The notes below the pieces were generated by a model that saw only the letters and a list, made by a program, of their open reading frames with translations, searched no databases and was not told the DNA's origin. From positions 1 to 53,951 of the IMG/VR virus record IMGVR_UViG_3300048672_001423: a DNA stretch of 53,951 nucleotides; one strand, given 5' to 3'. Positions 1-53,951 of this stretch are shown here, piece after piece; within the stretch, counting starts at the first letter, position 1; every line of letters starts with the position of its first letter. The DNA is from a virus (lineage: Duplodnaviria; Caudoviricetes). The position numbers and the translations under genes were made by a program.

Positions 1-2
1 TT

Positions 3-341
3 AGAGACTCAAAAACCCCCCCCCTAGTTCCGCCATCCCCCCCCAAAGATAATTCACTATTCAATGAATGGTGGAGTATTTGGAAGAAGAAAGTTGGCAA
101 AGAAAAAGCAATGAAAAAATTCCTTTCTCTAAAAGAAAGTGAACAAAAAGAAGTCATTGAACACTCAAAACAATACATGGCTGTAATTACAGATGTTCAA
201 TATATCTGTGACACAAATAAGTACTTGAGTAATAAATTTTACCGAGAACCAGATTTTATAAAATCTCGTGATTTTAGAAAGAAAGATATTCCAAACAAGA
301 AAACAATCGCAGTTAGAGCTGCCGATGATGAAGGTCTATGA
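3..341 (+). CDS. C-terminal part of a phage replication initiator/replisome organiser (5' truncated by window)
   Basis: The frame of the 111..341 ORF is open back to position 3: RDSKTPPLVPPSPPKDNSLFNEWWSIWKKKVGKEKAMKKF. This resembles the FxxFWxxYPKKVGKxxA C-terminal motif of phage initiators, and a DnaC-like ATPase lies downstream. Confidence 0.6.
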   Translation, partial: RDSKTPPLVPPSPPKDNSLFNEWWSIWKKKVGKEKAMKKFLSLKESEQKEVIEHSKQYMAVITDVQYICDTNKYLSNKFYREPDFIKSRDFRKKDIPNKKTIAVRAADDEGL

Positions 342-547
342 AAAAAAGAAAGTGTGTTTTTAAAAAGTACTCTGAAACTGATAAAAAGTTTCAATCAGAG
401 TTTTGTAACGAAGGAATTTTCCATCAATGGGCAAACTCTTATGTTGAATTTGAGTCTGGGCCTGGCAACTTTACTTATGCGATAGTTGAATCGCCTGATG
501 GAACAATTAATGAAGTATTACCATGTCACATTAAATTTATAAACTAA
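338..547 (+). CDS. conserved-looking small phage hypothetical protein
   Basis: ATGA overlap with the upstream gene; FHQW...E...GPGNFTYAIVExPDG motif. Confidence 0.7.
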   Translation: MKKRKCVFKKYSETDKKFQSEFCNEGIFHQWANSYVEFESGPGNFTYAIVESPDGTINEVLPCHIKFIN

Positions 548-560
548 AAAAATCAATCAA

Positions 561-1307
561 ATGAATTTAGAGATTATTCAATTACAATTAAACAGAAAGA
601 CTGGCGGTTTAGACATTTCATACTCAGAAAATGTTTCTTTCAAAGTTGAAAAGCACAAAGTTAGCTTTCCACATAGGCCGAAAAAAGCATTAGTAAATGC
701 TATTCGTAAATTAGCAATTCACATACCTTTTTTATGTGAGTTTGAAATAGAAAAGGATTTTGACGAATGTAAGTTAAACGAAGACGAAAAAGGCTTTTAT
801 GAAGAAACGTTTTATAATTGCCAATCTAGTGGATTTATCATTCGCAGAAAAGAAGACATTGAAGTAAAAGTTTATGGAAGAAAAAGGCTTGAGTTTGCAA
901 GTATTGATAAGTTCATGGATATTACTACGCCATATTTTATAGTTAGTGACGCATCAGAGTACATTTATAATGATGAATTAATGAAAGATATTTCAGAAAT
1001 TTAAGTACTTGCAACTAACTACATCAACGGTGATTACGATAAAGCGGGAACGCAAACTGATTTGTTTCAAGGTGGTGAAGTAATCATAAAAAGAGAAGAG
1101 AAAGAAACAGGTGCTATCCTTCTTGAAGGAAAAGAAATTCTTGCACTCCAAGATAACAACCAAAAATTACTTCCACAATACGAAGATGAAGAAGAGGAAA
1201 AACCATTCCCAGAAAATTTAGAGGAATTTCATCAAGAAGAAGAAGAGCAGCCAAAGAAAACGAAAAACAAAAAAAGCTCAAATCTGAAACCTTCTAAGAA
1301 AAAATAG
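561..1307 (+). pseudogene. hypothetical protein interrupted by one in-frame TAA at 1002-1004
   Basis: ORFs 561..1004 and 1062..1307 are in the same frame, and the intervening codons read VLATNYINGDYDKAGTQTDLF with no further stop. Confidence 0.55.
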
Positions 1308-1308
1308 A

Positions 1309-1578
1309 GTGATAGAGTCAATATTAAACGACATAAAGTTAGCATTAAGAAGCAACGCTAATCAAATCAGAATTGCATCAAAAAGTGATTCGTTTCTTCT
1401 TATGCTACCTTTTTTAATTGAAAAAGAATTTGACTCACATAATATTGAGTTTCTAAAAAATGGAAAGGAACGGTACATAAAAATAGAGTCATTGGAGATT
1501 TACTTTTTTAAGTACAATTCTGATTCTATCAAAAAAATGATTCAAAAATCTTACAAAAACATAGTATTTTATGATTGA
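1309..1578 (+). CDS. hypothetical protein
   Basis: ORF tightly packed in the + strand operon. Confidence 0.6.
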   Translation: MIESILNDIKLALRSNANQIRIASKSDSFLLMLPFLIEKEFDSHNIEFLKNGKERYIKIESLEIYFFKYNSDSIKKMIQKSYKNIVFYD

Positions 1579-2332
1579 TGAAATTATTGCATCATTACAA
1601 CCAAAAGAAGAAAAACCAATAGATTATGGTGACTATCAAGCTAGATTCAATAATCTATCAATGTACGTAAAATGGCATTTTGATAATGTCATACATACGA
1701 ATCAAAAAAAGTTTATTGTGACTGATTATAACAAGCAAGTAATCAACTTACTTCTTTCTTATTTTTCAGAGCATCCATATTTTCTCAAACCAGAAAACAA
1801 AACAAGGTCAAAAGCAGAGGATTATAACTTTGATAAGTCGATTCTATTAATCGGACCGATTGGATGCGGTAAGACTGATATTATGACCGCCATAATGAAG
1901 TCTATTGTTATATTGACAGAACACCCAGAAGTTTCTAGCAATGAAAGGAAGTTTTGGAAAGCAAAGCAGTTTTCGATAGATTTTTGTTCTGAATTTGACG
2001 AAAGGTTTTCTATTGAAGGATACGAAATGATGAAGAAATTCAAGGCGTATAAAAATTTCCTATTAGACGATTTAGGTCATGATGATGGCTCGTCTAATTA
2101 TTCAAACAAAGATGTGATTATAGCTGGTAGAATAATGGTAAACAGATACAATTTATCCAAATTTGTGGACTGCAAAACTCATTATACTACAAATTTATTC
2201 CTTGAGTCAAAAGATAGTTTGATTACAACTATTGAATCAAAATATGGCTCTCGTGAAAAGGATAGATTTTTTGAAACTCATAATTTAATTTATTTCCCAA
2301 ACAATTCACCAAGTCTAAGGAATAAGATATGA
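1571..2332 (+). CDS. DnaC/IstB-like P-loop ATPase (helicase loader)
   Basis: Walker A GPIGCGKT, Walker B FLLDDLG, TTN motif, YGSRxxDR arginine-finger region. Confidence 0.8.
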   Translation: MIDEIIASLQPKEEKPIDYGDYQARFNNLSMYVKWHFDNVIHTNQKKFIVTDYNKQVINLLLSYFSEHPYFLKPENKTRSKAEDYNFDKSILLIGPIGCGKTDIMTAIMKSIVILTEHPEVSSNERKFWKAKQFSIDFCSEFDERFSIEGYEMMKKFKAYKNFLLDDLGHDDGSSNYSNKDVIIAGRIMVNRYNLSKFVDCKTHYTTNLFLESKDSLITTIESKYGSREKDRFFETHNLIYFPNNSPSLRNKI

Positions 2333-2808
2333 AACAGGTACAATTTAGACAACAAACTGATTTATTAGAAAACCCAATTAATACTGAGGTTTTCGGTGTG
2401 TATGCAATGGATAACCAAACGGAAGCAATTAGCGTTTTTTCTCTTACTGATGAAGAAGCAAAACAAGTAGCTGAAACAAAAGTAATTTACGTTAAACAAA
2501 ACGTAACAAATGGTTTTCGATTGATAGAATGTTATGCTTTTATGAAAAATGCAGGATTGCCAATTCTTGGCGTAAATTGGATTGCATTGATGGACTCAGA
2601 AATGACAGAAAACTTCATGCACGATTTACAGATAAGATGGCCAAATGAAAACATACCAAATACTGTTTTGTCAAACAGTTATGATTCGTTTAAGGACTTT
2701 GTTTTAATCGGTTTGGGGCTTACTCAACAAGTTTTTGATGAAACATGGCGAGTAAAATCAAGCAAATGGATTGAAATTTCAGAAATGCACAAAAACGTTA
2801 AGATGTGA
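2329..2808 (+). CDS. hypothetical protein
   Basis: ORF with overlapping start/stop on both sides. Confidence 0.65.
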   Translation: MKQVQFRQQTDLLENPINTEVFGVYAMDNQTEAISVFSLTDEEAKQVAETKVIYVKQNVTNGFRLIECYAFMKNAGLPILGVNWIALMDSEMTENFMHDLQIRWPNENIPNTVLSNSYDSFKDFVLIGLGLTQQVFDETWRVKSSKWIEISEMHKNVKM

Positions 2809-3170
2809 AAGAAAAAACTTGCTCAATTTGCGGACAAAAACGCTCGCTGTGGCGTTCTAATCCTCCAACTTGTAAGAACTGCGTACAAAGAAAAAAAATC
2901 GCTCAAACAAGCGAAAAACGCAAAATAACTTTAAAGTCTTATAGCAATCAAAGAAAGGATTTTTTACAAAAAAATGCCGTATGCAAATTAAAGCTTTCAA
3001 GATGTACCAGTAAAGCAACTGTGATACATCACACAAAAGGAAAATCTAGTGAAGAGCTTTATTTGGATGAAAAATTTTGGATGGCATCTTGTTGGAATTG
3101 TAATCTTGATGTAGAAACTTATGAGCAAGCATATGAAGAAGGTTTAAAAATTCACCGTAACCAAATTTAG
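2805..3170 (+). CDS. Zn-finger/HNH-like protein
   Basis: CxxC pairs, C...C...IHHxKG...CxxC pattern. Confidence 0.55.
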   Translation: MKEKTCSICGQKRSLWRSNPPTCKNCVQRKKIAQTSEKRKITLKSYSNQRKDFLQKNAVCKLKLSRCTSKATVIHHTKGKSSEELYLDEKFWMASCWNCNLDVETYEQAYEEGLKIHRNQI

Positions 3171-3173
3171 AAA

Positions 3174-3413
3174 ATGATTAAAGAACCTATTTATGTATTT
3201 TATCACTTTGTTTGTAATAATAAGAAATGTAAAAATTCAATAAATGATTTTAATAGTGAAGTTATTACAAATCGAATTGAATTTAAGTCAGAAGAAGAAA
3301 AATTAAAATTCAAACACAGTGGTATGAAATGCGATTGTTGTAAAAATGAAATGAGTAGTTCTTCTAGTAATGGCTCTGTATTTGGAATAAACTTAAATAA
3401 TCAAGAATTATGA
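3174..3413 (+). CDS. small Zn-ribbon hypothetical protein
   Basis: CxxxxC and CxxC motifs. Confidence 0.55.
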   Translation: MIKEPIYVFYHFVCNNKKCKNSINDFNSEVITNRIEFKSEEEKLKFKHSGMKCDCCKNEMSSSSSNGSVFGINLNNQEL

Positions 3414-3525
3414 TTCAATTATTAGATTTTTACTTATTCGTTTCCGTATCTCTCTCATTAATGTATTTGAGTGAAGGTGAAACGACTTTAGTCTCATTAA
3501 AAAACGGTTTTTTACTGATAATAAA

Positions 3526-3837
3526 ATGACACAATGCAATATACCTCTACCTTATATTGAAGAAATGTTTTGTTCTGATGGTTACAACATCAGAAACTCA
3601 AAAGATAGCATTTCAATTACAGGTGATAAAAGAGTATTTATCAATGATAAGTATTTTGGATTTGTTGAAAGGCAAATAGGAAGTAATTTATTAGTAGTAT
3701 GTGAGTCTTACAATAAACTATTAAATTGTTTAGCTTACTTACTAACGATAAAAGATAATAAAGTATCAATGAAAAATGTTGGCTATTGGACTGGCAATTA
3801 CGAAGACATTAAAGATTTAATCGAACTAAATTTATGA
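3526..3837 (+). CDS. hypothetical protein
   Basis: ORF in operon. Confidence 0.6.
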   Translation: MTQCNIPLPYIEEMFCSDGYNIRNSKDSISITGDKRVFINDKYFGFVERQIGSNLLVVCESYNKLLNCLAYLLTIKDNKVSMKNVGYWTGNYEDIKDLIELNL

Positions 3838-4238
3838 AAAAAGAAGAAAAAAGCCTACACTCAAAAATTTGCTCATTTTTGGACATAAATTATCCAAGAG
3901 TAATTTACGCAGTTGACCCAGCAGGAATTCGACTAGGCCCTGGGCTTGCATCCGAAGTAAAAAGAAAAAGATGCAAGAATTGGAAAACACTCGATATACC
4001 AATTTATCACCCAAGCAAACATTTTCATTCACTTTTCTTGGAAGTGAAAAAAGAAACACCATTCAAACAAAATGGTGAGTTAAAAGCTGATGAAGCTGTT
4101 CAAGAACAAGCAAAAACAATCGAAGAGCATATTCGCCTTGGTTCTTATGCTTGTTTTGTTTGGACTTATGAGCAAGCAGTTGATGTAATCACTAAATATT
4201 TTCAAAACCATGATTTACGACTTATCGAACAAGAATAG
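3834..4238 (+). CDS. VRR-NUC-like PD-(D/E)xK nuclease
   Basis: E..LH..I, LDI..., LFLEVK, Q...I..H...G pattern. Confidence 0.65.
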   Translation: MKKEEKSLHSKICSFLDINYPRVIYAVDPAGIRLGPGLASEVKRKRCKNWKTLDIPIYHPSKHFHSLFLEVKKETPFKQNGELKADEAVQEQAKTIEEHIRLGSYACFVWTYEQAVDVITKYFQNHDLRLIEQE

Positions 4239-4569
4239 CAAAAAAGCACTTCTTGAACACATTGAAACTCTTTCAAAACTTGGCGGAAAGTATGATGTTG
4301 AAATAAACGAATTTACAGGAACAGAAAAAGAACTGCAAAAAGTGTATTTCAGTACTATTGTAGAGCCGTTAGCTGAGTTTACAGGAAATGATAGATTTGA
4401 TGTTCACACTCAGTTAAAAATCACTTGTAACCCAGAGTTTGAATTTTTTGAAATTACAAAAGCAGGTACGACTAAGAATATTTCAAAAGAAAAATGGGTC
4501 AACTATATATTGAGATGTCAAGATTATATAATCTCTAACTTTGGATTTATAGTAAATAATAGAATTTGA
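4210..4569 (+). CDS. NinB/YbcN-like recombination protein
   Basis: YF...V.PLAEFTG...DVH..LK and TT..SKE.W..YI pattern. Confidence 0.55.
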   Translation: MIYDLSNKNSKKALLEHIETLSKLGGKYDVEINEFTGTEKELQKVYFSTIVEPLAEFTGNDRFDVHTQLKITCNPEFEFFEITKAGTTKNISKEKWVNYILRCQDYIISNFGFIVNNRI

Positions 4570-4587
4570 ATTTATAAATAACACGAA

Positions 4588-5187
4588 ATGAAACAAGAAA
4601 TTAAATTTATCATCATAGACTTGTTCTGTGGTGCCGGTGGAACTACAACAGGATTTGAAGAAAGTCCATATTTAAAAGTAATTGCTACACAAGAAAGGCT
4701 TGGACTTGTTACTATTGATTTTATAAGCACATATTACTCTGGGAAAGCTGATTCAAAGGTAAAATCATTAGATGTTCCTGCTGGCACAATTACAACAGTC
4801 GACCATCATGCAAAAATATCTTGCATTATGAATTATCATGGAACGACAAAAACTCTAATTTCTTCTGACAAGCCATGCCCAGTAATTGTTGCTAGACAAG
4901 ATAAAGCACCTTTGTCGCTAATTACTTGCACTCGTGGAGAGTTTTCCGTTCCTATTTACGAAAATGATTCAGAGGTAATGATTGAAATAAAAAAGTTGAT
5001 GGCAAAATATGGGATAAGAGACATTAAAACTAGAATGTTCACAGTACAGGAAAAATTAGAAATACAAGGCTTTCCAAAAAACTATGTTCTTTTTGGAAGA
5101 GTTGAAGACAAAGGGAAATTTGTTGGAAACTCTGTAACTCCAATTATTCCAAAAATGTGGATTAATGAAATGGCAAAATATGTATAA
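4588..5187 (+). pseudogene. internally deleted C5-cytosine DNA methyltransferase (ORF intact, catalytic core missing)
   Basis: Motif I IDLFCGAGG and motifs IX/X (RMFTVQE...QGFP, GNSV) are present; the catalytic PC motif IV and ENV motif VI are absent; only 199 aa. Confidence 0.7.
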
Positions 5188-5204
5188 CTATAATCTAAAA
5201 ACCA

Positions 5205-5618
5205 ATGAATGTTATTTATTACTACCCAGAAATTGGAAAAACTATAAAGTGGGATATTGAGCCTCATATAATCAATAGACTTGAAAAAAGCGGCAAGTTG
5301 AATGATTATAAATTGAAAGAGTTAAAAATCCAATACCTTTCTGACAAAATCTTTATGAAGTCGAAAGAAATAAATCTTTTTTTAGTTACTGATAAGTCAT
5401 TAGAAATGAATGGATTAGTTGCCGATATGTTAATCATTGATGAAAATGTTTTCAGAGAGTTTGATTACAATAAAATTGAGGAAATAATCAAAAAATTCTA
5501 CATCAGAGTAAGAAAACCGAATAAAACATTGACTGAGTGTACTAAAATAATGGCAGAAGCTAAAGAACTGACATTAAAAAAGCTTTGGAACGAATTTTCC
5601 ACCGACAAATATTTATAA
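5205..5618 (+). CDS. hypothetical protein
   Basis: ORF in operon. Confidence 0.6.
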   Translation: MNVIYYYPEIGKTIKWDIEPHIINRLEKSGKLNDYKLKELKIQYLSDKIFMKSKEINLFLVTDKSLEMNGLVADMLIIDENVFREFDYNKIEEIIKKFYIRVRKPNKTLTECTKIMAEAKELTLKKLWNEFSTDKYL

Positions 5619-5619
5619 T

Positions 5620-6798
5620 ATGAGAGAAGAAATAAAAATGCGGCCCTATCAAGAAGATGCTGTACATTATACTTACGAACATTTTTATAATGTAAAAAAT
5701 AAAAACGGTATAATAATTCTTCCTACTGGTTCTGGTAAAAGTATTGTAATAGCAAATATCATCAAAAGGATAAACGTTCCTACATTGATTTTACAACCTT
5801 CTAAAGAAATTCTAGTACAGAATTACAAGAAATATACTGATTTAGGGTTTTATGCTGAGGTATTTTCTGCTTCATTGGGGCAAAAACAAGTAGGAATGGT
5901 AACATTTGCAACAATAGGCTCAATCATCAAAAAAATGGAGCTTTTCAAGCACATTAAATTGATAATAATTGATGAATGTCATGGAGTAGAACCAACAAAA
6001 GGTATGTATAATACTTTGATTAGGCAAATGAAAGTCAAAGTGATTGGATTAACAGCAACGCCTTATAGGTTGTACTCTTCAATGGGTGGTTCTGAGCTTA
6101 GATTTATCACTAGGCAACGACAAACTCAATTACATGACATCATTTATTTAGTTCAAAACAGGAAGCTTTTTGATGATAATTATTTAGCAAAACTTCGGTA
6201 TTTTGAAATTAAAGACAAACATTTTGAATATGATACATCCAAAATGGAGAAAACCGCTAACGGCTCCGATTATACCGAAAGGTCGATGAAGGAATATCAT
6301 AAGTCTATAAATTTCCCAGAAAAAATATCTAACATAGCTAATAGAGTAATAACCGCAGGAAGAAAAAACGCACTAATTTTTGTTAGATTCTTAGACGAAG
6401 CTAGGGAGATAGTAAGACTAAATCCAACATTCGGCTATATTGATGGAGAGATGGACCAAAAATCTAGAGATGCTGTAATAAAAGCATTTTTAGATGGAAG
6501 GATAAAAGTTCTTGTAAATTCTGGCGTTTTAACTACAGGTTTTGATTTTCCAGAACTAGAATGTGTGATTATGGGAAGAGATACATTATCTTTGGCACTT
6601 TATTACCAGATAGTTGGAAGAGGAATAAGGATACACAAAAACAAAGAAGATTCTTGGATTATTGATATGTGCAAAAATATTGATAGATTTGGAAAAGTTG
6701 AAGATTTAGTAATCAAGTTCGATACAAAAAGAAGGCCGTTTGTTGCAGGATTAGTAAACAAAAAACAAAAAATGCTTACAAACTGTAAAATATATTAA
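5620..6798 (+). CDS. superfamily 2 DNA helicase (RadD/UvsW-like)
   Basis: RPYQ, PTGSGKS, DECH, TATP, LTTGFDFP and QxxGRGxR motifs. Confidence 0.9.
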   Translation: MREEIKMRPYQEDAVHYTYEHFYNVKNKNGIIILPTGSGKSIVIANIIKRINVPTLILQPSKEILVQNYKKYTDLGFYAEVFSASLGQKQVGMVTFATIGSIIKKMELFKHIKLIIIDECHGVEPTKGMYNTLIRQMKVKVIGLTATPYRLYSSMGGSELRFITRQRQTQLHDIIYLVQNRKLFDDNYLAKLRYFEIKDKHFEYDTSKMEKTANGSDYTERSMKEYHKSINFPEKISNIANRVITAGRKNALIFVRFLDEAREIVRLNPTFGYIDGEMDQKSRDAVIKAFLDGRIKVLVNSGVLTTGFDFPELECVIMGRDTLSLALYYQIVGRGIRIHKNKEDSWIIDMCKNIDRFGKVEDLVIKFDTKRRPFVAGLVNKKQKMLTNCKIY

Positions 6799-6824
6799 GT
6801 TTTGATTTCGTGTTATAAACAGAA

Positions 6825-6850
6825 AAAGCCAGAGAATTTTCTCTGGCTTT
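6825..6850. terminator. bidirectional intrinsic terminator between convergent operons
   Basis: AAAGCCAGAGA-attt-TCTCTGGCTTT perfect 11-bp stem. Confidence 0.8.
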
Positions 6851-6870
6851 CCTTATTTACGGCAAAAATA

Positions 6871-7449
6871 TTAAACATAAGACAATGCTCTTGGGATAAT
6901 GCCAGTCATTCTGAATGAAATAGTACAATCAAATTTATTTGAAATTGTATCTGCTCCTTGAGTGCTACTTTGGCTAGAATAGAAAGTAGCTTTCAATCCG
7001 TTCTTTCCTCCATATAAATAGCCATCAATTACATACCAAAATCTTATTTCACCCATACATTGAGCTTTCTCATGCCACAAATAATTTTCTGGTGACATAT
7101 CCGAGTCAACAAACGTAATTTGTCTATTAGACCATTTAGGGATTTTTGTTCCGTATTCATCTGTAACTGTATCTGGGTCTGCTGCTGGCAACTCAGCAAA
7201 AACAGTCTTGAATCTTACTGCATCAGCATCGGTTGAAGTATTAGAAACTCTATCTAAATACTCAGCCTTAAAACCTGGCACAAGCTCATTTGCAACAATC
7301 GAAGTAGGGTTATTTACCCATCCTTGTTTGCTAAACAAAATCATACTAATTTCAGAAACGGATTTTACTGGGTTGCAATCTCCAACAGTAAAAGTTGGCA
7401 AAGCTGCACAATCAGTTCCGCATCCAATCGGGGTGAATCTATTATTCAT
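6871..7449 (-). CDS. putative virion structural protein (possible major tail tube protein)
   Basis: 192 aa, beta-rich, last gene of the late operon; no other tube candidate recognised; assignment by resemblance only. Confidence 0.4.
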   Translation of the reverse strand: MNNRFTPIGCGTDCAALPTFTVGDCNPVKSVSEISMILFSKQGWVNNPTSIVANELVPGFKAEYLDRVSNTSTDADAVRFKTVFAELPAADPDTVTDEYGTKIPKWSNRQITFVDSDMSPENYLWHEKAQCMGEIRFWYVIDGYLYGGKNGLKATFYSSQSSTQGADTISNKFDCTISFRMTGIIPRALSYV

Positions 7450-7464
7450 TTTGTTAAAAATTTG

Positions 7465-7965
7465 TTATCGTGAAAAATATAATGAACCAAAAATAATTGA
7501 AATTGTAGATAAAACACCAATTAATATTCCGTTTTTTTTGGATTTAACTATTTCTTTTTGATAAAAAGGGATTACAGTTGAGTTTTGAAAGTCATTTATC
7601 ATTAGAATATGTTTTCTGTTCTGAATACTATCTAACATTAACTCTGAAATTCTTGAATCCTTTTTGTAGCTAAAATCAATCAATTTGGAATTTATACTGT
7701 CAAGTGTTGCGTTTTTCTTTAATTCAAAATCGAATTTGTTTTTATATTTGACACCTTCGATAATTAGTTTAGTCTGGCTTTCTATTTGTTTTTTTGGATA
7801 AAACCATCCGTTCGACATCGGATAAGCTATTAAGCTGTCCGATTTCTGACAATAACTTTCCTGTGTCGTCAGTATTAGTATTATACTCAATATAGAGCAT
7901 ATCTTTCTCGTGTTCACATTCATCGTCTTTAGATTTAAGCCAAAGTTTATTTTTACTATTTTCAA
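7465..7965 (-). CDS. membrane protein, spanin-like candidate (start probably ~7923)
   Basis: Signal-like N-terminus, coiled coil and C-terminal TM helix; overlaps the upstream TM/coiled-coil gene; lysis cluster. Confidence 0.45.
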   Translation of the reverse strand: MKIVKINFGLNLKTMNVNTRKICSILSIILILTTQESYCQKSDSLIAYPMSNGWFYPKKQIESQTKLIIEGVKYKNKFDFELKKNATLDSINSKLIDFSYKKDSRISELMLDSIQNRKHILMINDFQNSTVIPFYQKEIVKSKKNGILIGVLSTISIIFGSLYFSR

Positions 7966-8200
7966 TATTCATTCTTGAGTTTTCAGAAAAACAATCTTCA
8001 AGCTTTATTTTAGTAAAAGTGAGTTTTTCCCCTAGAGAATCAATAGTTTTAGTTTTTAATGAATCTTTCAATATCATTGCTTTTTCATTGCCTTTGAGCT
8101 TATTTATAGTGTTATTTTGCAAGAAAATAGCAACTATAAAGCAAATGATTGAGATAAAATTAACAGCTAAAATAATTTTTTTGTAGTCAATGTTATTCAT
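7769..8200 (-). CDS. inner-membrane spanin-like protein
   Basis: N-terminal TM helix followed by coiled coil; lysis cluster. Confidence 0.45.
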   Translation of the reverse strand: MNNIDYKKIILAVNFISIICFIVAIFLQNNTINKLKGNEKAMILKDSLKTKTIDSLGEKLTFTKIKLEDCFSENSRMNIENSKNKLWLKSKDDECEHEKDMLYIEYNTNTDDTGKLLSEIGQLNSLSDVERMVLSKKTNRKPD

Positions 8201-8513
8201 TCTTTTTTTTGTTTTTTATATACTCTTCTAAATCATCTTTGTAATCGTTAAAAAACTTTTCTTCATTTTGAATTTTTCTTGATTTTTCACCTTCGGCCGT
8301 AAGCAAAAAGAATATTTTCAAGCTAAAATATGTCATAACTACAACAAAGGTAGCTAGGTCGCTACCTTCTTTAAATGTTCTCACGTTTTTTTGCAATAAG
8401 ATTGCAATAGTAGTGAAAAATATATCTGCCATAGAAAAGAATTTACTCACAATCGCTTTGTATTCCATTCGTACAGGGAAACAATTATAGTTACAAAAAA
8501 TAATGCAATACAA
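8193..8513 (-). CDS. small membrane protein (holin candidate)
   Basis: Two hydrophobic segments and a charged C-terminus. Confidence 0.4.
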   Translation of the reverse strand: MYCIIFCNYNCFPVRMEYKAIVSKFFSMADIFFTTIAILLQKNVRTFKEGSDLATFVVVMTYFSLKIFFLLTAEGEKSRKIQNEEKFFNDYKDDLEEYIKNKKKNE

Positions 8514-8854
8514 TCTAGTTTTAATGTGTCTTCAGTAAAAACACCAAAACTCATAATTAATGAGTAAAACAGCCTAATCAATGAAATATAATAAAGGTAT
8601 TTAGCTATAAACGAAACCACTTTGTCTTTATTTAAAGTCAAAAAGCACAAAAGTATCGACATTTGAATTTTATCAGAAATAAAATAAAAATTGTTCATCC
8701 ATTCTGAGCCATCATAAGCAATATAAAAAACTGCTATACTTCCCAAACTTAGGAAGCATAGCAGTTTCATACCATTAACCGCCTGGCTTAACAGGATGGT
8801 CTGTATCCTCGTTAGAAGAATACTTTTCAATGTCTTCATTATCTTTGAGTGCAT
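8447..8854 (-). CDS. multi-TM membrane protein (holin candidate; start probably ~8770)
   Basis: About 4 hydrophobic segments in the lysis cluster. Confidence 0.45.
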   Translation of the reverse strand: MHSKIMKTLKSILLTRIQTILLSQAVNGMKLLCFLSLGSIAVFYIAYDGSEWMNNFYFISDKIQMSILLCFLTLNKDKVVSFIAKYLYYISLIRLFYSLIMSFGVFTEDTLKLDCIALFFVTIIVSLYEWNTKRL

Positions 8855-9260
8855 TAGAAAATATTTTTTTTACTCTGTTATATACAATCTCCCAAAATAA
8901 GCCAGTACAAAAAGCAACAATAGCTAGAAGTAATTGAGGTAAAAATGATTTTTGCAGAAAACTTGTAAAAATTACGGCAAAAATCATACTCAGTAACAAA
9001 TAAATTATAGCTCGAAAAAACGTAACTTTTACATATGGTCTTCCATTTTCTTTAGCAACTTGTTCTTTGTATTTTACAATTAACCACCAAGTAAACCCAC
9101 CAGATGCCCCAAAATAAACAAAATCAAAAGTTAGTCCATACTTTTCTAAAAAAACAGCTACGACATTGATTATACCGAGTTTTATAAAAAATACGCCAAC
9201 TAAATACTCCAAAATATCATCCAGATATTCATGGAAAAAAAGCTTGACTACTCCTAACAT
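8775..9260 (-). CDS. multi-TM membrane protein (holin candidate)
   Basis: 3-4 TM segments, two genes downstream of the endolysin. Confidence 0.5.
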   Translation of the reverse strand: MLGVVKLFFHEYLDDILEYLVGVFFIKLGIINVVAVFLEKYGLTFDFVYFGASGGFTWWLIVKYKEQVAKENGRPYVKVTFFRAIIYLLLSMIFAVIFTSFLQKSFLPQLLLAIVAFCTGLFWEIVYNRVKKIFSNALKDNEDIEKYSSNEDTDHPVKPGG

Positions 9261-9740
9261 CTAGTTAATAATTACATAGCCGACTGTACTTGTATCGGAT
9301 GTCTGGTCTGCTCCTGTCGTCTGGGCTGACTTAATAATAAAACTCGTTCCTGCGGTAATTGTTGATACATAATATTGTACTCCTAGTGTGCCGCCCGGCG
9401 TTATCAAAAATACTATAATTTTTGAAGTAGATGTTACGGCTGTATTTGTAACTGTCTTTACTCCTGCGACTAATGTAGTTGTACCAAAACTGGATTTACT
9501 ATGAGTTGGCATAAAAATACGAGTCAATGGAGCATTAGCAGAAAACTTTCCAATAGCTTTCTGTAAAGTATCCAATCGAGTAGCGTAATTTTTAGTACCA
9601 TTTACTGTCAATCTACTTGTAGAAGGGCGTAAATAAAGAGACAATGTATCTACCTGTGTGCTGTTCAATTCTGTTTGAGCTTTGCTTTCAGTAAAGAACA
9701 AAACAGGAATTACGATTAATAAAAAAAGAAACTTTTTCAT
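9261..9740 (-). CDS. signal-peptide protein with Thr-rich beta domain
   Basis: MKKFLFLLIVIPVLFFTESKA|Q Sec signal; C-terminal GT.TLVAG..TV..TAVT domain like those at fibre C-termini. Confidence 0.7.
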   Translation of the reverse strand: MKKFLFLLIVIPVLFFTESKAQTELNSTQVDTLSLYLRPSTSRLTVNGTKNYATRLDTLQKAIGKFSANAPLTRIFMPTHSKSSFGTTTLVAGVKTVTNTAVTSTSKIIVFLITPGGTLGVQYYVSTITAGTSFIIKSAQTTGADQTSDTSTVGYVIIN

Positions 9741-9771
9741 TGGATTTTTTGGTTTTGAATTAATAATAAGA

Positions 9772-9802
9772 CAAATATAAATAGATTGGTTTATTTTGCA
9801 AA
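9772..9802 (-). promoter_or_regulatory. Bacteroidota sigma-ABfr type promoter
   Basis: Minus strand TTTG-19nt-TATATTTG about 30 nt upstream of the 9740 start. Confidence 0.55.
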
Positions 9803-10249
9803 TATTGTAGGGTGAACAAATATAACGTTTGAGTTAATTCTAAGCCTTTCCATTAGCTCACCACCATTAGATTGATTGGAAAATGAAGTGTTTCCTTCAA
9901 TAGTAAAAAACTTCCTCCTGTCCTTGTTTTCCCATTTTATGAATAAACCTGTATGTTCAAATCTTCCATCACCATTCCAATCAAAAAAAACAATATCACC
10001 TTCAACTGGTTCTAAAGTAGTCATTTTGTTTTTTCTAAAATATAGAACTGCCGTTTGGCATCCTGCAAATCCTTTGGAAAATCCAATATTAGGCAACTGA
10101 AATCCTGCCATAGCATAGCACCAACTTACAAAAATTCCACACCATGCTACACCATCAAGACCGAACCACTTTCCGTATTTTGTTTTATTGGAATTTCTAG
10201 GCGATTCTTTTGTTCCAATTTCTTTTTTTGCTATTTCTATAATTGACAT
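9791..10249 (-). CDS. CHAP-domain endolysin
   Basis: AWCGIFVSW catalytic Cys, GDIVFFDW, HTG His, TIEGNT. Confidence 0.88.
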   Translation of the reverse strand: MSIIEIAKKEIGTKESPRNSNKTKYGKWFGLDGVAWCGIFVSWCYAMAGFQLPNIGFSKGFAGCQTAVLYFRKNKMTTLEPVEGDIVFFDWNGDGRFEHTGLFIKWENKDRRKFFTIEGNTSFSNQSNGGELMERLRINSNVIFVHPTIFAK

Positions 10250-10260
10250 AATAATATAGT

Positions 10261-13200
10261 TTAAAATGTTGCAAATGCTGACCTAACCCACGTATTTGTG
10301 GCAGAGCAAAGGTATATATATGTTGCAGTTATCCTAATCTGTCCTGTTGTGCAAGTAGCGGTTGAACTTGATGGTGCTGTGTTTAGACTAGAAATCTCAA
10401 ACTGCTGTGCTTTTACTGTTCCGCTAAATGTAGCATTAGTTAAATTAGCTTTTAAGTCTAAAGCTGTTTGAGTTGCAGTAGAGATAGGTTTATTCAAATC
10501 AGAAGTATTATTGATATTGTTGATGTTAAGAGCTTGCATCATATCACTATCAGTATAGTCTGAATATCCAAAATAATACCTAGTTGTGCCGAGAAAAAGT
10601 GGCGGTGGCCCTGTTGTAGTTACTTTTTTCAAAGTGACAATTCCCATATTTCCGCTTAAAGGATAAGAACCAGGTAATGTGTCTTTGTTGAAAAAATTAT
10701 TATTTACAAACTCGGTTGTAGCAAGTTGTGTAGATTTTGTCCCTGCAACTGCTGTCGGAGCTGTTGGCACACCTGTGAAATTTGGTGATGCTAAAGGTGC
10801 ATAAGTAGATGCCGCTGATGATGTTGTCAAATATGTGCTATTATCGGCCGTAACATTTCCACTCGCATCAGTTTTCAAAAATCCTGCTGTGTAATTTGAA
10901 AAAGTTAAAGCTCCGCTCACTTTTGCTGTGCCTGCGACATTAAGCTTGAAGCCCCCAGTCGTTGTACCGACCAAAAGCTCTCCTGAAGGTGAAATTCTCA
11001 TTTGCTCCGTTCCGGCTCCCAAAGTACCTACTCCAGATGCGGTATTAAAAGCAATCACATTTACGGGTTCAGATAGAGCCGTTCCGCCACCTAAGGTTAA
11101 AGTATTACTACCAGACGAAGTTGCCATTAATAATCCTGTCATTTTATTTCCGCTATAAGCACCGCCCCAAATTCTTGTACTTCCTGCTGTATTTGCGGTT
11201 TGAGAGTGACGAAATGTAACACCATTTGCATCAATTACCTCAAGTCGTGAGCTTGGTGCAACGGTATTAATTCCTATATTTCCATCTCTATCTATTCCTA
11301 GAGAATTCACACTTGTTCCAGAAGAGTTTTTTGTTCTGAATAAGAAACCACCACTATTTGTTCCTGCATCAAGTAATAAATCAGAAACCGAGTTGCTCAT
11401 TTGGGCAGACACAGTAATGTTTGAAATACCTACACCCGACCGCTCTAGTCGAAGCATATTTGCATCGGTAGAATAAACATGAAGTTTAGTTTGTGCAGTA
11501 GTAAGTCCAACACCAACATTTCCCTCAAAATAATTTTGTGCTGTTCCAGAAAAATAAGCATTCCACTTGCTAGTTCCAGAATTGATTTGTGACTCAAATC
11601 CTTTTGTTGTAGATGAACCTGCAATATTTGTAACTGAAAAACCTGTATTGTTTACTCCACCACTTAGCCCAGCTCTGTAACTTGTTAATCCTGTAATTGT
11701 TCCGCTTATAGTTCCGTTTACCATGTCGCTACCATAAACACTTGTAGTTGTCATGGAAGCTGCTTGGTTTAAAACACCACGAAATAGAAAAGCAGAGTTT
11801 GTTACGTCTGTTTGAATCGTTCCAGATGAACGAATACCGGCAGCATCGACGCCACCTGTTATACTTTTACCTACAAATAATGAGTTAACACCTACGTTTG
11901 TTCCTATGTATAAGTTTCCTGCAACAAAGTTATCCGCTGTCCCATCAAGATATAAGTTGAATCTACTGCTCCCAAATGGTATCAATCCACGAAAGCCAAT
12001 ATTTGTATTTGCACCTATTAATGTCGCATCCGCTACAAATCCAGCTTGTGTAGTTACAGTTGAGCCCGCACCTATTGATTGTTGATTAGCCGTAAAGTGA
12101 TAATAATTTGGCAAAGTAAAAGATAAAGCCGCTGTATTAATATTATTTCTAACTCCATAAGCAGTTCCTGTAACATCATTTTGTACAACCCCAGTTTGAT
12201 ATATACCTATACCTGTTGTGGCTCCTGTAATGTTTTTCCCTACCCTTAGCCCGATTCCTGTCAAAGAACTTGAGCCAATTCCAACGCTACCAGTAAAATT
12301 TGGATTTAACAAATCTGATTTCAAATTCAGAGCCGTTTGAGTTGCAGTAGAAACAGGTTTATTGACATCACTCGTATTATTAATGTTATTGATATTAAGA
12401 GCTTGCATTAATGCACTAGAATTAAAATCATAGTAACCAAAATTATACGAAGTATTTGGAGTAAAGTTTGGAGCAGGGCCAATAGTTGTAACTTTATTCA
12501 GTCCAAGAAGTGCAAAGTTAGTAGTTAAAGAACCACTCCATGTCGATGGCAAAGTATCTTTAGGAATATAAGTTGAACTTGCTGAGGAAGTAGTCAAATA
12601 AGTGCTATTATCGGTCGTTACGTTTCCGCTTGCATCACTTTTTAGGAAACCATTGCCATAATTCCCAAGATTTACGGCTCCAGTAACAGTCATTGAACCG
12701 CCAAAAGTAAATTTGCTATTATTCAGTCCATTTGCACGACCAAAATTAAATCTTCCTGCATTTACGTAGAAAGAGTTTGTTGTATCTGCTGAGCCGTTCG
12801 TGTTTAATTTCATTACTGAAAATGTGTTGTTTATTCCATTTTCAATACTCCAATTAGGTACATTACCACCACCAGAACCATTAAATTGAACAAATCTAAT
12901 TTTACTAACGTCAGATGATTGCTGTTTAGCTACATCAAAGAAATACGTTCCTGTTTTTTGAGCAGTAGGCATATTTGTATGATAACCAACCATTGCCTTT
13001 CCACCAACTGCTAAATTGTAGTTATTTAGAAATTGATAAGCAAAATCATTACTTGTTGCACCAAAATAGTATCCTGTATTTACTCCAATCTTATTCCATC
13101 CGTATAAATGTCCATATTGATTCATTTCCGCAATTTTTTGACCATTGGCAGCGAAAATAAATTTATCAGTATTTGAATTCCCAAAACCTAAAAGCGACTC

Positions 13201-13575
13201 TCCTGCGACAGCAACTTTTAGCCACGAATTAACACTTGTAGGCTTGTTTTGTATGTCGTTCCAATCAATCAATGACCATGAGGCATTTGCAGAGTTTCCA
13301 CCAGAAATTAAAAATTGTCTATTCAATCCTACATTACCATTCAAACTGATTTTTCCATCAAATCGAACATTTGTAGAGATATGAAAAGGTTCTGTTTGAG
13401 TCGCTAAAGTTGGCCCAAGGTAAAATCTGTTTTGTGCAAAAATATTATCAGTTATAAAATCAGATTTTGAATTATTCAATCTTGGTTTGATTGTGTAAGA
13501 ATCTGCATTGATAAATTGCCTTTGTGAATACAATTCTGTGTAAAAAAACAGAAATAGAAAGATGATTTTTTTCAT
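10261..13575 (-). CDS. long tail-fibre/adhesin-like protein with N-terminal signal peptide and internal duplication
   Basis: GNVGIG-type repeats, ASPNFTGVPTAPTA...QLATTEFV fibre motif, NTSDxNKPxSTATQTAL motif twice. Confidence 0.75.
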   Translation of the reverse strand: MKKIIFLFLFFYTELYSQRQFINADSYTIKPRLNNSKSDFITDNIFAQNRFYLGPTLATQTEPFHISTNVRFDGKISLNGNVGLNRQFLISGGNSANASWSLIDWNDIQNKPTSVNSWLKVAVAGESLLGFGNSNTDKFIFAANGQKIAEMNQYGHLYGWNKIGVNTGYYFGATSNDFAYQFLNNYNLAVGGKAMVGYHTNMPTAQKTGTYFFDVAKQQSSDVSKIRFVQFNGSGGGNVPNWSIENGINNTFSVMKLNTNGSADTTNSFYVNAGRFNFGRANGLNNSKFTFGGSMTVTGAVNLGNYGNGFLKSDASGNVTTDNSTYLTTSSASSTYIPKDTLPSTWSGSLTTNFALLGLNKVTTIGPAPNFTPNTSYNFGYYDFNSSALMQALNINNINNTSDVNKPVSTATQTALNLKSDLLNPNFTGSVGIGSSSLTGIGLRVGKNITGATTGIGIYQTGVVQNDVTGTAYGVRNNINTAALSFTLPNYYHFTANQQSIGAGSTVTTQAGFVADATLIGANTNIGFRGLIPFGSSRFNLYLDGTADNFVAGNLYIGTNVGVNSLFVGKSITGGVDAAGIRSSGTIQTDVTNSAFLFRGVLNQAASMTTTSVYGSDMVNGTISGTITGLTSYRAGLSGGVNNTGFSVTNIAGSSTTKGFESQINSGTSKWNAYFSGTAQNYFEGNVGVGLTTAQTKLHVYSTDANMLRLERSGVGISNITVSAQMSNSVSDLLLDAGTNSGGFLFRTKNSSGTSVNSLGIDRDGNIGINTVAPSSRLEVIDANGVTFRHSQTANTAGSTRIWGGAYSGNKMTGLLMATSSGSNTLTLGGGTALSEPVNVIAFNTASGVGTLGAGTEQMRISPSGELLVGTTTGGFKLNVAGTAKVSGALTFSNYTAGFLKTDASGNVTADNSTYLTTSSAASTYAPLASPNFTGVPTAPTAVAGTKSTQLATTEFVNNNFFNKDTLPGSYPLSGNMGIVTLKKVTTTGPPPLFLGTTRYYFGYSDYTDSDMMQALNINNINNTSDLNKPISTATQTALDLKANLTNATFSGTVKAQQFEISSLNTAPSSSTATCTTGQIRITATYIYLCSATNTWVRSAFATF

Positions 13576-13586
13576 TGTTTTTATGT

Positions 13587-14021
13587 TTAAGATATTCGGA
13601 TATTTACGGTTTTTGGTTCACCTATTACAATAAGTACAGTTTCATCATCAATTTTTTGCCAATTATTGACTAAACACCATCCATTTGAATCAAAAACAAG
13701 CACATTTTTAACTTTTGTTTTTAGATGCTGAGATTTTAGTACTGTAATTTCACTCAAACCAGAAACAGTTGTTTCGTAAGGTTCATCGAAATTTCCTACT
13801 AAACTGCTAGTAGATATAACTTGGCTACCTTGTGAAATTATCACATTGTCAGACTTTCGTCGTACTGAATAGTAATAAGTTCCATTGTTGAGTGATTCAA
13901 ATACATTGCTATTAACCCAGTTATGAGAATCTAAAATATTAGTTCTCAATGAATACTGCAATGAAGACGTTGGAACGTCTTCATTGTTAGAGTACTTTAT
14001 ATTTATAGTTATAGTTCCCAT
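13587..14021 (-). CDS. tail-associated protein
   Basis: Position; SNVFESLNNGTYYY beta motif. Confidence 0.55.
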   Translation of the reverse strand: MGTITINIKYSNNEDVPTSSLQYSLRTNILDSHNWVNSNVFESLNNGTYYYSVRRKSDNVIISQGSQVISTSSLVGNFDEPYETTVSGLSEITVLKSQHLKTKVKNVLVFDSNGWCLVNNWQKIDDETVLIVIGEPKTVNIRIS

Positions 14022-14022
14022 G

Positions 14023-15570
14023 TTACTTAGTTTTTAAGGTTTCAGTATTTGTTAATCCTGTAACAACAAACTCAGCATGGTTTACAATTAACCTGGCAAA
14101 GAAATAATAATTTCCATGCTGAGGTATTGGAACTTCTTCTGATTGATACCATTCGTTTACACCAGAAATATTATTAGTCAAAGACCAACCTCTTTCAATC
14201 CCTCCTGTGCAGTTTCCTTGTAACGATACAGGAAAATAAACTAACAAATTTGATGATAAAGCAACTGCAACCGTATTCGAGTCTTTTTGTGATGGCGTAG
14301 AACCACCGCCACAAGAATTAATCGCTTTACAATAGTAAGTTCCTGCATCAGATATAGTACAGTTATTTTTAACATAAGAGTCACTTGTTGCACCAAGTAG
14401 AACTTGATTATCTTTATACCATTGGTAAGATGTAGCATTTGTGTGACTTGAAACAATAGTCAAAACACCTCCAATAGTTATAAATGGATTAGAACATGAT
14501 GCAATTATTGTCGGTTCTGGACAAAGAGAAGTTGAAAGTTTAAATACAACACCATCTTTATCATAACCAACAGCAGTAGATACTGAATCATCTATATTCA
14601 ATCCAATTAAATTACCGAGTAAATTAGAACAATCAACCTCTGTTCCATCAATATTAGCAGCGTATGGAAGAAAATACCTGTACGCATCTTTTCCCCTTAC
14701 TTCAAACCATAGCGGTGTAACTCCATCGGAAGCTCTTTTTAGTACTTTGATTACTCTGTACCCACCCCAACCAAAATTCCAAGTTTCAAATGGTTGATTG
14801 AGCATAGTATCGCCATTTCCTGCATTGTTCCAAGTTGACAATTTTAGTCCATTGACAAGTTTTGAGCATCCTACTGCGGTAATGATAGTTTTATACCATT
14901 GGTTCTCTGAAAAAGAGTTTTCAGTAGGCCAAAGAGCTGTATTTTCGAGAAATGCTTGATTGCCTGATGATAAAGATGGATTGGGCCATCTTATATTCCC
15001 ACCATAATAATCTAATTGAAATATTTCAGTTCCGTAAACAGTTCCATTGTTTGGGTCTGTCATTGTCAAACCACTAACATTCCCAAAAAGAATATTACAG
15101 TTTATTTTATACCAAGAATTTGTGGATTGTGGAGCTGCTTTAAATTTGAAAACAGTAGAAGCTCCTGCAACTACGGCTTTGTATAAAGGAACTGTGCTTG
15201 CATCTATCGTTCCAGCTCCATCAACAATACCTTTTGGGTATGTAGAAGGAATATTGCTATCTGTACCAGAAATTATTCCTGTGTCTGAATTTATCACAAT
15301 AGCTTGCATAGGAATATTATGATTTGCTAAGTGATAAAGAACGACTTTAATAATGGAATTGTCGGCAACTGATAAACTGGCTCCGTCTGGATGGTTATTG
15401 TCTCCAAAAGTTCCACCATTCTTATCCCAAAGTCTTTTTAATAAAACTGGAGTCGATGGGGTTTCATCCCATATTTCAATCAACATTCCACTTCTTGAAA
15501 GAGAATATTCTTCTAGTCCAAGTTTTTTTGCCCATGTAATGGCAAATTTTGGGTAATAGATAGTTTGCAT
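14023..15570 (-). CDS. tail protein with Ig-like (I-set) domain
   Basis: SYQWYKDN...GATSDSY...DAGTYYCKAINSCG. Confidence 0.7.
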   Translation of the reverse strand: MQTIYYPKFAITWAKKLGLEEYSLSRSGMLIEIWDETPSTPVLLKRLWDKNGGTFGDNNHPDGASLSVADNSIIKVVLYHLANHNIPMQAIVINSDTGIISGTDSNIPSTYPKGIVDGAGTIDASTVPLYKAVVAGASTVFKFKAAPQSTNSWYKINCNILFGNVSGLTMTDPNNGTVYGTEIFQLDYYGGNIRWPNPSLSSGNQAFLENTALWPTENSFSENQWYKTIITAVGCSKLVNGLKLSTWNNAGNGDTMLNQPFETWNFGWGGYRVIKVLKRASDGVTPLWFEVRGKDAYRYFLPYAANIDGTEVDCSNLLGNLIGLNIDDSVSTAVGYDKDGVVFKLSTSLCPEPTIIASCSNPFITIGGVLTIVSSHTNATSYQWYKDNQVLLGATSDSYVKNNCTISDAGTYYCKAINSCGGGSTPSQKDSNTVAVALSSNLLVYFPVSLQGNCTGGIERGWSLTNNISGVNEWYQSEEVPIPQHGNYYFFARLIVNHAEFVVTGLTNTETLKTK

Positions 15571-15571
15571 A

Positions 15572-18100
15572 TTATTGTAAAGTTATTCTTTCTAGTGTTG
15601 AAAATTTACCATTTAATGTAATGTCAATAGTCTTATTTATAGACTCAATCAGAACTTTTATAGTTTGTGTTTCGTGAGATTTTAAGAACTTATTATGTGC
15701 AAATATAAGCCAATAATTAGAACTATGATGTTTTTTAGCTCTAACGATAGGTGTTCTATAATACTCACAAGAAGCTGGCTTTAATTTTTCGCCAGAAATA
15801 TAATTGCTTCCTCCATCCAAAGAATAAGGAGTATTAAAAATTTCTTCCTCAATCAAATCACCACTTGTAGAAGCAAGATACAAAGCTAATTGCCCCCAAT
15901 CATGCCCAACTGTGGTAGATATTTCCATCTGTCCAACAGATTCTAAGCTTACAAATTGATTTGGAACATTATCACCTAAATACGGGTATCCTGTCCATTT
16001 AGAAACTGGCTCAATCGGTGTACCTTGGCGAACATCTTTTCCATTTCCTCCATGATAATCAAAATTATTGACTGCATTATTTGGGTCGTGCCAAATCCAT
16101 GTTCCATTGATGAAATAAACAGCAGCTAACAATCTATTGAAAAACTCACTAAATGGAACAGCAACTTTAAAATCAGTCATGTACCAAAATCCATTAGTTT
16201 TTTTATAGTATCTTCTTACTGTGTTTATATCAACAGTACTTCCATTAGGCAAAGTCTCAAGATAAGACCACCACAAAGAAAGCATTGTTAAATCTGGGAA
16301 ATGTTTTTTTGCAAGTTCCATTTCCTGTATGAAACTGTAAAAAGAACTTTCGTTGTATCTGTGCAAATAGTCTCCTGCAATTCCAATTCCCATCAAGTCA
16401 CCAAACAAACCAGTTTCTCCACTTAAATAAGTATCAGTACTTGTTGTAAGATTCAAATACGAAACATTTTTGTTGAAAAATCCTTTCGCTAATTGAGATT
16501 TGTTTAGATTATATTTGTTGTTTTCAGTTTGCATTTCTGATAAAGAAATACCTTCACCATAACTACATTCAATCGGTTTTGCATTGATATATGATGTTTG
16601 CTTGATTGATGGATTTAAACGCTGTAATTCTCGCCATAATGTAGCAATTTTATCACAAGCAGTTTGATTATTTAAAAGCTCGTAACCTAATTGCTCCAAG
16701 TCGTAAAATATAACTGCATGGCCAGATGCTGCGGAAATTACAGGTTGAAACAATCGAAGCAAATAAGGCATACTTTGAGAAGCAACCCAAGAAACGCCAG
16801 CAGCTTGATTGTTTGTTCCTCCATCAGTTCTTGGGAAAGAAGTATCTGCGTTAGTAGTCGGGTCTGTCCATAGCCATCGGTCATAATCTGAGTGCATCAA
16901 TTTTGTTGATGGAATCAATGGATTGCCTTTTTTTGTAACCAAATTGTATCCTTTTGTAAGATAAAGATGGTTTTCGTACTGAAAATCATCAGTCAAAGAA
17001 CCATAATTATTGATATTCAACTTACTTGATGGCAAATTAAAATCTGGGAAATACGATGGACTTCCAATTCTTTTGTTAGGATTGCGTTTAAAAAACGTAG
17101 GAAGGTTTGTTTGATAATCGCCTTTGAAATGGACAATTACTTGTTTTGTGTCCATTATTTGATTAGAGGAACTATCTCTTAAAACACCAAAGATTGAAAT
17201 ATCTCTACCTTTCATGTTAGAAAAATCAATCGCTTCAAGTTCTGATTTTGTGTACCATTCTGGTCCAACATCAACTTTGAAAGACAATATTCCTGTTCCA
17301 CTTCCCCAACCACGCAAATCGGTAGTAACAGTAACTCTGTTTTGATTTGGAACTATTGCAACGGTCATTTGCTTCCAAAATTCGTTATACTCAGCACCAT
17401 ACCAGTAATTGATGTCATCTATGACATATGAAGAATCACCTTCTAGTCCTGTTTGGTAATTGTTGCTGATAACTAAAGTATTTCCATCGGCAGTAGATTT
17501 TTTAAGCTTTCCGTAAACCCTGGCATACTCTGTGTTTCCTGTGCTTAATGTAGCACAAATTTTGAAGTAATCGAAAGAGTTTGAAGAAAGCAGTTCGCTA
17601 TTAATGGAAACGTGAAAAGGCTTATCTGCATTAAAAGTACTACCGTTGATAAGTATTTGACTATCAGAATAACATTGGATGCCATTGGCGATATTGTCAA
17701 TTTGACGAATTTTTGTATCACTTACTGAACCAAAAATATGAGGAACAGGTAATTGAATAAGAATATTGCTAGTTCCTGTAAATAATTCTGGTAGCTCGGT
17801 GTCTAACATAAATCCTTTTCCAATCATTTTTAACTCTCCAATGGTCATTTTGCAAATCTTGCTAATTATTTTTAGCTCACCAATAACCATGTGACAGCTA
17901 GTATCACAACTGACGTATTTTACGTACCGAGATATTTTGCCAGTGATTTTATTTTTAGCAAAACAATAGTAAATACTTTCTGTTCCGATTGTAATTTCGT
18001 TTTTTACAGACCAAGAAGAAACGGTATTTGGGTTGTCTATTTGAGAAGCACCGTACAAATACCGTTCTGGGTTTGATTTGATTATTGTTAATTTTATCAT
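15572..18100 (-). CDS. large tail-associated protein, possibly a glycan-binding/hydrolase spike
   Basis: 842 aa in the tail module; aromatic-rich alpha/beta C-terminal half; function inferred. Confidence 0.5.
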   Translation of the reverse strand: MIKLTIIKSNPERYLYGASQIDNPNTVSSWSVKNEITIGTESIYYCFAKNKITGKISRYVKYVSCDTSCHMVIGELKIISKICKMTIGELKMIGKGFMLDTELPELFTGTSNILIQLPVPHIFGSVSDTKIRQIDNIANGIQCYSDSQILINGSTFNADKPFHVSINSELLSSNSFDYFKICATLSTGNTEYARVYGKLKKSTADGNTLVISNNYQTGLEGDSSYVIDDINYWYGAEYNEFWKQMTVAIVPNQNRVTVTTDLRGWGSGTGILSFKVDVGPEWYTKSELEAIDFSNMKGRDISIFGVLRDSSSNQIMDTKQVIVHFKGDYQTNLPTFFKRNPNKRIGSPSYFPDFNLPSSKLNINNYGSLTDDFQYENHLYLTKGYNLVTKKGNPLIPSTKLMHSDYDRWLWTDPTTNADTSFPRTDGGTNNQAAGVSWVASQSMPYLLRLFQPVISAASGHAVIFYDLEQLGYELLNNQTACDKIATLWRELQRLNPSIKQTSYINAKPIECSYGEGISLSEMQTENNKYNLNKSQLAKGFFNKNVSYLNLTTSTDTYLSGETGLFGDLMGIGIAGDYLHRYNESSFYSFIQEMELAKKHFPDLTMLSLWWSYLETLPNGSTVDINTVRRYYKKTNGFWYMTDFKVAVPFSEFFNRLLAAVYFINGTWIWHDPNNAVNNFDYHGGNGKDVRQGTPIEPVSKWTGYPYLGDNVPNQFVSLESVGQMEISTTVGHDWGQLALYLASTSGDLIEEEIFNTPYSLDGGSNYISGEKLKPASCEYYRTPIVRAKKHHSSNYWLIFAHNKFLKSHETQTIKVLIESINKTIDITLNGKFSTLERITLQ

Positions 18101-18101
18101 T

Positions 18102-19013
18102 TTATGTTACAATTACGGTTACTATATAAGTCAATTCATCTTCAATACACTCTGATTCAACAAAAATATCGTCCACAATCTCAATACACTCGGTTTCTTC
18201 AATAAATTTGACCTCAGAAACAACTTCAATACTGTTATTTTCGCAGTAATTTATTTTTTCCGCAAAGTCTTCGGTAAAACTAATCTCACAATCAAAAGTA
18301 CCAATATCGCTAGTATTACGAGTAGATTTAGTTTTGAATTGATTTTTCATTACAGTAACTATTTTTGACAAATAATAAACTGTAATATCTGTACAGGATT
18401 CAAGATGTTGCAAGAAATGGCTTATATTGCTCGGCAAGGAGTAAAGATTAAGTTTGTAGAGTTTTCTATAAACAACACTACTAACATTCTCATTTCCTAT
18501 TGAATCAATGTCGGAAATTGTGTTTGTAATAATTTCTGGCTCCAATAATTTTGATTCAATAATCAAAGTTTGTTTGAATTCTAATGAGTACGGCAACTCA
18601 AAAGTATTGAATTTTGATTTTGCAACTATTTTGATGCAATCGGAAAAATCACTAATTACTTTGAACCAATCGCTATAATAATCATTAATCTTACAATAGT
18701 AATAACCACATGACAAATCCATGCAATTAATAAAATCACCATTGTACATATAATACCATGATGTCGAGTTTTTATAGACTTTATGGATTACATTCTTTGA
18801 ATTTATTTCAAACACTAAATCATCAAAAACATCATATATTCTAATGTTAAAATCAGATGTAGATGGAATATAAACCCCATCAATCAATTTCACTACAAAC
18901 GAAGGCAAAAAGTCTTTACCAGTAACAACTGAAAAGCCTTTTTGCTGTTGATTTACGTAATAATCATTGAAGGACTCAACAAATTCGTATTTTCTGAAAG
19001 GTAATACTTGCAT
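18102..19013 (-). CDS. tail tip/baseplate-region protein
   Basis: Position downstream of the tape measure gene. Confidence 0.5.
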   Translation of the reverse strand: MQVLPFRKYEFVESFNDYYVNQQQKGFSVVTGKDFLPSFVVKLIDGVYIPSTSDFNIRIYDVFDDLVFEINSKNVIHKVYKNSTSWYYMYNGDFINCMDLSCGYYYCKINDYYSDWFKVISDFSDCIKIVAKSKFNTFELPYSLEFKQTLIIESKLLEPEIITNTISDIDSIGNENVSSVVYRKLYKLNLYSLPSNISHFLQHLESCTDITVYYLSKIVTVMKNQFKTKSTRNTSDIGTFDCEISFTEDFAEKINYCENNSIEVVSEVKFIEETECIEIVDDIFVESECIEDELTYIVTVIVT

Positions 19014-19015
19014 TT

Positions 19016-20710
19016 TTATTCGATTTTAACGTAAAAGCCACAATTCCCATTTGTATAATAGCTGTAATTTTTCATCACATAAGTATATAATCCTGTGCCT
19101 GGGTCTATGTAATAGTAAGGTAATTGATATGTACTTATTAAAAGGTCTTTTATAGGGCATCCGTTTCTACCAACGGTAATATCAGAATCACAAATAATGT
19201 CAGTATAGGCGGTTACATACAAAAAATTGTCTTGTAAATTTAAGTAAAAACTATCAATAACAAACTCTCTTCCATCTGGAAGTTTGTTAATGCCAGAAGT
19301 AATTGAGTTAAGATAATTTGATGGTAATTTAAACTCTCTCAACTTGTGTTTTTTTATCAATGACTTAGACTGATAAATATTTTCATCAATTTTAAAAAAA
19401 GATGTAGGCTTGTTGTAAAGATGAAAAGTTTTAAAAATGTATTCTGCTGTAAGTCTTCCGTTTATAATTCCGATAGTATCGACGTTTATAGAACGGATAT
19501 TTGAAGAGTCTTTCTCTGTGCAATCCAATAAAATCCAAGAATTTATATTATTTGAAGCACAATTTACTGATGCACCGTAGTAATGAGTAGTGAACATATC
19601 GAATGACAATCCATTTTCCTGCAATTCGTTTTTTTCGTCTCTCAATGCACATTCTGTGTCAAAAGTGGCTGTAATCTTAGCAAAATAGTCTCTCGATTTA
19701 AACCAATTTTTTTCTAAAGCAATTTCAACATCAGTAAGCAAATATTTGTCAGCAGCTTCATCAGCGATTATTGATTCATTATTTGTTATGCTTAATGAAT
19801 ATTTCCCAAAAATATTTGAATTGTCTGGTGTATAACTGTAATCGAAATTCTTTACATACTCCAAAAACTCAGGCATAAATAAATTTACGCCAACTTTGTT
19901 TTTGTCATAGCTGTTCCCATATTGGAAATAACTAATATGCTCAAGACGAAACTTGTTGTCTGGCCCAATCAATGGGTATATGTCAAAAATCTCTAACGTT
20001 TGGAGAAGAGTTTTTAAGTCAACAGAAACAGATTCGTTTATTTTACCAGAAATTTCCTCAATTCCAGTTGCAGGATCTGACAAAGGACGAACAAAATCCG
20101 ACATTTGTGCTACACAAGCATTTTTTAGAAAGTTTTCGCCACCCCAAGGCAGAGTATTTTCAGAGAAAAAAGACGATAGATTAGTTGATGATGATGGAAT
20201 AATTGCATCCAATCCAGCTTTTTTAAATGTTTCAGAAACAACAATAAATATAAACTCTGACAATTTATAGAACTTGTCATTAACAACCTCAATATAATCA
20301 TTATCATCGTTGATATATTTATGCAAAACTCTTTGTGTTCTTGGAGTTGCTAAAACGTTTATTTTCTCATTCCAAATAAACATGATTGAACGCCAAAAAT
20401 CCAAAGTCTTGTTTGATTGAGATTGAAGCTTATTTATCTTAAAATCAACATCAAAGCCAGAGGGTTCAACAAGAAAATCAATCAAGGTAGTATTTGCTCT
20501 TTCGATTCTCATTGGCAAAGAATTACAACACTTTGTAGAATCAATTATGTGATTAAACAAATTATTGTAAAAACTTATCGTTCCATCAATTTTTGGACGA
20601 AAAAACTGAAAATCAGATTTATCAAATTGTACCTTAACAGTCTTGAAATTACTTTCTTCAACTATTAAGGTGCTATCGCTATCAACTATTTTTAACTGTA
20701 AATTGCACAT
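19016..20710 (-). CDS. tail tip/hub protein
   Basis: Immediately downstream of the tape measure gene; 564 aa. Confidence 0.55.
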   Translation of the reverse strand: MCNLQLKIVDSDSTLIVEESNFKTVKVQFDKSDFQFFRPKIDGTISFYNNLFNHIIDSTKCCNSLPMRIERANTTLIDFLVEPSGFDVDFKINKLQSQSNKTLDFWRSIMFIWNEKINVLATPRTQRVLHKYINDDNDYIEVVNDKFYKLSEFIFIVVSETFKKAGLDAIIPSSSTNLSSFFSENTLPWGGENFLKNACVAQMSDFVRPLSDPATGIEEISGKINESVSVDLKTLLQTLEIFDIYPLIGPDNKFRLEHISYFQYGNSYDKNKVGVNLFMPEFLEYVKNFDYSYTPDNSNIFGKYSLSITNNESIIADEAADKYLLTDVEIALEKNWFKSRDYFAKITATFDTECALRDEKNELQENGLSFDMFTTHYYGASVNCASNNINSWILLDCTEKDSSNIRSINVDTIGIINGRLTAEYIFKTFHLYNKPTSFFKIDENIYQSKSLIKKHKLREFKLPSNYLNSITSGINKLPDGREFVIDSFYLNLQDNFLYVTAYTDIICDSDITVGRNGCPIKDLLISTYQLPYYYIDPGTGLYTYVMKNYSYYTNGNCGFYVKIE

Positions 20711-20712
20711 GA

Positions 20713-23700
20713 CTAGGCATTTATAATTTTAGTGTTTTCTCCATCAATAACTAGAACTTTACCTTCTTTTAGTGGAACATACTGTTTTTCTGGTATTCTA
20801 GAAGTGTTTTTACTCACAACACTCATAATATCCTCAATCTTTTCAAGTCTGGTTTCTAGTCTTGAATTGTCATTGATATGCTTCAAATGAAGACTATTGT
20901 ATGTTTTTACGTAACCTTTCCATTCGTTTCCATCACTTGGAACTGAAACACCTGTACCATCTAGTAATTCATGCAAATTATCTGATGTAACTTTCTTTTT
21001 GATGTTGTTTAAGTTCAAAACAAGCCTTTTGTTAGGTATAGATGATGGTCTTCTTATAAATCCTTCTCCATCCTCAGCATTTACATTTATACCGCCATTA
21101 TAATGCCTAGCACCATTCAATATACCACCTTCTTCCGCAGTTAAAGCTTTAGACTGTGCAATAGCTGATGATGCAACGCCTAAAATCGCAGCGATATTTA
21201 GTGCAATTACTACTGGAGCTGCTGGCCCAAATTCTGCTCCTTGTTTTACAACGCTCGAAATAGCTGTAACTAAGTTTGAAATTTGAATGGCAGCATTGGA
21301 AGCTATTTGCAGTTTTTGCAAATCATTCTGTTTTTTTACGGCTCTTTCCTTTAAAGATTCCTGCCTTTTGATGTCTTCCTGTATAGCACTATAATTATTT
21401 GCTAATCCTGCTCTTTTTAACTCGTCTTCTTTTTCTAACCTAGATTGAAGTTTTTGGATATTTTTATCCGCTTCATCTTCTCTCTTTTTCTCTAAACTAA
21501 TCAATGAGTTTATATAGTTAGAATAAACATCGAGTGCTTGAGAAAAAACATCTTTAATTGCATTTACTTGGTTTAAAAAATTCGTGTCCGTTTCATCTAA
21601 TCCAAATATTTTGCTGATTAATCCATCTTTAAATGAAACGCTAATTTTTTGCTTATTTACCGATTCTTGCAAATCATTGCTTGCGTTTTCTAAAGCTTTC
21701 TTCGCATTATCAACCATGAGCAAAAACGTTGGAGAATCCGCTAAATTCGGGTTTATTTTCTTAGAAAAATCAAGAAAATTCAGTTTCTCTGATGCGTTTT
21801 CTACCGATTGCTCCAATCCTGCAATTTCAATTCTGCGATTATAACTAGATTTTGATTCATTTGGCTTTTTGATAACTGAGCTTCTTGAACGTTCAACAGA
21901 ACCAGCCTGTGCATTATTTAAGTCAACTAACTTCATTTCCAATTTTTCTAAAGCATATATTTGAGCTTCTACTCCTGCAATAATTGCCTCATTCATTGGG
22001 TTTAAGCCTGTTTTTCTTAATTTGTCAATCTCATTATGAATAGTATTGTATTTTGAAACAATCGCTCTTTTTTCTCTATCTTGGCTACTTTCAATAAATT
22101 CTGATATTTTATCAAAAGTATCTTTTTGGGTGATTTTAAGATTACTAGAGATGTCTTCTATTGCCTTTTTAGTTAAATTTTGTTCAGACAAAACTCTGGC
22201 ATTGAACATTTCGTTTTCTTCAAAAAAAGCTTTAGAAACTTCCATTTCGGAAGGAACAATGTATCCTTTATCTGGCTTTCCTGCTTTATTTACATAAGCA
22301 AATTCAGTAGATTTAGTTAATAGTTCTTTTGTTAAATTTCTGCGATTAGTTCTTTCCAATTCAATTTCTTTGATTGCTATTTGTTCTTTTAGCTTCAAAT
22401 ATTCGGTTGAATTTTCACTTAAAAAACGCAATCGTTCTTTCATCCCATCAATTTCAATCTTTTTTTCTTGCTCCACTAAGTCTTCTAAAGCCTTTTTTCT
22501 AGTTTCACTCGCTGAGTTTACAACGTCATTCCATTGCTCATTAAATCTGTTTTGTTTATCCAACAATCTCTGTTTTTTAGCATCATCATTTTCGCCTGTT
22601 CCTGTTCTTGCTTGAATCTCATTCTTAATAAGCCCAAGGCGTTCAATGGTTCTTTTATACTCTTTTCCTGCAAAACCTGTGTCTTCCGCAACTCCCAACT
22701 GTTTTGCTGTTTTAATATATATTTCAAGCTCTGTTACGTAGTTTTTAAGAGACTCCGTTTGTAAAGCTGATGGATTAAAAAAAACATTTCCAGAAGGATT
22801 TACACCCTTACCTCTTTGCAAAAGTTCGTTATTTACTGAAACCATTTTATTGACAATACGTTCATATTCTTTTCCTTTTATTGCCGTTTCTTGATTTAAT
22901 GGGTCTTTTCTGTTATTTACAAAATCAGTTCCACGAGAATAAACTTCACCTAATCCATATCCAACTATTGCACCAGCTGGTCCTGCTGCTAAACCTCCAC
23001 CAATTGCACCAACTGTACCATAAAATACGTGTTTATTCTGGTTGAAAAAATTAACTATCCTCTCAGCACCAGTTAGCATTTGGTCAAACATAGATAATAC
23101 TTTAGAGCCACCATCTAATAAAGACCCAAAAGCATTAGTTGCTCCCATTTCCCCAATTTTTCTAATTAAATTATCAAATTGAGTTTTTAAAGAAGATAGC
23201 TTTCCTTCAAGTGTATTTGCGGTTTTAGCTGACAACTCAGAAGCTCCATTCATTTTGTTCATGCCAAGAATGTACTGCTTTATAGCTTCAGTACCCTTAT
23301 CTACTTCAGTTGTAGTTCCTGCAAACGTCAATTTTAACTTTTTACCAGTTGCATCAACACCTACGCCAAGCTCTTCTAAACGCTTGAACTGTCCAACCGT
23401 AGCATCTAATAAAGCATCTACAATTTGATTAAAACTCTGGGCCCCTTTTGTTCCAACAGCTTCCGCAGTATCAGCTAATGACTGTAATTCTTCCTCTGTC
23501 AATAAAATCCTTCTATTTAACAATTTTACTAAACCTTCCTCAAGTTCTGTAATATCAAATAACGACTTTATATCTATCCTTTGTAATGCAGAATAATATT
23601 CATCAACAGCAAGTTTTGAGCCATATAAAGCAGACTTTGCTTTTAATTCAAAAAGCTCATATTGCCTATTTACTTCAAAAAGTGCCTTTGCAAACTGAAT

Positions 23701-24213
23701 TACTGTATTTACAACAAACAATGCAGATAAAAAAGGCAGCAAACGCTGTACAGAATGAAACATGGAATCAATAAACCCAGAACCAGTATTTAGAGAACCT
23801 CCAAATGTAGTCGTTCTATTGTTTGTATTAGCTAAATTTGCATTTAAAGCTGATAATCTGGTATTTAATGAATTAATATTTGATATTAAATTGCTTAATC
23901 CCTGTGCTGAGTTAGCACTTGAATTTGAAATTGAACGCAAATGTTTAGCTGTTTCTTTTAATTCAACATTGAGTAGATTGAGCTTTGGCGTCAATTTTGT
24001 AACACTATTTTCTAAAGATGTAAATTTTAGATTTTTAATCTTTGTAAGCGTTCCATTTATTGATGAAAAATCTTTTTGAATTTTAGTTATACCACTAATT
24101 GAAAAAGAAATTTTAGCTTTCTTTGACAATGCCGTAACAGAAGACGACATACTTTTAACTTTTTTCTCAAAATTTGAAATCTCAGCATCAAATTCTTGCG
24201 TTATCTTTTGCAT
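20713..24213 (-). CDS. tail tape measure protein
   Basis: 1166 aa helical/coiled-coil, DATVGQFKRLEELG and TLEGKLSSLK motifs, Gly/Ala hydrophobic stretches, GG..H..GG C-terminal motif. Confidence 0.85.
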   Translation of the reverse strand: MQKITQEFDAEISNFEKKVKSMSSSVTALSKKAKISFSISGITKIQKDFSSINGTLTKIKNLKFTSLENSVTKLTPKLNLLNVELKETAKHLRSISNSSANSAQGLSNLISNINSLNTRLSALNANLANTNNRTTTFGGSLNTGSGFIDSMFHSVQRLLPFLSALFVVNTVIQFAKALFEVNRQYELFELKAKSALYGSKLAVDEYYSALQRIDIKSLFDITELEEGLVKLLNRRILLTEEELQSLADTAEAVGTKGAQSFNQIVDALLDATVGQFKRLEELGVGVDATGKKLKLTFAGTTTEVDKGTEAIKQYILGMNKMNGASELSAKTANTLEGKLSSLKTQFDNLIRKIGEMGATNAFGSLLDGGSKVLSMFDQMLTGAERIVNFFNQNKHVFYGTVGAIGGGLAAGPAGAIVGYGLGEVYSRGTDFVNNRKDPLNQETAIKGKEYERIVNKMVSVNNELLQRGKGVNPSGNVFFNPSALQTESLKNYVTELEIYIKTAKQLGVAEDTGFAGKEYKRTIERLGLIKNEIQARTGTGENDDAKKQRLLDKQNRFNEQWNDVVNSASETRKKALEDLVEQEKKIEIDGMKERLRFLSENSTEYLKLKEQIAIKEIELERTNRRNLTKELLTKSTEFAYVNKAGKPDKGYIVPSEMEVSKAFFEENEMFNARVLSEQNLTKKAIEDISSNLKITQKDTFDKISEFIESSQDREKRAIVSKYNTIHNEIDKLRKTGLNPMNEAIIAGVEAQIYALEKLEMKLVDLNNAQAGSVERSRSSVIKKPNESKSSYNRRIEIAGLEQSVENASEKLNFLDFSKKINPNLADSPTFLLMVDNAKKALENASNDLQESVNKQKISVSFKDGLISKIFGLDETDTNFLNQVNAIKDVFSQALDVYSNYINSLISLEKKREDEADKNIQKLQSRLEKEDELKRAGLANNYSAIQEDIKRQESLKERAVKKQNDLQKLQIASNAAIQISNLVTAISSVVKQGAEFGPAAPVVIALNIAAILGVASSAIAQSKALTAEEGGILNGARHYNGGINVNAEDGEGFIRRPSSIPNKRLVLNLNNIKKKVTSDNLHELLDGTGVSVPSDGNEWKGYVKTYNSLHLKHINDNSRLETRLEKIEDIMSVVSKNTSRIPEKQYVPLKEGKVLVIDGENTKIINA

Positions 24214-24520
24214 TTTCTTTCGGTAAATTAGCTTTCCAAATGGAATATTGATAATAAAAATCCACTATATTCATTGATTTTAAGGCTGTCATTGCTTGAA
24301 AATCCTGTTTTGACATACAAGCTAAAATATTATTCCAATATTCGTCAACCTCGTTTATTAACTGTTCTCTAAGTTTAACAGGGTTATCAATAGCTCTTCC
24401 TCTTCCTGTTCTACTTCTAAATAATTGGCTATGGTGTTCTTGTAATCTATCAAAAAGTTTTTTATGTGTGGAAGACAAGTTCTCAAAAAAAAAGTGGCAT
24501 CTATTTCTTCGATGTTCCAA
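24188..24520 (-). CDS. -1 frame extension of tail assembly chaperone (GT-like)
   Basis: Overlaps 24358..24885 in the -1 frame, abuts the tape measure gene, and slippery heptamers lie in the overlap. Confidence 0.5.
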   Translation of the reverse strand: MEHRRNRCHFFFENLSSTHKKLFDRLQEHHSQLFRSRTGRGRAIDNPVKLREQLINEVDEYWNNILACMSKQDFQAMTALKSMNIVDFYYQYSIWKANLPKENAKDNARI

Positions 24521-24885
24521 TCTGATATTTTTTCTTCTGCCATAGCCTCATCCCACTCACTCAAAACCTCTCCTTCTCTATTCCAAAACAAAGTTGACAT
24601 ATAAAATGCAACTGGTATTCTTTTATTTAAGTCATTCAATCCACTTAAAACATTTCTCAGTCTATAATGCAAATCCATTCCATCTTTTGGGTCACGCATT
24701 AACTTTGGAATGTTTTCGTAACAATCTAAAATTACATTATAAATATCAACCAGGTTCATACTCATTTCTAGTTGACGTTTGTATCTTTCAAACTGCCAAA
24801 ATCTGTAAACTGTAAGTGTTTCAGTAAAAATGTATTTATTGCCATTGGCTGTAAATACTTTCGTGTTTTCATCTAATTTTTTCAT
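24358..24885 (-). CDS. tail assembly chaperone (G-like)
   Basis: Acidic helical protein just upstream of the tape measure gene. Confidence 0.55.
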   Translation of the reverse strand: MKKLDENTKVFTANGNKYIFTETLTVYRFWQFERYKRQLEMSMNLVDIYNVILDCYENIPKLMRDPKDGMDLHYRLRNVLSGLNDLNKRIPVAFYMSTLFWNREGEVLSEWDEAMAEEKISDWNIEEIDATFFLRTCLPHIKNFLIDYKNTIANYLEVEQEEEELLITLLNLENS

Positions 24886-25121
24886 AATGATAATAGCTCT
24901 CCGTTTTTAATTTTACCACATGGACACATTTTGCTTTTTTTATTGCATGCTTGAAATTGGCAAACATGAAATCTGCAATCTTTTAGCTTAATATATCCAT
25001 GAACAAATAAAGATAGTTTTTTCACGCAAAATGATTTGCTTCTGAATATTGTTAAATAAACCGCAAAAACTAATCTTAAAAAGAACGAAGAGTAAAAAAG
25101 GAATTTTTTGATTAGAGACAT
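24882..25121 (-). CDS. small hypothetical protein
   Basis: ORF in late operon, Cys-rich C-terminus. Confidence 0.45.
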   Translation of the reverse strand: MSLIKKFLFYSSFFLRLVFAVYLTIFRSKSFCVKKLSLFVHGYIKLKDCRFHVCQFQACNKKSKMCPCGKIKNGELLSL

Positions 25122-25142
25122 AATTATAAGTGTTAAAAGTGA

Positions 25143-25484
25143 TTAATCTAATTTTCTGGTAATGTACATTGATAAAATAACTGTTAGAATTAAATGAGAA
25201 AAGTATTCTATTGGGTCATTTTCATAAACGAAAAAATCACAAAAAAACATCATTGAAAGCCATCCAGATAAACATTCTGTACATACTAGCAATGGTTTTG
25301 TGATAAATGAATACTTTACCCTGTTTTCTTGGCTTTTAAATGAAAATTCAAACAAGAAAACTATTAATTTTCTGAGGAAATATAAAACATCTCCTTTGTT
25401 AGAATACCGATGTAAACTTGATGCAACAAGAAAACTAATTGATGCAATTATCAGTATTGTTAAGTAATTGTGGTAAGCAGTCAT
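25143..25484 (-). CDS. membrane protein with CxxC (DUF1360-like)
   Basis: KPLLVCTECLSGW motif between TM segments. Confidence 0.5.
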   Translation of the reverse strand: MTAYHNYLTILIIASISFLVASSLHRYSNKGDVLYFLRKLIVFLFEFSFKSQENRVKYSFITKPLLVCTECLSGWLSMMFFCDFFVYENDPIEYFSHLILTVILSMYITRKLD

Positions 25485-26061
25485 AATTTATTGAAAAATG
25501 TATGTTTAATGAAATTGAAAAAAAACCGTAAGGATTTAGCAGCAAATTGTATTTGTCAATTAGAACTGTGTATTTATTAAAAATTGACATTGAGTCTTCT
25601 ACTGAAATCATTCTGGTAGATTCAATACGGATGAAATTAAAGATGCTATCTAAAACAGAGACTTTCTTATTTAGATTCTTTAAAACAGTTGCCGAAAGAA
25701 CTGTATTTATATCGGCCTTACTATTTGAAAAATAGCTTGAATTGTACCAACAAATGAAATTCAAGTTACATTCATACAAATTGTCTGATTTGTTAATCAA
25801 AACACATGGACTTGATTCTTCAAAGTAACCTATCGCTCTAACATTTTTTTCTGATGGAATCAATGAAAGTGACTGATTGAACCTGCAATTTTGAGTATTA
25901 TCATCATTGTAAGGAACAGGTATCGAATCAAGTACATTTGATTTTCCACTAAAATATGATGTATGGACAATTTTACTCATTCCACATAAATGAGTAAAAT
26001 ATTGGTTCTGCTTCATCGGCAGAAGGTTTTTCTTGATTTGCTCTGCTAATTGAACTATCAT
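25435..26061 (-). CDS. putative tail terminator/completion protein
   Basis: Position in the head-tail joining region. Confidence 0.4.
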   Translation of the reverse strand: MIVQLAEQIKKNLLPMKQNQYFTHLCGMSKIVHTSYFSGKSNVLDSIPVPYNDDNTQNCRFNQSLSLIPSEKNVRAIGYFEESSPCVLINKSDNLYECNLNFICWYNSSYFSNSKADINTVLSATVLKNLNKKVSVLDSIFNFIRIESTRMISVEDSMSIFNKYTVLIDKYNLLLNPYGFFSISLNIHFSINYDCLPQLLNNTDNCIN

Positions 26062-26618
26062 AATGATTTTATAATTGAATTTCTAAAATCTGGTTTTAAA
26101 ATCAAATCTTGAAATTTGTTGTAAATTCTTGGGGGAACATTGTAAAACTCACCGTATCTATCTTCTAATTTAGACATCAATCCTTTATCTCCAAAGTAAA
26201 CAATATAAACTTTAAAATGAGAACTCATTATCAAATACGACTCCCAATGTTCACCTGTATATTTCAAGTTCACAAATCTATTTTTTAATCCTTGAGCAAG
26301 CCTAAAATCGCCCCATGACTGCATAGGAATAAATTTTACTGCATATGCACCACCGGCATTTAAAATATGCTTACGTCTAATCCATGATGGAAGTTTTTTG
26401 CTTGAATAATCAACTTTTACGCCATCAATACCATCCATATTTATTCCAAGTCGAATAGATTCTTCTCGGTGTTCGTCAAATGATTTGCTAGTAAACTTGA
26501 ACATTGAGTCATTTGTATCCGCTTTTACTTTTTTAACCATTGACTTCATGAATTTTTCGTAATCAGTAGTCTTTATCATCTTACGGCAATAGGTGATTTT
26601 GAAGACTTGCAAAAACAA
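26058..26618 (-). CDS. putative neck/morphogenesis protein
   Basis: Position; VNLKYTGxxW motif resembles phage virion morphogenesis proteins. Confidence 0.45.
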   Translation of the reverse strand: MFLQVFKITYCRKMIKTTDYEKFMKSMVKKVKADTNDSMFKFTSKSFDEHREESIRLGINMDGIDGVKVDYSSKKLPSWIRRKHILNAGGAYAVKFIPMQSWGDFRLAQGLKNRFVNLKYTGEHWESYLIMSSHFKVYIVYFGDKGLMSKLEDRYGEFYNVPPRIYNKFQDLILKPDFRNSIIKSL

Positions 26619-27616
26619 CTTTTATTGATTGTTGGCAAGTCTGCTTTCAAAAATCTGTTAATGTTACTGTAATATTCTTTTTCATAAGTAACAATCGTTT
26701 CCTCAATATCATTTCTTGCAATCAAATTAAACTGAGAACTAGAGATTTTAGCTGATTGTAGAGACAATAAAGCGGTTTTGTATGCAATTATCTTGCCGAG
26801 TAAAAACGAAAGCTCTGGTGCTTCTGAAATGATTAAACACAACAGTTTTTCAATGTCACAAAATCCCTTTGTTTCCAATAAAAATCCATTTGCTCTGTTT
26901 TTGTTGATGTTACGAAAATCGCAATCTAAGAACTTTGTAAACGGTGGCAAATCGTCGTTACATTTACTGCAAGTATGATAAATTAAATTATCAAGAACAC
27001 TAAATCCACTCAATGGAAATGAAAACTCATAGGTGGAGCCGTCACAATTTAAGATAATTGGGTCAAAAACATCATTTGTCTTAATTGTGAAAAGGTGCGG
27101 TGTTGAGTTAGTTGTATTTAAAATAACTGTTCTAACAGTTGATTCAATACCACTAATATCAGTCTTTTTGACTGTAACAGTAACAGTTCTTGATGAATTA
27201 ATCAATAATCCGATTTTATGAATCATTAATTGAAACCCAGCAATGTTTTTTGTTTTGAAGATTAATTTTGGTGCGGTATTGCTATAATCTGCTGAACTAA
27301 AAGTATTCCTACCAATCAAAATATCAAAAGCATTAAATTGCTTGTCATATTTCTCGGTAATTCTCAATGAAATTTCATTACCAACTGAATTAATTGCATC
27401 AATTCTTTTTGATGCTATACCTTCCCAAGCATTAGCATTTGTTTCGTTGCAATTATTGTATTTTAATTCAATTAATGGATTCAAAAGTTCATCTATGAAA
27501 ATAGATTTTGAAGACTGTTTGTATGATGGGTCAATAGTTCCCAAACACTCACAATCAGAGTTTGTTATGCCCACAAGACCTTCAAGGCATGAGAAAGTTG
27601 GATTAATAGTTGACAT
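26576..27616 (-). CDS. putative head-tail adaptor/structural protein
   Basis: First gene after the capsid; Cys-rich termini. Confidence 0.5.
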   Translation of the reverse strand: MSTINPTFSCLEGLVGITNSDCECLGTIDPSYKQSSKSIFIDELLNPLIELKYNNCNETNANAWEGIASKRIDAINSVGNEISLRITEKYDKQFNAFDILIGRNTFSSADYSNTAPKLIFKTKNIAGFQLMIHKIGLLINSSRTVTVTVKKTDISGIESTVRTVILNTTNSTPHLFTIKTNDVFDPIILNCDGSTYEFSFPLSGFSVLDNLIYHTCSKCNDDLPPFTKFLDCDFRNINKNRANGFLLETKGFCDIEKLLCLIISEAPELSFLLGKIIAYKTALLSLQSAKISSSQFNLIARNDIEETIVTYEKEYYSNINRFLKADLPTINKSCFCKSSKSPIAVR

Positions 27617-27653
27617 AAAAAAATTGGAGCTTAAATGAAATAAGCCCCAATTT
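27617..27653 (-). terminator. intrinsic terminator after capsid gene
   Basis: Minus strand AAATTGGGGCTTA...TAAGCTCCAATTT followed by a T-run. Confidence 0.65.
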
Positions 27654-27678
27654 ATATATAAAACGCAACACTTACAAA

Positions 27679-28806
27679 TTACGAATAAGTAGGGAAGTAC
27701 GGATTCGTCAACTTAGTGACTGTACCATCAACTAGATATTTCAATACTCCAGTTCTTCCATCTCCACTCAATGGGTTTTGATATGCTTCGGCCCAAACTC
27801 TAAAGTGCCAATTATGCCACAAATTACAAGTTTTATCATCTGGGTTTGCACCTTCTGTCTCTTTGTAAGAAACATCACACATGATTGGATTACCATATCT
27901 GTCATTGATTCCCAAAGGTTCAGTGTACAACAAACGATTGATTCCGTTGTTTGCATTTCTCTGAGTAGGTGTGTCTGGGTGACTGTTATGGAAAGCGGTA
28001 GCAATAACACCTTTTTGAATCAAAAAGAAGTTGCTAGACAATGAATTTGTAATAAAATCCAATGGTGCAGATTCGTAAGCACCTAGATAACTGCTCAACA
28101 TTTTTTGATGTTCGTCTTTTGACAAACTTCCATCCAAAATATTTGCAGTATTTAAGAATTTTGCAAAAGCTTGGCCGTCAAGGACTTTTAAATCACCATA
28201 ACGATTGATAACTTTTACGAAATTCATGTAAGCCGAAAAATCAACATGATTGATATTGCCAGGGTTTACCTTAGACAATAATCCAGCATTTGCAGTAGTT
28301 GCAATATTGATATTATCTGATGCTGTGTATTTTTGTACACCGGCATAGCTATTCAATTTCGCAGCATAGTACGCATTAATTGCATTGATGATTGATTTTT
28401 TGGCTTCTGCGTGTCTTTCGGCAATTTTCTCAGCCTTTTCAAACAAGTTCGGGCAATTATCATCAGCAACTTTTACCTCAGCTTCAAAGTGTTGTAAACC
28501 TTCAAAGTTTTGAGATGTAGCTTCTCCTTCTTCTCCTTCAAAGTCACAAACAGGGTCGAATAAGTTTGTAGTTTGTGAGCGAGTAGCAGAAACAGGTGTT
28601 TCTTTCATCCAAGTAACTTTGAAACCCAAGCACTTGTTGCGAGCATCATTCCACATTCTTTCTACTGTTGAGTTATCACGCTCAATCAAAGTATCAATGA
28701 ATGCTCTTTGAGCTGGTTCTCTTTGCAAAGCTAAAGAACCTTTCATAATTTTTTCTAGTCTATATTTCCATTGAGGAAATGTACCAGCAGAAAAATCTCC
28801 TTGCAT
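27679..28806 (-). CDS. major capsid protein (putative)
   Basis: 375 aa, follows portal and scaffold, followed by a terminator. Confidence 0.7.
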   Translation of the reverse strand: MQGDFSAGTFPQWKYRLEKIMKGSLALQREPAQRAFIDTLIERDNSTVERMWNDARNKCLGFKVTWMKETPVSATRSQTTNLFDPVCDFEGEEGEATSQNFEGLQHFEAEVKVADDNCPNLFEKAEKIAERHAEAKKSIINAINAYYAAKLNSYAGVQKYTASDNINIATTANAGLLSKVNPGNINHVDFSAYMNFVKVINRYGDLKVLDGQAFAKFLNTANILDGSLSKDEHQKMLSSYLGAYESAPLDFITNSLSSNFFLIQKGVIATAFHNSHPDTPTQRNANNGINRLLYTEPLGINDRYGNPIMCDVSYKETEGANPDDKTCNLWHNWHFRVWAEAYQNPLSGDGRTGVLKYLVDGTVTKLTNPYFPTYS

Positions 28807-28844
28807 AATTAGGTATTATTTTTTATTGTGAAAAAATGAAAACG

Positions 28845-29588
28845 CTAAATCTTTTTGTTCGTCCGTAAAATCATTATTATAGCATTTAATTCTTCATTTG
28901 TTTTTGGTGTCAAGGATGTTTGCGGTGACTTTTGCTTTTTTTCGTTCGGTGGCGAATCGTTATCGTCATTATCGTCAGAACTTTTTTCATCATAGAAAGT
29001 AAGTGCATACTTTTTGACAATATCATCATACACTAATGGCTGATGATTTTCGTCTTCTAGTGCTTTGCCATCAATATAAAAAATTCCTTTTTTCTCAGTA
29101 ATTTTTGATAATTCATTAACCAACAAATCAAGTCTTTTATTCGCAGCATCTTCATTTTTGGGTATTTTGAAGTTTTCCAAAAGTGTAGATTTTACTTTAT
29201 CAGAAATTTTTCTGATATTTTCTTTTCTAGCACTATCAGTTTTTTCCTGCTCAAGAGCTTGTTTTGTTTTTTCAAAATCACCTAATAACTGAGAATATAA
29301 CTTGTGACTTCTCACCATTTCCTCAGTAACTTCTGATGTATCAACTTTATGGCTTTCTACGGCCTTAGATATTGCATCAGAATCATCGCCTTCATTTGTC
29401 TTAATCCCAATAGACAACAAAGAAGTTCTAATTGCTTTAAAAGCTTGACCTTGACCGCTGCGGTGTGCATTATCGGTTAAGTCTTTTTGTTTCTTGTTCC
29501 AAGCAGAGTTTAAAGAGTCGACAGTAGCCGTTTCAATCTCATCCTCTTTCAGTCCAAGTAATTTTGCTAAAAATTTGAGGGCATCCAT
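28845..29588 (-). CDS. capsid scaffolding protein (putative)
   Basis: Charged coiled coil with a low-complexity C-terminal linker, directly upstream of the capsid gene. Confidence 0.65.
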   Translation of the reverse strand: MDALKFLAKLLGLKEDEIETATVDSLNSAWNKKQKDLTDNAHRSGQGQAFKAIRTSLLSIGIKTNEGDDSDAISKAVESHKVDTSEVTEEMVRSHKLYSQLLGDFEKTKQALEQEKTDSARKENIRKISDKVKSTLLENFKIPKNEDAANKRLDLLVNELSKITEKKGIFYIDGKALEDENHQPLVYDDIVKKYALTFYDEKSSDDNDDNDSPPNEKKQKSPQTSLTPKTNEELNAIIMILRTNKKI

Positions 29589-29594
29589 ATATTT

Positions 29595-29635
29595 TTTAAG
29601 GAATTTAAACCAATTGTTTAAGGAATTTAAACCAA
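29595..29635. repeat. 19-bp perfect direct repeat x2
   Basis: TTTAAGGAATTTAAACCAA at 29595-29613 and 29617-29635. Confidence 0.9.
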
Positions 29636-29652
29636 CTTGATTATAAAAAAAT

Positions 29653-29832
29653 TTATTGAACTCTTTCTAAATGGTCAAGAGGGTATCTCTCTCTGACGAA
29701 TTTATCGTAATGCTTTTGAGACATTTCGACAGGTTGATTTGTTGCAGTATTTAAGAACTTCAACATTGGTGGGGTTTCTAAAACACCTACCGATGGAACT
29801 GCATCTTTGTTTTGATTTGTACTTGCTGCCAT
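29653..29832 (-). CDS. 59-aa hypothetical protein (absent from the ORF track)
   Basis: MAASTNQNKDAVPSVGVLETPPMLKFLNTATNQPVEMSQKHYDKFVRERYPLDHLERVQ, translated by hand. Confidence 0.6.
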   Translation of the reverse strand: MAASTNQNKDAVPSVGVLETPPMLKFLNTATNQPVEMSQKHYDKFVRERYPLDHLERVQ

Positions 29833-29889
29833 TTTAAATTAATGTTAAATGGTTGATTGCTATTTTAAAAAAATAATAAAGATTGAGTT

Positions 29890-30180
29890 TTACTTCTTCT
29901 CTCCTGTGTCTTCTGTAACTGGTTCAGCTTTTTTTTCCAATGCTGCTTTCATAGCTTCAATAACTTGAAGAGTTTTTTCTTCTTCAATAGACCAAACGCC
30001 ATCAATTAAGCCATCTTTCGATAAACTTAAATTTGAAATTGTTTTTTCATTGAAAACATTGAAAACCTTTTCTCCATTTGAAACTTTTGAAACAACTTTA
30101 TCCAGAGGGCCAGTTAATTTAAAATCACTAGGATTGAAGTCTTCATCTGGTAAAGCTTCAGAGTTTTGTTTCTTTGCCAT
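29890..30180 (-). CDS. hypothetical protein
   Basis: ORF overlapping the portal end. Confidence 0.6.
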   Translation of the reverse strand: MAKKQNSEALPDEDFNPSDFKLTGPLDKVVSKVSNGEKVFNVFNEKTISNLSLSKDGLIDGVWSIEEEKTLQVIEAMKAALEKKAEPVTEDTGEKK

Positions 30181-32065
30181 TTTGATTTGATAATTTTAAG
30201 TTATAATTTTTAATAAATTCTACAATAAATGCTTTCACAATTTCCTTTTGCCTTTCTGGTTTTAAGAAATAAATTGAAGGATTTTGCTCTTCTAAGTCCA
30301 CAAATATACTTTCTTGATTATAAAAAACAATCAAATCCTCTGTATTTATTGCATTTTTCTCGAAACCACCAAGAACAAAATCAGTTGACATTTCAAAAAA
30401 CGGTATAAATCGCTTTTTTAGTGCAATTTTATTCATGCTTTTTACATCACCATCAAATAATTTTGCTGAAATGTTTTGGGTAATTTCTTCTATTACAAAA
30501 AACGGTGCTGATGATTGTTTTGCGAGTTGTAATTGAGATAGAAGTTCCTCGACACTTGAAAGTTTTAAATCATTTGGGTATTCATAATTAACCAAAATTC
30601 GTGATGAATCTCTTGGGTATAAGTATGAGTTAATCAATTTAATATCCCATTTCTTAAACTTACTAATCATTGAAGCGGTAAGAATAAGTGTATCGTTTAT
30701 GTCGCTTCTGGTGGTTGCAACTTCTGTCGCTGTAACGGTGTCACCAACTGCACTAAGTGTGCTATGAGGTGTCATTTCTGCATTAAAAATAGATGCAAAA
30801 ATCCTCCTTTCAAGTCGTTGTTCTAATTTGTCCAAAAACTCAACTATAACTGTTGATTGATTGGCATAGGAAGAAAGTTTGTTGATGTCAAAGATTGTAG
30901 TTATATCATCTGGGAAATCAACTTCCAATGTATCCAATGGCGACTCTGTTTTTTTCTTTCCTGTACCTTTACATTTTGGACATTTACTGCCATCAGGCAT
31001 TTCTCCTTTTGAACATTCGCCTTCTTCGTCCTTATAATCGCATGGTGCTACATAAGTCATTGCTTTAGGGAATGTGTGGATATTTCTACTAACGTCTGCA
31101 TTACTGATTACAGAAATGTATCTTTGAATTATTGGCATTGCTACATCAATAACACTTACACAAGTAGCTTCATCAGTCAAAGCATCAAGAACATAGCCAA
31201 TACGAAAAGCTTGCACATTTTTTGCCATCGTATTGTATTCTGTTACCTCATAAACATTTTTGTTATCATCTATGTAATTTTTAGCATCTAGGCTATATCC
31301 TTCACGTACAAATTTGCTTTTATTTTCTTTATCTGCATCTGTGCCTAAAAGTATTAATTTGTACTTTAAGACAAGTTCACCACCAAATAAAGTATAATCT
31401 TTTGCTTGAAATTCATCTCCATTTGTTTTTTTTGTGTTTATTGTTTCTTTGGTTACCAAAAAATCAATATCATTATTCTTGTCAAAATCGTAATAAACGC
31501 ACTCTTCTGCTGAAAAAAACTTCAAATATGGAACTTTCACATCGTTTTTTTTCTCAAAAAGCATTGTATAGAACGCATTTGGGTCACGATGCGACCTTGG
31601 CAATAAAAATTGTCTTACAAAGTCTTCAAAGGAAGTATTAAGCATTGTCTGTTCTGAGTCAACAATAAGCTCAATTTTTTCTTTTCTCTTCTCACCTGTG
31701 ACAAAATTTATTGATTTTGTGACGTTTTTAATTGCTGTCAACTTATTGAACTTATTAAGGACATTGCTAATCGCTGGTATAAATACCTTAGAGGTTAAAA
31801 GTTTTCTTGTTTCAAAATCTTCTTTTGTTTCTCTTTTTGAAAATTGATAAAGCCATTTCTCAAAACCTTCGCCAGTAATAGCAGTTCTATAATCATTTGC
31901 TAAATCAATGGTTCTTTGATAATTAGTATGAGTTATATTTTTGTTGATTACTTTTTCAACAATTTCAATACCGTTTTTTTTATCCTTGAAGTAAATCATT
32001 TCAGTAGATTTTTCTTTTTTAAAAAATATTCTGGACAAATATAATGAAATACGTAAATTAAACAC
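30158..32065 (-). CDS. portal protein (putative; start probably ~31999) with Zn-finger insertion
   Basis: Directly after TerL, ~610 aa, TATEV motif, CxxCxGxG insertion. Confidence 0.7.
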   Translation of the reverse strand: MFNLRISLYLSRIFFKKEKSTEMIYFKDKKNGIEIVEKVINKNITHTNYQRTIDLANDYRTAITGEGFEKWLYQFSKRETKEDFETRKLLTSKVFIPAISNVLNKFNKLTAIKNVTKSINFVTGEKRKEKIELIVDSEQTMLNTSFEDFVRQFLLPRSHRDPNAFYTMLFEKKNDVKVPYLKFFSAEECVYYDFDKNNDIDFLVTKETINTKKTNGDEFQAKDYTLFGGELVLKYKLILLGTDADKENKSKFVREGYSLDAKNYIDDNKNVYEVTEYNTMAKNVQAFRIGYVLDALTDEATCVSVIDVAMPIIQRYISVISNADVSRNIHTFPKAMTYVAPCDYKDEEGECSKGEMPDGSKCPKCKGTGKKKTESPLDTLEVDFPDDITTIFDINKLSSYANQSTVIVEFLDKLEQRLERRIFASIFNAEMTPHSTLSAVGDTVTATEVATTRSDINDTLILTASMISKFKKWDIKLINSYLYPRDSSRILVNYEYPNDLKLSSVEELLSQLQLAKQSSAPFFVIEEITQNISAKLFDGDVKSMNKIALKKRFIPFFEMSTDFVLGGFEKNAINTEDLIVFYNQESIFVDLEEQNPSIYFLKPERQKEIVKAFIVEFIKNYNLKLSNQNGKETKL

Positions 32066-33513
32066 GAAGTAGTATGGCCCATTTTTTCAACTGTCTTCCC
32101 ATTAACAGTTGTACGCTCCTTGTCAAAACCAGAACTGTTTGAATTATCAACTTGGATATAGCAACATTCATGGATAGTTTTCACGCATCTTTCAGAAATA
32201 AATACATCTATGTTTGATTGCTTATATGAGATTGGCAGCCATCCTTTTAGAATTCGATTGACTGCTGATTTTGCAACTACGCTAAATGGGTTTTTCTTCA
32301 TTGTGTGAGTAACGTCAGCTTTTTTTGAAACGTATTTCTCAATCATTCGTTTCAATCGCCAATATGGTATAACATCTTTTTTGTCGCCAAATCCTGCTAC
32401 TCTATTTTTACCAGAAGCATCACAAACCCATTTTATGTTTTTAGTGAAACCAAGATAACCTCTATTTTTTGCTTCCTCGACCGATTCGTCAATATCGTTC
32501 CTTGGGTGTTCAAGGCATATTTCATCAATTACTCTTATTTGCTTTCTACCTTCAATAAAAGCTAATTGAATAACTAGGACTGTGATATATGGATTAATGT
32601 TAAAATCCCATGCAAAAATAGTTTGCAGCTTCGGGTCGTAATCAAAAGTTTTAATATGGGTTTCTCGCTTAAATGCGTGCATATATTCTTTTCCTGTACG
32701 TGGATTACCCCACTCACCGCAAGCATAAATAAGCCACTCGTTATAGTCTTCTTCCTTGAGCATATCATATTCCTCAATATATGTTTCATCAAGAAAAAAG
32801 TTATCTTTATAAGTTGATGTGTGAAGTATAAATGAGTTTTTCTTAGGGTTTTTATCATCCCATTCTGGGTATTTTTTCTTTTCTACAAAAAGTCTGTAAA
32901 TAAAATTGTCAGTATCAACAGGGTTGAAAGTAATGTAAAAAAACAAATCTGCCTTGCTTGTTCTTACACGACGAATAAGCTCTCTAAATTCTTCATCGCT
33001 AACTTTTTCGTCTCTGGTAACTGCTTCCTCTATCCATACATCGGTAATACCTTCAACTGATTTTAGATTATCTACATTGTCAAGACCAGCAGGAATTAAT
33101 TTGTTTCCGTTTGAATTACAAACTATCTCATAATCTGACTCACGAATAGTAAATAGTGGGCCCCAATTATATTGGTCGATTATATCTTTGAATAGTTGAA
33201 AGCATGATTTTTTGATGTCACTAAATTTTTTACGCAAGTAAAGACATCGAAAGTATTTATTTGTGAGTGCTTTTATTAACAATCTTCTGGCTATATATGC
33301 AGATTTGCCAGAACCAGAGCCACCTTTTAGGATTTGATATTTTGCTTTTAAATCCCAGAGCTTCGTAAATGTTTCATTAATCCAAATTATCTGACCATCA
33401 AAAACTTGCTTAAATGCAGGTTTTAAAACGTATTCATCATTAACTTTTTCCTTTTCGCAGTAAATAGGAATCTTCTGAGCTGGTAAAACTGTGTACTTAG
33501 GTATTGCTGTCAT
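31996..33513 (-). CDS. terL: terminase large subunit, PBSX family
   Basis: KGGSGSGKS Walker A, WIEEA Walker B, TFNP, STYKDN, WDFN nuclease motif. Confidence 0.9.
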   Translation of the reverse strand: MTAIPKYTVLPAQKIPIYCEKEKVNDEYVLKPAFKQVFDGQIIWINETFTKLWDLKAKYQILKGGSGSGKSAYIARRLLIKALTNKYFRCLYLRKKFSDIKKSCFQLFKDIIDQYNWGPLFTIRESDYEIVCNSNGNKLIPAGLDNVDNLKSVEGITDVWIEEAVTRDEKVSDEEFRELIRRVRTSKADLFFYITFNPVDTDNFIYRLFVEKKKYPEWDDKNPKKNSFILHTSTYKDNFFLDETYIEEYDMLKEEDYNEWLIYACGEWGNPRTGKEYMHAFKRETHIKTFDYDPKLQTIFAWDFNINPYITVLVIQLAFIEGRKQIRVIDEICLEHPRNDIDESVEEAKNRGYLGFTKNIKWVCDASGKNRVAGFGDKKDVIPYWRLKRMIEKYVSKKADVTHTMKKNPFSVVAKSAVNRILKGWLPISYKQSNIDVFISERCVKTIHECCYIQVDNSNSSGFDKERTTVNGKTVEKMGHTTSCLIYVFHYICPEYFLKKKNLLK

Positions 33514-34021
33514 TGGATTCTTCTAATAAAATGTCTTCAATTTTTTGTAATTTTTCGCTACTCAAAACATTTACTTGTACAAAATTGTTTACAGTTGGAA
33601 CAGGTTGTTCTTTTTTAATTCCAATCCTTGATTTATTGATGTCAATAATTTTCATCATGTGAAAAAGCCTAGTTCCTACCTCAATTTTAACTTTTTCCTC
33701 AGAAACAATTTCGCCTTTTTCATTCAGATTGTAATAAGTAGTAAAACCAGTCTGTACAGCAGAAAGCATCATTTCGTATAAACTTTCGATAGTACTTACT
33801 CGGCCCAATTCTCTAGCCTGGTCAACTTCTGGGTTTAAAGCAATTCTACTATTTATGTATCGAGTACTTACGCATAAATCACTCGCAGTTTTTGTTATAT
33901 TACCTTTTCTAATGATGAAAGTGTTCATTATTTCATCATCAGTTGGCATTGATAAAGCTTTTTTCTTTTCCTCGCTCAACAAAAGTGCTTCCTTGATTGG
34001 ATTATTCGCCTTGTTTTCCAT
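33497..34021 (-). CDS. terminase small subunit (putative)
   Basis: HTH (GNITKTASDLCVS) directly upstream of terL. Confidence 0.6.
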   Translation of the reverse strand: MENKANNPIKEALLLSEEKKKALSMPTDDEIMNTFIIRKGNITKTASDLCVSTRYINSRIALNPEVDQARELGRVSTIESLYEMMLSAVQTGFTTYYNLNEKGEIVSEEKVKIEVGTRLFHMMKIIDINKSRIGIKKEQPVPTVNNFVQVNVLSSEKLQKIEDILLEESNDSNT

Positions 34022-34730
34022 AAATATCTAAAAGTTTTTCAAAAATAGTCTCACTAGATGTCGTATCGTGCAATGTTTGAAAATCACTTTGAACTTCAAG
34101 CCATTTTTGATAAATATCATCATTCACTACTAATTTTATGGTCTTCCAATTTTGCTGATTTGAATATTCATTTTGAAATTCATTATCAAAGCCACCTTTT
34201 GAAAATTCCATATCTAATTGTGGAAGAAAAAAGTCTTCTTTTTCAAATGGAATTTGCTCAAAAATAGAGTCGCCATAAAAATTAGTCAATCCTTCAACAA
34301 TATTTTTCAACTTTTCATCATTTGACTTAAATCTTGTCTCGTTGACCTTCAAAGAAATTGCTTCCGCTTCTTGAATAGTAATTGCACCTGCATAATAGCA
34401 CATGATTTTAGTAAAATCAAGACCAGATTCATTGTATTTTGTCGCATAAAATCGCTCAATACTTCCCTCTGGGTATAAATCGTAATTTTCTACACAATCA
34501 AGGACTTTTAAAATAGCTTGTCTTCTGTGATTACCGTCGATTACTTCCAATTCGCTAAATTCATTTGTTCTTAAAATACAATTCACAATATTGCCCTCGG
34601 TAAGCAAGTTCAAAGTCAATTTTTTCATTAACTCTTCTCCATCTTCCTTATAGTTCCAATCCGCAGCGACCGTATTTCTCAAGTCAACATACATGAAGCC
34701 TTTTTGTAACTCTAATTTTTGTTTTTTCAT
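34002..34730 (-). CDS. ParB/Srx-like N-terminal domain protein
   Basis: ADWNYK and EVIDGNHR motifs. Confidence 0.7.
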   Translation of the reverse strand: MKKQKLELQKGFMYVDLRNTVAADWNYKEDGEELMKKLTLNLLTEGNIVNCILRTNEFSELEVIDGNHRRQAILKVLDCVENYDLYPEGSIERFYATKYNESGLDFTKIMCYYAGAITIQEAEAISLKVNETRFKSNDEKLKNIVEGLTNFYGDSIFEQIPFEKEDFFLPQLDMEFSKGGFDNEFQNEYSNQQNWKTIKLVVNDDIYQKWLEVQSDFQTLHDTTSSETIFEKLLDIYGKQGE

Positions 34731-34809
34731 CTTTTTGTTGAAATTATAAATATGTAGTCAGATTTTGTCACACATTTTAGCAAAAATTGTGACAAAAATC
34801 AATGAAATT

Positions 34810-35082
34810 TTAGTTAAAACAGATTTTTACATTTTGGCATTTTCGGAATTTATCGGCTAAATAACTGTACGGTAAAGTTACAGCAAAACTAATACCACTT
34901 CTAAACCTTACCATTGAACAGTTAGGAAGTGGAATAAAATCATCATCGACATACATATTTACGGACTCTACATCATTCATGGAGAATATCACATCTACAT
35001 AAAACCTTTCAGGTGTAGATTTTATGTCAGAATCTTCCTCATACCAAGTCTGAGTTTCTATTATTGGGTTAATTAAGCTCAT
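34810..35082 (-). CDS. hypothetical protein
   Basis: ORF. Confidence 0.6.
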   Translation of the reverse strand: MSLINPIIETQTWYEEDSDIKSTPERFYVDVIFSMNDVESVNMYVDDDFIPLPNCSMVRFRSGISFAVTLPYSYLADKFRKCQNVKICFN

Positions 35083-35219
35083 GTTTATTGCAAATTTCAG
35101 ATTTATAAACGTATTTTTTGTGATTTTTACAGTATGCGTATTGTAGCCTATTCACATCGGAGCTATTTTTTTCTGAGCTGCTTACCTGTGCATTAGTATG
35201 ATGCAAGAAAATGCAATTA

Positions 35220-36137
35220 CTACACGATTTCAATATCCCTTTTTGCATAATGACTAATTCTTTTTTGAGCTTTTAAGCAATTTTTCTCACTACATTCACT
35301 CATAAACCATTTTCTTCCCATCAACTCAGCCATCTTACAGGTTGTACCACTACCACCAAACATATCATAGATTAAATCACCTTTTTCCGAGAAAGAGAAA
35401 ATCATATCTCTAGCAAAATTCTCTGGGAATACAGCTTCATGCCCAGTCTTATCATCATCATTTGCATTGCCGACCACATAAGTAAAGATATTACCCTTGA
35501 CTTTCTTTTCTTTTACCTCCGATGTAAACTTTTCCTTTCCTCCATCTTTCTTCCACCTTGTCTTCGTGCCAGATTGACCAGAGTTTTGAGTATCAACTTT
35601 TAAAAGGTTGCTTGTTTTTGGAATACCGCCTTTCGTGCAAACAAAAATATATTCAAATTCTTTGGCATAGTGTGGAGAATCCAAAGAAACAGGCATATAA
35701 TTTTGCTTTCTGAATAACATCACTCGAACACTAAATCCAATGCTCTGAAAATAAATAGCTTGTCTAAAAGATGTCAAACTATCGCCATTACTAACTATAC
35801 CATTTTTAGTTAAAATATCCATCACCTTATCACCCACATTCCAAATCATAACACCATTTTGCTTCAAAATCATGTAAGCTAAATTTGCTGTCTTTTCAAA
35901 GTCAAAATCAAATCCATCATAATCACGAATCGAATCATAAGGCGGTGATGTCACAATCAAGTCAACAGTATTTTTGTCAACCATTTCCATGTGAGCAATA
36001 TTATTGCCCCGAAATATTTTCCCCTCTAATTGTTTTAAGTTCATGGGCCATCTCTCTTTTAAGTTTGTCAATTTTGTTAAATAATTTAGCAATCTCAGAC
36101 TGATAATGATTGATAATCTCCTGCTCTTCCAATTCAT
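35220..36137 (-). CDS. beta-class amino DNA methyltransferase, probably N4-cytosine (start probably ~36044)
   Basis: TSPPY catalytic motif, HxAVFP, DMFGGSGTT. Confidence 0.88.
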   Translation of the reverse strand: MNWKSRRLSIIISLRLLNYLTKLTNLKERWPMNLKQLEGKIFRGNNIAHMEMVDKNTVDLIVTSPPYDSIRDYDGFDFDFEKTANLAYMILKQNGVMIWNVGDKVMDILTKNGIVSNGDSLTSFRQAIYFQSIGFSVRVMLFRKQNYMPVSLDSPHYAKEFEYIFVCTKGGIPKTSNLLKVDTQNSGQSGTKTRWKKDGGKEKFTSEVKEKKVKGNIFTYVVGNANDDDKTGHEAVFPENFARDMIFSFSEKGDLIYDMFGGSGTTCKMAELMGRKWFMSECSEKNCLKAQKRISHYAKRDIEIV

Positions 36138-36663
36138 CTGGGAAACCGATTTTGTTCATTTCCCTAATCTTTTCATGCTCTCGCTTTACCATCACAGGCA
36201 AATTATCCTCGTACTTGGACATCATTTCCAACCCAACTAACAAATTGGACTCGCCAAACGCTTTCGTGAACTTTATCAAGTTTGGACTTGTAGGCATGAA
36301 TCCAGGCAATACAATAACCTTAGAATCAACCTTTCCATAAAAATGATGCTTCACGTAAAAAGGCCTGTCCAATATGTGTAAATAAAAATATCCCAAACTC
36401 TCAACGTGAACAATCTTTCCCGACATCAAGTTAGACTTTATAGTGTCAATCAAAAATCTGAATAACACACCGCATAACTCCTTGTCAACATCAGACCGCA
36501 ACATCACAAGTTTTGCAAATTCACTCGCACTCAGCTTGTAAATATGCTCCTTGCTGCTATTTTTTCGCACCTTTCTCAGCTTTAGCTTTACTATTATCAG
36601 CCACATTGCTAATCTTAATCGGATTGACCTTGCTGTAAAACTCCTTTTCCTCCCATCTGCCAC
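36001..36663 (-). CDS. HU/IHF-like DNA-binding protein (start probably GTG ~36570)
   Basis: IKSNLMSGKIVHVESLGYF resembles the HU family motif. Confidence 0.45.
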   Translation of the reverse strand: MADGRKRSFTARSIRLRLAMWLIIVKLKLRKVRKNSSKEHIYKLSASEFAKLVMLRSDVDKELCGVLFRFLIDTIKSNLMSGKIVHVESLGYFYLHILDRPFYVKHHFYGKVDSKVIVLPGFMPTSPNLIKFTKAFGESNLLVGLEMMSKYEDNLPVMVKREHEKIREMNKIGFPDELEEQEIINHYQSEIAKLFNKIDKLKREMAHELKTIRGENISGQ

Positions 36664-36775
36664 TCTTCATCTCTTTTGTAGTCCTTACAATGTATCCGTT
36701 CTGAATAGTGCGAACACTTGTGTTTGTCGCCATTACCTTGTCTTTTTCAACTTTGTTTAATGATTTGCTAGCCAT
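36557..36775 (-). CDS. small basic hypothetical protein
   Basis: Follows a consensus promoter. Confidence 0.6.
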   Translation of the reverse strand: MASKSLNKVEKDKVMATNTSVRTIQNGYIVRTTKEMKSGRWEEKEFYSKVNPIKISNVADNSKAKAEKGAKK

Positions 36776-36815
36776 TTCTAAGATAAAATTTAAACGTTAA
36801 ACAATTATTACTCAA

Positions 36816-36847
36816 CAAACTTAATAACATATCCACAAAATGCCAAA
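36816..36847 (-). promoter_or_regulatory. Bacteroidota-type promoter
   Basis: Minus strand TTTG-20nt-TAAGTTTG. Confidence 0.65.
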
Positions 36848-36881
36848 AAAAATAGCGGTAGCCCAATGAGTTACCGCTATT
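36845..36881 (-). terminator. intrinsic terminator
   Basis: AATAGCGGTAAC...GCTACCGCTATT plus T-run on the minus strand. Confidence 0.65.
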
Positions 36882-37119
36882 CGTCTATCTAATCACATTC
36901 CCAATAAAAGAAAATCAAAACTAAGAAAAAAAACGGTTAATGAAAAACGGTGCGATTTTTATTTTGTGTGTACACATAGGAAAGCGTGTTTTTAGGGGAG
37001 GGGTGGGGTGAGTGCAACGCAAGCGACTGCAAAGAATTGATTTTAAGGACTTGAATTTAGTTTAGTAGTACGAACACAAGCAAACAAGTAAAGCGTTGAA
37101 TGTGGAAAGGAATAGACAC

Positions 37120-37152
37120 AAAAAAAAGGACTGTAAATTAATACAGTCCTTT
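37120..37152 (-). terminator. intrinsic terminator of 37173..38051
   Basis: AAAGGACTGTA...TACAGTCCTTT plus T-run on the minus strand. Confidence 0.75.
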
Positions 37153-37172
37153 GATACTGGGGAATGAGACAA

Positions 37173-38051
37173 TTAGAGTAACTCGTCTAAGTTGAAAGTT
37201 TGTGTTTCTTTCTCGACGATAGCAACTTTCACGCTTAAAGCTGTGCTTGTATAGTGTTTCATTGAGCTTTCAATTTCAGCGAACAAAAATGCTTTTTTGT
37301 CGTCGAACGTTTCGAGTGCTGACATCTTAGCAGACTTTTTCTCGTTTGACTTGATACGCTTGATTGAGTCGCTTATAATAGACTCGATTGTGTGCGCATA
37401 TCCTTTCTTGTCTGATTCTGAATTGAATCTACAAGTAAGGACTATCTCCGTTGTGTCAGTCCACTTAGCTTTGCTTGTGCGAACGCTTGTCTTGTCTTTG
37501 TAATACACATACGATTTTTGTAGCGAAGTAAGGGACTGTATTTTGCTTGCATACTCGTTTTGTTCTGTGATGCTTAATCCGTAAGCGTCTAACGTGTTGA
37601 GTAATATACGAACGTCATCACTCGTAGCATTCTCGTTACTCGAAAAATCTACTATCTTATCACATAGCTCTGATACAAGTTCGGAATTGAGTAGCTGTAC
37701 AGGAATGTTGAACACTTTCGCAAAATCAAAAATATCCTGAATTGGAGTGTTTCCGAAACTATGTAGCATTTCGTTTTTGAGCAATGATACTGATTGTAAG
37801 TATCTCCCGATTGTTCCATGCTCGTAATTCTCGTTGTCGGAATACTCACATTTATAGTGATTAATAGAGTTGTTTTGCTCTATGTTCCACGTTGCAAGTT
37901 TTTTATTGTCCTTCAGTTCAGCGACATGAAAATCTTTTACTTTTGTTGAATCCTTACTTAGAACGGAACTATATCCGAACAACTTATCCGTACTGTTTTG
38001 AGTTGCAACTAAAGTTGTAATTGTTGTTTGATTTTGTGCTAAATTTTCCAT
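37173..38051 (-). CDS. hypothetical protein, isolated transcription unit
   Basis: 292-aa ORF with its own upstream promoter and downstream terminator. Confidence 0.7.
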   Translation of the reverse strand: MENLAQNQTTITTLVATQNSTDKLFGYSSVLSKDSTKVKDFHVAELKDNKKLATWNIEQNNSINHYKCEYSDNENYEHGTIGRYLQSVSLLKNEMLHSFGNTPIQDIFDFAKVFNIPVQLLNSELVSELCDKIVDFSSNENATSDDVRILLNTLDAYGLSITEQNEYASKIQSLTSLQKSYVYYKDKTSVRTSKAKWTDTTEIVLTCRFNSESDKKGYAHTIESIISDSIKRIKSNEKKSAKMSALETFDDKKAFLFAEIESSMKHYTSTALSVKVAIVEKETQTFNLDELL

Positions 38052-38173
38052 TGTTTTGTTTTTTTCGTGTTAAAAATTAATTTAAAATTATTCGTGTTAA
38101 TACTCGATTTTGAACTTACATACTTAATAATAATACTTCATAGAGATTAGAAATTCCTTTTTTTGTTCCTCAG

Positions 38174-38332
38174 TCATATTCCGATTAGTATAAGTGAAAA
38201 AATAAATAAAACTGATGCTATGTAAGCAAAATTATGATTAACTAATTTTACTGACATCAACAAAAATAGTATTCCTATTACTCCCAATAGAATAGCTATT
38301 ACATATTTTAGGATTTTTGTTTTTCTATTCAT
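38174..38332 (-). CDS. 52-aa two-TM peptide (absent from the ORF track)
   Basis: MNRKTKILKYVIAILLGVIGILFLLMSVKLVNHNFAYIASVLFIFSLILIGI. Confidence 0.5.
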   Translation of the reverse strand: MNRKTKILKYVIAILLGVIGILFLLMSVKLVNHNFAYIASVLFIFSLILIGI

Positions 38333-38426
38333 ATTTATTCAAATTTAATTTTCTGATTACATTACGGACAAACAAAGAAATTAAAATAAACTCTATCAAT
38401 CCGAAAAAATAAATAAGTGTTTGCAT
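38325..38426 (-). CDS. 33-aa hydrophobic peptide (absent from the ORF track)
   Basis: MQTLIYFFGLIEFILISLFVRNVIRKLNLNKYE; overlaps the next start. Confidence 0.4.
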   Translation of the reverse strand: MQTLIYFFGLIEFILISLFVRNVIRKLNLNKYE

Positions 38427-38498
38427 CTTTTTTTGTCTCTAAACTACTTATATACTATGCTATTGCTATGTATCGTATTCGTTTTCGTTTGACTGTTA

Positions 38499-38529
38499 CA
38501 AATGTACGAACTATAATTTTGTAAGCAAA
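38499..38529 (-). promoter_or_regulatory. consensus Bacteroidota-type promoter
   Basis: Minus strand TTTG-19nt-TACATTTG. Confidence 0.7.
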
Positions 38530-39474
38530 TTAATATAATTTTATAATACGTATTTGGGATAAATTTGTCTCGAAATATAGTGTTTATACTCTAATTTGAG
38601 TAAAAAAACTTTTTTCAATAACTCTAATTTTATTGTTTTTCTTCGTTTGCATAGCTCAAAAGTGAATATGTTTTTTTGGTCCGTTTCTTTGCTCAAAAAT
38701 ATAGTTTACGAACTCCGAAAATCTAAAAATCAATCCTTGAATTTATAGAGTTTAAGCACGAAAAATATTTTCAACGAAAACTGGACTACTGGAGCGAGAA
38801 CTGGAGCTGTGCCGCTAGCTCCTGGCATCGCCCCTAATCATCGCTTTTCCGCCCAATATAAATTTTTTGAAAATTTTTTCGCTGGAAAATTCACGCAAAA
38901 CAAAGTATTTTGGAAAATTGGAGTTGTACTTTTCTAAGTTTGAGTAACGGTTTTCCCAAGTGTAATACTCAAAAGTGTTGTACTTTTTGAATATTTTGAC
39001 AATTTGGGTTTTTGTGCCGTAGCTGATTCAAAAAGTTTGAATAGAATTGCAGAAAATCAGTAGATAAAATAGTGCTAAACTTCCGTTTCGGGGGCTTCCT
39101 GTGCCGATTTAGTAGAATGATTGCTGAAATGTTAATGCGTTTTTAGTTTATCATCTGAAAATGTGCAAACATTTATGTAGAATTTATGTAGAATTAGTAT
39201 TGGAATTGAGTAAAATTGAATAAAACAGACTAAAATCGAATAAAAAGGTAATAATTGGGAAATAAGAGAAGTGAAATATCTAAAAGTTTGGGTTTTGAGT
39301 TTGGGGGAGTTGTTTAGTATTGTAGTAGTTTGAAAATAGATGAAGAAGTTTATGCCCTCTAGTGTTATGTAGAGGGCTATTTTAGAAATTATATTTAGTT
39401 GTTTTGGGGTGTTTTGTACTTTTGTGCGATTTTTGGGGTTTTTTGAGGATTTTTTTGGGTTTTTGAGTTGCTTT

Positions 39475-42400
39475 TTATTCTTCCTCGATTTTTTTATGTT
39501 TTCGGTTGCTGTCTATCAACTTATTTACAGCTTTATTTCGCAACTGTACCGAATGAATTGTTTGTAATTGTTTTATCCAACCTTTCAAATACTTTATTCT
39601 TATTGGTATTTTAGTATGTGATGGATAATAAAAAGTAATTTTGTTAATCACTTCTTCGGTTAGTTCGGGAAAAGCTGTTGGAGTTTCATTTGTTATCCAC
39701 ATATCTCCATTTGGTTGATTAGAATTGAATGATTCTAAATTCCATAAAATACATGGCAAAATGATACATAATGAAGAAACAGGTGAGTATTTTATATATT
39801 CTTCGGTTTCTATGTCTTTAATAGCTTTTTTGTAAACTGCTATTCTTACGTTTATTGGCAGCTCTTCGTCAAGAGTTAGTTTTGATGGTAGTAGTCTCAT
39901 TTTTTTTGTTTTTGAGTTTTTGAATATAATCCTTTAATCCAATTTTATATAAATAACCTAGATTCTCAGAATAAACCACTTTACCAGGTGTTTGAAAATA
40001 TTCTGATAGTTGGTTCATATCAGTTATCGAAAACCAATTTGATTTTTCGTCAACTTCAATTACTACGTTTTCTCTGCTACTTTCTAGAAGAACCTTTGAT
40101 ATTTCGTTCAAATCTCGATTGAACTCTTTGGCAGTTGATTTTTTGAAAATATCATCAGTATTTCTGAGTATTTCTTCTAATTTTGGTTTGTCGATTAGCG
40201 TTTTTTTGCAATCAAGGCCGATAGTATACATTTTTTCTCCATCAGTTACCTCAGCATAATTAACAATCACTCTGCCGCAATTATCACAACAAAACACCAT
40301 GGCTGATTCATCGAACATTCCTTTTCTGCTGATGGTGAGAACTTTTAAGTTTTTGTTAGATAATTTCATGGGTTTGCATTAGTTTTTTTGCTCTCTCAAT
40401 GTTATCTAGTGAGCGATTATACAAAAATTTATATTCTTGTGGTTCTTGACTATTTACTAAGGCGTCGACTAGCTCCTTGTTAAGTCCTACCGTTTCCATG
40501 AAAGAAACGTTTTTGTAAGCATACAAAAAACTTTCTCTTCTTTTGTATACTTTAATATCTCCATTTTCGTAAACTAGGTCGTTTTCAAAGTCGAAAACCA
40601 GCTTCCAGTCTTTTGATTTGTAAATACAGTAGATTTTCATTTTCAATATGATTTTAGGTAGGCTACAATACAATTAGATTCCTCGTTGTAATCACAATAC
40701 TTTCCGTATGTATACATTAAATGGTTTGGAGGAAATGGCTTATTTCTCCAAATAATTTGTTTGTCAGATGTTTTTCTGATTTCTTCAATGGCAGATTTTT
40801 TGCTAATTTCTTCATTTGTAATCCAAGCATGACCGTAAACCGTAGTTTCTTCGTCTATGCTCTCAATTAATTCCAAACTTATTATGCCATTTTCAATTTC
40901 TGAAACAATTTTATCCATACAATTATGATACAAATTGCTTTTTTGGTCTTCGGTAAGAACTGCATCTTTTGTGTCAAGATGGAACTCTATTACAAGTCTT
41001 TTTTCCATTGGTTATTGATTTGATTTTAAGAAATACAAACAAGTATTATAATTCATTTCTGGTATTATATTTGAAACTTTTGATACACCAGAAACAGAAT
41101 CAAAAGAATATGTACCTATTACAAAATATGCTTTTCCTGCTCTAATTTGAGTTTTTATGACAAGATTCGGTAATTCTTGCTTTATTTTCGAGTAGAAAAA
41201 CAATTCTGAAATTTCTGCTAATTTCTTTTTCATAAATTATTAATTTAATTGGTCTTCAATCCAATTCCAAAATGCTTTATTGCTACCATCAAAATACTTT
41301 TCTAGTAAATCTGGTATAGCTATAATCATTCTTTTTTTGCAATAAATCATTCTGTCATACCTGCTGCTAGATATAGCATGAGAAGCGTGCCAATACTGAT
41401 AAAAAGTATCTGATAAATTCATTTTTTTATTGGTTTTACTTCGGTTAGTGATTTTCTCTGTTTTCCATACACTTCAATTTCAGAAACATTATCACAAAAA
41501 AGCATTTTAAGCCTTAATGATATGTTGTTTCCAACACCTAACTGATTGTGCAAATATCCTACACAAAACATTTGGTCATTATCATTGCTATTGTGACAAG
41601 CCATTACAGATAATTTATCTGTAATCTCAAATTCTTTAGGCTGAGATTCGATTAGTTTCTTGTGTGATTTGTAATCAAAACCGTTCGGTATGTCAGCAGG
41701 ATTTACTGATTCTTTCCATGGGCAATTTTTACATTGCTTAGTCAATGGAAGCGAAAATTTTTTCATAATTCAACCCATTCTTTTTGAAACATTATTCCTT
41801 TTATAAATTCTACATTAGAAACAGTCCACCACTTTGGTTTTGTCATACCACTAAAATAAGTTATGAAACTACAACCAGTATCGTTATAATTTAACGATAA
41901 TTGACCTCTAGCAAAAACTGGAGAATAATTTCTTGTAGCTTTATACAATCTTACTTCAAAAAGTGGCACACCATTCTTTTTAAGATGTATTGCATTTTCT
42001 TTTATTAATGAAATAATATCATCGGCCGAAATCTCTTCTTTGACATCAAATATTATACTAAAATTGTCTTTTATTTCAATAATTGCTTTCATAACAATTC
42101 AATTAAAAATGGGTTTACTGATTTTGAGTTTTTGAAAATCAAAAGAAATGTTTCTTTATCTACAAAAACGTTACCATTATTATTAGCATCCAACTCTTGC
42201 TCTTCCGAATAATCACATGACTCTAAAGACACCGTATAACCTGTATTTGTGATAAATACTTGCAAAAAGGCATAATCTTTTGTGTCATTAAAACAGTCTT
42301 TTACCTGTTTTTCTGAAATATTATCTAATACCTCAGAAATATTTTCCCATGTTATCATAACTCAATTCTTTTAAGTTCCTCACCAGACCATATCTTTCCT

Positions 42401-43429
42401 TTGTTACCTACACAAGATTTTAATGTTACAAATCCTTTCAGCCCTCTTGAGCATTGAAGCTCAAATTGCACTCTATTTTTCTCTGAATCAAAAGATTCAT
42501 TAGCTGATTCAATGTCGAAGAAAAACTGCTCATTGTTATATGGCATTACTGGACCTTTTTTTGTGATTTTGCTAGTCCACCCTTGGACTCTAAATACTTC
42601 TTTCATAAGTTTTGATTTAATGGTCTTGAAATTATTTCGTAATTGTTTAATCTGCCTTGAGTCTGATTTAGGTTTTCTAGATTATATAAATCATTACCAG
42701 TCAATGTATTATTTGAATGTGCAATAATTTGTTTTACACATTTCTTTTTTGTTGTGTAAACTCCAAGAAATTTATGGTAATTATTCCATTGGTCTGAACT
42801 AAAAACTACAAATACTTTTTTCATTTTTATGAGATTTTTGATTAATAAATTGAACCGTCTTCTGAAAACTCATAGTTTTCCATAATTAGTGTTTCTAAAA
42901 CCGCTTCATCAGAAATTAAATACTCATAAGATTCATCTAACTTATTATAAAGCCATTTCGCTAAACTTTGGAATTGTTTTTCAAACAAATGCTCTTCAAT
43001 ATTTTCTGTTCTATCAGAATAGAAATCATAACTCATAGAATTTTCGTGGCAATACCTTCCTGTATGAGTAATTTTTGCGTGTACTGAATAAAAACTTTTT
43101 CTTTGGAAATAAGAAAGTTGTTTAGCAATTTTAATAATTGTTTCATCTTTCGTTATAGTCTTCAATAATGATACTGAATTTTTATTGTAACTATACTTAC
43201 CAATAAAACAAGCTCCATCTCCCTGAGAATGAAAACCAGAAAAATACACTTTCTCAATATCTAAACCCATACAATTACACAATTCTTTAAAACATTCTAT
43301 TGTATGCTCTGCCCAATCGTGAGAAACATTTGTGTATCTATTTTTAGATAACACATTTTCTTTCAGTTGCTCATTGGTTTTCAAATCTGTAATTTGGTAA
43401 ACCTTTTTTTCAATAATATCTATTCGCAT
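39475..43429 (-). CDS. block of 12 tightly packed small early hypothetical genes (39475-39900, 39869-40369, 40356-40673, 40643-41008, 41012-41233, 41240-41422, 41419-41766, 41763-42092, 42089-42358, 42355-42606, 42603-42824, 42842-43429)
   Basis: Consecutive, mostly overlapping minus-strand ORFs. 41419-41766 has a CxxCPW...CH...C.G metal-binding motif; 42842-43429 has an FSGFxSQGDGA motif. Confidence 0.7.
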
Positions 43430-43460
43430 AATTATATTTGTTTATTGTTTTTATTACATT

Positions 43461-43580
43461 ACAAATATTACATTATTATATTTAATATGCAAGCTAAAAA
43501 TAAAAAATCCTTGAAAAATACAACGTTATTACTTAAAACAACGTTGTTTTAATCAAAGATTCTTGAAATAATACAATTAA
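43461..43580 (-). repeat. conserved intergenic element copy A (promoter plus upstream hairpin)
   Basis: Near-identical to 48605-48722 and similar to 51562-51667. Confidence 0.85.
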
Positions 43581-43612
43581 CTATTTTGAGGAAAATTTAC
43601 ACTATAAAAAAA

Positions 43613-44350
43613 CTATTCTTGGTTTACAAAATGTTGGCAACTTTTAAATTCCATGCTCTGGCAATTATTTTCTTGTTCTTTGTCAAAGTAAATGCAACTT
43701 TTTTTACCACACTTTAATACATTTTGTTTTTCTGAATTTATGATGTTTTGAATATCTTGATGAATTTCCAATCCTTTAATTTTTCTTAATTCATTGGCTC
43801 TAGCGTATTCTACTTCAAAACTACTTACCGATTTAGCTATTGCAAAAAACAAATCTGGTTTGAATAAATAAACATCTAAAACTCTTTTAATTCTGTCAGC
43901 AGAAAAAGACTCAAATTCCGCTAATTTTAGCAAATCTCTCACATTAATTCCCATAACATTAGCTAAAGCCGTAATATTTTTATCTTTTTCATTCTTCAAT
44001 TCTTGTGAAATTGGCTCTATTTTTAGAAAGTTTTCTGGTATAATTTTTGTATTTCTCTCAGCTCTGCCGACTTTTTGTATATATGAAGTCTTGTTTTCTA
44101 GTGTTTTTAAAGCACTATTCATGTGTTCTTCTTTATATATTTGCTCGTAATTGGGGCTTACTTCATCTGTACTCGATAATGTTCCACCTTTTGCAAATCC
44201 ATCTTTAAGATTTTGAGCTTTTTCTTGGTCTCTTTTGATTCGAGCAATGAGTCTTTTTTTTGCTTGTATAACTTTGTACTCAGCTCTAAGTAAGAGAATT
44301 ATTAATAAAGCATTGGTAAGTGATTCGATAATTAAAATAATTAATTCCAT
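43613..44350 (-). CDS. hypothetical protein with N-terminal TM helix
   Basis: Hydrophobic N-terminus, Cys-rich C-terminus. Confidence 0.6.
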   Translation of the reverse strand: MELIILIIESLTNALLIILLLRAEYKVIQAKKRLIARIKRDQEKAQNLKDGFAKGGTLSSTDEVSPNYEQIYKEEHMNSALKTLENKTSYIQKVGRAERNTKIIPENFLKIEPISQELKNEKDKNITALANVMGINVRDLLKLAEFESFSADRIKRVLDVYLFKPDLFFAIAKSVSSFEVEYARANELRKIKGLEIHQDIQNIINSEKQNVLKCGKKSCIYFDKEQENNCQSMEFKSCQHFVNQE

Positions 44351-44377
44351 GTTTTTTTGTGTTTTTATAATTGAAAA

Positions 44378-44815
44378 TTACTTGTTTTTTCCGCAATATC
44401 TGAGCTTTGGTATTATATCTTTTCTAAGCCGTTTCAAATAGCTCTGTGATTTTCTTAGTCCTAATCTGCTTGCTCTAGTTGAAATTGCAATGCTAGTTAT
44501 ACCCAATTCTTTAGCTAACTCTTTGTTTAGCTTCTTTTCGTAATTGTCTCTCAAATATGAATCCTTTTCTTGTGTCCAAAATTGTTCTTGAGTTATTGAA
44601 TCTCTCCATTTTAAGCCAGCAGCTTGCTTTTTTAAGCGAAACTCTTCTTTTGTTAGCTTCAAATCAAGATGTTTCATTCTAGTAACAATTTCTGTTCTAG
44701 TCCTGGCAAGGCGTAAAGCCATCGCTCGCTGAGATAACTGGACATAATGCAGTCTAATAAAATCGTCTTCTTTTTCGGTGAAGACTGTGCCTTTTAAATA
44801 TTCGTTGTTTGCCAT
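44378..44815 (-). CDS. tandem HTH DNA-binding protein
   Basis: Two FT/WT.E.D..(I/L)R..Y...(M/L)A..L repeats. Confidence 0.65.
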   Translation of the reverse strand: MANNEYLKGTVFTEKEDDFIRLHYVQLSQRAMALRLARTRTEIVTRMKHLDLKLTKEEFRLKKQAAGLKWRDSITQEQFWTQEKDSYLRDNYEKKLNKELAKELGITSIAISTRASRLGLRKSQSYLKRLRKDIIPKLRYCGKNK

Positions 44816-44817
44816 GA

Positions 44818-45354
44818 TTATTTAATTTCAACTCCGTAAGAAATCATTATATCACCATAAGTTGGTTTTGATTTTAAGTCAATACCTCTGTACATTAAAG
44901 CAGATTCAATTTGATGCTGATTTAAGTCTTTTAGCTTTGGGTACTCTAAGTAAACATTTGTCTTTGGGCTGAAAGCAAAAGCATATCCATCGTGACAAGT
45001 TACCGTAAACTCTTCTTCATCATGCCCATTCAATTCCACATTAGTTTCAACACAAATTGGCATCTTTACATTGAACACCAAATTGTCTTCGTCACTAGAA
45101 TCGTCCAAGCTATATTTTCCGTTTTCTATGGCAGAATTATAACTTATCTGTACGTAATCATACTCTTTGTTTTTGGTCAACTTTCTAGTTTTACCGTTAA
45201 AAGATATTGAAGGCCTAGTGATGATTAACAAATCACCTTCTAATTTTACTATTACTTCATCACTTAAAGAGAGTGAACCAGAGCCATAAAGTCTAATTGT
45301 TGATGATGTGCCTTTTGATGTTACACACAATACGATGCCAGAGATTTTTTTCAT
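44818..45354 (-). CDS. hypothetical protein
   Basis: ORF. Confidence 0.6.
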   Translation of the reverse strand: MKKISGIVLCVTSKGTSSTIRLYGSGSLSLSDEVIVKLEGDLLIITRPSISFNGKTRKLTKNKEYDYVQISYNSAIENGKYSLDDSSDEDNLVFNVKMPICVETNVELNGHDEEEFTVTCHDGYAFAFSPKTNVYLEYPKLKDLNQHQIESALMYRGIDLKSKPTYGDIMISYGVEIK

Positions 45355-45392
45355 TAATTTTTTTTATTTAAAATTTTTCAATACTTTTGCAA

Positions 45393-45464
45393 TGCGGATT
45401 AGAGCAGCGGTAGCTCGCTAGGCTCATAACCTAGAGGTCGATAGTTCAAATCTATCATCCGCAA
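45393..45464 (+). tRNA. tRNA-Met(CAT), initiator-like
   Basis: Acceptor TGCGGAT/ATCCGCA, D stem GAGC/GCTC, anticodon arm CTAGG-CTCATAA-CCTAG, GTTCAAATC T-loop; TACTTTTG -7 box upstream. Confidence 0.9.
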
Positions 45465-45556
45465 CTAAAAAAATGAAAAAACAAAATCTAAATATCAGTA
45501 GTCTTTTACCGCAGAATTTATCTGAGGATTTTTGACTATGATTTTGTTTATCATTT

Positions 45557-45592
45557 AAAAAGTCTTCTTATTAGCTTAGGAAGACTTTTTTT
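45557..45592. terminator. hairpin/terminator between tRNAs
   Basis: AAAAAGTCTTC...GAAGACTTTTT. Confidence 0.55.
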
Positions 45593-45596
45593 ATAT

Positions 45597-45672
45597 CTGA
45601 TATTGGAGAAGTTAGGCCGTTTTCGTCTGCTTTGGGAGCAGAAGACCGTAGGTTCAAATCCTACATATCAGA
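45597..45672 (+). tRNA. tRNA-Pro(TGG)
   Basis: Acceptor CTGATAT/ATATCAG, anticodon arm TCTGC-TTTGGGA-GCAGA, T arm GTAGG-TTCAAAT-CCTAC. Confidence 0.85.
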
Positions 45673-45683
45673 CTTATTTTTTT

Positions 45684-45769
45684 AGAGAGTAAACATTGAT
45701 GGTGATATGGGCCGACTGCTAATCGGTTCGACGATTAAAACCGTTTCGGTTCGATTCCGATGCTCTCTG
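45684..45769 (+). tRNA. tRNA-Ser(GCT)
   Basis: Acceptor AGAGAGT/GCTCTCT, anticodon arm GCCGA-CTGCTAA-TCGGT, long variable arm, G discriminator. Confidence 0.85.
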
Positions 45770-45770
45770 C

Positions 45771-46115
45771 TTAATTTTCTAAGTCTTCAATGAGTTTTTC
45801 AAGCCGCTTAATTTCATCTTTGTAAGTTTCTATATTTTCCTCCAAGTCAGAAATTGTTTTCTCCATTTCTTCTACCTTGTCACTTAGCTCTTCTTCCAAT
45901 TCTTTTTTCCTATTCAATAAATCGTTACCCCAATTTCTTAATAAAGAATTTGCTTCACGTATTTGTTCCATATTCTCAAGAATATCCTTTAAATCTTGTT
46001 CATTAGAACCATCCACGTTTTCAATGATGTTATAAATTGCATTTACATCTCGAATAACTGCATTAATTGTTGGACAAGTTTGTCCTACTGGTTCTTTTTC
46101 AATGTCGTATCCCAT
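45771..46115 (-). CDS. coiled-coil hypothetical protein
   Basis: TCPxI...E.IRxANxxLRxWG motif followed by an acidic coiled coil. Confidence 0.7.
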   Translation of the reverse strand: MGYDIEKEPVGQTCPTINAVIRDVNAIYNIIENVDGSNEQDLKDILENMEQIREANSLLRNWGNDLLNRKKELEEELSDKVEEMEKTISDLEENIETYKDEIKRLEKLIEDLEN

Positions 46116-46130
46116 TTTTTTTGAAATTTA

Positions 46131-46610
46131 ACTTAGTGACAGTTTTTTTTCTGCCACTAAGTATTGAACTAAAAATAACTATACTAGGCTTTGCTTTACG
46201 CCACACTACTTTACTTAAAAAAACTATATTCGACATTACTTCACTTTACTATACAAGACAGCAAAATACCAAACTTAACTATACATAACTTAACAATACA
46301 ATACGGCAAATAACTAAACCACACTTTACTTCACATTACTAAACAGGACTTCAAAAAACAAAACTAAACCATACATAGCTTCACATAACCTCACACAAAA
46401 ATACTTTACTAAACGTTACAGTACGGAACAGTACTTAACCATACTATACCTCACAAAAAAATACTTCACAAGACATAACAATACTTCACATCACTTCACG
46501 ACAAAAAACTTAACTATGCCGCACTTTGCTCTACTTGACTGTACTTCACTATAAAAAACATTGCCTTACATCACTCTACTGAACATAACGGTACATTGAA
46601 ATACTAAAAA
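46131..46610 (-). ncRNA. putative guide-RNA array transcript (NGY-NN pentamers, UUU punctuation, 3' hairpin) of the adjacent RAMP gene
   Basis: Starts at the stop codon of 46611..47192. The terminal stem pairs fully (one G-U) only as minus-strand RNA. Transcription is inferred, not shown. Confidence 0.65.
46166..46610. repeat. 89 consecutive in-phase pentamers, + strand NNRCN (77 of 89), with NNAAA punctuation
   Basis: Read directly: taact atact aggct ttgct ttacg ccaca ctact ttact taaaa aaact ...; no indel breaks the phase over 445 bp. Confidence 0.95.
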
Positions 46611-47192
46611 CTACTTAATTGGTGTGATTTTCTCTAATTCAAATCTACCAAATTCGCCAGTATGCTCTGGACGATAAGAACCTACACCTAAGTATCTTCC
46701 TGCATACTTAATGATGTCGTTTACCGTTTCTTGAGTCAATTTGTTCTTATCATCATCATCAAGAATTAAAGTAAATTCACAACGCCATTCATTCCATTTA
46801 GGTCTGTGAACCATAATACGTGCCTTGACGTTTTTGTTTACTGCTGAGCGAGAATCTATTTCATCAAACTTTCTAAATTTGATTCTTTCTTCTAAAATCC
46901 TCCATTGACCAGCTACGATGTTTTTTAATGAACGTGAGCTGTTACCGACTTTAGCTTTTACAAAAGAACCACCATTACAGAACGCTTGCTTGAAATGTGA
47001 TGATGGAATATAAAACAATCCGTTTTCATCAATGTATGAGTGAAAATGAGCTAGCTTTTCCTCTGGTGTCGCTGCATCAGAGTTTTCGATAATACGGCCT
47101 CTCGACTTTTCCCATTCTGCAAGCTTCTTGTCGTCCATGCGATGTTGCATATATGGCGTTACTCCAACGATTTGTAATTTGAATTTTCTCAT
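46611..47192 (-). CDS. stand-alone RAMP/Cas7-like RNA-binding protein
   Basis: N-terminal beta strand IVGVTPY, YIPSSHFK (IPgssxK-like), RP...W...F.L, and C-terminal Gly-rich loop YAGRYLGVGSYRP...GEFGRF. Confidence 0.75.
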   Translation of the reverse strand: MRKFKLQIVGVTPYMQHRMDDKKLAEWEKSRGRIIENSDAATPEEKLAHFHSYIDENGLFYIPSSHFKQAFCNGGSFVKAKVGNSSRSLKNIVAGQWRILEERIKFRKFDEIDSRSAVNKNVKARIMVHRPKWNEWRCEFTLILDDDDKNKLTQETVNDIIKYAGRYLGVGSYRPEHTGEFGRFELEKITPIK

Positions 47193-47221
47193 TTTTCTTT
47201 ACTGGGGGTTTATGATTGATT

Positions 47222-48570
47222 TTAAAACAATGTGATTATTTTTTCTACTTCCTGCCCTTTTTTAGCAGTCTTTTTTCTTTCATGAAGAAACTCGTTGATT
47301 TTTAACGATACAAACTCTGGTGTTAGAGAATATTTAAAAAGTCCTTCGTGTTTGACGAATCTGTCTTCTATTTTTTGTCGAATCTGGTCTTTCGGTCTTG
47401 TCGTATCAAAAAATACATTCAGTCCGCAAATACTCGTCAAGTGAACTGTACCATTTCCCAGGTCTTCAAAAGTTAAAAACGGAACGTATTTCTCTGCTCT
47501 TTTAACATAAAAAAACGTTTCTTTTTCTTCAACTTCAACCTCGTATAAACTATCATCTTTGATTTGATAGTTAGGCAAAACAATCTTTTTACCTGTTTTA
47601 GTTTTAAGAAGAGAAACTAATTGCCCTTCTTTTTTTTGTGAATAGAAAAATTTCAAAATCATTTTTACAATTAATTTTAAGGTCTATACTTTTGCATTAC
47701 TTCGTATGGGAATTTAGTAACTCTTTGAATCACATTTATGCTACTAATTTTGTCGCCATATTTAGCTATAAATTTTTCTGAAAGAATTGACGAACCTACA
47801 TAAAAACTAAAATCATCTGCGTATCCTTTTACAGCTACCCATCTAATCTTTCCACCTTGCCTATTCATAAATATTCCATCTGGCTAATTTTCTTCAACGC
47901 CAGAACATATAATTTCACCTTTAAGGATTTTATTAAACTTTTCTTCTGTCATTTTCTTGATAAAGCTAAGTATTTGTCTGTGTTTTTGGGTGTCTCGCAT
48001 TTTTCAAAGTCATTACAAATATTACATGAAATAACACCTCTTGACTTTCTACATTTACTACCAGTTTTTGCTGAATACAAAAACTTACGATAAGCTGTAC
48101 GTTGTTTTGGAGTCATACCCTCCATTCTTTTAAGCTCAAACTCTGTCATGTTACAAATATTTGACGTATGAGTAAAATTTCAAATCGCCATTTGGCAACT
48201 TTTCAGATACATACTCGGCTATTGGGATATTTTTGACATAAATCAAGAAATTGTTTGATAGTTGTATTGGCAATACCATAATATTTTCCTTATCGCAATA
48301 ATTTTTTACAATATGGTTAAGAAATATCTTTTTATTAAAATCCATTTCATTACGCATCTCCACAAAGTGTTTAACGTAAGTTTCAACCTTTTTTTGCGAT
48401 TCATTTAAAATGATGCAATCAATACATTTCTGTAAACTACCATTAAATGGATTACATACATCAATTAAGTTGCCAATGTATTTTTCTTTAATTTCTTCAT
48501 CAGTAATCGGCTCTACTGGAAAAGAACAGTCATAAACGTGGTTTTCAAAAATCAATCTTACAATTTTCAT
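47222..48570 (-). CDS. four small hypothetical genes (47222-47662, 47677-47868, 47949-48149, 48151-48570)
   Basis: Consecutive minus-strand ORFs downstream of promoter element B, upstream of the RAMP gene. Confidence 0.6.
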
Positions 48571-48604
48571 AGTTTTTATATTTATTTGTTAATTGTTTAT
48601 ACTT

Positions 48605-48722
48605 CAAATATTGCATATTTATATTTAATAAGCAAGTTAAAAATAAAAAATCTTTGAAAAATACAACGTTATTGCTTAAAATAACGCTGTTTTAATCAAA
48701 GATTCTTGAAATAATACAATTA
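48605..48722 (-). repeat. conserved intergenic element copy B
   Basis: See copy A. Confidence 0.85.
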
Positions 48723-48726
48723 GCGA

Positions 48727-49497
48727 TTAATAAGCATCAAGAAGGAACTTTTCTATCCAATTTTTGGTGTCATTTGAAAAATCCTGCCCAAGCATCCATC
48801 TTAAATAGTTTTTTTCCCAGAAAACATTTTTGCCTTGATTCTTTCCAAAATTGAAAACATATTCACCTTTTTCATTTGTTGTAAATCTTTGAGCAAAATC
48901 AACTCTTGGTTTTCCATTGTTTACTAACAGTTCAATCGAATCGGCTTCCTCAATATTCAACTCGTGTCTTTCTAGTTGACACATAAGAACTTCATCTGAT
49001 GCGTTTACGTCTGCCATTGCATTGTGAGCATCCTCTAATTGTTTTTTTGTATAGTTTCTATAAACATTAGACAATGTTCTTGGATTGAAATGGTTGTTAA
49101 TTTTGAATGTATCCAAGATGATTTTCTTTGAAAAATCAACTGAATAACTAATTCGGTCAAGTTCTGATAATAACAAAGGAACATCAAAGCTGCCAATATT
49201 ATAACCAGATAAACAATCTGTTTCTAAGCCAAAGAAAATCATTAGTTCATCAGATATTTCCTCCAACTTGGGAGCGTTTTTTACCATTTCATCAGTAATT
49301 CCATGAACTTCACTTGCTCCAAGTGGAATAGTGATGCCAGGGTTTACATAGCTCTCAAACATTCTGAGAGTGTACATAACATTTTCTTCTGAATTCCATT
49401 CCTGTAGCTTACAGGCAATTTGTACAATTCTGTCTTTGTTTGTATCTACACCAGTAGTTTCCAAATCAAACGATGCAATTCTTAAATTTTTCTTCAT
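48727..49497 (-). CDS. DEDDh 3'-5' exonuclease (DnaQ-like)
   Basis: FDLETTG, GYNxxxFD, HNAMAD, C-terminal FNFGKxxG motif. Confidence 0.9.
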   Translation of the reverse strand: MKKNLRIASFDLETTGVDTNKDRIVQIACKLQEWNSEENVMYTLRMFESYVNPGITIPLGASEVHGITDEMVKNAPKLEEISDELMIFFGLETDCLSGYNIGSFDVPLLLSELDRISYSVDFSKKIILDTFKINNHFNPRTLSNVYRNYTKKQLEDAHNAMADVNASDEVLMCQLERHELNIEEADSIELLVNNGKPRVDFAQRFTTNEKGEYVFNFGKNQGKNVFWEKNYLRWMLGQDFSNDTKNWIEKFLLDAY

Positions 49498-49980
49498 GTG
49501 TTTTCGGAATGTAAATTTGTTTTTTTATTGAAAAAATTTGTTTGTTAAACAGTTTTCCAGCGGGTACAGGTTTTTTTAATATCCTGTAAGGTATTTTCAT
49601 GCCCTTAATTATCAATTTCGCTTCTTCTACGCTTACGCCATTGATACAGACGTATTCTTGTTCATTGTGAATCATTATAACTTCTCTAAGTCGATTTTAA
49701 TACCAAATAAATGAAACTCTATGAATCTATACTTAACATTCATTTTTAACAAAGTTAGAATTGATTTTGAATCAAGACCGCTAAAGTCACTATTTGCAAA
49801 ATAAAGCCTTTTGAATTCAACACAAATTAATTCTTTTTGTTTTTCGTAATCTCTCCAATCTTCATCAGAAACAGGATTGATTTTATTTAAAGCAATAGCC
49901 CTTTTTTTAAGGGCCTTGATTGCTTTTTTAAGCTCCGATAGAGTCATTTTGTAGTGATTTAATATGTTCCAAAACTTCAT
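49466..49980 (-). CDS. two small hypothetical genes (49466-49675, 49675-49980)
   Basis: Overlapping ORFs in operon. Confidence 0.55.
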
Positions 49981-50818
49981 TTAATTTATGGTGATTTATT
50001 GTTAGATACGACTGCCAACAATTTTTTGATGGAGTCCATCTAAATCCATTAGACTTGAGAACATTGATAGTTTCTCTTTCTGGCTTTCCAGAAAAATGAG
50101 CTTCAAGTCTATTGTCAACTACATTTTTGACAAACTTTACACCGTTTATTACTTTTTCTTGTTGCTCTTCACTTCTAGCAGAAACTCTTCTTTTTAGCTT
50201 CTCCAAAGTTTCTTCATGGCCCTTGATTCTTGCTAGTGAATTAGTCAAACTAAATGTTGGATAACCCAATCCCCACCAACTACCGCCTTTTAAAATTTCT
50301 GCGATATTTTCATCAGTATTTCCCAAATTTGAAAGCTCTTCTTTTTTCTCTTCCAATGTGAGCTTCTTGTCTCTGATAACTTTATTAGAAGCAACCATCA
50401 TTTTGTGAGTTTCTTTTAGCTCCTCAATCAAATTTTCTTTTTCTTCAACTTGAGTATCTAAGTCTGGTTTCTCTGCTCTGTTGAGTTTTTTTGTTATATT
50501 TTTAACCCAACTTCTCCAATTATCGTAGCTTGAACGCTCCCAATTTCGCATCTTTTCCTGTCTGCGAACATTAAAGCCGCTTCCTCCAGTAATTGCGGAG
50601 CTGGCTGTTCTTGATAGCGAACTAATATGGTGAGACATCAGTTTTTTATATTTATCTGTTACCCAACCATGAGTTTCTACTGGAACAGTAGAAAGTAGCT
50701 CGTTAAGTTCTGTTTCGCAATCAGAAATGTACTGTTTTCCTCTTTCATCTGGTCTAAAGGAAATCCAAGAATGTGCCGCAATGGCTCTTTGCTCGTAAGA
50801 TTTTAAATTCGTGTTCAT
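49928..50818 (-). CDS. early protein resembling polyvalent-protein/leading-region domains (DUF3560-like)
   Basis: SSAITGGSGFN and F.GKP......LK..GFRW.PS...WQ motifs. Confidence 0.55.
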   Translation of the reverse strand: MNTNLKSYEQRAIAAHSWISFRPDERGKQYISDCETELNELLSTVPVETHGWVTDKYKKLMSHHISSLSRTASSAITGGSGFNVRRQEKMRNWERSSYDNWRSWVKNITKKLNRAEKPDLDTQVEEKENLIEELKETHKMMVASNKVIRDKKLTLEEKKEELSNLGNTDENIAEILKGGSWWGLGYPTFSLTNSLARIKGHEETLEKLKRRVSARSEEQQEKVINGVKFVKNVVDNRLEAHFSGKPERETINVLKSNGFRWTPSKNCWQSYLTINHHKLNEVLEHIKSLQNDSIGA

Positions 50819-50820
50819 TT

Positions 50821-51528
50821 TTAATCGTTGTTTTTTTGAAAATAATAAATTGATGTTTGAACGTTTGTTCTAGCAAACGGTATGTTATGCTCAACAACGT
50901 AATGTAGTTGCCATTTTTTGAGTGCGTTTTGAGTCTCTTTGTGCTTAATATCCATAAAAGTTGATGGAAGAATCACGTACAAAGAACCATATTCATCAAT
51001 CAAATCATGTGCTTTGTTGAATAATAATGGGTAAAACTCTTTTTGATAAGGTGGATTAGAAATGATTATGTCAAAGTTTTTTTCTTCTGGGTTGTAGTCT
51101 TCTAATTGTACATTATGAAAATTAATTTCTTTCTCATTACATACAAAATCAAAATCCTGCTCAATATCTGAATCTATGCCAGTTACTCGACAATATCCTC
51201 TATCAACAAACTCTTTTCCAAGCATCCCGAAACCGCAGCATAAATCAAGTATTGTTGAATACTTAGTCATAAATGTAAATGATTCAACAGTTTCAAAGAA
51301 CAGTTTTGATAACTGTGGTGGAGTGAAAAATTGGTCATTATAAACACCGCTTTTTCTTTGTCTTTCAATCAAATACTCATAAACCCAATTTTTTTCATCA
51401 GAAACATTGAAAGGCAATGAGCCAGTTGCTTTATAGTACTCAGCTATTTGAGGAATAGTATAAGGCATTGTTTTTCTTTGGTTTTGCTTTATGTAATATT
51501 CCAAAGAATAAGTTTTTAAAGTTTGCAT
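50821..51528 (-). CDS. gamma-class N6-adenine methyltransferase
   Basis: QFFTP, LDLCCGFG, ISNPPY. Confidence 0.8.
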   Translation of the reverse strand: MQTLKTYSLEYYIKQNQRKTMPYTIPQIAEYYKATGSLPFNVSDEKNWVYEYLIERQRKSGVYNDQFFTPPQLSKLFFETVESFTFMTKYSTILDLCCGFGMLGKEFVDRGYCRVTGIDSDIEQDFDFVCNEKEINFHNVQLEDYNPEEKNFDIIISNPPYQKEFYPLLFNKAHDLIDEYGSLYVILPSTFMDIKHKETQNALKKWQLHYVVEHNIPFARTNVQTSIYYFQKNND

Positions 51529-51561
51529 ATTATAATTGATTTGTGTTATTTAATTATAGTA

Positions 51562-51667
51562 CGAATATCGCATTATTATATTTAATAATCAAGTGAAAAT
51601 TAAAAAATCCTTGAAAAATACAACAAAATTGCTGTAATTAATCAAAGATTCTTTATATAATACAATT
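51562..51667 (-). repeat. conserved intergenic element copy C (shortened hairpin)
   Basis: See copy A. Confidence 0.8.
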
Positions 51668-51727
51668 TGATAGATTTTAACAAATTTATGCTTTTATTTG
51701 CCGTATTTGCGTTTGTTGGAAGTGTTT

Positions 51728-52459
51728 CTACGCTGTCAAACGCTGAACGGCTATATCGAAATATTTCTTTTCCTTTTCCATGCCGACAAATTGGCGGTTA
51801 AGGTTTTGACAGGCTACGGCAGTTGTTCCACTTCCAAAAGTATTATCAAGCACTAAATCACTTTCGTTTGTGTAGGTTTTTACAAAATATTCCATCAAAA
51901 AAACAGGTTTTTGCGTTGGGTGAAAAATATTTTGCGTGTTGGCATTTTGTACTTCGATAATCCGTTTAGGGTATCTCATGCCAGTTTCAAGTTGATTGAA
52001 AGCATATTCTTCACCATAGCAATCTGATTTCCTCTTTTTTACCAACCCTCTTTTATATTGCTTTTCCGCTTGAATCATTTGTGGATTATAAATAGGTGGC
52101 TTTTTATAAAACACGCAAATATCTTCATAATCATTTAGAGGGCGTTTTTTAGCATCTAAAAAGCCCGTTGCTTTTGTTTTTTTATATATCCAATTGTACC
52201 TAAATAGTGAAGGGTTGCTCATTATCAATGCACTTGTGAAAGGTTGTGAAGCACTAAGCACAATTGCACCATTATCTTTAATAATTCTCTCGTATTCTTT
52301 CCAAAGTTTATCAAAAGGAAGAATTGAATCCCATTTGCATTGAGTTGTACCATAGGGCAAATCTGCCAAAATTAAATCTACTGATTTATCAGCTATTTTC
52401 GGAAAAATATCAAAGCAATCAGCATTAAAAAGTTTTATTCTGTCATTACTCCAAATCAT
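51728..52459 (-). CDS. beta-class amino (N4/N6) DNA methyltransferase
   Basis: ADLPYG, HPTQKP, LDNTFGSGTT. Confidence 0.9.
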   Translation of the reverse strand: MIWSNDRIKLFNADCFDIFPKIADKSVDLILADLPYGTTQCKWDSILPFDKLWKEYERIIKDNGAIVLSASQPFTSALIMSNPSLFRYNWIYKKTKATGFLDAKKRPLNDYEDICVFYKKPPIYNPQMIQAEKQYKRGLVKKRKSDCYGEEYAFNQLETGMRYPKRIIEVQNANTQNIFHPTQKPVFLMEYFVKTYTNESDLVLDNTFGSGTTAVACQNLNRQFVGMEKEKKYFDIAVQRLTA

Positions 52460-52578
52460 AGAAATATTTTCTTTTTTTTTTTTTCTAAATTTAAGGAAAA
52501 TATTTCTGTTTTCAAAGTGTTAATTATCTGATTATTTCGTGCGACACCCTGAAAGCGTGGTTTACAAAGTTGGTTCAA

Positions 52579-52659
52579 GTCCAACGATGCAAAGGCGTAA
52601 AAGCAAGCATAAAAATGCCAGCATTTTTCACTATGTCATCGGCTTTGCCTTTGTTGGAA
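52579..52659 (-). repeat. attC-like palindromic element; 62-bp core identical to 53385-53446
   Basis: Minus strand TTCCAAC...GTTGGAC ends with internal inverted repeats. Confidence 0.7.
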
Positions 52660-52667
52660 AACTTTTA

Positions 52668-53270
52668 CTACGCAAATAATGATAAAGGCTCTAAAACTTT
52701 GGGTTGCTTAAATCCAAAATCTGCATTTGTTTTTTCTCTATGACATTTTTTGCACTTAAATTGATAATTTGACAACCACCCACCACCGCCACCAAATTTA
52801 ACGGGGAAAATATGGTCTAATTCTACTGATTTGTCATAATCATTAATACCACAAATTTCGCAGTTATACCCTCCTGTGTAGTGCCTTCTTAACATTCTTA
52901 GTGTTGAAGTATTACCAGATATGATTTGAAAAACGTTATTGGCAAAACTATTGCATTCATCTGTTGCCCATCTTTTTCTTCTTCCTTCAAGTTGTTTGCC
53001 ACAACCGCAAGCACATTTTCCATTTTTATCTTCAAATAATTCTGACATAGGTACAGAACAATGTCTTTGATATGGATTTAAAAGATTTTTTTGGTTTATT
53101 TTATCATAAATAGGCGTTGGGTCAAAGAAAAAAACTCTTTTCACTATTGGTTTTAAAATGATAGCATTATTATTTGTCAAATCAAGTGGTTTTCGACACC
53201 ATGATGGTTGAATATCATATAATTTGCTACCTGTTTTTTTGAAAGACGATAAATCCTTTATAGCAGTCAT
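52668..53270 (-). CDS. HNH endonuclease with Zn ribbons
   Basis: CACGCG, CxxCG, ELDHIFP...GGG...N...CxxCH.EKT. Confidence 0.85.
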   Translation of the reverse strand: MTAIKDLSSFKKTGSKLYDIQPSWCRKPLDLTNNNAIILKPIVKRVFFFDPTPIYDKINQKNLLNPYQRHCSVPMSELFEDKNGKCACGCGKQLEGRRKRWATDECNSFANNVFQIISGNTSTLRMLRRHYTGGYNCEICGINDYDKSVELDHIFPVKFGGGGGWLSNYQFKCKKCHREKTNADFGFKQPKVLEPLSLFA

Positions 53271-53383
53271 AAAATACTATTTTAGTTTCCTAAATTTACA
53301 AATTAATTCGCTTATAGTCAAGCGTTTAGCACTAAAATTAGTTACTTGCGACATCACGAAAGCGAAGCTAAAAAGTCCAGTAG

Positions 53384-53464
53384 CTCCAACGATGCAAAGG
53401 CGTAAAAGCAAGCATAAAAATGCCAGCATTTTTCACTATGTCATCGTCTTTGCTCCAGTTGGAA
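53384..53464 (-). repeat. attC-like palindromic element
   Basis: Minus strand TTCCAAC...GTTGGAG, beginning 2 nt after the upstream stop codon. Confidence 0.7.
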
Positions 53465-53716
53465 TTAAAAAAACACGATTGAAATAGCCAATCCAGATAG
53501 CGAACCAAGTGCCGCCCCAAACGCATAAATAAATCGGTCATTTGTGCTTCCAAATGCGATTTTCTTTACATTAAATGACCAAATCAATGAAATTATGAAT
53601 CCTGCGACAACTGTACCATGAAGGTTTTTTGTTGATATAAAGTGAGTATTTATTGCGACAAAAAATACTTGCATAAACCCAGTTGATAGTAATTTAATTT
53701 CTTCTTTCATATTCAC
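53465..53716 (-). CDS. small three-TM membrane protein
   Basis: Hydrophobic 83-aa ORF, QVFFVAINT...W..NV...YAxGA motif. Confidence 0.7.
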   Translation of the reverse strand: MNMKEEIKLLSTGFMQVFFVAINTHFISTKNLHGTVVAGFIISLIWSFNVKKIAFGSTNDRFIYAFGAALGSLSGLAISIVFF

Positions 53717-53757
53717 GGGCGACAGCTAAAGCTGTCTTGTTTAATTATTGTTTCGAG

Positions 53758-53831
53758 TTCCAACTCTGCAAATAAGCTCAAAAGCAAATTAAAGTCTTAA
53801 TTACTATTTGCCGTATTTGCGTTTGTTGGAA
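53758..53831 (-). repeat. attC-like palindromic element
   Basis: Minus strand TTCCAAC-aaacGCAAATA...TATTTGC-aga-GTTGGAA. Confidence 0.65.
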
Positions 53832-53838
53832 ATTTGTT

Positions 53839-53951
53839 CTACGATAATTCTGTAATATCATATTCAATATCTTCATCGTGAGTTATCGTAATGACATTTA
53901 ATCCATTTGCTGGTTTACTGTCACCAAAAACAGGATTCTCACCATTCACCA
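53839..53951 (-). CDS. 3' end of a gene running off the window
   Basis: Open frame ...VNGENPVFGDSKPANGLNVITITHDEDIEYDITELS*. Confidence 0.55.
   Translation of the reverse strand, partial: VNGENPVFGDSKPANGLNVITITHDEDIEYDITELS

Follow-up and report, generated by a model that had tools for sequence, protein, structure and literature searches.

Among RNA-guided systems that bind DNA, VIPR (Viral Interference Programmable Repeat) is a recent addition and a very small one. The two preprints in which it is presented describe a CRISPR-like silencer guided by RNA, which combines a single small Cas7-like protein with guides built of pentamer repeats (bioRxiv 10.64898/2026.04.26.720920, 10.64898/2026.04.26.720927). 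Close study has been limited to type II members, those of Escherichia phage SUSP1 and of a Pseudomonas fulva prophage. According to these preprints, each subunit in the cryo-EM structure of the SUSP1 complex grips a triplet of the guide and displays the NN letters; Asp177 of the SUSP1 Vipr protein contacts the first G of GGY, and His17 is the other contact of this base. The change of GGY to AGY is among the GGY substitutions tested in SUSP1, and perturbed GGY motifs abolish silencing. One target base is skipped per repeat, and by the published rule the skipped base falls on the codon wobble position. The production of guide RNAs has been demonstrated for homologous VIPR systems (bioRxiv 10.64898/2026.04.26.720920, 10.64898/2026.04.26.720927). 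Types I-VII are distinguished, and loci of types III and V were expressed in E. coli in the first VIPR preprint; its target searches were of the nhmmer type, with a threshold of 80% NN match and skips 0-3 as controls. Repeats deviating from GGY/NN are also on record. 'YNNNG' repeats and 'staggered arrays' are mentioned in the Methods and in the legend to fig. S18 of the first VIPR preprint (bioRxiv 10.64898/2026.04.26.720920, 10.64898/2026.04.26.720927), and clusters of 'WGT/NN' repeats, with a Vipr-like fold adjoining the arrays, are described in a further preprint (bioRxiv 10.64898/2026.10.21.760802).

The DNA analysed here, referred to as the window, is a virus record of 53,951 bases, with phage genes for terminase, tape measure, endolysin, helicase and primase. 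Its minus strand very probably bears, at 46131-47192, the VIPR locus of a tailed freshwater phage, made by a vipr gene and an array of about nine vrRNAs. The identification is grounded on protein homology, protein fold, the array itself, the association of gene and array across homologues, and the pattern of conserved residues. The locus is surrounded by early and replication genes that share its strand. Eight sequencing runs, all DNA and none RNA, are listed as containing the region; they are labelled as freshwater, freshwater-sediment or aquatic metagenomes, and four of the eight were checked by contigs. A first, sequence-only reading had proposed a non-CRISPR RNA-guided system. The proposal stands in that the locus matches the published VIPR family, and is for the same reason not a new idea: systems of this kind have already been described in the 2026 preprints, which mention staggered arrays as well as repeats of the YNNNG and WGT/NN forms. 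The locus adds a well-delimited member and testable details, not a new system, and provides a clean natural example of a VIPR branch in which the repeat is WGU instead of GGY.

As type II VIPR, the locus is phage-borne and devoid of cas genes or CRISPR array. The 70 ORFs of the window were scanned with PADLOC, and no core cas gene was matched, Cas5, Cas6, Cas10, Cas11 and adaptation genes included, in line with the earlier remark that cas1/2/3/5/6 are missing. The sole CRISPR-labelled matches are of the generic 'associated' type, and correspond to a DEDDh exonuclease model (ORF 48730-49497) and to a weak DinG model (helicase ORF 5620-6795). No period of the size of a CRISPR repeat plus spacer was reported by Tandem Repeats Finder. 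A class 1 CRISPR-Cas system was therefore rejected, as Tandem Repeats Finder detected no repeat-spacer array and PADLOC no multi-gene effector or adaptation module.

The vipr gene (46611..47192, minus strand) encodes a protein of 193 aa. A single-sequence phmmer search matched the PDB chain 36pp_D, 'SUSP1 Vipr protein', with an E value of 9.3e-7; a profile made by the protein and 46 homologues (47 sequences) matched the same chain over its full length (profile 1-186, chain 1-190; E 2.7e-16). Compared by BLASTP with the Vipr that the SUSP1-like phage heid encodes, the protein shows 37% identity over 67 residues, in the C-terminal third (E 7e-13). The protein also matches phrog_4652, a family of unknown function (E 2.6e-17); it matched no Pfam family, and no PADLOC model, Cas models included, and the members of its NCBI cluster are unnamed. 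The locus thus resembles type II VIPR in having a single Vipr RAMP of ~20 kDa, homologous along its full length to the SUSP1 protein.

The fold was predicted with AlphaFold2 (pLDDT 83.8, pTM 0.79), and the model compared with solved structures by Foldseek. Matches at E <= 0.001 numbered 119, the best at E 4.4e-7, and the top ones are chains of type III Csm and Cmr, type VII and Cas7-11 complexes, which share 10-17% sequence identity with the protein. The Csm chains matched are presumably Csm3/Csm5. Chain 6ifn_E, which the VIPR authors chose as Cas7 query (bioRxiv 10.64898/2026.04.26.720920, 10.64898/2026.04.26.720927), is among the matches (E 2.2e-6). The model features a beta-hairpin bearing R130 (residues 111-133) and a Gly-rich loop (residues 169-184), and has a minimal RAMP fold, with one RRM core and no second RRM; domain boundaries were taken from the secondary-structure line, rather than from superposed structures. 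The predicted RRM core, Gly-rich loop and beta-hairpin thumb liken the protein to the backbones of class 1 CRISPR systems (type III-A Csm, III-B Cmr, type VII, Cas7-11). Cas7 backbones and, as described in the preprints, Vipr polymerise along the guide with a fixed step and flip bases out at each step, as the protein would do here by analogy. The step of the locus differs in measuring 5 nt, against 6 nt in Cas7 backbones, and the guides have no crRNA repeat handle. Several features of the protein had been noticed in the sequence-only reading. The solo RAMP/Cas7-like nature is supported by the Cas7-type model, and the C-terminal Gly-rich loop, viewed as a RAMP/Cas7 feature, aligns with the G-loop of SUSP1. 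The motif IPxSxxK, taken for a RAMP hallmark, is conserved in the clade (P63 is invariant), but its status as a hallmark is not supported because unlike residues lie opposite to it in SUSP1 Vipr.

RNA-contacting residues were mapped by aligning the 47-sequence profile to 36pp, and their conservation counted over the 47 sequences. H17, R138 and R179 of SUSP1 correspond to H17, R130 and R174, each found in 47/47 sequences. W178 corresponds to Y173 (Y in 34 sequences, F in 13), and D177 to S172, which is Ser in 47/47. Judging from the alignment, the clade retains the residues which hold the second G and the pyrimidine, as does type II VIPR. The locus departs from type II VIPR in that the first letter of the repeat is free (mostly A or U) rather than G, and Asp177 of SUSP1 is replaced by Ser. 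This one substitution in the G-loop could explain the occurrence of WGU in place of GGY. K79 and K81 are invariant, and align with the clamp region for the non-target strand in SUSP1, where the alignment is moderately reliable.

The array (46166..46610, minus strand) begins right after the TAG of the 193-aa ORF, and spans 445 nt in an unbroken register. It is made by 89 pentamers, 77 of which, exactly as first counted in the sequence-only reading, fit the consensus N-G-Y-N-N, mostly as AGU or UGU followed by NN. Base composition is A 40, T 35, G 8, C 6 at position 1 of the pentamers; G 77, T 11, A 1 at position 2; T 82, C 7 at position 3; A 36, T 29, G 18, C 6 at position 4; A 38, T 34, C 11, G 6 at position 5. 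The earlier description of the repeats as mainly AGU/UGU rather than GGY is also correct, G being the first letter in 8/89 pentamers. As in type II VIPR, pentamers in which the G-pyrimidine core is fixed and two letters are free lie beside the gene, on the gene strand.

The phasing of the array is far above chance. GY dinucleotides occur at 7.7% of positions on the array strand. In other runs of 89 pentamers of the window the best in-phase counts range from 14 to 18 on the minus strand and from 15 to 20 on the plus strand, and 20 simulations of the window by a first-order Markov model reach 16-20; the binomial tail for 77/89 is about 1e-72. Tandem Repeats Finder did not call a period-5 array, its sole call being a 37-nt piece of period 15 (46265-46301); the missing call fits the view, already expressed in the sequence-only reading, that the tract is not a slippage microsatellite. 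The array folds no better than shuffled RNA (z -0.16), as expected for a single strand coated by protein. The canonical GGY/NN consensus is not found in the clade: G is the first letter in 8/89 pentamers of the window and in 14% of 634 repeats from relatives, against 52/70 repeats in a SUSP1-like phage analyzed as control with the same counting script. The preprints admit a 'related consensus', including YNNNG (bioRxiv 10.64898/2026.04.26.720920, 10.64898/2026.04.26.720927) and WGT/NN (bioRxiv 10.64898/2026.10.21.760802); the missing GGY thus decides the subtype, rather than membership in VIPR. YNNNG is the motif of the locus read from the third letter, WGT/NN the same motif in its own register, and the WGU/NN clade may already be among the cases shown in the figures of the first VIPR preprint.

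Pentamers 0, 2, 11, 21, 30, 42, 51, 60, 69, 76, 78 and 87 do not conform to NGY. Ten of these 12 exceptions are U-rich, and are spaced every 9-12 pentamers, dividing the tract into nine units; UUU replaces NGY in nine, and the tenth (pentamer 2) is UUCAA. Directly after the vipr stop codon, a leader reads UUUUU-AGUAU-UUCAA (46596..46610). The candidate vrRNA units follow on the minus strand, and each is closed by one punctuating pentamer. Unit 1 (46556..46595; pentamers 3-10) includes 8 repeats and is followed by UUUAU (pentamer 11), unit 2 (46506..46550; pentamers 12-20) includes 9 and is followed by UUUGU (pentamer 21), unit 3 (46461..46500; pentamers 22-29) includes 8 and is followed by UUUUU (pentamer 30). 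Unit 4 (46401..46455; pentamers 31-41) is made by 11 repeats and ends at UUUUG (pentamer 42), unit 5 (46356..46395; pentamers 43-50) by 8 and ends at UUUGA (pentamer 51), unit 6 (46311..46350; pentamers 52-59) by 8 and ends at UUUGC (pentamer 60). The last three units also have 8 repeats each. In unit 7 (46266..46305; pentamers 61-68, then UUUGC, pentamer 69) all guide letters are A or U; unit 8 (46221..46260; pentamers 70-77, then UUUUA, pentamer 78) contains the irregular pentamer AAUAU; unit 9 (46176..46215; pentamers 79-86) is followed by UUUUU (pentamer 87) and by a last repeat, AGUUC (pentamer 88).

Unit ends feature a conserved AGUAW, followed by UUY-NN, both in the window and in close relatives, and the units carry no structured tail. 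The leader looks like this unit-end motif (AGUAW plus UUYNN), and motifs of the leader type are also found at unit ends in relatives, as in loci L020 and L022. Guide letters in the last repeat of each unit are A or U only; as most guides measure 8 repeats, usable specificity may be restricted to 12-16 bases. Guides of the locus contain 8-11 repeats, mostly 8, in contrast to the range of 9-16 given for type II VIPR in the preprint. They also differ from type II guides in being arranged head to tail in one register, with single UUU-NN pentamers in between, and from SUSP1 vrRNAs in that units have no structured 3' tail of their own, one hairpin being found at the array end. The arrangement recalls the staggered arrays which, as described in the first VIPR preprint, have the end of one vrRNA as the start of the next.

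The hairpin is a 12-bp stem-loop with an A8 loop, located just past the array (46131..46162, minus strand; -16.8 kcal/mol, z -4.8, matched by 0/200 shuffles), which may be a 3' cap or a terminator of the array transcript. It is not followed by a U-tract, was not called by the terminator scan, and was not seen at array ends of the relatives inspected. Rfam families, hammerhead included, found no match in this array, nor in those of 10 relatives. Punctuation was compared by eye with a box motif that we take to be typical of Bacteroidota promoters; as the fit was seen at 1/9 junctions only, this candidate was dropped.

Homologues do carry periodic arrays, of N-G-U-N-N pentamers. Arrays of 8 repeats or more, adjacent to the gene and on its strand, were found at 90 of 94 viral and metagenome homologue loci; 14/14 IMG/VR loci and 3/3 loci in Bacteroidota MAGs carry arrays as well. 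Together with the homology to the solved SUSP1 Vipr and the Cas7-type model, these arrays bear out the resemblance to VIPR that the sequence-only reading had pointed out. Loci devoid of a qualifying array are L016, L018 and L019, which belong to one lineage, and the short L069. Relatives have A in.40, T in.32, C in.15 and G in.14 of their 634 repeats at position 1, and T in.87 at position 3. Guides are hypervariable between relatives: best NN identities of window units to units of relatives range from 0.67 to 0.79 where the null mean is 0.76, and none exceeds chance. No accessory gene is conserved, vipr alone being common to the 98 sources, and the next same-strand neighbour family occurring in 8. 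The locus differs from type II VIPR also in lacking a vap gene, typical though not universal in these systems; an ORF of 146 aa lying upstream shows no relationship to the gene found at the vap position in the SUSP1-like phage (E 5.6).

The tract could act as DNA, either as a set of protein-binding sites or as a bent-DNA element, or be a decaying relic, with no guide function in either case. In agreement with this, promoter and terminator signals are at chance level: promoter-like sites are 9 vs 8.9 expected, and terminator-like sites 1 vs 0.6 expected, the single one being located within the vipr ORF on the opposite strand. Such readings are extremely unlikely, in view of the unbroken register over 445 nt and of the orientation of the arrays, which at homologue loci run on the gene strand in 219 cases vs 3 on the opposite strand (7 runs are non-adjacent). 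The G-U scaffold is moreover kept between relatives while the other letters change wholly, the predicted RNA-binding residues of the protein are invariant, and homologous systems, according to the preprints cited above, make guide RNAs.

By homology with SUSP1, Vipr protomers would bind the array transcript, one per pentamer; pockets made up of G-loop, thumb and RRM sheet would lock the conserved G-U of the repeat, and the protomers would present the following two letters for pairing. The filament would pair with double-stranded DNA matching NN-x-NN-x, with one target base skipped per repeat, and block transcription at the target, which would most likely be a competing phage or another mobile element of the same host. 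UUU-NN pentamers would end the filament, and mark the points at which the long transcript is cut or trimmed. We infer by analogy that the array is transcribed and processed, that a filament is formed, that the clade skips one base per repeat, and what the filament is directed against; in this the locus differs from type II VIPR, its function, targets and skip rule being putative. Since GGY is needed in SUSP1 and repeats of the locus are non-GGY, the SUSP1 mechanism is not transferable letter for letter. Among six registers tried, codon positions 1-2 in sense orientation fit the composition of N4N5 best, in agreement with the published wobble-skip rule.

The filament might alternatively target RNA, as the type III Cas7 backbones, and block translation or mark transcripts. 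Outside Vipr, the solved folds closest to the model are indeed those of backbones that target RNA, from type III, type VII and Cas7-11 complexes, and the SUSP1 complex is reported to be able to pair with single-stranded RNA in vitro; it is also reported that RNA targets give mostly incomplete filaments, and that a triplex with the non-target DNA strand is required (bioRxiv 10.64898/2026.04.26.720920, 10.64898/2026.04.26.720927). Guide letters which look like coding sense cannot pair with mRNA, but with antisense RNA only, which argues, if anything, against mRNA targeting. K79 and K81, invariant and aligned, with moderate reliability, to the SUSP1 clamp of the non-target strand, point to DNA as well, and an RNA target is considered very unlikely.

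Target patterns were derived from guide letters under the one-base-skip rule; units 4 and 2 were used in searches of sequence collections. The full unit 4 pattern (22 fixed letters) gave 0 exact matches in viral, metagenome and genome contig collections, the full unit 2 pattern (18 fixed letters) 0 exact matches in viral contigs. Shortened patterns gave 2 matches for unit 4 (18 letters) and 13 for unit 2 (16 letters). The contigs matched, with a GC content of 28%-66%, are unrelated, except for the pair L102/L108 (88% alike), and matches do not extend into the remaining repeats; on these grounds they were attributed to chance, and discarded as targets. When 269 units from 87 sources were compared, mismatches tolerated, with 0.43 Mb of local DNA, a skip of 1 performed no better than skips of 0, 2 or 3. 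As no natural target was found under the skip rule, the rule is putative for the WGU/NN clade.

The failure to find a competitor target fits also a VIPR locus that silences host genes, for takeover, or genes of the phage itself, for timing, rather than competing phages. The position of the locus, which shares its strand with the early and replication genes around it, would be in keeping with such a role, and the all-A/U guide letters of unit 7 would suit AT-rich promoter DNA. In the 53,951-base record, self-matches are no better than those obtained with wrong skip lengths. Unit 4, the sole unit compared with genomes of possible hosts, gave 0 matches at up to 3 mismatches in three MAGs carrying relatives, and, at up to 2 mismatches, 3 matches in 401 Bacteroidota genomes (all with 2 mismatches) vs 4 for the reversed control. 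Guide sets examined for targets in the VIPR preprints are reported to match satellites, prophages, viral sequences or rival VIPR systems. Host or self silencing is thus regarded as unlikely, and interference with competing elements is the preferred role.

The WGU/NN clade could also use a different code, in which the first letter of the repeat joins NN as a third letter of the guide. Only the G-U residues would then be flipped out by each protomer, which would read N4, N5 and N1' of the next repeat, the skipped base being absent or the wobble position partly read. Variability at position 1 equals that at positions 4 and 5, both in the window and in the 634 repeats of relatives, and the residue reading G1 in SUSP1 is Ser in 47/47 members of the clade; H17, the other G1 contact, is however kept. 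The first letter is statistically dependent on the preceding NN, which a plain NN-only code does not predict, and N5N1' fits codon positions 2-3 best. Stop-like triplets are 131 of 2755, against 168-170 +/- 8-9 in shuffles, and 0/1000 shuffles are as low; TAA (62 vs 82.7) and TAG (14 vs 24.4) are depleted and TAT is enriched (90 vs 58.7), but TGA is not depleted (36 vs 38). Several stop-like triplets remain in long units, indicating that triplets are not simple codon copies. In the chance-level matches mentioned above, which are not real targets, the skipped base equals N1' in only 0-4 of 9-11 places, and the bias could reflect an RNA context effect or be a relic of guide origin. This code is judged quite improbable; if true, guides would be read as contiguous triplets, with five letters of guide spent on every three of target and the wobble position no longer blind, and would represent a second, denser VIPR code, differing from the published one.

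Under the preferred reading, with two guide letters per repeat, nine guides are packed in 445 nt with single-pentamer punctuation, a layout which bears on the processing of vrRNA arrays and on the design of compact multiplexed guide arrays. In a low-depth contig of another run the array is shorter by exactly 90 nt (18 pentamers), the register being maintained, as expected if units are modular. Contigs of four runs, aligned to the region, include this one in-register 90-nt variant and one diverged relative.

The minus strand of the window carries a periodic tract next to a short gene. The 193-aa ORF at 46611–47192 closes with TAG, and a 5-nt register runs unbroken from the next base to 46166. 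Among the 89 pentamers of this array, 77 have G at position 2 (11 have T and 1 has A), and position 3 is always a pyrimidine (82 T, 7 C); positions 1, 4 and 5 vary freely, with a bias to A/T. The count of 77 NGY pentamers out of 89 given by the sequence-only reading was exact on recount. GY occupies 7.7% of the positions on the array strand, and the binomial tail for 77/89 is ~1e-72. Elsewhere in the window, over both strands and all phases, the in-phase GY count of a run of 89 pentamers never exceeds 20, and maxima of 16–20 were obtained in first-order Markov simulations (n = 20). Tandem Repeats Finder reported no period-5 repeat at the array, a silence compatible with copies having just two fixed letters in common. 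The periodic tract at 46166–46610 is a real finding.

Pfam and PADLOC scans of the 193-aa protein returned nothing, and its sole PHROGs match is phrog_4652 (function unknown, E 2.6e-17). Compared alone with the sequences of solved structures, the protein matches 36pp_D, annotated as 'SUSP1 Vipr protein', over residues 120–187 (E 9.3e-7). A profile built from the protein and 46 homologues aligns to this chain end to end (profile 1–186, chain 1–190 of 202; E 2.7e-16). The AlphaFold2 model (pLDDT 83.8, pTM 0.79) resembles chains from Csm (type III-A), Cmr (III-B), type VII and Cas7-11 complexes, with 6ifl_F scoring best (E 4.4e-7); 119 structural matches reach E ≤ 0.001. Among the matches is 6ifn_E, the Cas7 query of the VIPR authors (10.64898/2026.04.26.720920). 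Because of the homology to 36pp_D and the Cas7-type complex chains matched by the model, the protein is a minimal RAMP of the Vipr family; its RAMP/Cas7-like character, earlier proposed from sequence motifs, is borne out.

VIPR systems are predominantly viral, have been divided into seven types, and feature a vipr gene and usually one accessory gene, vap (10.64898/2026.04.26.720920). Their guides, or vrRNAs, alternate GGY and NN over 9–16 repeats (10.64898/2026.04.26.720920). Each repeat is bound by one Vipr protomer, its flipped-out GGY being gripped by the protein, and NN pairs with DNA, each third base being skipped (10.64898/2026.04.26.720920; 10.64898/2026.04.26.720927). Binding represses transcription, and natural targets include satellites, prophages and rival VIPR systems (10.64898/2026.04.26.720920); phage-satellite competition has been reported to be decided by VIPR (10.64898/2026.10.15.759431). 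These preprints also mention the alternative repeats NNNGG, YNNNG and NNNNG, 'staggered' arrays in which the end of one vrRNA is the start of the next (10.64898/2026.04.26.720920), and non-canonical repeats, 'WGT/NN' included, adjoining Vipr-like folds (10.64898/2026.10.21.760802). The window motif is Y-N-N-N-G if read from the third letter, and W-G-T-N-N in its own register; as it equals YNNNG and WGT/NN, the variant motif is already in print. The locus belongs to the VIPR family, and the interpretation offered in the sequence-only reading is right in substance. Family, alternative motif and head-to-tail arrays are not new, being described in the 2026 preprints.

Out of 762 candidates, 669 proteins are homologous at E ≤ 0.001, none bearing an informative name. 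Loci were fetched from viral contigs (14; 43–54% identity), metagenome contigs (80; 45–71% identity) and genomes (3). The three genome records are all MAGs labelled Bacteroidota, the phylum including the Bacteroidales. Gene and array were considered associated when at least 8 NGY repeats adjoined vipr on the gene's strand. Such arrays were found in 90/94 viral and metagenome loci and at 3/3 MAG loci, and the coupling noted in the window thus extends to its homologues. The 94 loci include duplicates, the non-redundant sources being 87, window counted. Of their NGY runs, 219 share the strand of the gene, 3 are on the opposite strand and 7 do not adjoin the gene, and arrays are placed upstream of the gene, downstream, or both. 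The four array-less loci are the short L069 and three of a single lineage (L016, L018 and L019, with vipr at about 3001–3576 in L019). In the latter, Vipr is 64% identical to that of the window and no NGY array is found within 1–3 kb on either side; these may be orphan vipr genes using guides from elsewhere or other elements. In cultured phages only SUSP1-type proteins were identified (68 records, each <60% identity), with matches covering about one third of the query (35% for each of the 30 matches listed). At L014:3001–3594, in a viral contig, a vipr homologue is broken by one in-frame stop into 107 and 73 aa, and is still flanked by short NGY runs; pseudogenization, a sequencing error or recoding may explain the split. 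In a 121-kb viral contig (L009:4008–4526) a tmRNA (Rfam E 5e-34) and a tRNA reside 0.4–1 kb downstream of vipr.

The 12 non-NGY pentamers are not randomly placed. Ten are U-rich, UUU replacing NGY in nine, and pentamer 2 being UUCAA. U-rich exceptions at pentamers 0, 2, 11, 21, 30, 42, 51, 60, 69, 78 and 87 (numbered from 0) divide the array into nine units, or candidate vrRNAs, of 8, 9, 8, 11, 8, 8, 8, 8 and 8 repeats, preceded by a leader of 15 nt (UUUUU AGUAU UUCAA). Each unit is directly followed by one UUU-NN pentamer, and both free letters of its last repeat are A or U only. In unit 7 (46266–46305, minus strand) 16/16 guide letters are A or U, and its target would be all A/T save for the skipped bases, like promoter or origin DNA. 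Folding of the array RNA is at shuffle level (z −0.16). A 12-bp hairpin with an A8 loop is found directly beyond the array, at 46131–46162 (z −4.8), and is not followed by a U-tract. Units ending in AGUAW plus UU(U/C)NN are found also in relatives: among 269 units, the three letters 3' of the unit are TTT in 92, TTA in 25 and TTC in 16, and the most frequent last repeats are AGTTT (51), AGTAA (37) and AGTAT (36). The head-to-tail, single-register layout is common to the closest relatives (L008, L017, L020–L023, L025, L083, L087). Unlike these, L002 and L010 feature a longer conserved spacer after each unit. The array at L002:3582–4468, with eight vrRNA-like units, differs in layout from that of the window; a near-identical spacer of ~48 nt follows 7/8 units and includes a small hairpin; the spacer may be a tail or serve each unit as a promoter, and no Rfam match, hammerhead included, was found in this array.

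All 8 listed sequencing runs containing the region are DNA runs, labelled freshwater, freshwater-sediment or aquatic metagenome, and contigs from 4 of them were compared with it. In one low-depth contig (depth 3.9) from another freshwater run, exactly 90 nt of the array (46236–46325) are missing, and unit 6 is fused to unit 8 in register. As 90 nt correspond to 18 pentamers, or two unit lengths, neither the register nor the 45-nt unit period is disturbed.

The clade differs from the SUSP1 type in the first repeat letter. Across 634 repeats of the 14 viral loci, the frequencies at position 1 are.40 for A,.32 for T,.15 for C and.14 for G, and T accounts for.87 of position 3. In contrast, the same script detected GGY arrays around the vipr-vap pair of the SUSP1-like phage heid, with G at position 1 in 52/70 repeats. 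SUSP1 contact residues were transferred, via the profile-36pp_D alignment, onto an alignment of 47 clade sequences. H17, R138 (clade R130) and R179 (R174) are kept in 47/47, and W178 corresponds to Y173 (Y in 34, F in 13). In contrast, D177, which hydrogen-bonds the first G of the SUSP1 repeat (10.64898/2026.04.26.720927), is replaced by Ser (S172) in 47/47. By this mapping, contacts to the second G and the pyrimidine are retained and one of the two contacts to the first G is lost, a loss that correlates with the relaxed first letter. In SUSP1, GGY-to-AGY was among the substitutions tested, and perturbed GGY motifs abolished silencing (10.64898/2026.04.26.720920). No accessory gene travels with vipr, which is the sole widespread same-strand ORF family among 98 sources, the runner-up being found in 8/98. 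Homologues of the window's neighbour genes were not found in the other loci, and the 146-aa ORF lying upstream bears no relation to the gene in vap position in phage heid. The branch is marked by WGU/NN repeats, Ser in place of the Asp reading the first G, lack of vap, compact single-register arrays and UUU-NN punctuation.

Guides are fully divergent between relatives, the best NN identity of window units with any other unit being 0.67–0.79, against a shuffle mean of 0.76. The guide letters, N4N5, fit codon positions 1–2 in the sense orientation better than five other registers. In relatives the log-likelihood per dinucleotide is −2.638, versus −2.703 for the next best register (3163 dinucleotides); the order of registers is the same in the window, and weak. 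The fit agrees with published data, according to which the skipped base is the wobble position (10.64898/2026.04.26.720920). An unexpected dependence on N4N5 was seen in the first, free letter of the repeat that follows. Stop-like triplets formed by N4N5 and this letter number 131/2755, versus 168–170 ± 8–9 in shuffled sets (0/1000 as low), and the deficit persists when shuffling is restricted to a common N5. The triplets responsible are TAT (90 vs 58.7 expected), TAA (62 vs 82.7) and TAG (14 vs 24.4); TGA is undepleted (36 vs 38). The codon-model score exceeds all 1000 shuffles, yet is negative overall because stop-like triplets persist. The free first letter may carry or read wobble information; the dependence may equally reflect a sequence-context bias.

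Targets were searched with the guide letters spaced by the one-base-skip rule, by exact matching only in the large collections. No exact match was obtained for full unit 4 (46401–46455, minus strand; 22 fixed letters) in the viral, metagenome and genome collections, or for full unit 2 (46506–46550, minus strand; 18 letters) in the viral collection. Shortened patterns of units 4 and 2 gave 2 and 13 matches, in contigs unrelated to one another except for the L102/L108 pair (88% alike). These were discarded as chance matches, as none can be extended over the rest of the repeats and the skipped base shows no relation to the next first letter. Guides do not match the window itself. When 269 units from all sources were compared with 0.43 Mb of local sequence, skipping 1 base performed no better than skipping 0, 2 or 3. 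Unit 4, at ≤2 mismatches, had 3 matches in 401 Bacteroidota genomes, versus 4 for the reversed control; at ≤3 mismatches it had none in the three MAGs bearing relatives. Because only exact matching was used at scale, the lack of targets is weak negative evidence.

The window, a whole IMG/VR virus record, is linear, with an estimated completeness of 84%. It encodes terminase, tape measure, tail proteins and endolysin, as well as helicase, primase, several DNA methyltransferases and a polymerase-exonuclease subunit; PHROGs scans revealed no integrase. The VIPR locus shares its strand with the surrounding small genes, a block of early and replication functions, and 29 nt only separate vipr from the upstream ORF; given this arrangement, the two genes are likely co-transcribed. 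Just downstream of the locus, tRNA genes Met-CAT, Pro-TGG and Ser-GCT are found on the plus strand (45393–45770) among minus-strand ORFs, the tRNA-Ser ending one base short of the stop of ORF 45771–46115. At least four ORFs (4588–5184, 35223–36137, 50824–51528, 51731–52459) match DNA methyltransferase families, a putative anti-restriction load which is unusually heavy for a 54-kb phage.

What the first reader, a model, noticed from the sequence alone, without database searches (positions are those of the whole stretch)
46171..46610. Higher-order punctuation divides the array into about nine 45-nt units
Seen: NNAAA pentamers (UUU-NN in the RNA) replace the NGY triplet at 46171, 46216, 46261, 46306, 46351, 46396, 46456, 46501, 46551 and 46606. 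The spacings are 45,45,45,45,45,60,45,50,55, all multiples of 5. A degenerate ttgaa at 46596 would make the last unit 45. The typical unit is one UUU-NN plus eight NGY-NN, carrying nine variable dinucleotides, and no two units are the same. Inference: the U-tracts are processing sites or filament boundaries, giving individual ~45-nt guides analogous to crRNAs.
Basis: partly seen in the sequence, partly recalled or inferred. Interest (0 to 1): 0.85.

Follow-up and report, generated by a model that had tools for sequence, protein, structure and literature searches.

The report
Guide units in a phage VIPR array
The 450-base five-letter repeat tract is the guide-RNA array of a phage VIPR system, a CRISPR-like system first described in 2026, and short runs of U divide it into nine guide-sized units of about 45 bases.

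Summary
All ten NNAAA pentamers sit where stated, with spacings of 45,45,45,45,45,60,45,50,55 nt. That regularity is far beyond chance (p about 2.5e-5).

The tract is a VIPR guide array (Viral Interference Programmable Repeat, bioRxiv 2026). The 193-aa gene directly upstream on the same strand (46611-47192, minus) is a Vipr homolog: its profile hits PDB 36pp "SUSP1 Vipr protein" at E=5e-16. The RNA reads (W-G-U-N-N)n, a non-canonical form of the published GGY/NN repeat.

The units behave as modules:
- 90 of 94 related loci carry such arrays beside vipr.
- Their tracts end in the same AGUAW-UUY motif.
- Unit lengths peak at 9-10 pentamers.
- A near-identical strain in another metagenome lacks exactly 90 nt, which is two units.
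- Two related phages differ by one whole 50-nt unit inserted at a U-run.

Not shown: RNA ends, cleavage, or targets. Five target scans gave chance-level hits.

This is a new member of a known kind. Its distinctive feature is a tail-less array in which one G-less pentamer is the only delimiter. The preprint's "staggered arrays" figure, which I could not see, may already cover this.

The parts
46611..47192 (-). vipr gene: 193-aa RAMP (Cas7-like) protein, the predicted filament-forming partner of the array
   Evidence: A profile of 47 homologs hits PDB 36pp_D 'SUSP1 Vipr protein' at E=5.1e-16 over residues 1-186. The AF2 model has pLDDT 84.2. The best Foldseek matches are Csm3/Cmr4/type VII Cas7 chains, E about 1e-6. 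There is no Pfam hit; phrog_4652 is of unknown function.
46596..46615 (-). Array start: two tandem boundary motifs with no guide between them (AGUAG-UUUUU, AGUAU-UUCAA). The first overlaps the vipr stop codon.
   Evidence: Pentamer read-out in RNA sense. Relatives start their arrays the same way, directly after the vipr stop (L136, L141, L142).
46551..46595 (-). Unit 1 (RNA 5'-most): 8 WGY-NN repeats + UUUAU, 45 nt
46501..46550 (-). Unit 2: 9 repeats + UUUGU, 50 nt
46456..46500 (-). Unit 3: 8 repeats + UUUUU, 45 nt
46396..46455 (-). Unit 4: 11 repeats + UUUUG, 60 nt
46351..46395 (-). Unit 5: 8 repeats + UUUGA, 45 nt
46306..46350 (-). Unit 6: 8 repeats + UUUGC, 45 nt. It shares the NN run AA-GA-AA at the same positions with unit 8.
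   Evidence: one side of the 90-nt deletion joint seen in run X2
46261..46305 (-). Unit 7: 8 repeats + UUUGC, 45 nt
46216..46260 (-). Unit 8: 7 repeats + one degenerate pentamer (AAUAU) + UUUUA, 45 nt
   Evidence: other side of the 90-nt deletion joint in run X2
46171..46215 (-). Unit 9 (RNA 3'-most): 8 repeats + UUUUU, 45 nt
46131..46162 (-). 12-bp hairpin with an A8 loop just after the last unit, 15 nt before the ATG of the next gene (46115). Possible end, cap or stabiliser of the array transcript.
   Evidence: MFE -17.4 kcal/mol against -7.0 +/- 2.1 for 200 shuffles, z = -5.0

Best explanation
Bases 46171-46615 on the minus strand are the vrRNA array of a phage VIPR system. Its Vipr protein is encoded directly upstream (46611-47192, minus).

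By analogy with the solved SUSP1 system, one Vipr protomer binds each W-G-U-N-N pentamer. It holds the fixed trinucleotide and presents the two variable bases for gapped pairing with DNA (two paired bases, then one skipped). That step is inferred by homology.

Every 9 pentamers or so, a pentamer has lost its G (U-U-Y-N-N) and is preceded by an A/U-only repeat (AGUAW). My reading is that Vipr cannot seat on this G-less pentamer. The filament therefore stops there and a short U-rich single-stranded gap is exposed. That divides one precursor transcript into nine separate guide units, seven of 45 nt, one of 50 and one of 60. Each unit carries 7-10 freely variable dinucleotides.

The precursor probably runs from vipr to the hairpin at 46131-46162. 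Whether a host single-strand endoribonuclease then cuts the gap (I favour this, about 55:30) or the units stay joined as beads on a string is not shown.

This array has no structured 3' tail, ribozyme or promoter between units. The U-run pentamer is the whole delimiter.
For: Identity
- The Vipr homolog hits PDB 36pp at E=5.1e-16, and the model has a RAMP/Cas7 fold.
- The published mechanism is one protomer per pentamer, with the GGY bases flipped out and the NN bases paired (section 4 of 10.64898/2026.04.26.720927).
- Residues that hold G2 and Y3 in SUSP1 are kept: R138 corresponds to invariant R130, W178 to Y/F173, and R179 to invariant R174.
- D177, which reads G1 in SUSP1, corresponds to an invariant Ser172. 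This fits G1 having become A/U here.
- Non-canonical WGT/NN arrays beside Vipr-like folds are reported in 10.64898/2026.10.21.760802 (passages).

Linkage
- 90 of 94 related loci have WGY-NN arrays beside vipr on the coding strand. The 94 reduce to 79 after removing duplicates.
- None of 12 neighbouring window genes is conserved there.

Units
- The spacing is non-random.
- Among 279 in-phase non-repeat pentamers inside 188 arrays, TTT (82) and TTC (22) dominate.
- Intervals between successive in-phase UUY pentamers fall at 8-12 pentamers in 61 of 85 cases. Ten of the 85 are the window's own.
- 117 of 265 perfect tracts are followed by a T run within 8 nt, against 13% of random positions. 118 of 265 end in AGTTT, AGTAA or AGTAT.
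- Single-pentamer UU linkers occur in 9 of 12 loci with 60% or more Vipr identity, against 11 of 67 more distant loci.

Modularity
- A contig in run X2, from a different study, joins 46235 to 46326. It skips exactly 90 nt, which is two units.
- L206 carries one extra 50-nt unit relative to L128, inserted at a UUUUU boundary. The same alignment has a 5-nt indel, and a 60-nt unit is identical in both.
- That unit, with its boundaries, is the only block shared between different loci.
- Flanks that are 92-96% identical can hold unalignable arrays (L166 against L170).

No tail
- The array RNA folds no better than shuffled sequence (z = -0.36).

Discontinuity
- 26 of 122 short linkers in relatives break the 5-nt phase.
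Against: - There is no direct evidence on RNA ends or on protein binding for this clade.
- In the window itself every boundary keeps the 5-nt phase. A filament could in principle read straight through.
- The 90-nt deletion in X2 lies between similar stretches inside units 6 and 8, with 13 nt of shared letters. It is not at the U-runs. It shows register-preserving recombination between units rather than excision at boundaries. It also rests on one 398-nt contig of depth 3.9.
- TTA is as frequent as TTC among non-repeat pentamers (22 each). The conserved Y in UUY is therefore partly my own definition in an AT-rich genome.
- Guides with only 7-10 free dinucleotides are short.
- Five of nine units scanned under the published pairing rule found nothing beyond chance. 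The rule is thus untested for this clade.
- No conserved vap accessory gene was found.
Confidence: 0.7

Rival explanations
1. One continuous filament. The whole 450-nt tract is a single very long vrRNA. The UUU-NN pentamers are only tolerated degenerate repeats or flexible hinges, not guide boundaries.
For: All boundaries in the window keep the 5-nt phase. Other degenerate pentamers, such as AAUAU and GGCAA-type GC variants, occur inside units without any obvious effect.
Against: - The regular spacing and the conserved AGUAW-UUY motif in relatives would be unexplained.
- Relatives have phase-breaking U-rich linkers (26 of 122) and spacers of 26-120 nt between tracts of similar length.
- Published vrRNAs have 9-16 repeats. 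A 92-protomer filament would need a gapped target of about 276 bp.
- Unit-sized indels occur.
Confidence: 0.1
2. The U-runs are transcription signals. On this view each U-run is a stop or pause site, perhaps helped by Vipr loading on the nascent RNA in place of a hairpin. Alternatively each unit has its own start. Either way the result is nested or separately made vrRNAs rather than cleavage products.
For: - In more distant relatives the tracts end in a similar GUAUAG(A/U)UUUU motif. They are separated by 30-55-nt conserved spacers that could hold promoters (L122 and L130; L166 and L170).
- The preprint mentions 'staggered arrays with overlapping vrRNAs' (legend of Fig. S18).
Against: - There is no hairpin before the U-runs, and the array is unstructured (z = -0.36).
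- Sigma-70-like promoter matches in 45300-48200 are at chance level (11 found against 10.2 +/- 3.0 in shuffles).
- 45 nt leaves no room for a promoter per unit.
- That scan does not cover Bacteroidota-type promoters.
Confidence: 0.12
3. A DNA-level element: phased A-tracts or iterons for a DNA-binding protein (origin, centromere, packaging site), or a decayed pentanucleotide microsatellite with no RNA role.
For: The + strand has A-runs every 45 bp and a strict 5-bp period. tRNA genes and replication genes are nearby.
Against: - The G-U is always on the coding strand of the adjacent vipr gene in 90 of 94 loci.
- The fixed positions are exactly those of the published vrRNA repeat, while the other positions vary freely.
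- The partner protein is an RNA-binding RAMP.
- A decaying microsatellite would not keep G-U while randomising three positions.
Confidence: 0.03

Closest known systems
Type II VIPR of Escherichia phage SUSP1 / Pseudomonas fulva prophage (bioRxiv 10.64898/2026.04.26.720920 and .720927)
   Same: - A small RAMP protein (about 200 aa) sits next to pentanucleotide tandem repeats on the same strand.
- The repeat has a fixed trinucleotide plus a hypervariable NN.
- There are several guides per locus and about 9-16 repeats per guide.
- The system is phage-encoded.
- The G2- and Y3-contacting residues are conserved.
   Different: - The repeat is W-G-U rather than G-G-Y, and the Asp that reads G1 is replaced by an invariant Ser.
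- There is no invariable 3' tail or pseudoknot of about 40 nt. Units abut, separated by one U-U-Y-N-N pentamer.
- Units are about 45 nt, not about 100 nt.
- No conserved vap gene was found.
- Expression, DNA binding and the one-base-skip rule are untested here.
'Staggered vrRNA arrays' (Fig. S18 legend of 10.64898/2026.04.26.720920) and alternative YNNNG repeats (Methods of the same preprint)
   Same: [quoted passage not shown] YNNNG corresponds to the window's U-N-N-W-G. This may be the same architecture.
   Different: The legend speaks of '1 nt overlapping positions'. I could not see the figure, the type assignment or the data files, because supplements are closed. By the preprint's own wording this architecture was not among those confirmed by small-RNA sequencing. 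No U-run delimiter is mentioned in the text I searched: 'U-rich' and 'uridine' gave 0 occurrences.
Non-canonical VIPR arrays (WGT/NN and others) found by entropy periodicity (bioRxiv 10.64898/2026.10.21.760802)
   Same: The WGT/NN motif lies next to a Vipr-like fold (passages).
   Different: In the passages I read, that survey describes the 5-mer motif and the protein fold, not a higher-order unit structure.
Class 1 CRISPR arrays and Cas7 backbone filaments
   Same: A RAMP fold protein (Foldseek: Csm3, Cmr4, type VII Cas7) coats a guide with a fixed periodicity. The array holds many different guides that turn over fast between related genomes.
   Different: - The period is 5 nt, with 2 of every 5 bases pairing, rather than 6 nt with 5 of 6 pairing.
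- There are no long direct repeats, no Cas6 hairpin, and no cas1/cas2 or other cas genes nearby.
- The delimiter is a 5-nt U-run.

Membership tests
VIPR (Vipr protein + vrRNA) | A Vipr RAMP protein is encoded at the locus | tested here: met
   Profile A1 hits PDB 36pp_D 'SUSP1 Vipr protein' at E=5.1e-16, residues 1-186 against 1-190. The AF2 model (pLDDT 84.2) matches Cas7-family RAMPs in Foldseek.
VIPR (Vipr protein + vrRNA) | Tandem pentanucleotide repeats, with a fixed trinucleotide and variable NN, flank vipr on its coding strand | tested here: met
   All 75 repeat pentamers in nine units have G at position 2, and 69 T plus 6 C at position 3. Positions 4 and 5 are variable. 90 of 94 related loci show the same arrangement.
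VIPR (Vipr protein + vrRNA) | Canonical GGY trinucleotide | tested here: not met
   Position 1 is A in 37, T in 24, G in 8 and C in 6 of 75 repeats, so the motif is WGU. The preprint allows 'a related consensus' including YNNNG, and WGT/NN is reported elsewhere. This therefore does not exclude membership.
VIPR (Vipr protein + vrRNA) | 9-16 repeats per vrRNA | tested here: met
   Units have 8, 9, 8, 11, 8, 8, 8, 7(+1 degenerate) and 8 repeats, plus one UUY pentamer each. This is at the low end of the published range.
VIPR (Vipr protein + vrRNA) | Invariable structured 3' tail (about 40 nt, a pseudoknot in SUSP1) after each repeat tract | tested here: not met
   Units abut with a single 5-nt U-run between them. 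The array RNA is no more structured than shuffles (z = -0.36). Only one hairpin follows the whole array.
VIPR (Vipr protein + vrRNA) | An accessory vap gene beside vipr | tested here: inconclusive
   None of 12 window neighbour ORFs has a tblastn match (E<=1e-5) in any of the 94 related loci. A non-homologous or distant vap cannot be excluded.
VIPR (Vipr protein + vrRNA) | Residues that contact the fixed bases are conserved | tested here: met
   From the HMM alignment, the invariant columns and the residue roles: SUSP1 H17 = H17, R138 = R130, W178 = Y/F173 and R179 = R174. D177 (the G1 contact) corresponds to invariant S172.
VIPR (Vipr protein + vrRNA) | vrRNAs are expressed and bound by Vipr | not testable with these tools
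   This needs small-RNA sequencing or a pull-down.
VIPR (Vipr protein + vrRNA) | NN code matches natural DNA targets with a one-base skip | tested here: inconclusive
   Exact scans of IMG/VR with five units gave 13, 0, 62, 46 and 38 hits, with no extension beyond the seed. There was no skip-1 enrichment in 1.65 Mb of held loci.
CRISPR-Cas array | Direct repeats of 25-40 nt alternating with spacers, with cas genes nearby | tested here: not met
   Tandem Repeats Finder reports only short periods of 10-15. There are no cas families in the neighbours. The period is 5 nt.

The most novel reading that the evidence does not exclude
This clade may represent a tail-less VIPR subtype in which the guide is defined by the filament itself. 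A single pentamer that lacks the anchoring G (UUY-NN, after an AGUAW repeat) would be enough to end one Vipr filament and begin the next. Nine guides could then be packed head to tail in 450 nt with no structured handle, ribozyme, dedicated nuclease site or promoter between them, and with no vap partner. That would be a new, minimal route of guide biogenesis for RAMP-based systems. It would also give a natural template for multiplexed VIPR guides.
Probability: 0.4. Interest if true: 0.6.

Novelty: new member of a known kind. Interest (0 to 1): 0.45.

Why it matters
VIPR was described only in 2026, and how its guides are made is known for very few systems. The published cases are tailed guides of about 100 nt, ribozyme-separated arrays and single guides.

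This window and about 20 related loci show a much more compact layout. The only punctuation is a G-less U-run pentamer, and natural variants gain and lose whole units.

If confirmed, it would say three things:
- What minimally defines a vrRNA end.
- That filament assembly may itself set guide length.
- How to string many short guides together for multiplexed use.

It also extends VIPR to uncultured freshwater phages. These are probably phages of Bacteroidota, judging from three related loci in Bacteroidota genome bins. That is a weak inference, since the contigs may be binned phage DNA.

Tried and rejected
Early ideas, held before the protein was identified: a TRAP-like ring-protein sponge, a T4-type primase ACNNN motif, DNA iterons or bent DNA, and a decayed microsatellite. 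I dropped them once one search identified Vipr.

Database checks
- Rfam at gathering score found only tRNAs.
- blastn of 45300-47700 against 50,697 phage records matched only the tRNA genes.

Target search
- I used the published NN-x rule as exact gapped patterns in IMG/VR.
- Unit 2 (8 NN) gave 13 hits, and 0 of 13 matched the next NN.
- Unit 4 (10 NN) gave 0 hits.
- Unit 9 gave 62 hits. About half are one homologous gut-phage sequence, which explains the 25 of 62 matches two positions upstream. Only 3 of 62 matched the next NN.
- Unit 6 gave 46 hits and unit 8 gave 38, with flanking matches at background level.
- Units 1, 3, 5 and 7 were not scanned.
- Offline, I searched 6-NN seeds from 188 arrays against 1.65 Mb of held loci plus the window. 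Skip 0, 1 and 2 gave 1894, 2405 and 2259 diagonals, with top scores of 19, 18 and 17. The one-base skip showed no enrichment.
- Exact matching is much stricter than the >=80% NN criterion of the preprint, so this result is inconclusive.

Expression
- No RNA holder was listed by the look-up of sequencing runs.
- All four laid runs are DNA contigs and cannot show RNA ends.
- Parts of the stretch without cover in X2-X4 are not interpreted.

Promoters
- Sigma-70-like matches are at chance level.
- I looked by eye for a Bacteroidota-type TAnnTTTG element at the boundaries and found it at only one, so I dropped the idea. No call was made for this.
- The idea that GU|AUU at the boundary fits the RNase E preference RN|WUU is recalled from the literature (Chao et al. 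2017). I did not read that paper here or test the idea.

Closed or unseen sources
- Supplementary figures and data of the preprints were not available. These include Fig. S16-S18, data S4 and the type assignments. They may already show this clade and this array layout.

Papers, and what I saw of each
- 10.64898/2026.04.26.720920: outline, sections 4, 10 and 20, and found passages including the legends of Figs S9-S22.
- 10.64898/2026.04.26.720927: outline and part 1 of section 4.
- 10.64898/2026.10.15.759431: search listing, start of the abstract and found passages.
- 10.64898/2026.10.21.760802: found passages only.

Searches behind 'not in print'
- 'Vipr'+'phage', 'SUSP1' and 'vrRNA'.
- An in-paper search for 'U-rich', 'uridine', 'boundar' and 'staggered'.
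Full report
WHAT IS THERE

Between two minus-strand genes lies a tract of about 460 nt with a strict 5-nt period. It is the only such region in the window. Period-5 power is 8-10 here, against a median of 0.66 and 3.6 at the next-best place.

With the first and last marks fixed, random placement of the other eight gave six or more equal gaps at a frequency of 2.5e-5. It never gave as small a spread in 200,000 trials.

In RNA sense (minus strand) the tract reads as follows:
- AGUAG-UUUUU, overlapping the stop codon of the upstream gene.
- AGUAU-UUCAA.
- Nine units of 9,10,9,12,9,9,9,9,9 pentamers. Each is a run of W-G-U-N-N repeats closed by one U-U-U-N-N pentamer, and all nine differ.

The 'degenerate ttgaa' at 46596 is UUCAA. 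UUC-NN is a regular delimiter in relatives, so it is a true boundary. The repeat just before each U-run always has an A/U-only NN (TT, AT or TA; 9 of 9). A 12-bp hairpin follows the last unit (46131-46162; z = -5.0). The array RNA itself is no more structured than shuffled sequence (z = -0.36).

WHAT IT IS

The 193-aa gene immediately upstream on the same strand (46611-47192) has no Pfam family and only a PHROG of unknown function. It has 669 homologs in metagenomes, all unnamed.

A profile of 47 of these homologs matches one solved structure, PDB 36pp 'SUSP1 Vipr protein', at E=5.1e-16 over nearly the full length. The AlphaFold model (pLDDT 84.2) matches the Cas7-family RAMPs Csm3, Cmr4 and type VII Cas7 in a PDB copy that ends before the VIPR entries.

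Vipr is the protein of the Viral Interference Programmable Repeat systems described in 2026 preprints. In those systems:
- One Vipr protomer binds each pentamer of a vrRNA made of 9-16 GGY/NN repeats.
- The GGY bases are flipped into the protein.
- The NN bases pair with double-stranded DNA, skipping every third target base.
- The result is transcriptional silencing of rival phages and satellites.

The window's repeat is W-G-U/N-N. It fits the 'YNNNG' alternative mentioned in the preprint's Methods and the 'WGT/NN' class found by a later survey.

The residue map is consistent with this. The SUSP1 contacts to G2 and Y3 are conserved: R138, W178 and R179 correspond to R130, Y/F173 and R174. The Asp that reads G1 (D177) is an invariant Ser in this family, which fits G1 having become A/U. 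This last step is inference from an alignment.

LINKAGE

I fetched 14 IMG/VR and 80 metagenome loci that encode relatives (43-71% identity). They reduce to 79 after removing duplicate contigs.
- 90 of the 94 have W-G-Y-N-N arrays directly downstream and/or upstream of vipr, always with G-U on the coding strand.
- The four without an array are L135, L137, L138 and L188. The first three are one lineage of orphan vipr. L188 is a short contig.
- None of 12 neighbouring window genes recurs in any of the 94 loci. The mobile module is therefore vipr plus array, and I found no conserved vap.
- Of 120 viral contigs picked up only by a 9x AC pattern, 32 hold more distant Vipr homologs.
- Three relatives lie in Bacteroidota genome bins and also have arrays.

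ARE THE UNITS REAL MODULES?

(a) The delimiter recurs.
- Inside 188 distinct arrays (4179 pentamers), 279 in-phase pentamers lack the G-Y. TTT (82) and TTC (22) are the main classes, though TTA, AAT and TAT have 22 each.
- The preceding pentamer is A-G-U-A-U-like.
- Intervals between successive UUY pentamers fall at 8-12 pentamers in 61 of 85 cases, ten of which are the window's own.

(b) Tract ends.
- In 79 non-duplicate loci, 117 of 265 perfect tracts are followed within 8 nt by a T-run, against 13% of random positions.
- 118 of the 265 end in AGTTT, AGTAA or AGTAT.
- Tract lengths peak at 7-12.

(c) The closest relatives (62-71% identity) have the same abutting layout. L140 reads 9,9,9,9 and L141 reads 9,11,10,12,9. 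Single-pentamer UU linkers occur in 9 of 12 loci with 60% or more identity, against 11 of 67 below that. More distant relatives end each tract with a similar GUAUAG(A/U)UUUU motif but add 26-120-nt spacers (L122, L130, L166). The U-run therefore appears homologous to the 3' end of separately spaced vrRNAs.

(d) Phase. Of 122 short linkers between tracts, 96 are multiples of 5 (74 are exactly 5) and 26 break the phase. The phase-breaking linkers listed are mostly U-rich. Register need not be kept across a boundary, which argues against one continuous filament.

(e) Natural variation.
- A 398-nt contig in run X2, from a different study than the likely source run, matches 46042-46235 and then 46326-46526. 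It skips exactly 90 nt, which is two units. The joint lies in 13 shared letters inside units 8 and 6, where both carry the same three NN. It is therefore unit-register recombination, not excision at the U-runs, and it rests on one low-depth contig.
- L128 and L206 have vipr genes 89% identical. They share one identical 60-nt unit, differ by one complete 50-nt unit inserted at a UUUUU boundary, and differ by a single 5-nt pentamer elsewhere.
- That shared unit with its boundaries is the only block of 6 or more pentamers common to two different loci.
- L166 and L170 have flanks 92-96% identical but unalignable arrays. Turnover resembles that of CRISPR arrays.

HOW IT MOST LIKELY WORKS

By homology, Vipr coats each W-G-U-N-N run at one protomer per pentamer. 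I infer that the G-less UUY pentamer cannot seat a protomer, because G2 is the base clamped by R130 and Y/F173. The filament would then end there, exposing a short U-rich gap.

This would define nine guides with 7-10 free dinucleotides each. Under the published rule, if it holds here, each would specify a gapped target of roughly 24-33 bp.

Whether the gap is then cut by a host endoribonuclease, or the units remain on one RNA, is open. I favour cutting. The array is probably co-transcribed with vipr and ends at the hairpin.

Nothing here shows expression, binding or targets. My five exact target scans and the offline seed search were at chance level.

COMPARISON AND NOVELTY

This is a VIPR locus, so the kind is known. 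It differs from the characterised type II systems in four ways:
- The W-G-U motif.
- No structured 3' tail.
- Abutting units of about 45 nt.
- No conserved vap.

[quoted passage not shown] That is the one architecture it lists that was not confirmed by small-RNA sequencing. This may be the same layout, but I could not see the figure. A U-run delimiter is not mentioned in the text I could search.

I therefore file it as a new member of a known kind, with a possibly undescribed delimiter rule.

Noticed in passing
window 45393-45770 (+): Three tRNA genes (Met-CAT, Pro-TGG, Ser-GCT) lie on the opposite strand and converge on the VIPR module. ARAGORN finds all three, while Rfam at gathering score reports only Met and Pro.
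   Followed up: no
L135, L137, L138 (vipr at about 2738-3576): One lineage of Vipr homologs, 64% identical to the window's, has no 5-nt array within the held flanks (period-5 power 3 or less). These are orphan vipr genes, or their arrays lie elsewhere.
   Followed up: partly
L122 4550-5500; L130 4550-5000: More distant relatives separate their repeat tracts with conserved spacers of about 35-55 nt that begin with the same GUAUAGUUCUUUU-type end motif. The layout looks like CRISPR repeat-spacer, and the spacers could hold a tail and/or a promoter.
   Followed up: partly
window 45771-46115 (-) and 47222-47662 (-): The two genes flanking the module are a 114-aa coiled-coil protein with weak Gp157/Gam-like hits and a 146-aa protein with no hits. 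Neither is conserved beside vipr in any of the 94 related loci, so neither looks like a vap partner.
   Followed up: partly
window 46115 and 47192 start regions: Both vipr and the downstream gene have A-rich leaders with no Shine-Dalgarno-like motif (read). Three related loci sit in Bacteroidota genome bins. Together these hint at a Bacteroidota host.
   Followed up: partly
32 of them hold distant Vipr homologs (22-41% identity), so G-U-phased arrays extend well beyond this clade. Others are giant-virus contigs with simple repeats.
   Followed up: partly
window units at 46216-46260 and 46306-46350: Two non-adjacent units carry the same three variable dinucleotides (AA-GA-AA) at the same unit positions. 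This may reflect unit duplication or related targets. It is the site of the 90-nt deletion variant.
   Followed up: partly
L228-L289: About half of the 62 exact hits to the unit-9 pattern are one conserved sequence in many large gut-phage contigs. It is a single chance event multiplied by homology, not a target.
   Followed up: yes
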